Below are positions 1-64,000 of a DNA stretch of 64,000 nucleotides, piece by piece. The stretch covers positions 41,354,001-41,418,000 of the forward strand of contig NC_135803.1 of assembly GCF_964213995.1 (NCBI RefSeq). The letters run 5' to 3'. The stretch is from Mustelus asterias (lineage: Eukaryota). The first letter of the stretch is position 1. Each line of letters begins with the position of its first letter. The notes under the pieces are model-generated. The model made no database searches and was not told the origin of the DNA. It saw only the letters and a program-made list of their open reading frames with translations. Both the position numbers and the translations under genes were made by a program.

Positions 1-300
1 CACCAAGGCTCCTGTGACAGCTCCTTCCAAACCCGTGACCAGTATCATCTAGAAGGACAAGGGCGGCAGATGCATGGGAACACCATCACCTGGAAGTTCC
101 CCTCCAAGTCACTCACCATACGGATGTGGAACTATATTGTCGTTCCTTCAATGTCACTGGGTCAAAGACCTGGAACTCCCTAACAGCATCCCTACACTAT
201 GTGGGTTGTAGCGGTTCAAGAAGGCAGCTCACCACCACTTTCTCAGGGAAATTAGGGATGAGCAATAAATGCTGGCATAGACAGCGATGCCAGATCCCAA
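1..300 (+). mobile_element. 3' end of an old LINE (tail ...aattagggatgggcaataaatgctgg...); related pieces at ~1850-2290, 46490-46630, 49030-50040(-), 62850-63410
   Basis: Same blocks (ctagaaggacaagggcagcag, gggaacaccaccacc, caagaaggcagctcaccaccac) recur at those loci. Confidence 0.7.
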
Positions 301-339
301 AGTGGCAAATAATATTCACGCAACACAACTCTAAGTAAA

Positions 340-1822
340 TGAAAATCTCCAACAAGAGATTGCAGCATGTTGGTGTAGCAGGCGGTAAAGAAGGCAAATG
401 GTATGTTGGCCTTCATAGCAAGAGGATTTGAGTACAGGAGCAGGGATGTCTTGCTGAATTATACAGGACCTTGGTGAGGCCACACCTGGAAAATTGTGTG
501 CAGTTTTGGTCTCCTTATCTGAGGAAGGATGTTCTGGCTGTAGAAGGGGTGCAGAGAAGGTTCACCAGACTGATTCCTGACGTATACGATTGAGTTGGTT
601 AGGATTATAATCACTGGAGTTTAGAAGAATAAGAATATAAGAACTAGGAGCAGGTGTAGGCCATCTGGCTCCTCGAGCCTGCTCCACCATTCAATAAGAT
701 CATGGCTGATCTTTTTGTGGACTCAGCTCCACTTACCCGCCGCTCAACATAACCCTTAATTCGTTTACTGTTCAAAAATTTATCTATCCTTGCCTAAAAA
801 ACATTCAATGAGATAGCCTCAACTGCTTCACTGGGCAGGGAGTTCCACAGATTCACAACCCTTTGTATGAAGAAGTTCTTCCTCAACTCAGTCCTAAATC
901 TGCTTCCCCTTATTTTGAGGCCATGCCCCCTAGTTCTAGTTTCACCTGCCAGTGGAAACAACTTCCCTGCTTCTATCTTATCTATTCCCTTCATAATCTT
1001 ATATGTTTCTATAAGATCTCCCCTCATTCTTCTGAATTCCAATGAGTATAGCCCCAGTCTACTCAGTCTCTCCTCATAAGCCAACCCTCTCAACTCCGGA
1101 ATCAACCTAGTGAATCTCCTCTGCACCCCTTCCAGTGCCCAGTATATCCTTTCTTAAGTAAGGAGACCAAACTATACACAGTACTCCAGGTGTGGCCTCA
1201 CCAGCACCTTATACAGCTGCAACATAACCTCGCTGTTTTTAAACTCCATCCCTGTAGCAGTGAAGGACAAAATTCCATTTGCCTTTTTAATTACCTGCTG
1301 CACCTGCAAACCAACTCCTTGTGGTTCTTGCACAAGGACACCCAGGTCTCTCTGCACAGCCGCATACTGCAATTTTTTACCATTTAAATAATAGTCCATT
1401 TTGCTGTTATTCCTACCAAAATGGATGACCTCACATTTGAGGAATGAGGGAGGTTCTCATAGAAACCTATAAAATTCTAACAGGCCTTATAGGGTAGATG
1501 CAACAAGGATGTTCCCGTTGGTGGGGGTGTCCAGAACCAGGAGTTATACTCTAAGGATACAGAGTAAACCTTTTAGGTCTGAGATGAGGAGAAGTATCTT
1601 CACCCGGAGTGGTCAGCCTGAGGAATTTGCTGCTATGGAAATCAGTTGAAGCCAAAACATTTCAAGAAGAAGTTAGATGTAGCTCTTGGGGCAAAGGAAA
1701 TCAAAAGATATGGGGGGGAAGATGGGATCAAGCTATTGAGTTGGATGATCAGCCATGTTCATGATGAATGGTGGAGCAGGCTCGAAGAGCAGCCTACCCC
1801 TGTTGCTATTTTCTATGTTTCC
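340..1822 (+). mobile_element. Old CR1 LINE 3' fragment split by a younger inverted CR1
   Basis: RPHLE.CVQFWSP...RRFTRLIP-like sequence 340-630 resumes at ~1441. Confidence 0.8.
632..1437 (-). mobile_element. CR1 (HER1-like) LINE 3' fragment nested in older CR1
   Basis: ORFs 794-1126 and 1172-1399 encode the CR1 ORF2 C-terminus; ttcttat-type 3' microsatellite. Confidence 0.93.
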
Positions 1823-2311
1823 CTTGATATTCAGGGATATTGCCATCGTCAAATCCCCCACCATCAACATCTAACGGCCATCATTGAAGAGAAATTTAAC
1901 TAAACCAGCCACATAAATACTGTAGTTAGAGCAGTGGATCAGAAATTGGATTCACAGTGAATGGCTCATTTCCTTACTTCCCAAAGCTTTCCTATAAGTC
2001 ACAAGTTAGAAAGCCTGCTTGATTGGTACCCCATCCACCACCTTAAACATTCACTTCCACTGGTATACCATAACTCCAGTGTACACCATTACAAGATGCA
2101 TTGCAGCCACTCACTAAGGCTTCTTTGATATAACCTTCAAAACCAGTGACCTCTACCATCTAGAACAAGGGCAGCAGATGAATGGGAACACCACCATGAG
2201 TAGGTATGCCTGTACATCACACAACATCCTGAATTGGAAATCTATTGCTGTTCCTTCAATAAACTCTTGGAACACCCACCTGAACAACTCTCTGGATACA
2301 TCTGAGTGTTC

Positions 2312-2438
2312 CACTCACCTGATGAAGGAGCAGCGCTCCGAAAGCTCATGATTCCAAATAAACCTGTTGGACTTTAACCTAGTGTTGTGAGACTTCTTAT
2401 TGTGCCCACCCCAGTCTAATGTCAGCATCTCCACATCA
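2312..2438 (+). mobile_element. Penelope-like pLTR fragment with hammerhead-like core
   Basis: cacctgatgaaggagcagcgctccgaaagctc...; same family as 6834-7115. Confidence 0.75.
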
Positions 2439-2863
2439 GGCAGATCTTGTCATCTGCAAATTTGCAGATTATACTCCCAACAGGTATGTCCAGATTAAAT
2501 AAAAAATGTAAAGAGCAACAGTGTCAAGACCAATCTCTGGAGGTCCACACCGATTATCAGTCTCCGAATAAGATCCAAATACATCGTTAACTCATTTCAT
2601 CACGAGTCCCTTATAGCCAGTTCTCGAGTATGCTTTAGCCGCTCAGTACTGCCTTTGACATTTCTCTGATGTTTTACTCAATTGAAAAGACTTTTCCTTT
2701 ACTCCCACAATTGTGTGTGATTTTTTTTTTCCTTTGGCCTTTTAGCTGATCTAATAGCATCTGTCTGATGGAAATGAACCAATTTATAGTTACACCTTCA
2801 TCGCACTACATGAGCTAAATGTTACAATTATGGATATAAAAATAATATTTTTCTCCCATTCAG

Positions 2864-2963
2864 GTCATCAGAAAATAGGATCCCATCTGAACTGGCATCT
2901 AGCAAAAATGCTTTGGAACTACACTCAGCATCAACAGAACTGGAACCAATGCCAACAGCGCAG
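2864..2963 (+). CDS. PEX5L: PEX5L/TRIP8b internal coding exon (SSENRIPSELASSKNALELHSASTELEPMPTAQ)
   Basis: ttctcccattcag acceptor, cag|gtagaa donor, 100 nt; resembles human TRIP8b SSEHRSQPELSGGKSALNSESASELELVAPTQ; ends phase 0, matching next exon. Confidence 0.85.
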
Positions 2964-5900
2964 GTAGAATATATGACTGTGACTTAAGGGAAGTGAATTA
3001 CTAAACAACATCACAATGCTGAAATATTTGGTCTTGTAAAAACATTATACAATGACGTTTCCAGAACTTTTCACCAGATGAATATGATGCTCCTGGATTT
3101 TCAACGTTAAGCAAAAAAAGGACAGTTTTAACTCAAGTGGGTGGAGATCAACTCTTGCAGCATGGGACCCAGGAGGTTTTAACATTCCTCTTCATCTCCT
3201 GTGGCAAACCCAACATGGTTGGCAGATGGAGGAAGTTTGGATGTTCCTGTGTCCCATTTTGAATATCAAAACTAGAGGGTGGGCGTAAGTACTGTACTAA
3301 TAGCCTATTAAGTGGAATGATATCAGTAGAAAACTCCATGAAATACCCAATTTCAGATATAAACTTTGTATCATGGATGCAGATCCAAATTAATGTTATT
3401 TCTATGCGAAGGTAAGAATATTTTAGAATTGGTATGGTAAATTGGATTGCCTTCAGAAAACTATTGTAGATTGATGTGCATACCAAGTGTTGTATATAGT
3501 GTCCCTCTCCCCTCACCCAGGGAGCAGCTTGGGAGGTGAAGGTGCTTTTAATCAGGGTGTGAGAACCATCACCTTCCCCTCAGTACCCCAAGGCCATCTT
3601 GGGCCCTTAAGTGCACTATCATCCCTACACTGCTGGTATTCTACCAGTGGAGATTTTGGGGGGGTGAAATAGGCCATGGGCGTAAGCCAACCAGTAAAAG
3701 ACAGCGGTGGGGCAAGGATAAGTAGCCCCTCCTGATCAGGCACACTTGCCTCTTTTAAGGGCCATTTCAGTGCTCTGGGACTTTGTCCCAGTTTTAATAA
3801 AAAGTGAAAAATCAAAAGTAGCCATCTAGCCCTCCCTCCTCACAACCCCACACACTCCCCATGCTTATCCATGCCACCTCATGCCTGCCAACCTTTGCTG
3901 CTTTACCCATCCTCATGGCTCTCTATAGTTCTTATGTCAACTTTGTGCCAACTCATGCTAACTGATGATCCTCACATATCCCCATGTACCTTCATAGCCC
4001 CTATGATAACTCATCAAGTGTCCATTGTGTGTAGACCTCCAGGGCCACTCAGATAAAGTTCTATGTACTTATTACAGATTTCAGAGTTTAAAAATAATAC
4101 TCTCATTGATAAATGCTCATCCAATACATTTGATTCCTTTCACGTATTTAATCCCTGATTTAAAAAAAACATAACCTCACATCGATGATAGCTGATTTCT
4201 TTATCACTACTTGGGGCTATCGATCAAACAGTGAATTTATAGGCTCTCTGTGGTGATAATGATAGGTTGTCGAAGTAGTCCAGCAGCACTAATCCTATAA
4301 TGATAACCCTTGGACTTATGTCAACAAACAGATAGTGACATTGCAAACAATTTCTTTTGCAACTACAGGCTGATTTTTTTTTTCAAACATGCAAAGAGCA
4401 GGGGATTTAGCTGACTTGATACTTAGACCTTGTCCACTTTTTACACATATTCATGTCTACCTTTTACAAATTGAAGTGGGTACTTGACCTCACCCAAAGG
4501 GGTACCTTACCTCTTCAAAGATCTCTGGCATGTTTAGACCATTTCCTCCAATGTGTGAAGCCCACAGGTTATGTTTTAGAAAGCTCGGTTACCAAAATTC
4601 TTTCCAAGTCAAGGCAGCTGCATTATTAAATGTGCACTTGCCTCCGTGAACCATGTTGGGCAAAAGATGTCCTGCATTCACATCCCTGATGAAAATAGTG
4701 GGTGCCGGGTTCAGGGTGGGTCTTCAGAACTCCAGTGCCATTTTGGCTACGATCAAAGCCTTTCCTACTCAGCAGAAATTCAGGCCTAAGATGTGTCCTC
4801 TGGTGACTGACTCTTCTGGGAGAAAACTCAAGGAATGGGAACATTGAGTGTGGAACAGTATCCCCAAATTCCAAGCAAATTTGCTTATATCACATCACGC
4901 AGGAGAAGACCAAGGAAATGAGGAGAAATTTCTTCATACAAAGGATTGTGTACCTTTGGAATTGTCTAGAATCATAGAATCCCAACAGTGCAAAAGGAGG
5001 TCATTTGGCCCAACAAGTCTGCACCAACTCTCCAAAAGAGCATCTTGCCTGGGCCCACAGTCTGCCCTATCCTTGTAAATCCACACATTTAGCATGGCTA
5101 ATCCCCCTAACCTGTACATCTTGGAACTCTAAGGGGCAATTTAGCATGGCCAATCCACCTTCCCTGCACTCTCTTGCCATTCAAAATTTTGAGAACATCT
5201 ATCAAATCTCCCCTCAACATTCCATATTCCGAGGAGAACAGTCCCAGTTTTTTTCAGTCTCTGCACATAACGTAAATATTTCATCCCTGGCACCATTCTA
5301 ATAAAAGCGCTCTACAATCTCTCTAAAATCTTGACATCCTTCTTTAAGTGTGGTGCCCAAACTTGACCATAATACTCCACCTGGAAAGAAATGTTCTCAT
5401 AAATGTTTAACATTACTTCCTTACATTATTACTTTCTGCCTCTATTTATAAAACAAAGGATTCTTAATGCTTTTGTAACAGCTTTCTCAGCTGGCTTTGT
5501 TCTCCTTGGAGCAGAGAATGTTGAGGGGAGTTTTGATTGATGTATTCAAAACCTTGAATGGTTTTGAGTGTTAGATATGTCCGTCAGCAGAGCACACTTT
5601 TAAAAGCGATTGGTGAAGCAACTGGAAATGACATGAGGGAAAAACAATTCTGGCAGCCAAGTGTTATGATACGGAATACACAATGAGAAAGGATGGTAGA
5701 AGCAGATTCAATATCTTTGAAAAGGGAATTAGACAAATACTTGGAGGTCAAACCATGTGGGGCTACGCTCCAGGTCTCTCTGTTCTTGCATCCCTTTTCA
5801 AAATTCTGCCACTTAGTTTACATTGCCTCTCAATAATCTTCCTACCAAATTGTATAACTCCACATTTCTCTGCATTAAATTCCATCTAACGTGTTTCTGC

Positions 5901-6309
5901 CCATTTCACATATCCATGTTCTCCTGAAGCCTGATAATCTCCAATGCTTCCTGCATTTCCAAATTCTGCATTATTTACAAACTCTGAAATCATGTCTTGT
6001 CTCCTCCAGTTCAGTTCCTTACTATATATTAAAAAGAACAGTGGACCTAGAACCAATGCTGGAGAGCTCCTAAAGTTAGATTTTCAGATAGCATAAAGGA
6101 CATCCTAGTCCTTCACATTTTGCACAATTTTCCTAAAGACACTCTTATGGGATCTACACAGCATAGGCCTATCTAATCCTTCTGCAGAAATGCTCAGTGC
6201 ACGTCCACATGCTCTACAAGGTTTTATTTTTGAAATTCATAGCAAAACCTAGCTCATCAAATTCTTGTATAATTTTATCATTGATTGAATCATTTGCTTT
6301 ATATGAACG

Positions 6310-7450
6310 TAAGAAATAGCAGAAATAGGCCATTTGGCACCTTGTGCCTGCTCATCCATTCATTGATATCATGGCTGACCTGTTTGTATTTCCAATTCTA
6401 CATTCCCATCTACCCCCGATCTTTGATTCCCTTGCCTAACAAGAATCGATCTACCTCTGCCTTAAAAAATATTCAGTGTCCCCGCCTCCATTGCCTTCCA
6501 AGGCAGAAAGTTCCAAAATTGGATGGCCCTCTGAGAGAAACATATTCTCGTCCTCCCTGTCCTAAAAGGACAACCCCTAATTTTAAAACAGAGACCCTGA
6601 GTTCTAGGCTCCCCCACAAGAGAAAACATCATTTCCACATCTGCCTTGTCAAGACTGTTGAGGATCTTCTATACTTCAATCAAGTCACCCCTCGCTCTTC
6701 TATACTGTAATGGAAACAAGTCTACTAAACCTCCTCTGATCTGCCATTTACATGCTTCCTTCAATAAGAAGACCAAAACTGTATACAATATTTGAGATGA
6801 GGTCTCACGAATGCCCTGTATAACTGAAGCATAGTAAGAAGTCTCACAACACCAGGTTAAAGTCCAACAGGTTTATTTGGTAGCAAAAGCCACTAGCTTT
6901 CAGAGCACTGCTCCTTCATCAGGCGAGTGGGAGTTCTGTTCACAAACAGGGCATAACAGGTCCTGTTTGTGAACAGAACTCCCACTCAACTGATGAAGGA
7001 GCAGCGCTCTGAAAGCTTGTGGCTTGTGCTACCAAATAAACCTGTTGGACTTTAACCTGGTGTTGTGAGACTTCTTACTGTGCTTACCCCAGTCCAACGC
7101 CGGCATCTCCACATCATAACTGGAGCATAACATCCTTACTTTTATGTTCGATTCCTCTTGTAATAAAGGATAGCATTCAAGTAGCCTTCTTAATTACTCG
7201 TCGTTTCTGTATGCTAACATTTTGTGACTCGTGCACTAGAACACCTAAATCCCTCTGCACGTCTGAATTCTGCAGTTGTTCTCCATTTAAGCATTCCCTT
7301 TAAGTAATTAAATAATAAAGTAATTAAATAATACTTTTCTACCTTTTTTATTCTTCCTGTCAAATTGAACAACTTCACATTTTCCCAAATTATACTCCAT
7401 CTGCCAGATTTTTGCCCACTGACTCAACCCTATCTATATCCGTTTACAAC
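6310..7450 (-). mobile_element. Degraded CR1 LINE hosting the PLE hairpin
   Basis: CR1 3' UTR and ORF2 C-terminal similarity on both sides of 6834-7115. Confidence 0.75.
6834..7115 (+). mobile_element. Non-autonomous Penelope-like fold-back element (family A)
   Basis: 117-bp inverted arms 6834-6950/6962-7078, ~37-nt tail, 14-bp TSD ataactg(a/g)agcata; CTGATGA...GAAA in both arms. Confidence 0.8.
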
Positions 7451-7605
7451 TTCCTTTCTTCCCTTTGTATTATATATTCATCACTCAATCTATTTCTTTT
7501 AATTGCTAGTTTCCCTTTCTTGCTATGATAATAGAACAAAGCTACAATTTTGTGTGTTGAAGCACTTGCTTCATACTTGGCTCAAAAACAGTTTTAAATA
7601 CGCTT

Positions 7606-7974
7606 ATCATAGAATCCCTGCAGTGCAGAAGGAGGCCATTTGGCCCATCCTGTCTGAACTGACTCTCTGACAGAGTGAGTATCTTACCCAGGTCCTCTTC
7701 CCCCACCCAATCCCCATAATCCCACACATTTACCATGGCTAATTCATCTGACCTACATATCCTGGGACATTTAAAGGGCAATTTTACAATGGCTAATCCA
7801 CCTAACTGCAAACGTTGGACTGTGGGAGGAAATTGGAGCACCTGGAGGAAAACCCACGCAGACACGGGGAGAACATGAGAACTCCACATCGACATTTACC
7901 CAAGGCCAGAATTGAACCCAGATCCCTGGCGCTGTGAGAGAGCAGTGCTAACAACTGTGCTACCGTGCTGCCCC
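7606..7974 (-). mobile_element. HE1-type V-SINE, full length, CR1 tail
   Basis: tRNA head, V-domain gggtttcctccaggtgctcc, ttctatgat tail. Confidence 0.9.
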
Positions 7975-8195
7975 AGTTAGGTATTGCTTTACAATGAATG
8001 AATCAATTAAATTCCGCTTAGTCATCTAGCATTTCAAGGCTCACACCATTTCTTAGGATCATTTGGACCATTTTCTGTCTAAAATAAAACGTAATGAACA
8101 TGACCAGACTTTGAGATTATGCTGAGAATGCAGTGAGATATAAGTTTGCTGTAACCTAATAGATCCATGACAGTTATTGATCATTTATGTTGCAG

Positions 8196-8273
8196 GGAAA
8201 GACTGAAGTAGATACAGAAGAGTTCATGAAGAGCGATACAAGCACTGAAGATGCTAGCTCTCTTCCCTCAATG
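8196..8273 (+). CDS. PEX5L: Candidate extra in-frame PEX5L cassette exon GKTEVDTEEFMKSDTSTEDASSLPSM
   Basis: tttatgttgcag acceptor, open 78 nt phase 0/0, GAA-rich; weak donor atg|gtctag; no homology recognised. Confidence 0.35.
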
Positions 8274-9612
8274 GTCTAGGGCATACCCTTCTCCAGAAGC
8301 TTTTGCTGTTTGGCACTTTTTGGAATATTTTCCATATTCAGATACTAGTTAACAGTTAGGAGTAAAAAAACTGGTTTTTTAACTCCCTTTTCTAGGCCAC
8401 AGAGACTGAGATTAAATATAACACTACCGCACTGTCAAATATTATAAAGGTACATAGCAGGGTGAAATTGACAGTCCATTCCAATTATTATTTGAAGTGC
8501 TTCCTGACATCAATCTTGAATTTGTCTTTTACCACTTTAGACCGTTGTCACAATGTCCTGCAGTTGTGATTTAATTTGAACTGATGCTCAGCACTTAACC
8601 TATTCTATTTCATAAGATCATATGCGGGGTTATTTTAATGCAAGGGTGAAAACAAGCACTAAATGGGTGCTGCGATAATATGGCATGCCTGTTTGAAAGT
8701 CTAGATTTAGTCTGCAGTTTTGGGGTTAATTAATGATTAACATGAGTTAAATTTGCCGGGTGGCATCAAAACCAATATCTGCAGGTTTCACACTTAAATA
8801 CTGTTTGGAAGCATTTTCTGTGGAGTGCCTCCACTGACTGCATCAAGTCAAGAACCTGAGGCACAACAAAACACTTCAAGGTGGCTTGGGAACCAAGAGA
8901 GTGGGAGCGCAGCTTCATAGAAATGGCACAGGAGGTACTTGTGGAGGAGATTCAGAGGAAGGAGGATGCTCTAGCTGTAATCTTGGGGGGTGGGGGAGGG
9001 AATGGAGTGGGGGGTGAAGGAGCCCACCTTACCCTCTTGTTCCTCTGGCAGCTGGTGGTGCTCCTCCTAACCCAGGGGGACCCTGAGCGAGATACTTATG
9101 ATTAATCATTCCCTTTCTCCTTGTGATTCCTGTAAGGTGTCCAACAAGACACAGCAGCATTGCATTTGTTCCCTTAGTGAAGTCCTCAGAGAATTTTCAA
9201 GATAAAAGTTGGTAGAATGATGGTGAAGTCATGACAGTGTGTCTCGGGAAGCATACCCTATGTGCCTCCAAATTTCTCTTCAAACTTCTAGCAGCTATTG
9301 AACAGTGAAACTGAGCATAGCTTGAAATAGCATACAAAATCTATAGCAATCTACCTCTTTATGTCTGTTCCATTGGTTGCTGTTAGGAGAGGTTGTTAAT
9401 TGAAGCACTGACCACCAAAGTGAGTGCTGACAGGCAATTTGATTGCAATCGGGCCTTTCACAATCCTTGTAGGTAACTGTTCCTAGCATGTGCTTCAACT
9501 CTTTTACTGAAATGGCATGTTGTGCTAAAGGTGGGCTGAACAATTATTGCAGCTTAATACTATTGCCGCCTTGGAATCTCTTTTGTGTTTAAAGTATCTG
9601 GGAAAAATCACC

Positions 9613-9970
9613 CTGCGCAGTGGTTAACACTGCTGCCTCACAGCGCCAGGGACCCGGGTGCGATTCCAGCTTGGGTCACTGTCTGTGTGGAGTCTGCACA
9701 TTCTCCCCATGTCTGTGTGGCTTTCCTCTGGGTGCTCTTGTTTCCTCCCACAGTCCGAAAGATGTGCTGGCTAGATGCATTGGCCATGCTAAATTCTCCC
9801 TCTGTGTACCCTAACAGGTAACCTGGTGTTCCCTGGTGTTGTGAGACTTCTTACTGTGCTTACCCTAACAGATGCCAGAGTGTGGCGACTAGGGGAATTT
9901 CACAGTAACTTCATTGCAGTGTTAATGTAAGCCTACTTGTGATACTAATAAATAAACTTAAACTTAAAAC
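9613..9970 (+). mobile_element. V-SINE with alternative tail, carrying a 43-bp PLE fragment
   Basis: HE1-like head/V-domain then cacagtaacttcattgcagtgttaatgtaagcctacttgtg...aataaataaactta. Confidence 0.85.
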
Positions 9971-10972
9971 TTAAACCATATATCTGTATAAGGTCCATTT
10001 TTGTTCTCTCCCATTGAATGCTAAATAATCCACATTTTCTATCTTTTTGTGTAAGTGTCCTCTGGCACAAAGGATTAGCCTTAAAGCTGTTCTTTGCACC
10101 ACTTTCATTATTTGCTTATTTTCCATGTTGTCGTCGAGGCCAAAACTGAATGCAGTATTCAAAGTGCTGTCCAATCTGAAGAAATACACCTTCAGCGTAA
10201 CCTAATGCTTTATTAGTGTGCGGTTTCCTCACACTGCAGTGTCCCAAAGATGTGCTGCATCTGCTGAGATAGGAACTTACTCAAATCTCTTTCCTGGCAC
10301 AGAACAATCCCTGGAGTTGAAACGAAACAGGAGTGAAACTGCAGGATTAAGAGATTGGCAATTATCCTCCCACTGAATGGAATCTGGATCTTATTGCTGA
10401 ATTGTAGCGAGTCTCCAAGATTGCACTTCGTATAAAATGCCATTTTTCATTTTCTGGGTCTCTCAGGATCCCCTCACAGACAGTCTCAGTATCCTTCCTT
10501 CCATCTTTCCTTCACACTAACTTTGAGCATGTACTTACTCAGATACAGGCTGAACACCTCTTGGTCAGTGAGTCAACCATTAATCCCAGGCTGTGTGGCA
10601 GGTCTGACGTTGTACATATTGGACCAGTGCTCTGTCCCTCCGAAGGACAAAGAAAAGGAAAATCTATTGTATAATTTACTTAAATTGGTAGTTTAGTTAA
10701 GCATTCCATTTGCTTTGTTGACTGGTCTGCAATGACTCTGCATGGCCAGTATTGAGTCTAATGTTTCTCCCAGATCACTATCTCTTGCCAATTTGATACC
10801 AGTGTGTCTGGCACTTTTTCCAATGCATAAAATTTGTAATTTCATTGAATTCCATCTGACAAAACAACAAGCCATTTAAATAGCGGCAATTTAGAGATAA
10901 GCATTTTCATGAGTCCTTTTAGTGGAGTCATTTCCATTGTAATATAAGCTATGTGTTTCTCTTCCTTTCCAG

Positions 10973-11068
10973 ACTCGGATGACCAAAGAACAGCGCTGGG
11001 GAAGTGCATTACTGACCCGGAACCACTCAACAGAGGAAGAGTTTGAAAGAGCAAAGGCAGCAGTTGAG
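10973..11068 (+). CDS. PEX5L: PEX5L exon TRMTKEQRWGSALLTRNHSTEEEFERAKAAVE
   Basis: Polypyrimidine + ag acceptor; 96 nt; near-identical to human ARLTKEHRWGSALLSRNHSLEEEFERAKAAVE; weak donor gag|gtctct. Confidence 0.95.
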
Positions 11069-13236
11069 GTCTCTAAATGTTTTCACCATTTTCCCCTGAT
11101 TTAGAGTACAGAACATGACTGGAAAATCTTTCCAGTTTGTACATTAAAAATAACATACCCCTTTTCACAGAATGGATTATAAAACTGCAAATCAGATACG
11201 TTCAGTATGCAATGGTCTTTTCCACACTTCTGATTAGATAATATCCTTATTTCTATTTCAGCTCTTATTTTTAAGGCTCAGAAAATGCCATCCTGCATTT
11301 CCTTCCTTCCAAGATCAGGGTTCATCGCAGTGTTTTACATTAACTCTATCCAGTTTACAGAATTGTTTCATAGGTTCTCCTTCATTGATCTTTACGTGAT
11401 CTTATTTTGCTTTGTGATATTATGGTTCAAAGCAAGTTATAGCCATCATAGATTAGAAGCGGAGAAGGCTTCTGAATATAACCACCCAGAAACTTTGCAA
11501 TTGCTGATATTCTTATCTTACTCGTTCTTCTCTTCCTCTTCTCTTTATTAGCAGCAGATTTGATGTCATGTAGTCACTTTATGAATAGAATATTAAGCTA
11601 TATCATATTCAGATTTACTTCATCTTTCTTATTCTTTGCAAGCTTAACGATGACCTACAATACAGAGACTTAACCTTCTCCTTCATTGCACAAATGTCAG
11701 AATGTGTGGATTGAAAAGCTTCTAAACAATGTAGCATTGCTTCCTTTTATATGGTCAACTGTAATGAATGGGTAAGAATCCTTAGGCTTTTTCAATTGAA
11801 ACCATGTCAATAATTAGCTCCATTTTTCACATCTTCTAAATTCTGCTTGAAGTGCTGCATATATTTGACTAGCATTGACTTGTGTGGGTGATTATATTCA
11901 GAAGCCTTTTCCGCTTATAATTTATGATGGCTATGACTTGTCCTGAACCATAATAACACGAAGCAAACTGAGACACTTAAAGGTCAACAAAATGAGAACC
12001 TAAGAAACAATTCTGTAAGTAGCCCAATACTGATTCAAATATATTCCATTTCTACGGTAATTACATCTTTCATATAGCTACTGAGGAAATTACAGAACTA
12101 GTTGGGAAATACAATGTAATGCCACTAAAATATGATCTGTTAAACATTACTCGCCTTGTCTGGTGTGGCAAACTGCATGTAGATATATTCACCACCATTA
12201 CACCCTCCATGCTTAACAAGAACTGCCTGGCAAGTAGTAGAGGACATTGCTTTCACACAGAAATTATGCCAGCATTTTTGGCCATCTTACTCTGCCACTT
12301 CAGTCTTTTCCGAGCTGTTCAGTTGGATCATCTCCATGAGCTTACATACAGTGCTAGCTCCATTGAAGTGGAGTGGAGACCTGTACTTCAGTACTCCCGA
12401 AAGCCCCTGACTAAGTGATTGGCTGAACCTGTGGTTTTTGATTGAGAAATGAAGAACATGGAAGCGGGGTGTAAAAGTGCACATCCAGACTCGCCTCACT
12501 ATTTTCCCAATCAAGGGACATGTGTGGTTAGTTGCACCACACAGGGGAGTGGGTGGACTATTGGAGTTGAGGCAGGAGATCAGTGATAATTATACTGAAT
12601 GGTGGAGCAGGCTCAGTGGGCAGCATGATGTACTCCTGCTCCTACTTCTTATGTTCTTCATATCAGATGATCATTTTCTACTGTAATATTAAAAGCCATG
12701 CAAAAATTTCATCAACAAATGAACTAATAAATAAACATCAGTGGATATAATTGCAATTAAGTAGTCCTAGACTTAGTCAATTGATGGCATATTACACCAT
12801 ATTTAAATGCTGCTGCTTAGGCTTCCGAAAAGGGCAATTTTAATCACTATTTGACAAAACTGAATTATTAACTTCATATGTTAACTTCACCATAAGTATG
12901 GATAGTGGAATATGTATAATTATCAAAAGCAACTAGCATTCATGAGGTTGCATTGTCACTCAAAGGACACTTTTGAAACCTATCCTGAAAAGAAGCTTCT
13001 AGAACACCATAGTTTGTAAAGCAGGCTTATCCTTTCTATTTTCTTCTTAAGCATTCACACTCAAACTCAATCTCATCTAGCAAATGTCTCATTCTGCTGT
13101 GACTTACAAAAAACACCAGCTTAATTGGACATCTGTGCGTAATGAATAGCCGCCAAGTATTCTCCATGGTTTATTGAATTGAAATTAGCTTGTGACTGAA
13201 GTACTTTAGCTTTTGTATTTTATTGTCCTTTAACAG

Positions 13237-13353
13237 TCTGACACAGAATTCTGGGATAAAATGCAAGATGAATGGGAGGAAATGGCACGTAGGAATTGGA
13301 TTGCAGGAAGTGAGCAGCCACCAACAAACACAACTATCTCCCCACATGAGAAG
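13237..13353 (+). CDS. PEX5L: PEX5L exon SDTEFWDKMQDEWEEMARRNWIAGSEQPPTNTTISPHEK (HCN CNBD-binding core)
   Basis: taacag acceptor, aag|gtgatt donor, 117 nt; matches TRIP8b SDTEFWDKMQAEWEEMARRNW. Confidence 0.97.
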
Positions 13354-13635
13354 GTGATTTTTAACAACATGACCTTCAAAAAATATGTTGCTTCGTTATC
13401 AATTTTTTGCAAGTATCAAATGCTTGGTTATTTGACTCTCTTATATATTCAAAATCAACCTGAAATGACAATGAATTTATGTAGTACAATAATGAATTAA
13501 TTTGCTGTACAGGACAGAAATGAGGAAAATATAGCTGAAAAAGGCACAAACCTTTAATGTACTATTACCCCATCCTTTACCCAAGATGGATTCTCATCGT
13601 CTGCCTCATATTAAACAGAACCCAAGAAATAAATA

Positions 13636-13868
13636 AACACAAAATACTACGCATGCTGGAATCTGAAACAAAAACAGAAAAATGTTAGAAAATCTCAACA
13701 GCTCTGACAGCATCTGTGGAGAGAGAACAGAGCCAACGTTTCGAGTCTAGATGACCCTTCATCAGTCAGCTCTGACGAAGGGTCATCTAGACTCAAAATG
13801 TTGACTCTATTCTCTCTTCACAGTTGCTGTCAGACTTGCTGAGATTTTCCAGCATTTTTCTATTGTTG
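13636..13868 (-). mobile_element. Non-autonomous Penelope-like fold-back element (family B)
   Basis: ~97-bp inverted arms meeting at 13765/13772; 15-bp TSD cccaaga(a/t)ataaata; CTGAYGA-A-GGGTC...GACTC-GAAACGTT. Confidence 0.8.
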
Positions 13869-13937
13869 CCCAAGATATAAATAGTGGATTTGATGCGAGT
13901 ACCTGTAGCGGTGATAATGTGTTACAGTTCACTCAGG

Positions 13938-14055
13938 GGGCGGGATTTTCCAGCTGTGCTCGCCCCATGGCCAGAAAATCCCACCCAAGGTCAACAGACC
14001 TTTGCATGGCCCGTGTCCCGCTTGCTACAATGGACAGGATGGGAAAATTCTGCCC
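13938..14055. mobile_element. Short MITE, PIF/Harbinger-like
   Basis: TIR gggcgggattttcc / ggaaaattctgccc, AGG TSD. Confidence 0.75.
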
Positions 14056-14792
14056 AGGGAGTCCGAAGTGCTGTGACAACATGCACTTTTCACATGCATG
14101 TTGTAGTCTGGAGCTATGGATAGTGATGGTACACACTCCAATTTTCTTGTCATCACATGACTGATCAAGAACCTCTCTCACTGTTACTGAGTCTCTTTCT
14201 CAAAAGGCAGTGGAATTGGAGAGTCTTTTAAATATTCTTTAAGGCAGAGGTAGATAGATTCTTGATAAGCGAGGGGTTGAAATGTTAATGGGGGTAGGCG
14301 GTAATGTGCAGGTGAGGTCACAACCAAATCAGCCATGATCTTATTGAATGGCGAAGCAGGCATGAGGGACATGGGGGCTTACTCCTGCTTCAAATGTTTA
14401 TATGTACTACCTGCCATTGGCATGTGTTAGAAGGATTAATTCACAGGTTGGTTATGTTTGAGTCCTGGGATTGGACTCAAACTTGGAGTTTCGAATTCGG
14501 GGGTAGGGATGCTAGTCAGTAACTGTAATACTAACCGGTTAAAACTGGTTAATGTGGGCTGGAAGGAGTAAACAAATGTTAAATTGATCATTCTTGTGAT
14601 AATTATGAATGAAACAATTTAGTTGTTGTAACCCAGTAATCATGAATAGCAAGGTAATAGTGAATAAATTATATTATTAAAATGCCTATGAAGCTATCAG
14701 TCAGCAGAACAATTTAGTTCTCAAGGTTGGATAAACAATTCTGACAACTATTATTGCACAATGTTATTAATTTCACTTGACCTTTGCTGCAG

Positions 14793-14936
14793 GGTTATTA
14801 TTTTCACACTGACAATCCCTTCAAAGACTGGCCCAATGCATTTGAGGAAGCAATAAAAAAGCAGAAAGAAGGAGATCTGCCCAATGCTGTCCTACTGTTA
14901 GAATCAGCAATTTTACAGGACCCCTACGATGCAGAG
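14793..14936 (+). CDS. PEX5L: PEX5L exon GYYFHTDNPFKDWPNAFEEAIKKQKEGDLPNAVLLLESAILQDPYDAE (TPR1)
   Basis: ctgcag acceptor, gag|gtaggc donor, 144 nt; PEX5-family NPF/TPR1 motif. Confidence 0.97.
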
Positions 14937-15705
14937 GTAGGCTAATGATATTTAGCAATCATAATATGTTAAAAAAAGTAAAATATGTCAATAATCGTAG
15001 AAATTCAAATAATGTATAATGCTTTTGAGTTTTACAAATACGAGATGCATTTTGATTGCTCTCAGTGCTATGATATATACAAACATGATTTCCAATATAT
15101 ATAAACCTATTATTAACTCTTAATGTTCAATGTATTCTATTGCATTTATCAATTAAGTGCTATACCAATGTGGGGTGTGGTAGTTGGAGAATTGTTGTTC
15201 TTCAATAAAGTACATATTGCTTTACTGTTATGAGCAGAAGTTAAATGGATTATATTCTAATACACTAATTGTACTTCTGCAATATTTGGAATGGGCTTTC
15301 GCATGAAAATCTGACCTTTGAAATACTATTAATGGGGCTATGCCCAATGATAGAGAACAGTTTACAATGCTTTTTTATCACAAATATTTGGAACCCACCG
15401 TGAAGTTTGAAACTGATAGGCTTTTAACAATTCATATTTGCATTGTGATGTTAACATAGTAAAACAAGGTGTTTACTTCCAATAATATAAATACAAAGTT
15501 TCTCCACCTTCATTAATGACATTCTAGATCTGCAACTGGGAAATGCTTGAGCATCCCAAGGTATGTGTCTTCTTTGGATTTGCCCTGGATTAACCCTCTG
15601 TACCCAAGAAACATAAATGCTAATTTTTTCATAACTGACAATGTCTCCAAAAATATGACTTGTCAGTGTGTAAATGTCCTCTGGTAAAAGAGAGAATTTT
15701 GTCAG

Positions 15706-15920
15706 GGTGTCAGTTAGCTCAGTTGGCTGGGCAGCTGGTTGGTGATGCAGAACAATGCCCGCAGCACGGGTTCATTTCCTGTACCAGCTGAGGTTATCCA
15801 TGAAGGCTCCACTTTCTCAACCTTGCCCTCACCTGAGGTGTGGTGACCCTCAGGTTATACCACCACCAGTCAGCCCTCTCTCAAAGGGGAGACCAGCCTA
15901 TACTACTCTGGGACTTTGGA
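15706..15920 (+). mobile_element. tRNA-derived SINE (family distinct from HE1)
   Basis: A-box tagctcagttgg and B-box-like ggttcatttcc followed by a non-tRNA body. Confidence 0.55.
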
Positions 15921-17429
15921 GATTTTCTTTCATTTCAAATGTGGTCATAATTCACTTCTCCAGATTCCTCCTGCTCCACAAATCACAAAATTCTGTATCC
16001 TCACTTACATAATCTAATTCCCCTTGAGTTGAAATTATCTTGAGATGATGCTCAGGAATGAGAGCAAATATTGGAAGTGGGAATTGCATCAGGAGTACAC
16101 AGAGCTGCTGAAGGTCCAGGATGAGCTATTTAGTAACTTCCTCATCTTCATCATACTCCTCATATCTATATTATAGTCAATGTGAAAAATGTCCAGTCAT
16201 TGTCTTCTTCCTGTTATTATGAATTTTCAGAAAAGGAAGCTAAGTTCTGAAAAAGAATCATTCGACTTGGAACATTGACTCTGTTTGTACTTTTTGAACC
16301 AAATGCCATCTTCCTTCTCTGCTGCTGCCCCAGCCGATTGCTGCAATCAGCAGTTAAACTTGGCTTTTTAAAAACTAATTTCCTCGCACCCACCACATAA
16401 CTTCCTTTTTACATGAGCTTATGCTGGCAATCCTCCAATGGCTATGCAAATAGACTGACACATAAAAGTTCTGGCAAGTGGAGCTCTGTCGACCAGAAGC
16501 GGCTCCCACACTAGATGTATTGGCTCAAATCCAGCAAGCCTTTGTATTTTCCATGAATGGTAAAAAAGTAATCAGTATTCAATATTGAACTGATATAGTA
16601 CCTGCTGGTTTATCTTGCTTCTGTGTATATTTTCTTTCATTTCACTTCCATCAAAAACACTTTAAATCTATCAATTGGAAAATTCAGGAGTGTAAATGGG
16701 GTTTTTCAGACAATTTTTAGTGCATTTTAACCACATTAAAAGTACATGCCAATCACTACGTGAAAAGGGCTGAATTTTGCTGCAGCCGCACAAAACATTC
16801 TGGAATAAAAGCAGAAAATGCTGGAAAAAAATATCTCGGTAGGTGAGACAGCGCCTGTGTAGAGAGGGAGAAACAGATGCTGTTTTAACCTGCTGAGATT
16901 TTTCTGTTTCATTTCAGATCTGCAGTATCTGCACTATTCTGCTTTTCAATTAGTACATTATTGAAGCTGTGTGTTGCAGCAAAGAGCAGTAGCATGTTGG
17001 GCAATAGCCCGATTTGTAATAGGTTAGACCTGCTGGAAGGGTGAGTTGGAGAATTTGCACTGTGTCTCCAATCCACACTCTGATAGGCACTGTAACACCC
17101 CATGGAATTTAATCTGCACAGTCTAAAGACCCACAAAAGAACTCTCTGCTCCCTGCCAAATGTCACAGTGAATGCAATTTGTTTAAATGTATGCTATTTG
17201 CATGGTCCCTTCAGTTAAGTTTAAAACTTCTAGAATTTCTGGCTTATGAAACAAATTTAATTTATTTCATTATGTAATACCTACTTAATACTTTGGTCCT
17301 GTGCAGAATTAGTATTGGCCATTTTCCATCTACATTTGTATGAATCTCATTTTCCCTACTTAATCTGTATCCAACATCTTGCATTTATATAGTAGTGTTA
17401 ACTTAAGTAAAATATTCCAAGGCACTTCA

Positions 17430-18290
17430 CAGGAACAATCCATAGAGACACACAGAAGGATTTATTGAGCCCATTAAGCCAATGCCAGCTCTTTGAAAAA
17501 GCTAACTCATTTGTTACACTCCCCCTCTCTTTTCCCATAGCCCTGCAATTTTTTCCCTTTCAAATATTTATCTACCGTAAAATATTCTGCTTTTCTATTC
17601 TGACCACCAAAGTGAATAAGCTCACACTTCTTCTTCATTGTACCTTAACTATCACCTTGATGCCCACTCACTTAACCTGTCTATAACTCTTTCTAGCCTC
17701 TGTGTCCTCCTCACAGCTTCCCACCAAGCTTTGTATCAACAAATCTAGATACCTCTGTCTCTTTGTCTCAGTTATTCATATAGATAGTAAATATCTGAGG
17801 TCCCAACACTGATCCTTGTGGCACTCCACTAGTCACAGCCTGCCAACTTAAAAAAGGCCCCATTTATCCCCACTCTCTGTTCCTGTCCATTCACCAATCC
17901 TGCATCCATATCATTCCCATCTCCATGAGCTTTTCACTTGTATAATAAACTTTTGTATGGCACCTTAATGAATGCCTTTTGGGAATCTAAGTACATCAAC
18001 TTATTCCCTTTATCCATCCTACTAGTTACATCCTCAAAAAACTCTAATAAATTTGTCAATCTGAATTTCACTTTGGTTAAACTATGTTGACTTGTTCTAA
18101 TCATACTGTGTTTTTCTAAATGCTTTGTCAGGACTTCCATAATAATAGATTTCCGCACTTTCCCGATGACTGACACCAGGCTAACTGGCCTGTAGTTCCC
18201 TGCTTCCTCTTCCTATTTTCTTGAATACCGTTGTTACATTTGCTAGCTTCCAATCTACTGGGACCATTTTATAATCTAGGGAATTGTGAA
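17430..18290 (-). mobile_element. Degraded CR1 RT fragment
   Basis: ORF 17934-18176 LTNLLEFFEDVT...YLDSQKAFIKVP. Confidence 0.85.
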
Positions 18291-18304
18291 AACCATAGCC
18301 AACA

Positions 18305-18679
18305 TGGGCATTGCTGCCTTACAGAGCCAGGGACCCGGGTTCAATTCTGGCTTTGGGTGACTGTGTGGAGTTTGTTCTTCCTCCCTGTGTCTGCATGGGT
18401 TTCCTTTGGGTGTTCCAGTTTCCTCCCACAATCCAAAGATGTGCAGGTTCGGTGGATTGGCCATGATGAGTTGCTCCTTAGTGTCCAAGATGTATAGGTT
18501 AGGTGGGTTAGCCATGATAAATGGCTGGGGTTATGGGGATAGGGGGGGTGGGGTGGTGGGCTTGGTGGTGGGGGGAGGGGGGGTTTGTGGTGGTGGGCCT
18601 GGGTAAGATGCTCTTTCGGAGAATCGGTACAGACCCAACGGGTTGAATAGCCTCCTTCTGCACTGTAGGGATTCTATGA
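18305..18679 (+). mobile_element. HE1-type V-SINE with expanded G-rich tract
   Basis: V-domain, CR1 tail, G-rich run 18541-18605. Confidence 0.85.
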
Positions 18680-18729
18680 ACACATCTGCTATCATTGCAG
18701 CCATCTCTGTTAGAATCCTAGGATTATAA

Positions 18730-19801
18730 TGCTGAAGAAGAGGTGGAGAAGGTGGAGCAGAATAGAAGGTCAGGAATACATCGGAGCTAAAGAGAGATTG
18801 ACAAATATGTCATGGGCACAAGACAAAGAGAGTGTTAATGGTAGCATTAAGGACTAAAGAAGTTGCTGATAGTGGCATAAAGGAAAGATAGCAGGATATA
18901 TCAATAGGAGACCAAAGGCCAGTGCTCAGTCAAAGCAAAACTAAAGAACAGGTGCAATGTGCCCCTGAAGAGAGAGGAGGAGGTGTTTTGGCTGGGACAA
19001 AAAAAACAAAAAAGGGGTCAAGATGGAAGAGAAAGTTCACAGTCTAAATTTATGAACTCAATGTTGAGTCCAGGAGGTTGTAACATGCCTAATTGGAAAA
19101 TGAGGTGTTGTTTCTTCAATTTGCGTTGGGCTTCACTGGAGCATTGCAGCAAGCCAAGGACAGACATGTGGGCATGAGGACAAGGTGCTGAGTTGAAATG
19201 GCAAATGACAGGAAGGCTGGGGTTATGCTTCCAGACTGAACGAAGGTGTTCTGCAAAGCGGTCACCCAGTTTGTGCAGAGACTCCCCAATGTAGAGGGGA
19301 CTGCATTGGGAGCAGTGAATACAGTACACCAAATTGAAGGAGTTGTAAGTGTAACGCTGCTTCACCTGAAAGGAATGTTTGGGGACTTGGAAAGTGAGGA
19401 GGGAGAAGCTAAAAGGGCAGGTGTTGCATCATCTGTGACTGCATGGGAAGGTTTCGTGGTAAGGGGATGAAGGATTGGGGGCATTGGACGAGTGGATAAG
19501 GGGGAGATGTGTTTTGTGGTAGCATCATGCTTGAGTTGTCTGAAATATTGGAGGATGATCCTTTGAATGTGGTGACTGGTGGAGTGAAAAAAGAGGACAA
19601 GAGGGACCCTATCATGGTTCTGGGAGGGAGGGGACAGGTGAGGGTAGAGGTGTAGGATATGACTTGGACATGATTGAGTGGCGTGTCAACCACAGTGTGA
19701 GAAAAGGCAGACATGTCAGAAGCACTGTTTTCGAAGGTGGCATCTCTGGAACAGATGAAGGCGGAGAAACTGGGACAATGGGATGGAGTCCTTACAGGAA
19801 G
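18730..19801 (-). mobile_element. Penelope-like retroelement fragment with GIY-YIG endonuclease
   Basis: ORF 19018-19365 NLVYCIHCSQC..LYIGES...RFAEH...HF...LQPPGLNIEF is a PLE GIY-YIG domain; frameshifted upstream. Confidence 0.9.
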
Positions 19802-19922
19802 CTATTTTATTTTATCTATTAAAGATTGTATTCTTTTAATGTAAATGTTAAAGCTATATTGTATTTTTGTGAATATAATCCTTATTGTTGTTACTTTTTT
19901 TGCATTATTGGTATGTACACAG

Positions 19923-19993
19923 GCTTGGCAATACTTGGGTACCACACAAGCAGATAATGAAAATGAACAGGCTGCAATTGTCGCTCTCCAGAG
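19923..19993 (+). CDS. PEX5L: PEX5L exon AWQYLGTTQADNENEQAAIVALQR (TPR2)
   Basis: acag acceptor, ag|gtaaat donor, 71 nt; matches AWQFLGITQAENENEQAAIVALQR. Confidence 0.97.
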
Positions 19994-20074
19994 GTAAATT
20001 CTAGCAAAGCACAAAACATCTACACTATTTTCTATATCAGCATGTGGAAGTTATAATATGTTATAGCTGGCGGT

Positions 20075-22146
20075 GATAAAGAAGGACTGTAAAAAAGGGA
20101 TAGCCAGCCGTGAATAACGAAGGAAATAAAGGAGAGTATTGAATTAAAAACCGATGCGTACAGAGTGGCCAAAAATAGTGGAGACTTAGAAGATTGGGAA
20201 AGCTTTAAAAAACAACAAAGAATGACTAAGAAAGCGATAAAGAAAGGAAAGATAGATTATGAAACTAAACTAGCTCTAAACATAAAAAATAATAGTAAAA
20301 GTTTTTACAAATATATAAAAAGGAATAGAGTGGCTAGAGTGAATGTTGGACCCTTGGAGGACGAGAGGGGGGATTTAATAGTGGAAAACGAGGAAATGCT
20401 GAGACTTTAAATAGGTTTTTGTGTCGGTCTTCACGGTGGAAGACACAAATAGTTTACCGAATATTAACGATCAAGTGTTGGTAGGAGGAGAGGTACTCAA
20501 TACAATTATTGTTACTAGAGAGGCAGTGCTTGGTAGACTAGCGGGACTGAAGGTGGACAAGTCCCTGGGCCCGGATGGAATGCATCCCAGGGTACTGAAA
20601 GAAATGTCGGAGGTAATAGCGGATGCGTTAGTGGTTATTCATCAAAATTCACTGGACTCTGGGGTAGTGCCAGCTGATTGGAAAACGGCTACTGTTACGC
20701 CACTGTTTAAAAAAGGAAGTAGACAAAAGGCGGGTAACTACAGGCCGGTTAGCTTAATGTCTGTAGTTGGGAAAAATGCTGGAATCCATCATTAAAGAAG
20801 AAATAGCGGGCCATCTGGATAAGAATGGTTCGATCAAGCAGATGCAGCATGAATTCATGAGAGGAAAGTCGTGTTTGACGAACTTACTGGATTTTTATGA
20901 AGATGTGACTAGTGCGGTTGACGGAGGGGAACCGGTAGATGTGGTGTTTTTGGATTTCCAAAAGGCATTCGATAAGGTGCCTCACAAAAGGTTGCTGCAG
21001 AAGATTGGGGCACACGGAGTTGGGGGTAGGGTGTTAGCGTGGATTGGGGATTGGCTATCCAACAGGAAGCAGAGAGTTGGAATAAATGGGTGCTTTTCTG
21101 GTTGGCAGATGGTGACTAGTGGCGTGCCGCAGGGATTGGTACTGGGACCTCAACTGTTTACTATTTACATAGATGGTCTGGAGGAGGGGACTGAGTGTAG
21201 GGTAACAAAGTTTGCTGACGACACGAAGATAAGTGGGAAAGTGAATTGCGTGGAGGAAGCGGAAGGTCTGCAGAGAGATTTGAATAGGCTGAGTGAGTGG
21301 GCGAGGATCTGGCAGATGGAGTATAACGTTTGCAAATGCGAGGTTATTCACTTTGGAAGAAATAATCGCAAATTGGATTATTATTTAAATGGAAAAAAAT
21401 TACAACATGCTACTGTGCAAAGGGACCTGGGGGTCCTTGTGCATGAGTCGCAAAAACTCAGTCTGCAAGTACAACAGGTGATCAAGAAGGCAAATGGGAT
21501 GTTGGCATTTATCGCGAGGGGGATAGAATATAAAAGCAGAGAAGTCTTGCTGCATCTGTACAAGGCATTGGTGAAGCCGCAGCTGGAATACTGTGTGCAG
21601 TTTTGGTCCCCTTACTTGCGAAAGGATATATTGGCCTTGGAGGGAGTGCAGAGAAGGTTCACCAGGCTGATACCGGAGATGAGGGGTGTAGATTATGAGG
21701 AGAGATTGAGCAGATTAGATTTGTACTCGTTGGAGTTTAGAAGGCTGAGGGGTGATCTTATAGAGGCATATAAGATAATGAAAGGGCTGGATAGGGTAGA
21801 AGTGGAGAGATTCTTTCCACTTAGAAAGGAAACCAGAACTAGAGGGCACAGCCTCAAAATAAAGGGGGGTCAGTTTAGGACAGAGTTGAGGAGGAACTTC
21901 TTCTCTCAGAGGGTGGTGAATCTCTGGAATTCTCAGCCCACTGAAGTGGTGGAGGCTACCTCGTTGAATATGTTTTAAGTCACGGATAGATGGATTTCTG
22001 ATCAGTAGGGGAATTAAGGGTTATGGGGAGCAGGCGGGTAAGTGAAACTGATTCACTTCAGATCAGCCATGATCTTATTGAATGGCGGGGCAGGCTCGAG
22101 GGGCTAGATGGCCTACTCCTGCTCCTATTTCTTATGTTCTTATGTT
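20075..22146 (+). mobile_element. Young 5'-truncated CR1 LINE, frameshifted RT
   Basis: [33 protein letters not shown] motifs; cttatgtt repeat end. Confidence 0.97.
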
Positions 22147-22289
22147 GCTTCCTCTGCAGGACGTAGTTTGGTCCATGTATTAACGTGCTAATTTTTTGTG
22201 ATACAAAATTTAGATAATGAAAAAGGGTGAGAAATCTGGTATGAGCATTTATAAGAGCAGGAATATATGTGACTGTCTGCATGAATCAC

Positions 22290-23125
22290 AGGATCACAGA
22301 ATTGTTATAGTGCAAAAGGAGGCCATTTGGCTCATCATGTCTGCACCTGCTCTCCAAAAGAGCATCGTGACATAGTGCCATTCCCCTGCCTTTTCCCCGT
22401 ACCTCTTCACATTGTTTCTATTCAAGTAATCCTATAACGCCTTCAATTGAACCTGCCTCCACCACACTTCCACGCAAAACATTCTAGACCCAAACCACTT
22501 GCTGGGTGAAAAGGTTTTTTCTCATATCACGTTTATTTCTTTTGCAAATCACTTTAATTCTATGCCCTCTCTTTCTTGATCCTTTTACTAGCAGGAACAG
22601 TTTCTCCCTATCTAGCCTGTCCAGACACTTCATAATTTTGAACATCTCTATCAAATTCCCCCTTAGCCTTCTTCTCTCCAGGGAGAACAGTCCCAACCCC
22701 TCTATCCTTATAACTGAACTTTCTCATCCCTGGAACCATCGTTGTAAACCTTTTCTGCACTCTCTACAATGCGTTCATATCCTTCCTTAAATGTGGAGCC
22801 TAAAACTGTACACAATACTCCAGCTGAAGTCTAACAAGTGTCTTGTACAAATTCAGCAGCATAACACTGGTTCAATTCCAGCCTTGGGTGACTCTCTGTG
22901 TGGAGTTTGCAAGTTCTCCCCGTGTCTGTATGGATTTCCTCCGGGTGCTCCAGTTTCCTCCCACAGTTCAAAAGACATGCTGGTTAGGTGCATTGGCCAT
23001 GCTAAATTGGCCATTGATGTCTGGGAGATTAGCAGGGTAAATACATGGGATTATGGGGATAGGACCTGGGTGGGATTGATGGCCCAAATGGCCCCCTTCT
23101 TCACTGTAGCGATTCTATGATTCTA
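22290..23125. mobile_element. CR1 3' fragment (-) followed by HE1 SINE (+, ~22866-23125)
   Basis: ORF 22484-22696 GLFSLERRRLRG; V-domain. Confidence 0.8.
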
Positions 23126-24904
23126 CTGTTAGATCTAAACAGTCCACAATTAATGAATAAAATAAAATCATTATCGTCCTACCACACCCAGTTACGAATG
23201 GTGGTGGACCACCTGGGAATTAACAAGAACAGGACATCCTCAGCTATGTCGTAGCCCTGTATGATTTTGAGACTCGGATGACATGATTCCAGGCAGCTTT
23301 AGGCAAGAACAACAAATTGACGATTCCACGTATGCAAACAGCCGAGTATGCAAAAGGCTATGTACTTCGAATTATGGATCGTGTTAAGTAGCATAGTTAC
23401 TGTACGTGTGCTGCAATGTTACTGGATTAATGATGGAAAGGATTGGACTCATGATCTGGAGACATTGGGTTCAAATCTCACCACATTGGGGAATTTAAAT
23501 TTAGTTAATTAAATACACTTGCAATTAAAAATTGATGAAGCATGTCTTACACATCTAGATGGGCACAACTGCAACCAAGCAGCTAAACACCATCCAGGAA
23601 TAATGCAGACCACGTGATCAGCACCCCTGGATGTTATCAGCCACCTCTAAACACAATTGCATATTTTCCAGGATGTATGTTGATTTCATTGGTGTGCATA
23701 GAATGGAACAGCACAGGAGGAGGATTTGGCCCATTGTCATCGTGCCAGTTCTTTGAGTCACCCAATTAGTCTCACTCGTCTACCCTCCTCCATAGCTCTC
23801 ATAACTCTTTTGAAAGTTAATGTTGAACATGCTCCCAACACTTTTTCAGGCAATGTATTCCAAATCATCCTAACTCAGTGTATTTTTCTGTCCTCATTAA
23901 GCACTGATTCTTTTGCCAATTAAATTTGTGTCCTCTTGCTATCCATCCTTCTGCTACCAGAACCAGTTTCTCCTTATTTACTCTATCAAAACCAGTTATT
24001 AAACTATCACTCGCATTGAAGACTACCTACTGCAGGCCATATGTCTGTCAAACAGTTTGGCGTTGGGTTAGAATATTGGGATTCCCAAATCAATACATTG
24101 TGGAGTCACAAGGAACGCAGAGGTCTTCAGCAGTTGAAGACAAGGTCCAGTGGGGATGGGCAATAAATATAGTTTTGATGTGTACAGGATGAAAGGTGAA
24201 GACTTCAGAGGAAGTAAAAAGCGAGCGTGTAGGTTCAAACCAAGGAAGAGCAAACCAAAAAAAAATCCAAGACAATACCTTTGAAGTTGTACCTTAGCTC
24301 TTGAGCCCATTAGGAATGCTTACCATATTCCATTGAGATTCATCTCTCTACTAATTTAAACTGCCAACATATGAAAGACATCCATTTACTACCATTGCAC
24401 TATGTAATTTCACAGCTAATGTAATAGATTAAATGTGAAGGGAATGTAATTGTAAGGAAAAGAACAAAGATAAAAAAATTATGGTGATTAAGAACATCCC
24501 ATTGTGTCAGAACTAATATGTTCTTATCTTTTCTTCCTCATGTATCGAAACCAGTGTTGTCCAATAAGTTAGCCAATAGACACGCGACTAATTCAGAATC
24601 CAGATGTGGATAATTGCATTTCTGATTAGTAAATAAATAACAGATGAGTAAAACACACCATTGTTGGGCATGTGATCTCAATTCTCCGATTCTCACTGGG
24701 TTTGCAGTTGTACTTTAACTGTGCTCTTGTCGGTAAAATGGTAGATAAAAAGTAATGTGTGATTTTTTTCATTATGACTACTGATAGATGTTAAATATAC
24801 ACACAAAGTCCATTAATATTTCCCTTCTTGATTAAATTATCTTAATTTTAGTTTTCCAGTCCTCATGATCTTGTAAAGTCATTTCCAAAGCATTTAAAGA
24901 TGTA

Positions 24905-25001
24905 GGGCAGAATATTCCCGCGGTGGGGGACACACGGACCATGCAAACCCTCAGGTGGGTTTTTCCGGTCTTGCGATGAGTGCAGCTGGAAAATCCCACC
25001 C
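24905..25001. mobile_element. Short MITE 66 nt upstream of PEX5L exon
   Basis: gggcagaatattcc / ggaaaatcccaccc TIRs, gta/gca flanks. Confidence 0.65.
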
Positions 25002-25067
25002 GCAGAGTGAAAAATGCTGTGCCACACCAGTCTTTGGAAAAATCTGCAAATCCATTTTTCCTTCTAG

Positions 25068-25265
25068 ATGTCTGGAACTGCAGTCTTGCAACTTGGTCGC
25101 TCTTATGGCACTGGCAGTAAGTCTCACCAACACGGGTCTACAACAAGAGGCCAGTGAAGCCCTAAAAAACTGGATCAGACATAACCCCAAATACAAGTAC
25201 CTAATAAGGGGGAAAACTGGATCTCCAGCTCTTGGAAGGAAGGAAAGTAAAGAAACGGATGGCAG
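25068..25265 (+). CDS. PEX5L: PEX5L exon CLELQSCNLVALMALAVSLTNTG...LKNWIRHNPKYKYL...ETDG
   Basis: cttctag acceptor, ag|gtaatt donor, 198 nt; TPR3 homology. Confidence 0.97.
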
Positions 25266-25438
25266 GTAATTCCAAACCTGTGTTTTAAGTTACTGGTGAA
25301 AAATTTGTTTGCAAACATAATTACTGCAATTGCCAAAAGAAAGTACATTTGCATACAATCTATTTTAACTGTATGATTGAGTTAATTATATGGAACATTT
25401 TTACTTACTTGATGCCCAATTAACATAAATCTTTTTAG

Positions 25439-25604
25439 TTTATTCCTTGCAGAAGTGAAAGATTTGTTTCTGAAAGCAGCCCACCAGAATTCCGATACAA
25501 TAGACCCAGACCTGCAGACTGGGCTAGGTGTACTTTTTAACCTCAGTGGCGAATACAATAAAGCTGTTGATGCATTCAATGCCGCACTGACAATTAGACC
25601 ACAG
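25439..25604 (+). CDS. PEX5L: PEX5L exon [55 protein letters not shown]
   Basis: ctttttag acceptor, cag|gtaaaa donor, 166 nt, after a 173-nt intron; [12 protein letters not shown] motif. Confidence 0.97.
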
Positions 25605-25754
25605 GTAAAATCTCACTCTTTTGAATGATTGCATATTTTTACTATGATGATTCCAATATGATTTCAGTTTCAACTAGGATTTTTCACTTTCGCAAAACTA
25701 AATTGGAAAGAGACTTTAAAAATGAAATTGGTTATATTCTGACGGCTAGAATGG

Positions 25755-26061
25755 ATGGCACGGTGGTACAATGGTTAGCACTGCTGCCTCACAGCACCAG
25801 GGACCCGGGTTCAATTCCCGACATGGGTCACTGTTGGTGTGGTATCTGCGCATTCTCCCCGTGTCTGCGTGGGTTTCCTCCAGGTACTCCAGTTTCCTCC
25901 CACAGAGTGAAAGACGTGCTGGTTAAGTGCATTGGCCATGGTAAATTCTCCCTCAGTGTACCCGAACAGGTGCCAGAGTGTTGTGACTATTGTATTTTCA
26001 AAGTAGCTTCATTGCAATGTTAATGTAAGCCTCCTTGTGACACTAATAAATAAACTTAAAC
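25755..26061 (+). mobile_element. V-SINE, alternative tail
   Basis: Same head and tail as 9613 copy. Confidence 0.85.
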
Positions 26062-26717
26062 TATGAGTGGGAGTAATATAATTTAGATTCTGTTTGTTTG
26101 AAATGCTTCTACTTTCCTTTCCGTTTCCTCCCTCAAACCCGTTTGGCTCTCACTCCGCCACTGGCTCACTTTCCCTCACTGCTTCCCCTTGCACCTTCCC
26201 AATTCCCCACCATGGCCCCTCACTCCTTCCTGCTCAAGCAGTATGGATGGTGGGGAGTAGGAGGGAGGAGTGTAGGTACGGTGAGGATCCACAGAACGGG
26301 GTGGAAGTGGCCAGAGTTATGGGGGAAATCAGTGAAGGAAGCTCGGGGGTGGGGGGCGGTGATTGGTAGAACAGGAGGGAACCTGAACAATATTGTATTT
26401 TCATATTTGTCTTTATTCTATCTTCATCACCTTTAACAAATGCAGTTTCACACACACTGCATCTGCATCTGCACATGCACAAGAAGTGCTCCCCCTTGTG
26501 TTGCAACACAAATAAACACATTCTCCTATGTTTGAGTTGCTGGAAAGCCACAAAACCAGCATCTACTAGGATAGAATTCCTGAACAAAAATTGTCACAAT
26601 CAGGTTTCTATATGCACAATTATTTCGCAGCAGTCATCACGTTTGAAGTTATTGAGTTAAAAACTATATATTTTAAAAATAGCCAACAACTACAGATAAA
26701 ACACACAAAGAATATTT

Positions 26718-27042
26718 GGGCAGCACGGTAGCACAGTGGTTAGCACTGCTGCTTCACAGCTCCAGGGACCTGGGTTTGATTCCTGGCTTGGGTCACTGTC
26801 TGTGTGGAGTTTGCACATTCTCCTCGTGTCTGCGTGGGTTTCCTCCGGGTGCTCCGGTTTCCTCCCACAGTCCAAAGATGTGGGGGTTAGGTTGATTGGC
26901 CATGCTAAAATTGCCCCTTAGTGTCCTGAGATGCGTAGATTAGAGGGTGGGATATGAGGGTAGGGCCTGGGTGGGATTGTGGTCGGTGCAGACTCGATGG
27001 GCCGAATGGCCTCTTTCTGTACTGTAGGGTTTCTATGATTCT
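26718..27042 (+). mobile_element. Young HE1 V-SINE
   Basis: Near-consensus gggcagcacggtagcacagtgg head, V-domain, ttctatgattct tail. Confidence 0.93.
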
Positions 27043-27140
27043 AATATGGTATTAAATCATTAAATAGGCAGATGTGAATCTTGCCATTTGGAATGTTGTT
27101 GACAATAGCTTTAAAATACACATACATATATATTTCCAAG

Positions 27141-27298
27141 GATTACTTATTGTGGAATCGACTTGGAGCTACCTTGGCAAATGGAGATCGGAGCGAGGAA
27201 GCTGTTGAGGCTTACCAAAGGGCTTTGGAAATTCAGCCTGGTTTCATCCGATCAAGGTACAACCTGGGAATCAGTTGCATCAACCTGGGAGCTTACAG
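27141..27298 (+). CDS. PEX5L: PEX5L exon [53 protein letters not shown]
   Basis: ttccaag acceptor, ag|gtaggt donor, 158 nt; near-identical to human TPR exon. Confidence 0.98.
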
Positions 27299-27560
27299 GT
27301 AGGTGCTAAATTCAGTTTTCCTTGAAATTTAACTTTGTGATTTGACTGCCTGTTTATTGAAGAGAGGCATTGGGTCCTGGGGATTTCAGCAATCGTTTCC
27401 CTCCATTTTAGACATTTATTGCCGGATCAATTATTCCAAAATGAGACCCAGCATTGCTGCTTTTTAAAACAATGGGATAAGGATTCTGCTGCGTTCAGAA
27501 AAACACAATGTAGTAGAAAGATTTCCTCTGATTGCTCTTTATAGGGAATTGGAAAATCTG

Positions 27561-28540
27561 AGGCATGATTTTCCCCCCCAAAAAACTAAGTGCTCAATGA
27601 GCGGGAATACGGGTGTTTTTCCCACCCGTATTTTTGAGCAAGCTTAGTTGAAGGAATTTCCAGGATTCAGTGAATCACAGAGGCCGTCAAGGGATTTACA
27701 CAGGTGGGGGTGGGAGATCGGGTGACAAGAGCCTCCCCCTCACATTTCGCCCTTTTCCCCTCTCCCCACCCTCCCCCTCCCACCCTCCTACCTCCCTCTT
27801 CCCCCCTCATTCCCTTCCTTTCCCCTGCCCCCTTTCCCACCATCTCCCCACCACCTTTCCCACCCTCTCCCCTCCCCCTTCCCCACCCTCTCCCCTCTCC
27901 CCCACTCTCTCCCCCTTCCCCCCTCGATGGCCTCCCAAACACCAGCCCCAACACCCCCACCCACCCCCCCACTTCCTGATGGCTGGACCCAGCCTCCGAT
28001 TCACGACCCCACCACCAGCACCCACGCCCTATGCAGAATTCCCCCCATTCCCTCCCCTCCTTTCACCCCCAAACCTCAGTCTAGCTCTGCCCCATCCCCT
28101 GAGGTTCTGCCCCCTCAGCACTGCCCAATGTATGCTGGGCAATGTCAGTATACCAGGCTGGCAGTGCCAGGCTAGCACTGCCCAAGGAGCACACCCCCTC
28201 CGCCCCGGACCTCCCCTGGGGGCTCAATGGCCGCTGGTGCCACCAGCAAGGCCATCAAGCCTGGTCCCCGTTGATGAGGACCATATATGATCCCTGCTGG
28301 TGTGGACCTCCACCGGTGGAGGTGTAAGCTTTAGCAAGCCCATACGATTGAGTCCTGAGCTTGCTAAATAGATTGAAATCACCATTTGATCACCAGCCTC
28401 GCGCTGTTGCCTGGTGCAAGGCTGTTCATGTCCAAGAAAGTGGACTGGGAAGATCGCGACCAACCAGACGCCAGTTGTGAATCTTTTTTTTCCCTCCCGC
28501 TGACATTTTCCAGTTACAGCAGGCCGGGAAAATCCCGCCC
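27561..28540. mobile_element. GC-rich non-autonomous TIR element, PIF/Harbinger-like
   Basis: TIR aggcatgattttccc / gggaaaatcccgccc, CTG TSD on both sides; internal C-rich tract. Confidence 0.75.
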
Positions 28541-28772
28541 CTGTTCTCTTAGAATGCTTCTATGATTTCATGAGGAGACGTAGCAAAGAAAGAAAATGTT
28601 CCCACTGTGGTTGCAATATTGCTAACAGCATGGTGGCAGCAAGAAATCTGAAATATCTCGGTCTGTCTTGCAATATAACTAATGAAAGTAGAATGTGATT
28701 CTTGAAATTTGATTCATTCTCCTAATTATGTGATTGAAGGATATTTGTGTCCACACAATTAAAATAAGAATT

Positions 28773-29150
28773 CGCATTTGCATTGTGCCATTCATAGCCT
28801 CAATATGGCTCAAAGTGCATTAGGATCAATTAAGTACTTTTTGAGGTATAGTTATTGCATCGTAGGAAAATGTAGGAACCGTTTTGTGCACAGCATGGAC
28901 CTACAAACAGTAAAGAACTAATGGCCAGATTGTCTATTTCGAGATGTTTGTTATGGACCAGAAGATCAGAGTGAATCTTTTATTTAGCTTTTATATCCAC
29001 CCAAGAAGGCACAAATGGCCTTGATTTCATGTCTCTTCTGTAAAATGGCCACTCTCTCTGTGTTACAGTGATATGCCGGCCTGGGTAATGTGTATAAATC
29101 TCCAGGGTGGGGCTTGAGCCTCAGAATTTGATTCCAGCACCCAGACAAGG
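28773..29150 (-). mobile_element. Ancient DeuSINE (SacSINE1/AmnSINE1-like)
   Basis: Reverse complement resembles the Deu domain and the tail tgctgtgcacaaa...aaaagtacttaattg...gcactttg. Confidence 0.6.
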
Positions 29151-29210
29151 ATGAACCCTAATGGTGAGCTAAATGACTAGAACTACAAAGAGACAAAAAA
29201 TCCTACTGAT

Positions 29211-29520
29211 CATGGTGGCACAGTGGTTAGCACTGCTGCCTCACAGTGCCTGGGACCCGGATACAATTCAGGTCTCGGGTGACTGTGTGGAGTTTGCACA
29301 TTCTCCCTGTGTCTGTGTGAGTTTCCTCCGGGTACTCAGGTTTCCTCCCACAGTCTAAAGAGTGTGGGTTGGGTTGATTGGCCATGATAAATTGTCCCTT
29401 AGTGCTGGGGGACTAGCAGAGTAAATATGTGGAGTTATGGGAATAGAGCCTGGGTGGGATTGTGGTTGGTGCAGACTTGATGGGCCAAATGGCCTCCTTC
29501 TGCACTGTAAGGATTCTGTG
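29211..29520 (+). mobile_element. HE1 V-SINE
   Basis: tRNA head, V-domain, CR1 tail. Confidence 0.88.
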
Positions 29521-30330
29521 AAATCCTGGAGCAGAAATGTACTACCATATTACCTAACCTAATCATCACCTAAACATTCCCTTTGTTGAAATCATTTTAG
29601 CAATTGGATAAATGCCTGAAGAACAAAAGTAACTTGCAGGCTATGGAGGAGAGGTGGGAGTGGGATTTGGGAATAGCTGAGTTCTTCTTGCAGTTAGCTG
29701 GCTTGGACATGACAGAGCTGGAACCATTCCATGAAAGTACAAATATTGTACTGGCAGACCATATACCAGCATACAGTCAATAATTACAGAAACAGCAGAT
29801 TTGCATTAATGAAAGAAGATTTTGGTCAGAGACCAAAGCAGAGGGCTCAGGCTCAAGGTGGGGTCGGGGAGAAATGGGAGTCAGGGGGTGGCAAATGGAA
29901 ATCCAAAATCCAGGATTGATCTAGACCACAGCCTATTGACCACTCATCTATCACAACGTCATACACTGGGTCCTCTTGAGGCCCAACTGACAGACAACAA
30001 TACCTTATTACAGTGTTACCGAAGCCCACACTTTCTCAAAACCAGGTGGCCGTCCTTCCCAGATGCTCCAGTGCAGAACTGCCATACCCAACAATACCCC
30101 TCAAAACCACCAAAAGCCTACATGCTCCACATATGCCACTAAACACCACAATTTTCCTGTCCCAAATGTTTACTTGCTACATGTTACCTACTGTTTGCAT
30201 GGATAACCCAGACTGTGCTAAAGGTAAGAGATAAACATTCAATAGTTGAGGTTACTAATTTATGGATTTCACATATCAATTTGAGTTGTGGAACTCAGTC
30301 CTCAAAACAGTGATATCATGTGAATGAAAA

Positions 30331-30633
30331 CATGGCGGCACAGTGGTTAGCACTGCTGCCGCACAGCACCAAGGACCCGGGCTCGATTCCTGGCTTGGAT
30401 GACTGTCTAAGTGGAGTCTGTACAATCTCCTCATGTCTGCGTGGGTTTCCTCCAGGTGCGCCGGTTTCCTCCCATAGTCTGAAAGATGTGCTGGTTAGGT
30501 GCATTGGCCACGCTAAATTCTCCCTCAGTATACCGAACAGGCGCTGGGGTGTGGCGACTAGGAAACTTTCACAGTCACTTCATTGCAGCGTTAGTGTAAA
30601 CCTAATTGTGACACTAATAAATAAAACTTTAAA
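30331..30633 (+). mobile_element. V-SINE, alternative tail
   Basis: Same architecture as 9613 and 25755 copies. Confidence 0.87.
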
Positions 30634-31599
30634 CATTAAAAAGAATTTGACTCAAGTCACTGAAAAATAATTCCCCTGACACTACTTTGTGTATCAACCA
30701 GCAGTGACATCCCATTGAAATAAGACAGCACATCCTGTAACTCTTCTAGAGCAATACAGTGAAAGATCTGTCAGTCACATAATAAAAATAGTACATGCAG
30801 TGCGTGTCTCCTAGCTATCAGATTTATTCACACTGTGCCAAAGAAAAATATAAAGGAACAATCTAAGAATGCGCTGTGGATTCTTGATTGATGTTTCAAC
30901 GAATGTGAAGTAGTAACTTCACAGGAATTACATTTTGTAGCCTGAAAGGAACACAAATTTACACTTAGTGGAGTGTTATAATTTATATGATATTGTGTTC
31001 TTTTCTAAATATAGAGCAAGGATTTTTTTAGGGATTACCATTTTATGAAGAAACATTGAGAACGTGGGGCTTTTTCGCAAAAGCCAAATCAAGGGGGGAG
31101 CCTGTTAAAGATCTTCAAAGATTGCGAAGGATTATAATTTGGTAAATAGATTCTTTCCAGCAGTCAGTAAAACAGACACAGTTGGGCACCGATTTAAGAT
31201 GGTCACAAAACGAAGTAAAGAGAAAATTAGAACAAAATCCCTTTACATGCATGATTGAAATGTAGAGTTGTTTGTCACAGACAATTGCTGAAATAGCAAT
31301 TCCTTTGTAATTCCTTTAAAAATAAATAGTGCCTGGGGGAAGACAAAAATTTTAAAAGGCAGGAGGCAAGCAAAAGAATGGGATTCCTGAGGAGATAAAT
31401 ACTGGCGCCAACATCTTGGGCCAAATAGTTTCTTTGCTGTACTATTCTGTTTCTAATATGAAGATCTTGCACATATATATTCATTAAAAAGTGCTAGAAG
31501 TTAGCTAATGTTCTTCCCATGTTTAAGGAAAGAGATAGAACAAGTCCGAGGAATTATAGACCACTTTGTCTTTCTTACGGCCAATACTGAGGCAATGTA

Positions 31600-31807
31600 G
31601 GCCGGGATTCTCCGGCTGTTCATGCCGGCAGGATTCTCTGGTCCCGCCGGCAGCGCACCCCTGCCTGTGGGTTTCTTGCCGGCGTGGGATGACAACAATG
31701 GGAATTCCAACCAGAGAATGACAACCAGAGAATCCCACCGCCAGCAAACACCGTTCCACCTTCCACCAGCAGGAGGCACGCGGCTAGGAGGCTGGACAAT
31801 CTCACCC
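31600..31807. mobile_element. MITE, PIF/Harbinger-like
   Basis: ggccgggattctcc / ggacaatctcaccc TIRs. Confidence 0.65.
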
Positions 31808-31963
31808 ATAATCTTTATTCAAAGTTCTAACAGAAAAACATATGCCATTAAATTCGATTCCATGTTACTCATTTTGTTTACTTGTTTAAAGGGCCATTTT
31901 GCCTCCAAAATGGGGCCCACAGCGTACAGGCACCTTCAGATTTTAGCCATGCCAGGACACTAA

Positions 31964-33150
31964 TGGGCAATTGATCATGGCCAATCCACCTAACCTGCAC
32001 ATCTTTGGACTTTTGGAGGAGACCAGAGCACCTGGAAGAAATTCATGCAGACACGGGCAGAACGTGCAGACTCCACACAGACAGTGACCCAAAGCTGGAA
32101 TCAAACCCAGGTCTTTGGCGCTATGAGGCAGCAGTACTAAGGAGGGGTTAGGGGAGAGGGACCATGCAAAGGTTCGTTGACCTTGGGCAGGATGTTCTGG
32201 TGTTGGGGTGAGTGCAGCTGGAAAATCCCGCCCTGAGAGCGGAAATTTACGAGAATGATTTTAAGTGTACAGCTGCAAGAAAATAGGAGAATTCTTGATC
32301 CGTTTTCTGGGCCAGTTCTCACGTCCAAACTTACGGACTTGGACAGTAAAAATATGGGCTAGTCCATTTCCAGCTGCTGCAGGCAGTGGGTTGGGCTTAA
32401 TTCACCAGCTAGCCTGCAGAGGGAACTATAGCTCATGGTGCAGACCTCTGATTCTGCACATGCACAATTCCAACAGCAGGGATCTGACAGACAGAGAGTT
32501 GTCAGGCACCTGCTGCTGCAGGCAGCCTCACAAACTCCTCTCCCACCCTGCAATTGCGGGGGCCAGCAGCCAATCGTGAGCCCCACATCACACAGACATC
32601 TAGCCCCCCGCCACCCAACCGATTGCGACCCCCATCCGATCGCGATGCAGAGTGCACAGCAGGCCCTCCCTCTGCGACCGGGCCATCCTTTCAGGCATCG
32701 CACCCTCCCATAGGCCCTGCCATCCCCCCACCCCCCATCCCCATAGGCCGGTGGGCATTACCAAGGTGCCAGACTGACACTGCCAAGCTGGCACTGTCTA
32801 AGGGGCACCCCCCCCCCTTGCTCTCTGCCTCCCCGGAGTCCTCAATGACCTCCAGCTCCACCAGCAAGGCCAACACGACTGTTCTCCATTCATGGGGAGC
32901 AGGTGTTTTCCTCGCCTGAGAGAACCTTTCCCAGCGAGGCCATAAAGGCAAGTGAGCCCGGACGATTGAGCGCCGGGCTCACTAATAAAGATTTAAATGT
33001 ATTTAAATCAGTCATTCAGCCTCTCGCTCATTTCCAGCAGAGGCTGACCTCACCGGAAATCCGGCTGTCATAAAAGCGCATGGGCTGAGAAATTGGGTGT
33101 GACCCGGATTTCTCGGCTCTCGCGCGATCGATGCAAGAGAAAGTAAGTAT
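31964..33150. mobile_element. HE1 fragment (-, 31964-32136), MITE remnant and GC-rich TIR-element body
   Basis: V-domain; ggaaaatcccgccc end; body similar to the 43303 element. Confidence 0.65.
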
Positions 33151-33267
33151 TTTCACAGCATTGTTTGTCAACCAGGGGAGCAGCAGTGATCTGATCAAGA
33201 AAAAGAATCAAACTCATTATCCCTAGAGGGATAGAAAAGAAAAGGAAGGAGGTTGTACCAAGCTTAT

Positions 33268-35021
33268 ATAAGAACATAAGAAATAGGAGCAGGAGTAGGC
33301 CATCTAGCCCCTCGAGCCTGCCCCGCCATTCAATAAGATCATGGCTGATCTGAAGTGGATCAGTTCCACTTACCCGCCTGATCCCTATAACCCCTAATTC
33401 CCTTACCGATCAGGAATCCATCTATCTGTGATTTAAACATATTCAACGAGGTAGCCTCCACCACTTCAGTGGGCAGAGAATTCCAGAGATTCACCACCCT
33501 CTGAGAGAAGAAGTTCTTCCTCAACTCTGTCCTAAACTGACCCCCCTTTATTTTGAGGCTGTGCCCTCTAGTTCTAGTTTCCTTTCTAAGTGGAAAGAAT
33601 CTCTCCACCTCTACCCTATCCAGCCCCTTCATTATCTTATAGGTCTCTATAAGATCCCCCCTCAGCCTTCTAAATTCCAACGAGTACAAACCCAATCTGC
33701 TCAGTCTCTCCTCATAATCAACACCCCTCATCTCTGGTATCAACCTGGTGAACCTTCTCTGCACTTCCTCCAAGGCCAATATATCCTTCCGCAAATAAGG
33801 GGACCAATACTGCACACAGTATTCCCGCTGCGGCCTCACCAATGCCCTATACAGATGCAGCAAGACATCTCTGCTTTTATATTCTATCCCCGTTGCGATA
33901 TAGGCCAACATCCCATTTGCCTTCTTGATCACCTGTTGCACCTGCAGACTGGGTTTTTGCGTCTCATGCACAAGGACCCCCAGGTCCCTCTGCACAGCAG
34001 CATGTTGTAATTTTTTTCCATTTAGATAATAATCCAATTTGCGATTATTTCTTCCAAAGTGAATAACCTCGCATTTGTTAACGTTATACTCCATCTGCCA
34101 GATCATAGAATCATAGAAACCCTACAGTGCAGAAGGAGGCCATTCGGCCCATCGAGTCTGCACCGACCACAATCCCACCCAGGCCCTACCCCCACATAAT
34201 TTACCCGCTAATCCCTCTAACCTACACATCCCAGGACTCTAAGGGGCAATTTTTTTAACCTGGCCAATCAACCTAACCCGCACATCTTTGGACTGTGGGA
34301 GGAAACCGGAGCACCCAGAGGAAACCCACGCAGACACGAGGAAAATGTGCAAACTCCACACAGACAGTGACCCAAGCCGGGAATCGAACCCGGGACCCTG
34401 GAGCTGTGAAGCAGCAGTGCTAACCACTGTGCTACCGTGCCCACTCACTCAGCCTGTCCAAATCTCTCTGCAGACCTTCTACGCCCTCCACACGATTCAC
34501 TTTTCCACTTATCTTTGTGTCGTCTGCAAACTTTGTTACCCTACACTCAGTCCCCTCCTCCAGATCGTCTATATAAATGGTAAATAGTTGAGGCCCCAGT
34601 ACCGATCCCTGCGGCACGCCACTAGTTACCATCTGCCAACCAGAAAAGCACCCATTTATTCCGACTCTCTGCTTCCTGTTGGATAGCCAATCTCCAATCC
34701 ACGCTAACACCCTACCCCCAACTCCATGTGACCCAATCTTCTTCAGCAACCTTTGGTGAGGCACCTTATCAAACGCCTTTTGGAAATCCAAAAACACCGC
34801 ATCCACCAGTTCCCCTCCGTCAACCGCACTAGTCATATCTTCATAAAAATCCAATTCGTCAAGCACAACTTTCCCCTCATGAATCCATGCTGCGTCTGCT
34901 TAATCGAACCATTCTTATCCAGATGGCCTGCTATTTCTTCTTTAATGATGGATTCCAGCATTTTCCCAACTACAGACGTTAAGCTCACCGGTCTGTAGTT
35001 ACCCGCCTTTTGTCTATTTCC
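33268..35021 (-). mobile_element. Young CR1 LINE interrupted by a HE1 SINE
   Basis: ORFs 33360-34106, 34432-34866 and 34833-35033 nearly identical to the 20075 copy. Confidence 0.97.
34105..34440 (-). mobile_element. Young HE1 V-SINE nested in CR1
   Basis: Near-identical to 26718 copy; splits CR1 at EWAR|IWQME. Confidence 0.95.
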
Positions 35022-35033
35022 TAGACCACACAA

Positions 35034-35381
35034 GGGGAGGTGATGGCCGAGTGGTACTATCGCTAGATAATTAATCCAGGAACTCAGCTAATGTTCTGCG
35101 GACCCAGGTTCAAATCCCGCCACGGCAGATGGTGGAATTTGAATTCAATAAAAAATATCTGGCATTACTGATGACCATGAAACCGTTGTCAATTGTCGAA
35201 AAAACCCATCTGGTTTACTAATATCCTTGAGGGAAGGAAATCTGTCATCTGTACCTGGTGTGGCCTACATGTGACTCCAGAGCCACAGCAATGTGGTTGA
35301 CTCTCAACTGCCCTCGGACAGCTAGGGATGGGCAATAAATGCTGGCCAGCCAACGACACCCATGTCTCACGAATGAAAAAA
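35034..35381 (+). mobile_element. tRNA-derived SINE sharing its tail with the old LINE family at 1-300; partial copy at ~55972-56145
   Basis: tggccgagtgg A-box, ggttcaaatcc B-box, tail agggatgggcaataaatgctggcc...gaatgaaaaa. Confidence 0.8.
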
Positions 35382-36139
35382 TACTTGGGCTTATTTTGAA
35401 AAAGGATTGGATTCCCCATACTTCACTTTCCAACACTGACCCCAGGATCAGCCAACTACCTTCTGGGGTTGTGGATTGAACCTACCTGGTCTTCTGGTCT
35501 GCTCCAGAGTGCTCCTTGTCCAATTGGAAACCTCTGTCAATCAGTCTGATTTCCTTCTGGGAAGCCCATCAGGACCACAAGATGCTTGCTGTGGAGTTAT
35601 AGCCCCAGAACATAAAACTCTGCACCTTTGCTGTCCCCAGCCCTCCTTAACCTGCAGCCTATGTAACTTTGATTCCACACCATAGTGCCAGGGACTGGCA
35701 GTCACGTGTCATTGATTGACATGTAGGTAATTAAATGCTGTGGCAAAATTATTGCTTCCTTTGTGAAAAGTGCTGTCAGTTACTGTCAGTCCTTTCTCAT
35801 GCCTGTGTCTAACAATTATAATTAACTGCTTTAATTTTACTGCTTTAATACTGATTAACCTTTCGTCAACCATCTTCATACTGATCCTTGCAGTATCACT
35901 TGCTCAATGTGCAATCTAAACTAAATTAAAACATTTCCCGTCTCTCTTACACAAACTGAAATTTGCCCCAAAGATAGTTCTTCGGCAAATCAGTCGCATG
36001 ATCAGTGTGAAGTTGTCATCACATCAGTGATCATTTCTGCCTTTTTTTTTAGAAAAAGTAATGATTATACTTCCATGTTGCTCAAGTTGAAAAAGAAACT
36101 CTCAGCCAATTTATTGGCAAGTGTATCTATTATTACAAA

Positions 36140-36480
36140 AGTAAAATACTGCATATGTGGAAATCTGAAATAAAGTACAGAAAATGCTGGATATAACCAG
36201 CACGTCCTGCAGCATCTGTGGAGAGGGAAAGGGTGTTATTGTTTCAGGTCCTGACCTTTCATCAGAACTGAGAAGAGTTAGAAATGCAATAGGCGTTGAG
36301 CAGGTGAAAGGAGGCAGGACGGAAGAACTAAAAGAAAGACCCATGGTAGGATGGAAGACAGGAAAGGTGAAATGACAAAAGATTTCATTGGTACAAAGCC
36401 AAAGGGTTTGGTAATGGGACAGGTAAAGAAACAAACGATGTCTCTAGAGGAGATGTAAATGGCAGGATAGCTGTGATCCA
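36140..36480 (-). mobile_element. Penelope-like pLTR (family B related); further PLE fragment ~37700-38280
   Basis: Reverse complement ctgatgaaaggtcaggacctgaaac...ctccacagatgctg...ttcagatttcc. Confidence 0.7.
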
Positions 36481-38925
36481 AATACAAAATGTTAGATCAA
36501 TGTGACTTGAAAAGAAATCCAAAACTTTATATATCAAAATTTTTTTTGCTAATGAACTTTCTGACAAATGGACTTTCTATTGAACTGAAAAGATGGCTGC
36601 TACAAATCAAATGACCACAAAATTGGCCTTTTCTTCTGGAAGTTACCAACAGGAGGTACAATACTAAAAGATTCCTCTCCTCATTATCATGGAATCTCAT
36701 ACTACATTGTAAGGATTTTATAATCATTAAACCAGGAGACTCACAATTCAAACCATGTCATGCCTGCACAGTTGTTAACAGACCCATTTCACACTTTAAA
36801 GTGTCCAGGTCCATTTCAAAAGGAGACCATTGAGTGGCCAATTTACATCTTGATAAGCTTACCCTTCTAGCAGAGTCAGAGGGTCTGCCTAAACAATAGT
36901 TCCCCAGCACAGGCACCTCAATATGCACGGTAACTCTTCCAAAAGTTAATGGCTGGGACATGATCAGTCCTGAAACCAAAAGCCAGTTCCAGACTATAGG
37001 TAACATTCCTTTTGATGTCACTGTGGAGCAAGAAGTTCACATGACTTGAGTGATGACTTTTAAATCTCTACGTTCCGTTGAGAACTGTGAAACCCTCAGG
37101 TGGCTGTTTAACACAAACGCGAAAGAACGCCAGAAGCCCTGGGGCTGAGCAAACAGCCTGCAACCGTCTCTCAACACCTTAAAACCGGTTTTGAAAGTCC
37201 GTAATTGCGATGATCAGCAGTCAGGCCCAAGCAGACGTAAGTGCAGAAATTCCATTGTGCGTCATTCATTTCAAGGACTCTCGTTTTCTCTAAGCAGAAA
37301 CTCACCTGGATTGAACTCGACACTCAGGTCACCCCCCTCTGGACTTTGACTTCCTAAGCACTGGACATCATGTGAACTAATATTCATTTCTGTGGGTCTT
37401 TTATTGTGGTCCCAACCCCACCCCTACCGGGTTTGAATGTGAATAAACTGACAATGTTAGTTAACCATAACTCGAGTTTGCCGCGAGCAATTATTAAATT
37501 GGATCACCCAAACTGAAGGATTAAGGAAACATCACTACTTTAAAAATAATTCAAAACATCTCTGCTTATGGACAGAAGGGGAGAGGCTAAAGAAGTTCAG
37601 TTTCTCTCTCTCTCCTGCCCATTGCAAAACGGAAGAGAAGTGAGGGGGGAAAAGTGCAAGTGTTGCATCCTTAGTGCCATAGAAAAAGAGGAGCTTTGGG
37701 GCGACTGAGGAGTAGACTGGGGTGACATGGAGAAAACAATCGCTTTGAGATGCTGATAGAGAAGGGAAAAGTGTGTGTAGTGATGACATCATGCTTGGGG
37801 TGGCGGAAATGGCAAAGAATTATCCATTGAATATGGACGTTGATGGAGTGGAAAGTGAGCTCAAGGGGAACCATATCGTGATTCTGAGAGGAAGGGGAAG
37901 TGACGAGACCAGAAAGTCATGGAATACAACAGACAAGGACGAGTGCCTTGACAACCATGGCATGTGTCTGTGTGGGTGTGGGGAGGAGAGAGGTGAATCT
38001 TCATTTGAAAAGAAAGGTAGATATATCAGAAGCATGAGTATGGGATGTTCCATTACTGGAAGCATGATGTCAAGAAATGTAGCCATGATAGCTGTGACAA
38101 ATCACTTGACTTACATATTGGTTAAAAGCCTATCCCTTGATATGGAGACAGGAAAGTCAAGGAAGGGGAGGAAAGACTCAGATTTGGGTCTTGTGAAGGT
38201 GACAGAAGGGTGGAAGCAAAGCCAATGAAACTTTACAGTTCAGGGCAAGAGCAAGAAATGGCACTGATGCGGTCAATGTATTATTCCTGCACTATTATTA
38301 TTTTTAAGATTTAAATTTTTCAAGCACATTTAAGCTCTTCACAAAGCGAGACTCATATTGTAAGCAACAAGCCATTCACTACTACAAGGAGAAGCATTCT
38401 TTATTTCATCCATTTGTAGCCAGCTGTGTTTCTGTGATCTGTTGCATGAATGTTGAATAACAGAAATCCATTCAATTCTGAATGGGATAGGAGATAGAAG
38501 AGTACACGAGGCTCAGAGAAGCATCTCAGAGCGACAAATCATTGTGGAATGAGAGTGGAGTACAGAGAAAAGCAATTCCAGAGTTCACCAGAGCTGGATG
38601 AAAACAGAAATAAAACAGTCTGTTTGAGGTACAGCTGAGAAACCTATCCAAAACAATCTTGGGAAATGAAAAGCGGAACTGTGGGAATCAGCATTCAATA
38701 AAATGACATTTAAGAAGGATTTAGATGTACACTTGTGATGCCAAGTCATACAAGGCTATGGGCCAAGTGCTGGAAAATAGGATGAGAATAATTAGGTGGT
38801 TTGTCTTTGACTGGCCTAGACGTGATGGGCCAAAGAGCCTTTTTCTGTGCTGTATATATCTATGACTCCATGACACTATAAAGCGAAGTTGATGTTTTGC
38901 TATCCGGATTCGCAAATAAGATCCT

Positions 38926-39398
38926 GGCCAGACTTCTCCCAAAAAAATTCGAAGTGTTGAATTTGCATGAAAACTGGAGTAACTTACGCTGTTCTTTTCA
39001 GTGGGAGTTCAGACTAGAATCCCCCATACTCTGCACTGCAGAGGCCACGAGCGTGAATATCATTATAAATCAGTGGGCGGGGCCTATTCCCACCCAGGAA
39101 GCTGAAACCAGCGAGCATGTGCAGTGGCCCTGCACTGTCAGCCTCCCAATTGCAGGCTCGCTCGATCGCTGGCCAACCCTGCGACCCCCACAATGCTGCC
39201 CCTCTGACCCCTCCATGGCCTGATCACGGGCCCCCCAACCTTTCCAGGGCCAGTCCCGCCCCGCCCCCTGGAAATCCGGCGCTGGGAGACGCTAGTGGGG
39301 CACAAACTCTCGCACGAATCCCGCACATCACCCCCTGCACAATTCTCCCAGCCCACTGCGCTAAAAAAGTAGCACAGCGGGATTGGAGAATCGCGGCC
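38926..39398. mobile_element. GC-rich TIR element related to 43303-44380
   Basis: ggccagacttctccc / ggagaatcgcggcc ends; shared tgcactgcagagg block. Confidence 0.65.
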
Positions 39399-39910
39399 AC
39401 TTTCTTTTCAATCGTAGAAAAATATAATCAAAAACAATTTGCAATTAAAGTTCTAGGATACAATAGTAATTAATCCGATCATGCAATGCTTATTTTAGTT
39501 CATCGTACAAGACAGAATGGTTTTCTTTTATATTGAATGTTCTGTAAAACCTTTAGTGGATGCTCCCCTAAAATGAAAACATGAAAACTAGAAACATACC
39601 ATTTTGATTTATGGCTAGAATTCTATGCCCCTGGAAGGCTGCGGGAAGGAGCCTAAAATTGGTTGCCATGGCAGTGGCTTTGACCCGCCATCCAGAAGCC
39701 CCCGCTGCGATTTTATCAACGACAGGAGAAGCAACGGGCAGCCCACTAACCTGCAGTCCAACTGAGGTTCCTAAGTGGCCATTTAATGGCTATTTAAGGG
39801 TCTCCCCCTGTTGCAGCTGGGATTTTACCAATGGCAGTGGAGGCAGCACCAATTAGGCTAGTTGTATTAATATGTTTGACCGCATATAGATGATTGATGT
39901 CATTGAATAT

Positions 39911-40430
39911 TGCTGGTAAAAATCATTTTGTTGAAACTTTACATCTTGCACTCATCAGGACAATCACAAGAACACCAATTTATGATTGTCAGTTGTCTCG
40001 TAGTGTGTTGCATTTGCATGTACTGGAAACTACATATATTCATACACAGGGCCCTGTCCTTTGCGGACAGAAAGAACATTTACATACATTGCACCTGTTT
40101 CAGCTAAACAAAGTAAGTGGTCGCCATCTGCTGATTCATTCCCCTGGGCAATGCCTTGACCAATCAGAGTCAAGCTGCCTGGTTTAAATTTCAAACAATG
40201 CTTTACAGTTAATTTTCAATAATCATCACCTGGTGCATCCTTCATGGCAACGCTTCCAACAATCAGAGTCTATTTGCCAACCAATCTGCACCCTCCTCAT
40301 TTAGTATGAAGATGTTGTTTCCCCTACATTGATAATCTTGTGATTGCCCTGATGAGTACAAAATGCAAAGCTTTGACAACATTTCTTTTTTTAGCAACAC
40401 TCAAGCTCTGTACTACCCAATGACTACACA
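39911..40430 (+). mobile_element. PLE-like inverted-repeat element (family C)
   Basis: ~70-bp degenerate inverted arms 39911-39979/40328-40396, each with cctgatgagt. Confidence 0.6.
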
Positions 40431-40600
40431 TGCCATTCTGATGTGCAGTGTCAGAAATGACTATTTTCTGCTATCCTTTAATACATCTGTCATTGGTGAT
40501 TCAGAGGTTGTGTATAATGCTGTGGACTTGTATTTTGGAGAATCACATGTATAACAGATTTTTTAAAAACTCTGAACTGAATATAACTTTATGTGAATCA

Positions 40601-40925
40601 ACAAACAGAAAATTCTAGCAAGACTCAGCAGGCCTGGCAGCATCTTTGGAGGGAGAATCAGAGTTAATGTTTCAAGTCCAATTGTGATTTCTTCAGAGAG
40701 GACTCGAAATGTTGGGTGCGATCTTACCTGCCGGTAACACCATGCTCACACTGGAGAATTTGGCGGCCAGCCAAATTTCTGTTCACTGCGACGTGATGGG
40801 AAAATCCTGCCGACGGGTGTGAACGGTAGTACATTCCGGCTGCTAGCTCTGTTTCCTTTCACACAGAAGCTGCCTGATCTTCTGAGTTTTTCCAGCATTT
40901 TTTGTTTTTATTTCAGATTTCCAGC
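40601..40925. mobile_element. Degenerate family-B PLE fold-back with a MITE inserted (~40714-40840)
   Basis: aaacagaaaattctag...cagcatct arm and reverse arm cagaagctgcc...ttcagatttccagca. Confidence 0.6.
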
Positions 40926-41027
40926 ATTTGACTTCTTATGATACAAAACAAGATTCAGGTTTAATATGGGAATGACCTACTGGCATTAACATAAACAATT
41001 GATATGGCTTATTTGTGTTTCAAACAG

Positions 41028-41226
41028 AGAAGCTGTCAGCAACTTCCTTACAGCCTTGAACTTGCAGAGGAAGAGCCGAAGCACACAATTTTGCCATCAG
41101 TTCATTTCAGGCAGCATCTGGACAGCCGTCAGGATAGCGCTTTCCCTGATGGACCAGCCTGAACTCTTTCAAGCAGCACATGTTGGAGACCTTGACACCT
41201 TATTGAAAGCCTTTAACATGGACTGA
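41028..41226 (+). CDS. PEX5L: PEX5L last coding exon EAVSNFLTALNLQRKS...DLDTLLKAFNMD*
   Basis: caaacag acceptor, phase matches; C-terminus like human EAVSNFLTALSLQRKS...LLRAFNLDP; TGA ends 41226. Confidence 0.97.
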
Positions 41227-42924
41227 CCTGCATTCCATCAAACATTTAAGGTTATACATGATATATAGGATTGGGATTTCCATGTAAATGCTAAGAATGC
41301 TGTACATATCAGGATTTTTACCGTTAATTTTACAGCAGAACTTTCATGGGGGCTACGTGAGCCATTCCTAAATGCTATCCAATGGTTTTGCAGTCATTTT
41401 CGTACGATGAACAAATTGGAATTTATCAAAATTCAATCAATCAGAAATATGTCTCACACAGCCAATTTAAGATACAGTATACCTTTTAGTTGGAAGTATT
41501 TAAAAGCTGAATAGCAGGCATAACAATGTTTCGTACATTTGATAAAGTGTGGTAATGTTACATTTTTCTCATAATTAGAATATCCAAGCTGTGTTTTGAG
41601 TCATTGCAATCTTTACACCATTGTCCATTTTATTCCCTCCACTTGGGAAGCTGGGACGTGATGCACTTTAGTAAAAAGTTCAGTTAAATGTCATCAGAAC
41701 AGCACCTCTCATAACTAAAGGATAGAATTGAAGGTAGGATTCAGTTTAGCTCTAGTTACAATGGATTGAGAAAACGGGCTGAATTTTCTAGCCCTTCCCG
41801 CTGGCGGGATCATTCAGTCTCATTGATGGTAATCCCCCTCCCCCCTCCCCTCCCGTCTCCTCACAACCTCCCCTCCACAGCGGGTTTCTCGGTGACAGAG
41901 AGTGCAAGCCACACAAAGCACCATTAACAACAACCAGACCAGAATATCCCACTGGCAACCAATGGCGGACCTCTACATGCCAGAAAGGTACCCCGGGGGA
42001 TGGGGATTGGAGGGGGGTGGGAAGAAATTCCCATCCGTAATTTCCAAACTATTCTTCTTACATTTAGACCATTGAGGTCTTACCTACATCCAATGTACAG
42101 AACAACAACTCCTCAGTTACAGCAAGATTTGCTACTTAGACAAACCAAACTTCTATAGCATCATCTGCTTTGTTGCAGAAAATGGAATGCCAGATGGACA
42201 GGAGAACTTCAGGAGTTTTCATGTCATCCTTATGCACAGAACGTGTAAATCTTTTTCATTTCAATTTGAGGGATTTAGGCAAGTAATGAAAGGAAATTTA
42301 TTATGTTAATTAGTTTCATCTGCTGATTTCAGTTAATTAAGATTACTTTCTATTTCTATACATCTGTGGCTTTTTACTTCATTTCCCCCCTCTCATCAAA
42401 CTTACATCTTTGCAGCGTCTGTCAGCACAGGTTTTGACAAGCCCATTTATATCCTATGATAATTCTGAAGTGATGAGACACAACCCTTTCTGTGGTAATG
42501 GAAAAAGATGGATAAATGTGAGCCAACAGACAACAAGTAGAGTTAATTATATTCTTGAAAAATACTCTTATTTATAAAAGCAATGTTAATCGAAAGAAGA
42601 TGAAAGGAATACATTTCCACATCAAAATGGATCCATAGAAATTCAATAGAACTTCCTCTCACTGAAAAATACTTTTGTTTCTGTAAAAATGGTATAGATC
42701 CCATTTTTCCCATTTGGGTTATTCTACCCTAAAGAATGCTATATGTTAAAAGTCAACGTTTTGCAGATTAACCTTGCAAAATAAATTTTCTATTGGATCC
42801 AGTTTAGGATGGAATATGAAAGCATTTCACCATTTTATGTTGTTTTAATAATTTTGTGATTGGTTTATTTTCCAGTCTGCATCCATGAATGACTGTTATT
42901 GTTTCCATTTATTTATGTCTTTTC

Positions 42925-42930
42925 AATAAA
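42925..42930 (+). promoter_or_regulatory. Candidate PEX5L polyadenylation signal
   Basis: AATAAA in AT-rich sequence ~1.7 kb after the stop; one of several candidates (another near 45014). Confidence 0.35.
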
Positions 42931-43302
42931 GCCACTGCAAGGTTTACAATATTTTTGCAGCAGGATAAAAATGGCCCGGTATTTAAGCTCAATAGAAATT
43001 GAAACCAAAAGAGTACACAAGAAATATGGGATTGTCTGATTTAAGCAGAAGGTTGTAGCCACCAGATCTACAAGCAAGAGATTCAAAATGGAATACGACC
43101 TGAAGATTTGGGTTTTATCATTTTAAAGAAGGCATGCAAAAGGGAAATTAACTTAATATGTTATAGAGGACGTTTTATTCCAAATACCATGTTCGACATC
43201 AATCATTTTTTTCAGTAATAGTTTGTTCTAGTAGAATTAAAATGCTGCATTGCACTGAATGAATTAGGAGTATGTATATATTCCTCATCATTCAGAAAAT
43301 AT

Positions 43303-44380
43303 GGGGCGATTCTCTCAAAAGTGCTGAATTGGTGAGAAAACTGGTCCAGATCATGACTTTTATCAGTGCAGCTTCAGACCTAAATCTCCCCATTGTTTGC
43401 ACTGCAGAGGTCATAATCGTGAATCTCATTAAAAACCTTTGGGGGGCTATTCGCGCCGGAGGTTGACAGCTCCGAAACTCTGCACACGCGCAGTGGCCCT
43501 GATCTGGCAATCTCCCCATTTGCTGGCCAGCACGATCACTGGCCAGCCTGAGACCCCCACAGTGCTGCCCCTCCAACTCCTCCGCCACCCCCCCCCCACC
43601 CATGGCCCGATCACGGCCCCCACAACAATTCCCGGGCAAGCCCTGACCCCCCCCCCCCCACCCCGGAATGCCCCGATGTCCAGCCCAACCCCCCGAGCAG
43701 TGACAATCCCCCCTCACCCCGCCAGGCCCCCCCCCCCCACCCTGGCAGAGCAACCCCCCCCGCCAGCCCACCCCGATTGCTGCCCTCCCTCCATCCGACC
43801 AATCGCAATGCAGAGTGGCAATGGGACACCCCATCAATCGCTCCTAGGCCCTGCCCCCTTGGCACTGCCCAATGCCCAGTGGGCGGTGCCAAGGTGCCCC
43901 CTTGGCATGGACACTTTGCCCCTTGGGCAGTGCCAGGGGGCACAGGCTGGCACTGCCAGGGTGCCCATGCCCAGGGGGCACCACCCCCTCACCACCCGAC
44001 CCTCTGGGGGGGCCCCGATTGTCCCCTTTTCACTCTGGCAGGGTCTCCCGCTAGTTCTCCGAAAGTAGGGAGCTACTCTAAACCCCGTGGGAATGAAGTA
44101 CTCCTGGCAGGGTGGGAGATGCTATCGGGCCTGGCAAGTTCCGTACCGAGCCCGATAATCACATGCAAAATAGATTTAAAATACATTTTTTAAAAGATTG
44201 AAATGATTTACCTCTCTTCCCGTCGGTTTCCAGCGCGGTCCCGACTGTGACTCTTCTCCGGCTCTGGGAGATGCGCATGCGTCAGGAACGCATGCACAAA
44301 TCCCGCGAAATGGCTGACACGCGATTCACCCGACCGGACCCGCCAGAAAATGTGCAGGTCGCAATGGGAGAATCGTCCCC
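43303..44380. mobile_element. GC-rich non-autonomous TIR element, PIF/Harbinger-like
   Basis: TIR ggggcgattctctc / gggagaatcgtcccc, TAT flanks on both sides, CpG-rich. Confidence 0.78.
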
Positions 44381-47300
44381 TATATTTGCTATAAATATAG
44401 GGAAAGAAAAACATCACTGATCTTGGATAACCTAACTACATTCACATACAAATCTCACCGCATGACTTTGAAAGGCAATTTTCCTTTTGTTCATGTTCCA
44501 TCTATCTTTATTTGACAAGAAGTTTGTTTTTCCTTGAATATGATGTAGTTTACAGCATTTCTGGTGTATTCTGTTAGTGCATAAGGTCTGAGATAAGCAT
44601 CAAAACAATAACTGAGTAGCATGAAATACATCTTGCAATTTGTACTAAAAAAAATCAATAGCTATTTCACGGGACTAGTTAGTATCAGCATAAATATTTT
44701 AGACACAGCAGTAATCAAATGTACATTTTCATTGCTACTAATTGAAAGCTTGGCTAAAGCGTATAAAAAAGTGGTTCTAGTGAACTGTGTTACTGTCACA
44801 TTCCTCACAAATGTTTCCAGCAATACAACCGACCGCAAGGAGCTGCTGGAGCTTCACACCAAATTAACAAAATGGAACACATTTCATGTATTTAAACTTA
44901 TTCTTAAAACAATTTCAAGAATGGTCAACGGGACAGGATGTGACATTAATGGCAGTATATTGCGAACACTTGCATACCTCCGCCGCTACTGCTTATAACA
45001 CATTCATAAAACAAATAAAATGCAATTACTGTACTATGATGTCCACTATTAATTGCACATAAAAAAACTACTTTTATGCATAGTAGGAATTATTTGGTGC
45101 TTTGAGTTGCCCAGCAAGTTTAGGTCAAAACTTTGTTTTTTTACAAAAAAATCATTTTTGACATTTGCATCCAAATATAATAATTTAATCTTTAATATTT
45201 CAAATAGTTATAAACTACCTATGGTTCCATTTGAAAATGGACTAATGCATGAATCTGTCAAAAGCACCAAGGATTACCTTAAATGAACTAATTAGATGAA
45301 TATAATGCTCTACAGCATAGCAAGTACAAAAGGGACAAATATTTCCTCTGCACATGGTGTAGCAAAAAGGATGAACCTATTTTTTAGTAAAGCTTTTATG
45401 ACCTTGCTACACCTAAAGCACAAAGGAAATCTTATCCCTACTCTTTGTTTAAAGCCAATTGTGTTGCATTAATACTTTGCAAATCTGTTTGCCGATATTT
45501 ATAATTGCATTTTGGTAGTGCAATTATACTACCATATAGTATATGGTACTATAATACTATATAGTAAAATATTTATTCAAACATTTTCTGATTCTTAAAA
45601 CCAGGACCACAATCACAGATTATTTTTCGCAATGCCCTTACATTGTTTAACGTGAATTTAGTAGCATGACTGTGCGAGCAGCAATTGGTAACTTTTTTCC
45701 GAAACAATTTGTTTCCATTTGGGAACTATTTGTAAAAAATGAACTGTCTAGTTCTGAGGGACTTTGACTCCATTGTACATTGAGTGATGAAATCACCAGG
45801 ATATGAAATAATTTGCAGGTAACCCAAATGTACAAGTACTCCTCCAGGCTTCCAACTGGCTTTTGCACAATATGAGGACTGCCAGTGTCGCATGTGAGGA
45901 TTTCTGATATGTACAGAACATGAAAGGTTATTTAAATAAAGTCAAATATGCACAAGTTATTTGCTGTCCAGATTCTCTCTATTAAAATACTTACTTTGAA
46001 AAAGGTAACTGCTTTTATAATGGCTCGGCATTCTATTGACTTTCAGTAAGACTAACTGCAAAGCAGGATTATTAAATGCAAATATGTTCAAATAAATCCT
46101 TTTCTCCAACCTACTTGACCACTGCACCCTCCCCTCCCCCACCACCACCACTCCCATACCGCCCCCTGCAAGTACACAAAAAAGAAGAAATGTTATGGGA
46201 TTGGTAAGCTATAGTAGGTTCAAGACTGGGCCTTAGTCAGGCCTACAGTTCAAATGTCTCGAGTCTTACATCAAGCCTTGAATTCACCAGTTAAATCGAG
46301 GCCCAGCCCTCTGGAGCAAGTAAACTTTCCTAAGTCTGAATTCAAGGAGGCGAAGAAAAGACAATGGAAAGGGAAAAAAATCAGTAGAATGGGCAAAAAT
46401 GAATACTGGTCTGAACTGGTCTTGTCTACTTTAAAATGAAGCACCAGTAAAACAGGGAAATAATACTGGTCCCAACTGTTTTTTACCTTCTGGATGGAAA
46501 TCCAGCACAAACCTCACTCCCTAACAGCACCATGGGTGTACCTGCACCACATGGAGAGCAGCAGTTCAAGATGGCTGCTCATCCCCACCCCCTCAAGGGC
46601 AATTAGGTTTGGGCAGTAAATGTTGACTCAAGAACAAATAAATAAGTACAAAAGATGAAAAGGAAGAGATCCCTTATTATGGGGGAATGTTAGAGGGAAC
46701 CGAATGTTTGGTAACAAATGAGCTTTTAAGAAGTTTTCCTAAGTGAAAAGGGAGATAGGGATAGGAAAGTTTAGGGTGGCAATTCTAGTGAGTATGCCAA
46801 GTCACTGAAGGTTACACCACGAATGGGGTGGTCAAAGGGAGGGCATATTGCATAAAATGCCAAACTCAGAGCTGTTACATGTATGTATGTAAGACCAGAA
46901 GAGATTGTAGCCATAAGGTAGAGTGAGTCTATGGAGGGATTTGAATATAGGGATAAAGGGCAGAATTATATGTGTGTTAGGGTATGGAATCTTCTAAAAA
47001 GGACATTGGGTTGAGATCCCAACATCTTCTCACCTACTTCTGGGTTTTACCCAGGTGGGTTTGCAGATGGGCAAGGAACCCCCACTCTTGGAACTGTAAG
47101 GTAAGTATTATTAATATGCAAATAAGTAAGTAACTCCTGTTTTAACTCAGCATTATGGCTTTGAAGGTCATCACATGAACATCCCTAGCTATCAGCAAGT
47201 CACTGGTGTCAACTAGGTGATGCACAGTGGGGCGTGCTTGCCACTGAAATGGGCAGGTTAACTCAGATAATGAGCCACAGCAAAGTCCATTTCTTTAACA

Positions 47301-49141
47301 AACTAGTTCCTGACTCACTCAAAAAGCCTCATGGGATGCGGTTAAACATTTTGAAACAGAGTCCCAATCCATCTGGTACAGGCCATAGGGTTTGTATTCT
47401 GTGAACGTCCCAGGAAGGTAAGTACCTCTTATAGCGCTCCTCATGGCATGGGGGGGGTCATTCTTTTCCACAGAGCTTCCACCACCGTCAACGATGTCCT
47501 CTTTTCCCCTGCTCCCCTGTGCCTGGTTGCAGTCACATGCTGATGTTTCTCCCTTTCAGCCAGTCAATTTTGCCAGGTGCCAGGCAGAAAACAGAAGAAA
47601 AAAAATATTATATTGCAGCCTGCCCGTAAATTTGGTAGGGCCACTCTGTCCCCAGTCAGGCCATGGTTTCCCCAAGCTCCTCAACAACTTCCCAAATCCC
47701 TGTGAACATTGGAGAGTGGAGGTGGGGAGAGGGTGAGTGGGGGTGGGGGATGTATTACAGCTGCTGTCATGTAAGATGCTACTGGGGAATGCAATCTCTG
47801 TGCTGTCCACAGAATGAAAGCTGGGTTTAAATGATGCAAACAGAGTTTTGGGAGAGATGACAAGAAGCTGAAAGATGACCATTGGCTTACACTCCTCTTA
47901 CTCCAGCTCTTATCATAATCACTTCTCCAGGACTACCAAATCCTCAATCAGCAGTGCTGGCGAACTTCAGCACCCTTGGTCCCTCCTCCGATTTTGGATA
48001 AGTTAGGAGCTTGTTTCCAGTGAATTACCACCATGATTCTGGAACCCGCTCCACTGCCACCACATCTTATCCGCTTGTACTGCAACAGCCCAGACATAGT
48101 TCCAGCGTATCACATTAAACATTCTGACTCAGAAATCCCTGACCCCGCTTTGTAGTGCTGAGATGACACATCCAAGTTCTACTGATGCCAGGAATCCCCC
48201 CTCATTCTCCGTCCCAGCCTGCCCACCCTCACTCCACCCCCACCATATACCAAACACCTAATTCTGTCCAAAGCCCTAGTTCTCCTGCTAAATGCTATTA
48301 AACCCCATGGTCTCGCAGGAGTTATTTGATTCAAAGACATCCAAAGATGTGCAGGTTCGGTTGATCGGCCATGCTAAATAGCCCCTAGGTGTCCCAATAT
48401 GTTTAGGTTAGAGGGATTAGCGGGGTAAATACGTCGGGTTACAGGGATAGAACATGTGTAAGATACTCTGTTGGAGAGTCAGTGCAGACTCGATAGTCCA
48501 AATGGCCGCCTTCTGCATTGTAGGGATTCTATGATTCCCAAGAACCTCTTGTGCTGTCAAGCCACAGGACTCCCACTAGTGTTAAAACCCCAGGTAAACT
48601 CTCAATGCTAACAAATTCAAAAGGCTTCCTCCTAGCCTCTTAGATCCCCTGTGTTGCAAAATTACAAGGCCTACATCATGTACCCATAAATGCCACGTAC
48701 CCCCCTCCAACCTGATATTGTCCCTCATCTCGGTGTGTATCCTGTGTTTTAAAATAGTGCAGTTAAAAATTGAGTTTACAAATAAAGGAACTGGTGTAAT
48801 CTCCAATGCAAAGGAATGTCATGACGCATCTGCATAATCACACATCCTTATCCTTACTGAACTGTACTAGTTTATCATAACCTGCTGGTCTCAAAACAGT
48901 CTACAATTAAGTTAGCTTGAATGTGCACTGGTATATTGACAGCAGAGAAAGAGCACCTGTTCTTATATTTCACCACTCCTTTTTGTTTTTGAGTTCCAGC
49001 AATAACAGCCCATCAACTCCATTTCTTTTTATTCTTTCATGGGATCTGTGCATCGCTGGCAAGGCCAGCACTTGTTGCTCATCTCTAATTGCCCTTGAGA
49101 AGGTGGTGGTGAGCTGTGTTCTTGAACCTCTGTGGTCCATG

Positions 49142-49932
49142 GGGCAGGGTAGCACAGTGGTTAGCACTGCTGCCTCACAGGAACCCGGGTTCAATTCCCA
49201 GATTGGGTCACTGTCTGTGTGGAGTCTGCATGTTCTCCCCATGTCTGTATGGGTTTCCTCCAGGTGCTCCGGTTTCTTTCCACAGTCCAAAAAATGGGCT
49301 GGTTAGGTGCATTGGCCATGCTAAATTCTCCATCAGTGTACCCCGAACAGACGTCAAAGTGTGGCGACTAGGCGATTTTCACAGTAACGTCATTGCAGTG
49401 CTAATGTAAGCCTACTTGTGACACTAATAATTAAACTTGAAAATTTTAAACTAGATACACCACAATGCTGTTAGAAAAGGATTTCCAGGATTTTGACCCA
49501 ATGACAGTGAAGGAACAGTGATATAATTCAAGAAGGTTTGTGGCTTGGTGGGAACTCGGTGGTGTTCCCATATCTATGCTAACCTTGTCTTTCAAGGTGG
49601 TTGAGGTCTCCAATTTGGAAGATGTTGTCTTGTATGTGTTTTTAAAAAATTATTATTGATGTCTCAAGTACATTAACACTGCAATGAAGTTACTGTGAAA
49701 ATCCCCGAGACACCACACTCCGGCGTCTGTTCGGGTACACTGAGGGAGAATTTAGCACGGCCAATGCACTTAACCAGCATGTCTTTCAGACTGTGGGGGG
49801 AAATCGGAGCACCCAGAGGAAACCCATGCAGACATAGAGAGAACATGCAAACTCCACACAGTCAGTGACCCAAATCGAGAATCGAACCCGGGTCCCAGGC
49901 AGCAGTGCTACCACTGTGCCACCATGTCACCC
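49142..49932. mobile_element. Inverted pair of alternative-tail V-SINEs (+49142-49450; -49650-49932)
   Basis: Both show head, V-domain and cattgcagtg tail in opposite orientation. Confidence 0.87.
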
Positions 49933-50409
49933 TTGGGGGATGCACTGCTGCTACTGTGTGTTGGAGGTGGAGTGTATGAATAGTAAGCTGGTAGATGGGG
50001 TGCTGCTGATCAAGCAAGCTGCTTTGTTCTGGATTGTGTAGAGGAAAACCTAAAGAATAGCAGTCTGAGAACATAGTTCTGAAGAGTATGTTAGCATATT
50101 CTTGAAATTGCTACTAAATTATTTTTAATTAACAATTATAAATATTTCTAATATTTCAGCACAACATACTGCATTTAACAGAGTTATGTGCTTATTAGCA
50201 GAACTAGAGTTGAACATAATATGCTTCATTGTTCAGCTTTCCTATCCTCTGGTCTATTGCACTTTGTGCTGTGTGTAATAATGCCTCAGGCTTCATTTTT
50301 TATATTCTTCTATAACCCCAGGGAAAGGTGACCATTTTATAATTCCCATTACGTAGTCAATAATTAATACATTTAAATGAAAACTCAGCTAAAAAGGTTT
50401 CAACAAAAT

Positions 50410-50415
50410 TTTATT
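50410..50415 (-). promoter_or_regulatory. Candidate USP13 polyadenylation signal
   Basis: AATAAA on minus strand near the edge of a long repeat-poor AT-rich tract ~5.3 kb after the stop. Confidence 0.4.
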
Positions 50416-53400
50416 GAATTACTCCAATGTTGTAACTGAAACAATGAAGATTGTGCGCCAATGTTGTCCAACATTTTCCAGTTACATTAATACTGATGAC
50501 AGAGTGGTTTCTGCAACTGCAGCAGTTAAGGATGAGATCCAAACATCCAGAGACACTCTGCTTCAAATAAGTTACTTCTAAAAACCTCAATGATGTTATT
50601 GTTATACAACGGTGTAAAACACCAGTACCGTATTAATAAAATTTAAAAATAGATGTGGATGTAACAAGAGAAAGCTAGAACAGGAGAAGACAATGGCTTC
50701 AGTGTTCACATCAGTCAAACAGCATAGACCTGTAACTCTCACCAAAGCTGTAAAAAGGCAGCCGCAATGGATTAGAGAAAGAATATAGGAAGGCAAAGGT
50801 TACTACATTCATAGAAAATGTTTCAAAAGTAATTTCATTTGAATGCTGGCACTCCCAAATATGTAAAACCATCTTGCTAATAAGAAATATGAATTCCTGT
50901 TACTTTCACCAGTGACTTTTCCCCACTAGGCCATGTCCGCCCCACAACATTGCCTCCCCTTCTTGTTGGCTGACAGTCATCTTTAGAGTCAAACTGATGG
51001 AGGTGAGGAACAAGTTAGAGTTTTATCAGTTTGGGGAAGGCAATGAAAGGGATGGGGCAAAGCCCAAGGACTGAGAGTATACAGTGGATGAGGCGAAGCA
51101 GGACTGAATGAGTGGAGTGGAAAGAGCAGATGGATGAGGAAGGGGTGAAATGGGAAGGTGATATAGGGATCAGGTTTATTTTGATGCTTAGGAAAGAGTT
51201 CAAATTTATTTTTTGAATGTAATTGAAATATCCAAATTCACAAAAATGGGAGTTCCAAATATGCAAAACATTTCCTCTGTTCATACTGTGAATCTTTTTT
51301 CGCCATCGTGCCGGTAATAAGTGAAGCACAAGACAAGATAAAAGAGTTTCATCTCCAATTGCTAAGAAAATGACACCATGAAAGTTAACTAAACCATCTG
51401 AATCTACTGCTTGAGGGATTAATGAGGGTTACTTTGGTCTAATAGTTGTTTAAGCACATAAATTAAAACAAGTGCAAGTTTGTCAAATGTGCCAAGTTCT
51501 TAACAACATTTCCTACATACTGACCCACAAGCCACCCTTCAGAATGTTTCTGTTATGCAACAAACATGGATGTGGATACTTTTTCTTTTAATTGGATCTC
51601 TCAGCAAATAGAGATTATATAAAATACCTTCACTGCTAACTCACCGTCAAGTACAGCATTATATTATAAATTAGAACTGCTTCAATAATAGGTTATTTTT
51701 GAACTTAATTGATCACACAGGGATGCCCAGGAAATAATGTCCACTGATGGATTTGATAAACATTAAAAGAACTTATTTAAATTTTGGTACATACACAGAA
51801 AGGCTGATAATTCTAATGCAAATAAAGTGGCTTCTCAGTTTGAGAGGTACTGCATAATATGTTCACAAACCATTAAAACATATTGTAATATACTATCGCT
51901 AAATCTTAAATCTACTTGTGAGCAGGAACTCATCTTACAAAAGCCAATTAAAAGTCATGCACTGATAGAATTTGAGGTTTATTTGGTGTTGTGGTATCAG
52001 AGGCCCAAAACTGAACTTGGCTTTGAGATTACAATTAGTCTATTTGCAATCAACATTTTAAGATTTTCCATTGACTTGATGTATTGATTTAATTAAAGTG
52101 TGAACACAATCCCATGTTTTAGAATTTTTAGTCATCCAAATAGCATTGCTGATTTTTGATTTAGACTTGACATAATAGGTTCCTATCAAAATAAAGTTGG
52201 TCTTAATTATATAAGACATGAGCAAAAGTGTGGTGCACCAAAGCTGGTCACAGCATTGGGAGTGCTCCAGCAACCCTACGTACCTCAATGTAATACTGCA
52301 GTGTAATTTTTAAGGTTCACTTTAGAAATCCTCAATGTTCCTTTAATTTTAAACTTGACATGAAGTAACATGAATAGAGCTGAAAAAAGTAATTTACCCA
52401 AGTTTTACTGATACCATGGCAAGTGAAAAAATAACAATGCAATGGTTTGTAAAGTTATGAGTGGCAACATGATTAGACCCTAGAATTTACATGACTATTT
52501 AATTAGACTCTACACAATTCATTTTAAGGAAAGCCATCCAACACTTCAAACAACTGCCTACTTTCTTGAGGTCCTCCCACCATCCTGTCATGGTTAACAC
52601 CATCTCTTTTCTCCAAATTATGGCAACAATTACTGTAATCTGTTCCAGTCAACAAATGAGAAGTCTTAGAGATTCCATCAATGTTACAATCATGAATTGC
52701 TAAGGGCAGAGTTGTTTCCTTCAGTGTAATGTATTTTAGCATATCTAACCCTATTTTAAGTTCTGCCACATTTAAGAGAGCCATGATTCTTCCCCATAAT
52801 TTTAGCTCGTGTCAACCAATCAAGTCTACACCGCACTTTGTAACCATCAGTTGCAGGAGTGATTTAAGGAAGGAGTCACCCACTACAAAATCTAGAAGGC
52901 AAGAAACCAAGGTCTTGAGTTTTGCAATTTTTCCCGTATTCCCCAGCACTGACACCTTTCTCCTTGATGGGCAAACAAAATATTAAAAACGTCACAAGAT
53001 AAAAGAACCATTCTGCTCACAAAAAACTATTTTGCTTTCTCCTTTTATCTGATGCTGTCCGGTCAAACATTTCTTGCAGTACGCACACCCTTAGACTTTA
53101 AAGCACCCATGATTGGCAAGTCATGTAATTCTTTCCCGGTTATCTTCCAAATTGGCTCCAGATGGAAACACCTTTGCATTTGTCAGATATGCCAGCTACT
53201 CTTTCACCTTCATGTGACTCTTTTCCATCCAACCTGATGCATGGGTCTCAAGTCTAGTAACTGGGGAGTTGTTCAATAACACAAAAGGATTGTTGTGTCT
53301 GTTCTCAAGCCTTGGTGATAATTACTTAGCTCTCCAGACTTAGACAGCATGTAATTTACTGCAACAAAAGGCGTCTAGAATAATTCCAGGGTTCAGTGGT

Positions 53401-55733
53401 GTCAGTAACAGAACTACAAATTATCGTTTAATCTATGGCTCTGTGATATCACAACACTCTTCATAGGTGATAATAAACAAAACGTACTAAAATTGGCACG
53501 GAGCTCCAAAAGAACCTATTTGTCAGCAGGAAAGAAAATAGAATTGTCAAAGATCCCTTAACTACACCTAGTCTAACATTATATGTCCCTGTCATGACCT
53601 TGTGTATATTTACCCCTCCCTAGCGACAATCAGTGCCTATTTCACAGGAGCATGATTTAGATCTGACATTTTACAGCTGTGCAGCAGAACAGATATAATT
53701 TAGAATGAAACAGCATCCTTATTGTTACATGCATTGCAAATGAACCCATCTAGAAGCTATTTTGGGGCGGAAGTTAGGTGGATCTTCAACAAGACAAACT
53801 TCTAGCCCATTTTTCACTACTGTTCAATTTATTCCGCAGCAGACAACTAGCAGTAGAAAATTCATTTTGAGAAATCTTACTATAAGTCAACAGTCTTATC
53901 TGACAACAAATGACTAAGACAATAGCTTAGTCTTTGGTTCCAGTAATGGATGGAGGATTGATTACATGGTGTGAATCAAAGATTCTTGAGACAGGCCTCT
54001 TTTGTTTTCTCAGTTAAATAGTTGAGCTTATCATATGAAAGTTGAGTTTACTTTCATTTGAGGAAGTTTGCCAAAGAAAGGTATCTTTTAGGGACACAAG
54101 ATTGCAATGAGCTATTACTCTACTTAAATGGAAGCAATGTTGTAAATCATATCACTACAACTTATAAGACTAAAATTAAGGTATTGACACAATTTTTCTG
54201 ATAGTTGTTAGAATCATTAGGTAGAATCTTGTCCCCTTTAAGAATACTTGCAGGGCAGGACCTAGTCCAGGTCCACACATGCCAGCATGCACCTGCTAGC
54301 ACCATCTTCTTGGAGTCGGCCTCCTATTTGGCTGTGCCACTGTCCAATTAGCAATTCCTGAGGCTGCAGGCCTAATCAGGGGGGCTGCAACCCTGGATGG
54401 ATGGCAGTGGTGGAAGGAAAACATCAGCATATCTGCTGTAGGAGGATGACTGCCAGGACATCTCCATTTTGTGGTACCTTTTGGAGATGTCTGTAGCTTT
54501 AACTCCCCCTGCATTGTTGTCTGCGGCCACAGCAAGGATTCACAGATCCATTCAGCTTCAGTAAGAGGATTTGGGAGGGTGGGGGAATCTGAAAGAGATC
54601 TTGTGGCCCACGAGTAACCTTTCTGCAGGGACCTGCCAAGCTTTGGCCTCAGCAGGGAGCCCAGTTGCTGCCAGGAAGATTCCTCAGTGTTCCCAACCTT
54701 ACCACAATTGAACAATTAATTATGCAAAGTGACTAGCTGCTAGGCAGGTAGCCATTGCTACCTCCACTTCACCTCTGACAGAATCATCCAGAGGCGGGAA
54801 CCAATTGACAAAATACCTTCATCCCGCCCTCATCATCGAAGCCTCTTCAGGAGGCCAGTAAGAGTCCATCCAATGTTTGCAAACACTATTGTTAAATAGA
54901 ATAACAGCCTGATTCTACGTGCAACAAGAAATAAAATTATGCTAAATGAATGGCTGAGTGAGATTCGAGAAATTTAGCTTTTGGTTAGGCTTTTTACATG
55001 GCTTGGGCAAGATTGGTCATATTGAAGGTCATATATACTTGTATCAAGACCAACTAAATATTTTAAGGGTCGAGATTTTGTGATTGAATACATCGTATGC
55101 TACATATATGACTTTGTGAATGTTGGTTTCAATATGAATCCATGGGTTTGTTTGAACTTTTAAACTAATCAGTAACAGTGAGGCACATCTGTACTTTTAA
55201 ATATTTGGTTAGTGCTAAATACAAAAGCTCTCCCTTTTAAACAGCTATTTAGAAAGGAAAACCCTAAAATCAGTGCTTTCTGCGGAGGATGAATGCTTTC
55301 AATGAGATCGCTATGTTTTTATGGAGCGCCCATTCAAAAAAGAACAAACAAAAGGAACAATCATTCTGACAAATGAACTAGAATAAGAGGGAAAGAAGGC
55401 AATGGAAGAAATGATGAAGATGTTCTGATACGTTAAAAAAAACTTGCTAAAGTCAGTTAAAAGTAAACTGATTGCACACACCTCTGATACGCTTCTTCAG
55501 CTTCTCCAGATGCAGTTTTAAAATAAGAACAAAAAAAACTGTCAATATATTAAACAATAAAAATTTTCCCTCTTATATCAAACATACTATTGCATTATAA
55601 TTGTGTTTTCTATAAATAAAGTAGTTGCACAGTAATGACAGAATCCACAGTTTCCCCCCCCAAACCTTTGACGGTTTATAATTTTTGGATCTTTGGAAAG
55701 AAGGTTATGGGTTTCCATACATAGGTCTCAAGC

Positions 55734-55827
55734 TTAGTAGCACATCCGCTGATAAAAGTAAATGTATCCCAGGTCTTTAGGGGGTTTCTCTGAAGCACAG
55801 ACTTTATGGTCATTGTAGATTACCCAC
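55734..55827 (-). CDS. USP13: USP13 last coding exon [30 protein letters not shown]
   Basis: ctattcag acceptor; WVIYND...PPKDLGY.YFY terminus of USP5/13; TAA at 55736-55734. Confidence 0.96.
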
Positions 55828-56974
55828 CTGAATAGAAGAAATGGAGATGCAATTAACTAATGCAAGAATAAAATAACAATTTATATTTATATAGCACCTT
55901 TCACATAATAAAAGATCCCAAGATGCTTCGCAAGAGCATTATAAAACCAAGCACGACACTGAGCCATTATATCTGGTTCACTAATGTCCTTTAGGGAAGG
56001 AAATCTGCCGTCCTTACCTGGTCTGGCCTACATGTGACTCCAGACACACAGCAATGTGGTTGATTCTCATCTGCCCTCGGGCAACTAGGGATGGGCAATA
56101 AATGCTGGACAGTCGGTGATGCCCATGTCCCACGAATCAATTTTTTTAAAAAAATTAGGCAATAAAAAATTAGGATAGATGACCGAGAAGTAGGTTTTAA
56201 GAAGAGGTCTTAAAGGAGGTAGGTGAGGTAGAGAGGCGGAGAGAGGTAGGAAGGGTATTCCAGCGCTTGGGGCCTTGGAGCGGTTGAGGGCACAGCCAAA
56301 AATGGTTCAGCAATTAAAATCAGATTTGGAAGTCAGAATTCGAGAAGTGCAGATATCTCAGAGGGTTGTGAGGTTGGAAGAGATAATAGCAAAGGGAGAA
56401 GGGAGGCAGGCAAGGCTATGGATAGATTTGAAACAAGGATGAAAATTTTAAAATCAAGATGTTACTTGACTGGGGACTAATGTAGGTCACTGAGCACAGG
56501 GATGAATGTGGAACAGGAATAGGTGCAAATTAAGACATGGGCAGCAGAGTTTTGGATGACCTCAAGTTTGCAGAGGGTAGAATGTGTAACACTAGCCAAG
56601 TGTGCTTTGCAATAGTGAAGTCTAGAGGTAATAAGTACATAAAACACACTCTTGGTTCACAGCAATTAATTAAAATAGTATAAAACACTCAAATATTTTG
56701 GCGTACTCATAGAACATACATACCATATGATTTTGTTACACCTTTCAATTTTTTTTCTCAAAACATTTTTCCATGGTTTTTCAACCATCTAATGAGTAAA
56801 ACATATTGACCCATTAACACCAAGTATTTATACTACAGATCCAGCAACAGAAACAAATTGGATCTACCCTAATTCTCTGTTCAGAGTTGAATTGATGTTA
56901 ATGTAGAATAAAGTTATAAAAGCTCAAATACATTTAGCAGTTTGAACATCCTTTCCAAAGAAACTAGTACCTAC

Positions 56975-57059
56975 CTTCCCTCCTTTTTGATATGGCAGAC
57001 ATAATGGCCAGACATTGTGGATGGTCCCATATGGCTAATAAAAGCAAACAGCTCATATC
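56975..57059 (-). CDS. USP13: USP13 exon [29 protein letters not shown] (His box)
   Basis: ctgcag acceptor, ag|gtaggt donor, 85 nt; catalytic GHY motif. Confidence 0.97.
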
Positions 57060-59223
57060 CTGCAGATTAAATCAAACCGCAGATCATTAAATTACATCTT
57101 AGAGCAGTATAAAATACAGAAAATGTCTTTATCCAGCTGTTATCTTTGTTACCTTGTCATCTGAAAAGGAAAAACATGCAGAGTTATCGGGAGAAAATGG
57201 GAGAATGGCGCTAAGTGAATTATTCAGTCCGAGAGATGGTAGAGACATGATGGCCTCTCTCTGCACTATGACAATTGAGAGATTCTGGGTTGTATAAAAT
57301 AATTAAATTCAACATTACCGAGACAGAGAACTGATTCTGGTAAGTAAAGAAATGTAGTCAGTCGTGCGCCATTTGCAGATTTTCCAATGCCTCTGCAGGC
57401 AGGCAGGGGAGAGAATTCTGCGCAAAGTCCAAAAATCAGTTTTATGCCAGTGAACTTCCCCTGGGATCTTCCACTGCTGCCCGCCATGGCAGATTGGGAA
57501 ACTGATTTGCATCCCGCTAATGGGAAGCAGATGAATCCTGACTGGAATCTTCCCCCCATGTATGAATCTGCGACGCCAACAGGAAAACACGCCGGAACGT
57601 GTAGGAGTCTGAACTTATCCGAAGAACGCCTGGGACTGCCTCTAGAGTTCGGGATGGAGACTGCCAGCAACCCTGGGACACCACAGCTGTGGGTTGGGGG
57701 GAGCATCTATCGAGTGGATCTTGCAGCTTCCATGTCAGTAAGGAAATCCATTTTATAGTCTCAAGAGATCCATTTCTTTTCTTCAATGGTGGATGAATGA
57801 CATTGGGTGCCTTTTCAATATGGCACTCAGGTATGACGGCAGGACATGCGCAATCAAGCCCAGCCCACCACAGAATACTGCGCTAAACCACAGATGCATA
57901 ATTAATGAGGTTGGGGTAGGAAGATGTGGCATGGTTTTCCTTCTGCCTCTGCAGTGGGAAACACTTCCGTCCCCACTCCCACCATGGGAGATACTTTGGC
58001 CCTTCCTGCTGGCTAGGTCTTCCGGTTCCACCGCCAGTTACCCCCTGTGCTGGGTTCCCCAGTGATGGAGAGTGAGAGCATCGAAAAAAGCCATTGACTT
58101 CGGCAGGACCTGAAGATCCCACTACTAGCCAATGGCGGGTCAAGTCTGCCACCGCAAAACACATCGCGGGGGATGTGGACACAAAATCCCTCCCAATGAA
58201 TTAGGAAAATTATTTTATATTGTACAACAAAAGTAGAACCAAGAGGACATGGTTAAAACAAGTGAACAGCAAATTTAGGACTGAGATTTGTAAATCATTC
58301 TTCAATGACAGAGTAATCAACACATGGAAACATAACAGAGTAAGTAGTACATGCAAAAAGCCTGATATCATTTCTGAAACAATTCTAAAATGGGTGTATT
58401 TTAAGATTTTCCAGGCTGCATGGATTAAAATAGGCTGAATAGTTTATCCTAATGCGCAATTATCTTGTGGTCAACTTGTACTTTAACATGGACAATTGGC
58501 ACTTCACCCAGATGTTGTTGATTATGCCTGAGAGGACGATAGTATAAATTCAGGAAATATACCTTGAAACTCATGGAAAATCTGAAGCTCTACCCTTTGG
58601 TTTCAGGGGGCTTTAAAGGTGTGCTACGTTTTTTAGGTTTTCTACCCAGGTATTATTCAGGGGTTTCAATATCATAGAACATCCCATAAAATAACCTGTA
58701 TTCTCAACATCTAAAATGTGTCTTTGCTTACCCAATCTCTAGGAAATTGCAACGATCCCAGATGTTGAACAGTGAACCATCATCATTGGATATACCATTG
58801 CTCAGAAATTGGGCCTCATCTATTTTTGGGAGAGCTTGAGGGTGCGGGAGTGGCTGTGCTTAGCTCGATCCCCCCTCCATGCCTGGAGGTCTCCAGATTT
58901 GGCCTCAGGTCACATTTCAGTATTGCCCATAAAGAGTGAGGAACCCACTGGTGAAAAGAAATCCAACTTTGGGTCATTGCCAGTATTGCAGTTGTGCTCA
59001 GGTAAATGTTCTTGGGCATTACATCAATTTATAGATTACAAGGGCCTACATCTGAAAGAGACAGGCTCTATGAATACAGTAGGCTGTACTGTCAGGATCA
59101 GAGAGATATGGCTCTTGATCACTTTAAGATTGTTACTGATACATTAACAAGTAAAGCCAGTGAAAAATGACTCAAATAAAAGATCTGGCCTGAGAAAAGA
59201 TTAACTGATACTTAGGGAGTCTC

Positions 59224-60296
59224 GGAATAAATGGGTGTTTTTCCGGTTGGAGGAAGGTAACTAGTGGCGTGCCGCAGGGATCGGTACTCGGGCCGCAACT
59301 GTTTACCATTTATATAGATGATCTGGAGGAGGGGACGGAGTGTAGGGTAACGAAGTTTGCAGACGACACAAAGATAAGTGGAAAAGTGAATCGTGTGGAG
59401 GACGGAGAAGATCTGCAGAGAGATTTGGACAGGCTGAGTGAGTGGGCGAGGATATGGCAAATGGAGTATAACGTTGAGAAATGCGAGGTTATACACTTTG
59501 GAGGAAATAATAACAAATGGGATTACTATCTCAATGGAAACAAATTAAAACATGCTACCGTGCAAAGGGACCTGGGGGTCCTTGTGCATGAGACGCAAAA
59601 GCCCAGTCTGCAGGTACAACAGGTGATCAAGAAGGCAAATGGGATGTTGGCCTATATTGCGAGGGGGATAGAATATAAAAGCAGGGATGTCTTGATGCAC
59701 CTGTACAGGGCATTGGTGAGGCCGCAGCTGGAATACTGTGTGCAGTATTGGTCCCCTTATATGAGGAAGGATATATTGGCATTGGAGGGAGTGCAGAGAA
59801 GGTTCACCAGGTTGATACCGGAGATGAGGGGTTTGGATTATGAGGAGAGGCTGAGGAGATTGGGTTTGTACTCGTTGGAGTTTAGAAGGATGAGGGGGGA
59901 TCTTATGGAGACTTATAAGATAATGCGGGGGCTGGATAGGGTGGAGGCGGAGAGATTCTTTCCACTTAGTAAGGAAGTTAAAACTAGAGGACACAGCCTC
60001 AAAATAAAGGGGGGTCGGTTTAAGACAGAGTTGAGGAGGAACTTCTTCTCCCAGAGGGTGGTGAATCTCTGGAATTCTCTGCCCACTGAGGTGGTGGAGG
60101 CTACCTCGCTGAATATGTTTAAAGCGCGGATGGATGGATTCCTGAGCGGTAAGGGAATTAAGGGTTATGGGGATCAGGCGGGTAAGTGGTACTGATCCAC
60201 GTCAGATCAGCCATGATCTTATTGAATGGCGGGGCAGGCTCGAGGGGCTAGATGGCCTACTCCTGCTCCTATTCCTTATGTTCTTATGTTCTTATG
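59224..60296 (+). mobile_element. Young 5'-truncated CR1 with uninterrupted ORF2 C-terminus, antisense in USP13 intron
   Basis: 308-aa [11 protein letters not shown]...FADD...GKWY*; cttatgtt repeat end. Confidence 0.97.
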
Positions 60297-60616
60297 AGTC
60301 TGAATGCGTAATGACATTGAAAACAAGAAGGTTAAATGTCAGGTTTAGCCCTAACGGCACTGTAGGAGCACTTAGACTACAGCGGTCACCTTCTTAAGGA
60401 AAACTGGGGCTGCGTGATAAATGCTGGCCTTGCCAGTGACCCTCAAATCCCATAAAGGAATAGAAAAAAATTGAAGTTTACATGTCAATCAGATAATCCC
60501 AGGACCAATAGAATTAGGTGGTGCGTGTAAAATACAGAAACAAGAAGATTGCTTACTGTAGATGTGTTAATTCCTCTGTAAAAATAGGAGAAAAAAACAT
60601 TTCAAACGAAGACATT

Positions 60617-60718
60617 GGACGGGATTTTACGGCCTCGCTCGGGAGAGACCGGAAATTCCCGTTGTCGGACCCTCGCCCGCTCTGATTCTGTGGCGGGCGA
60701 GGTGGTAGAGTGCTGGCC
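60617..60718. mobile_element. Short MITE
   Basis: ggacgggattttac / gtagagtgctggcc ends, ATT TSD. Confidence 0.65.
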
Positions 60719-61186
60719 ATTAATTCCTCACACGATAATGTGAAGGTCCCAGTTTCAATGGAACTGACTTGGTGTCATTTTCATCACATTCAATTCCTCC
60801 TTCAAAAATTCCATAAAACGCAGGAAAAACTAAACTGTGATTGGTTGATCATCCCTCACTTTTCAGTGCAATCGCATGTTCTTTGTCACAAAAGGAAACC
60901 AACAAACAAAAAGGTTCTTTCTGTTCAGTGGGAAACTCACCTCACAACAATATGCAAACAGTTGTATTTCACATTAGACAAACGCTACAGTGAGAGAAAG
61001 TTTCAATAGTCAAACAGATAATTAACACAAGAAATCAGCATGATCTTTTTTCAATAAATATGACAAAAGTTTACTCGTAACTGATTTAGAGCTGAATTCA
61101 TTCTTTTTAATTACTTCTCTTGCTTCATTTTGTAAACTTAGGTTTGCTAATTGGCAGCATGTGTTAACACATTCCAGTGGACTTAC

Positions 61187-61340
61187 TTCCAGGTCCATCC
61201 TTGATTCTGGGCCCTGCTGGTTCTGCTTCCGCATTTGTAGTAATCTGTGATTCTGTATCAACATCCGATTCTGTTTCATTCTCATCTTCATTGTCTGCAT
61301 GGGTGAAGATCCAGTCCAGTGCTCTCTCCAGGTTGTTATT
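61187..61340 (-). CDS. USP13: USP13 exon [20 protein letters not shown]...GPRIKDGPG
   Basis: ttttgtag acceptor, a|gtaagt donor, 154 nt; [12 protein letters not shown] is USP13-type (USP5 has NNSLERAVDWIF). Confidence 0.95.
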
Positions 61341-61398
61341 CTACAAAAACAGCCGTACAATGATGAAATTTACTTTAATTGTTAAATCTAATGAGTCC

Positions 61399-61790
61399 GG
61401 AGCGTAGGAGGCTGAGGGGTGATCTTATAGAGGTCTATAAAATAATGAGGGACATAGATCAGCTAGATAGTCAAAATCTTTTCCCAAAGGTAGGGGAGTC
61501 TAAAACTAGAGGGCATAGGTTTAAAGTGAGAGGGGAGAGATACAAAAGGGTCCAGAGGGGCAATTTGGGTGGTGAGTGCCTGGAACAAGCTGCCAGAGGT
61601 AGTAGTAGAGGCGGGTACAATTTTGTCTTTTAAAAAGCATTTAGACAGTTCCATGGGTAAGATGGGTATAGAGGGATATGGGCCATATGTGGGCAACTGG
61701 GACTAGCTTAGGGGTTTAAAAAAAAAGGGCAGCATGGACAAGTTGGGCCAAAGTGGCCTGTTTCCATGCTGTAAATCTCTATGACTATGA
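61399..61790 (+). mobile_element. CR1 3' fragment
   Basis: ERRRLRGDLIEVYKIM...KTRGHRFKV; ctatgactatga tail. Confidence 0.88.
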
Positions 61791-63758
61791 GTCCCACTAA
61801 AAAGCATCTGTGTTACATCAGTGGAGCAAAAAGGCACTAAAGTATTAATGAAGATACTGGATGGGATTTTCCGTCCCGTCCCAGCGACAGGATCTTCGAG
61901 TCCCGCCAAAGGCAATCCCCTCCCTCCCCACCCCTGCCGTGGGTTCCCTGGCAGCTCGGACAATGAGCAAAGCAAATGGCCACTGACTCTGGCGGGATCA
62001 GAAGATTCATGCTTTGCCACCTATATTGAACAAATGGCACGACCAAACTTCCACCACTAGATGGAGCCCAGGACTTAGTGAGCATTCAGAAGGGAAACCA
62101 GGAGCAGAGCCAGCAGCTGAGAGCAGATCCCGAGGACTAAGGTAAGAGCAGAGGCCAGGAGGTGAGGATGGGAGTCAGTGGGGTCAAGAGACAAGAGGGA
62201 GGAGAGGGCGAGTTAGCAATGCCAGGAGATGCAAAGCCCCAATAAGGAGGTAGAGGGATTAAGAGCAAAGGTGAAGGCACGGTGGCAAAAAGGGATATCT
62301 ATGGCAAATTACATTATGTGAAACTAGCAATGATAAACAGATGTATAACATTGTTTCACAGTAACTTCATTGCAGTGTTAATGCAAGTCTTATTTGTGAC
62401 TAATAAATAAACTTCACTTTACTTTTTACTTTGTTATTAAAGACGCTAAAGTGAAAGAAGGTTAAGTGAATTGACATTAGCAAAGACCTACTGTATTTCA
62501 GTTGCATTAGTTACTTAATGTGAAATTATCTTTTCATTAGTTAACTAGCAACCAATAGATCAAACTAATGTTTGATCGAAGTTGATTTTGGTTTGTTTAT
62601 TACAGTAAAAGTCTTAAAAACTTGGAATCTTGTCCTTTGTTTCTCTACACCTTCACTGGAAAACTCATCTCTTTTTACAAGTTATCAGTCTTTACAGGAT
62701 TGTAACAATTTGCAAGCCTAAACAGGAGGTCAGATGGTTATTTGTGAAAAACCCAGGCAACAGTCAAACCCAAACATCTCTTTACAAATATACATGTAAA
62801 AGCATCCAAACACTGTGGTTTCAAGAGCAGCTCAGAGGCTGGGGATTCTGTGGAGGGTAACTCACCAAAGCCTGTCCACCATCTACAATGCACAAGTCAG
62901 GAGTGTAATGGAATACCCTCTACTTCCCTCAGTGCAGCTCCAACAACACTGAAGAAGCTTGGTACCTTCCAGGGCAAAGCAGCCAACTTGATTGGCACCC
63001 CAACCACCAGCTTAAACATTCATTCCCTTTAACCATCAGCATACAGTGTCAGCAGTGTGTTCCATGTACAAGGTGCAATGCAGCAACCCACCAAACCTGC
63101 TTTGACTGCACAGTCCACATTTGTGACCTCTACCACTTAAAAAGGACAAGGGCAGCAAACACATGGTAACACCACACTCTGCAAATCCCCCTCATCACCA
63201 CCCATCCTGATTTTGAACTATGTTCTGTTGCTTCACTGTCACTGGGCCAAAAATCTGGAACTCCCTTCTGGACAACACTGTGGTGTGCCTACTCTAGATG
63301 GACTGCAGCGGTTGAAGACGCCAGTTCAACACTGCCTTCTCAAGGGCAACTAGGAATTGGCAACAAATGCTAGCCTTGCCAGCAATGCTCACATCCCAGG
63401 AACAAATGAAAACAACTTCCCAGCAGACAGCACTGCACATAACACAGTAGAAGGAATGAGTTACCTAATTCAACACAAGTCATTGATGGAAGCAGAGATC
63501 TTCATGGTCGACGTGGCTAAATATCACACAACTTCCATTTACTGACCGAGCCATCTACTTAAAACAGATGCTTACACATGAATAGGAACTGAAACTTTAA
63601 CAAATCGCCATTTTTTATGAAAGACTTTGTTTGAAAAGATTACTGAATATTTAACAGTTTAGCCACATAAGTAATCTCAGATTACACATTGATAGAAGGG
63701 GTGACACCATTTGTGTTCAATGGTTTGCTGTGAAAATACGATGGGAATTCAGACTTAC

Positions 63759-63928
63759 AGTTGCTTTCAATGCGTGGATGGTCTGGTTCCTGGGAAATCC
63801 CATTGATGTAATGATGGCAACAATCTCTTCTGGTGGCTGGTTTTCCACTGAAGAAGCCCCTCCAGCTAGGCCCACCTCATTATGGCTAACTTCATTATAT
63901 CCTGATAGTGATAGTGGTTCAGCAAAAT
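63759..63928 (-). CDS. USP13: USP13 exon (D)FAEPLSLSGY...[29 protein letters not shown] (UBA2)
   Basis: ttcccccattag acceptor, act|gtaagt donor, 170 nt; matches human [28 protein letters not shown]; UBA MGF motif. Confidence 0.95.
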
Positions 63929-64000
63929 CTAATGGGGGAACAAGAAAGTTTCATTGGTGATTTTAAGTATAGAACAAAGAACAAAGAAAAGTGCAGCACA

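Follow-up and report, generated by a model that had tools for sequence, protein, structure and literature searches.

Mirror-image ends of a Penelope-like element in Mustelus asterias: a probable dead-end insertion enclosing hammerhead motifs, and the spaced palindromic target preferred by its family

An inverted truncated copy, a one-sided tail and minimal hammerhead ribozyme motifs (min-HHRs) on opposite strands have all already been published for Penelope-like elements (PLEs). The layout is exemplified by Pen2a_Av of Adineta vaga (PMC3846280), in which a 5'-truncated copy lies next to an inverted truncated copy whose pLTR is 37 bases shorter; a one-sided tail of 30-40 bases and a target duplication of about 8-14 bases complete this PLE layout (PMC3846280, PMC8557442). 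The min-HHRs described in PMC4209133 are characterized by CUGANGA, one extra base before stem II, the G10.1-C11.1 pair, a palindromic 15.2-16.2, a short stem I and no helix III; in that paper a lone min-HHR showed no cleavage, dimers cleaved weakly, and pairs on opposite strands 100-700 bp apart were attributed to truncated PLEs (its searched supplement text yielded no cartilaginous fish). For the insertion reaction the point of reference is PAc, the Poseidon element of Anolis carolinensis, which is predicted to be a dimer, cuts and extends both DNA strands, uses uncleaved RNA as template and has a tail between its two RT start sites (PMC11167929). Animal non-LTR retrozymes, found in one cartilaginous fish among other hosts, are non-coding, hammerhead-bearing and PLE-related (bioRxiv 10.64898/2026.07.22.740005).

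The window analysed here is a stretch of 64,000 nucleotides of Mustelus asterias (contig NC_135803.1, positions 41,354,001 to 41,418,000 of the forward strand), and the positions given below count from its first letter. Within it lies a 282-nt insert made of two inverted arms, a centre and a one-sided tail, enclosed by a target duplication. The arms (6834-6950 and 6962-7078) are each 117 nt long, with 5 differences between them; the centre (6951-6961) measures 11 nt, the tail (7079-7115) 37 nt, and the 14-nt duplication (6820-6833 and 7116-7129) contains one mismatch. A reading made from the sequence alone had proposed exactly this anatomy, and direct sequence comparison confirms it. The inverted copy pairs with the sense arm over 6834-6950 and tracks the parent sequence as far as 6955. 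Folded as RNA, the insert reaches -237 kcal/mol (z -30.9), a stability equalled by 0 of 100 shuffles. The features are as follows.

6300-7290, minus strand: old LINE fragment interrupted by the insert, 3' part of a CR1-type RT frame (outer limits approximate)
6816-6818, plus strand: CTG, left half of the symmetric target signal CTG-N16-CAG, seen in the empty site
6820-6833, plus strand: left target-site duplication, ATAACTGAAGCATA, 14 nt, in the ancestral state that other copies of the host repeat share
6834-6955, minus strand: copy of the PLE 3' end in inverted orientation, 5'-truncated and lacking the tail
6891-6925, minus strand: minimal hammerhead motif of the inverted copy
6956-6961, unstranded: junction filler ACAGGT, genome-unique, a short stretch in which the complement of the sense arm's opening bases is copied again
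6962-7078, plus strand: copy of the PLE 3' end in sense orientation, 5'-truncated (pLTR part)
6987-7021, plus strand: minimal type I hammerhead motif of the sense arm, predicted cut after 7018
7035-7040, plus strand: AATAAA, family-conserved, on the PEX5L sense strand, intronic, possibly usable as a polyadenylation signal
7079-7115, plus strand: one-sided PLE tail, 37 nt; in full-length copies the ATG of the next frame stands directly 3'
7116-7129, plus strand: right target-site duplication, ATAACTGGAGCATA, differing by one A-to-G change
7131-7133, plus strand: CAT, right half of the target signal (one mismatch to CAG)
2864-2963 and 10973-11068: further in-frame exons, AG/GT-bounded; the insert lies between them
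13234-13353, plus strand: exon matching PEX5-related protein (PDB 4eqf), E 5e-11
14781-14942, plus strand: exon matching the same protein, E 7.6e-21

The insert thus shares its principal parts with Pen2a_Av; it differs in that both copies are cut to 120-150 bases with no coding sequence left, in a host that holds tens of thousands of such ends. The retrozymes are direct tandem units with a hammerhead in each, all on the same strand, whereas the insert joins two ends head to head and has a single core on each strand; a retrozyme identity is rejected on that ground and because no direct repeat of the arm occurs within 6300-7700.

Removing the insert together with one copy of the duplication restores a LINE, and the host is therefore a LINE copy that the insert has split. 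The reconstructed empty site matches a long RT frame at another locus (L031; tblastn E 2e-35) and is crossed unbroken in 17 of 38 blastn matches to other copies of the repeat, where the duplicated sequence is single. This LINE, named CR1 in the sequence-only reading, is presumably of CR1 type. As to the placement in the PEX5L pre-mRNA, the two downstream exons match 4eqf, while the upstream reach of the intron depends on the two AG/GT-bounded in-frame exons that flank the insert, 2864-2963 and 10973-11068, which are presumably those of PEX5L (a PDB search with the stretch 10964-11053 gave no relevant match). At the far end of the window, on the minus strand, exon-like frames with UBA-like stretches (61167-61340 and 63720-63950) presumably represent USP13, the usual neighbour of PEX5L. 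Three other residents may be recorded: another copy of this PLE end, older and with both tail and intact core, G10.1-C11.1 kept, at 2311-2438 on the plus strand (the strand of the core at 6990, 4.7 kb upstream of it; no inverted arm of similar length was seen beside it); a very short stub of the PLE end at 9821-9865, within another repeat, with 34 bases equal to the arm and the full tail absent; and a decayed U6 snRNA-like sequence at 42193-42291 on the minus strand (30.8 bits against an Rfam cut-off of 44), probably a retrocopy.

The arm has an autonomous parent. A search of the 3.68-Gb genome with the arm gave 2,735 candidates, of which 40 were scored, and 16 of the best matches were extended; these 16 copies have a common end and a variable upstream reach. 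At one locus (L040) an RT domain (PF00078, E 6.6e-08) lies upstream of a 3' end that is identical to the window arm plus tail at 149 of 153 positions (97%). Its RT region has 10,676 candidates in the genome, and 3 of 20 fetched RT-matching loci retain open frames of 912-913 codons. Direct pLTRs that hold the hammerhead flank the ORF in L057, L061 and L066; the order at L057 is inverted copy, pLTR with tail, ORF, pLTR with tail, and the ATG abuts the tail. (In PAc, by contrast, the ORF starts within the hammerhead and the tail lies within the ORF; PMC11167929.) The L057 protein has 892 residues counted from that ATG, a PF00078 match (E 1e-09), ADKGG (the DKG motif) at 296, RT motifs and a CX5CxxC linker, CHSNLCKTC, at 754; its C-terminal end reads, motif by motif, as GIY-YIG-like (VYLIRC..GC....YIGET and EH...EH), a Pfam endonuclease match being absent. 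A comparison of the parent protein with PDB gave no match. PMC8557442 defines Neptune/Nematis by a CX2-5CxxC linker between RT and EN together with the DKG motif, and by these definitions the parent would be a C-terminal EN+ PLE of Neptune/Nematis type, with its endonuclease read from motifs. The intact frames come from a sister subfamily; in the window copy's own subfamily, longer copies (L051 and L053, 145 of 154 positions matching) have broken frames. The exact tail 28-mer occurs 57,995 times in the genome. The Penelope-like origin put forward in the sequence-only reading is borne out by a parent that carries RT and the same arm and tail (L040, L057), and so, by L057 and the published PLE layouts, is its view of an inverted pLTR plus short tail as typical PLE architecture.

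How do ends of this kind come to be arranged as mirror images? The population was sampled without regard to likeness to the window, from the first 63 tail sites of C1 by position and from 40 arbitrary 10-kb stretches. An inverted copy adjoins 43 of the C1 tail sites and a direct copy 1, with none found at 19 (some of them script misses); in 38 of the 43 cases the inverted copy breaks off 19-50 bases before the end of the tail is reached. Over all loci there were 121 candidate pairs, a duplication being called in 79, of which 46 come from the unselected loci. These 46 duplication-flanked fold-backs measure 102-1,987 bases with a median of 274, so that the 282 bases of the window insert sit at the median, and 22 of them carry the core on both strands. 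(Lengths are given from duplication to duplication: sense-arm lengths cluster at 135-139, probably through a subfamily that diverges from the two references used.) Target duplications range from 9 to 20 bases and are mostly 11-13 (52 of 79). Some loci deserve separate mention. A fold-back at L003:1464-1778 carries the full tail at both ends instead of the usual one-sided tail; L035, L045 and L046 (C1:39.34-39.42 Mb) are one insertion with its flanks in three near-identical copies, a local segmental or tandem duplication that is counted once; and contigs of four sequencing runs at the window locus are dominated by other copies and reveal neither an empty nor an occupied orthologous site.

The explanation that we regard as very probable is that the insert stems from a single insertion in which two copies of the autonomous PLE's 3' end, each 5'-truncated, were joined head to head; it is likely to be a dead end, and its ribozyme motifs are predicted to be locked in a hairpin. 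The sequence-only reading had seen instead an ORF-less mini-retroelement family mobilised in trans; such an element would be transcribed as a hairpin and reinserted as a unit by the PLE protein. That proposal can draw on the abundance of the type, since a pattern search finds at least 209 fold-backs of similar size that turn within the same 30-base zone, some with recurring centres, and on precedents for other sequence mobilised in trans by PLE ends (PMC3846280) and for non-autonomous PLE derivatives (bioRxiv 10.64898/2026.07.22.740005; PMC8557442). Dispersed copies of fixed length sharing the window's internal junction are nonetheless not what the genome contains: a 31-mer across that junction matches once in 3.68 Gb with up to 2 mismatches allowed, insert lengths form a continuum, and the centres of 45 of the 50 fold-backs listed among the 209 are distinct (counted by eye). 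The recurrent centres, 10 of the 50 listed, fall into four groups, one near match included; three of these groups have self-complementary centres, the outcome expected of independent annealing. Arms diverge by 3.3% within one insertion and by 9.0% between insertions (77 insertions), with several subfamilies represented. The mini-element is very unlikely on this evidence; a short non-coding template RNA may still be the source of the stumps, because short inserts dominate so strongly. Long inverted repeats within a target duplication might also suggest a DNA transposon of the MITE or fold-back type, or a DIRS derivative, an identity that the parent element rules out and to which we attach next to no probability: the one-sided tail prevents the repeats from being flush with both ends, duplication lengths run from 9 to 20, and the element from which the ends derive encodes an RT and has PLE motifs.

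The head-to-head pair of truncated PLE ends brings its hammerhead motifs with it. The core, CUGAUGA-A-stem II-GAAAGCU-H, occupies 6990-7018 on the plus strand and recurs as its mirror on the minus strand. Alignment of the family shows core columns that are 94-100% constant, but sequence outside the motif is equally constant, and the telling point is therefore where variation is located: at position 7 (A 0.47, C 0.34, T 0.19) and at position 17 (T 0.69, A 0.30; G in only 1 of 104 cores found by pattern at unselected loci). Stem pairing was assessed in the two window arms and in those 46 of the 66 distinct cores whose loop has 3 bases: 93% of the cells are paired, stem II has one-sided changes only, and one pair swaps both sides between C-G and U-A (19 and 23 of 48), possibly in a single event. 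In the 104 unselected cores the closing pair of stem I is C-G in 58 and U-A in 40. Because the free positions 7 and 17 vary while the core is constant and the stems pair, the family motif is, on its sequence, a genuine PLE minimal hammerhead, with all the hallmarks of the published min-HHRs enumerated above (PMC4209133). The proposed minimal type I motif is upheld to that extent. The idea of a core in each arm needs qualifying, in that each core lies on its own strand and a transcript contains a single one, and the extra A after position 9, for which a viroid precedent had been cited, is present and counts among the hallmarks listed for PLE min-HHRs (PMC4209133). An Rfam scan of the window at E ≤ 1 returned no hammerhead family, which says little because minimal PLE hammerheads lack helix III.

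The window copy itself departs from its family. A6989 of the sense arm places A opposite G and breaks the closing pair of stem I, which sets it apart from the min-HHRs of PMC4209133 (0 of 114 unselected arms have this A), and T7010 turns G10.1-C11.1 into G.U, the state of both window arms, where the family has G-C in 91 of 104. On either strand the complementary arm is transcribed ahead of the core. Equilibrium folding predicts a stem II probability of 0.81-0.99 for isolated cores cut right after the motif and of 0.000 within the whole insertion, on both strands and at three transcript lengths. Addition of downstream sequence to the isolated sense arm lowers the predicted value from 0.83 to 0.05 and then to 0.004, and since the extended isolated arm loses stem II in this way, predicted folding does not show that the parent hammerhead works unaided. 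An active ribozyme in the PEX5L pre-mRNA, as originally suggested, could appeal to the sense core on the PEX5L strand, to the hammerhead pattern kept by the family and to the PAc hammerhead, which cuts once protein is added (PMC11167929). It would have to contend with a single core per strand when min-HHRs need a partner (PMC4209133), with a complement that is transcribed first and a predicted stem II probability of 0.000 in the insertion, and with the two changes at A6989 and T7010. One core per strand, the complement made first and two weakening changes make cleavage in the PEX5L transcript unlikely as modelled, and we consider it highly improbable that this pre-mRNA is cut or regulated by a functional ribozyme from the insertion.

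The less familiar part of the story is the family's preference for the target CTG-N16-CAG, with matches between target and element at both ends. At a threshold of at least 5 of 6 matches, the motif is present at 32 of the 46 unselected sites against 1.1 expected by shuffling, and at 53 of 79 overall; it was derived from the same sites on which it is scored, so that the test is not independent, though the excess is considerable. At the site of the insert the sequence is CTG-N16-CAT. Over the 79 insertions, the end of the duplication (read in each case from the copy that does not touch the element end in question) agrees with the continuation of the element at 2.25 of 4 bases for the inverted end and 2.37 of 4 for the tail end; simulation with the same caller gives 1.42 of 4, with maxima of 1.68 and 1.80 in 60 runs. 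Six independent insertions (L008, L039, L073, L123, L144 and L146) apparently occupy one site of one host repeat, with a flank like TTGG(T/C)CATAGAAGACAG; this shared site is likely to be a hotspot created by the symmetric target. PAc prefers AT-rich DNA and its RT start sites are non-homologous to the DNA that is cut (PMC11167929), in contrast to a spaced palindromic target with short target-element matches. The Neptune/Nematis linker is tied in PMC8557442 to microsatellite targeting, whereas the present family, assigned to that clade by motifs, prefers CTG-N16-CAG. The titles and abstract openings listed on shark PLE hammerheads and on twin priming or double-strand targeting in PLEs contain no description of the family or of a spaced palindromic target, and an entry in Repbase or Dfam may exist.

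A mechanism can be proposed that accommodates these features. The element protein would cut both target strands about 12 bases apart at the symmetric site, and each target 3' end would prime cDNA synthesis on uncleaved element RNA, one cDNA beginning where the tail ends and the second 37 bases inward of that point, with a few bases of target-RNA pairing assisting. Both cDNAs would stop after 120-150 bases, and end joining would seal them with a short templated filler, in this case ACAGGT. In its cutting and extension of both strands, its two RT start sites on either side of the tail and its uncleaved template, such a course agrees with PAc (PMC11167929). The copied RNA had presumably not self-cleaved, because both arms extend some 57-64 bases beyond the predicted cut. 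A pile-up of truncations at that cut, which was also considered, is rejected: among the 43 arm ends within 40 bases of it, 3 lie no more than 2 bases away, about what an even spread gives on this rough measure. Two-ended priming fits a target that is symmetric and has short target-element matches at both ends, and we lean, with modest confidence, towards a family that integrates by a two-fold symmetric double cut at CTG-N16-CAG with a stagger of about 12 bases, both 3' ends priming at two fixed RNA points, possibly on two RNAs held by a protein dimer, the stumps being its record.

One can instead keep the same parent and the same dead-end product and let the inverted arm arise by fold-back self-priming of a single cDNA, or from an antisense template; the classification is unaffected, and only the step at which the inverted arm originates is different. 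Self-priming has been proposed for palindromic PLE junctions (PMC3846280), the window junction does contain a micro-hairpin (AACAGG-T-CCTGTT), and subfamily letters are as a rule common to both arms of an insertion. The difficulty for this alternative is where the inverted arm ends on its outer side: this end is fixed about 35 bases in from the end of the tail, and its agreement with the target duplication exceeds chance. The two-fold symmetry of the target and the extension of both strands by PAc from two start sites (PMC11167929) also speak against self-priming, which we judge to be doubtful, though it deserves to be taken seriously. As to whether two-ended priming would draw on one RNA or two, 27 of 120 transversion differences between the arms of 77 insertions fall on common family polymorphisms, in a set that included loci chosen for resembling the window arm; among 43 unselected insertions the count is 8 of 42 against 4.5% expected, with at most one per insertion. 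Two of the letters at which the window arms differ are seldom met in the unselected set (0 of 114 arms and 1 of 113). Two RNA templates per insertion are possibly involved; in the unselected loci a weak excess of differences falls on common polymorphisms, and mutation hotspots could explain it.

The window insertion is ordinary and does not qualify as a new ribozyme element. What makes it useful is that it is one among many fossils of PLE integration, and the intact frames in this genome make the geometry of the cut and two-ended priming directly testable with purified protein. When transcribed, the stumps would put about 120 bp of double-stranded RNA into introns, a putative substrate for editing and small-RNA pathways. 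If the two-ended symmetric cut is true, the tens of thousands of mirror-image stumps would constitute a natural record of integration.
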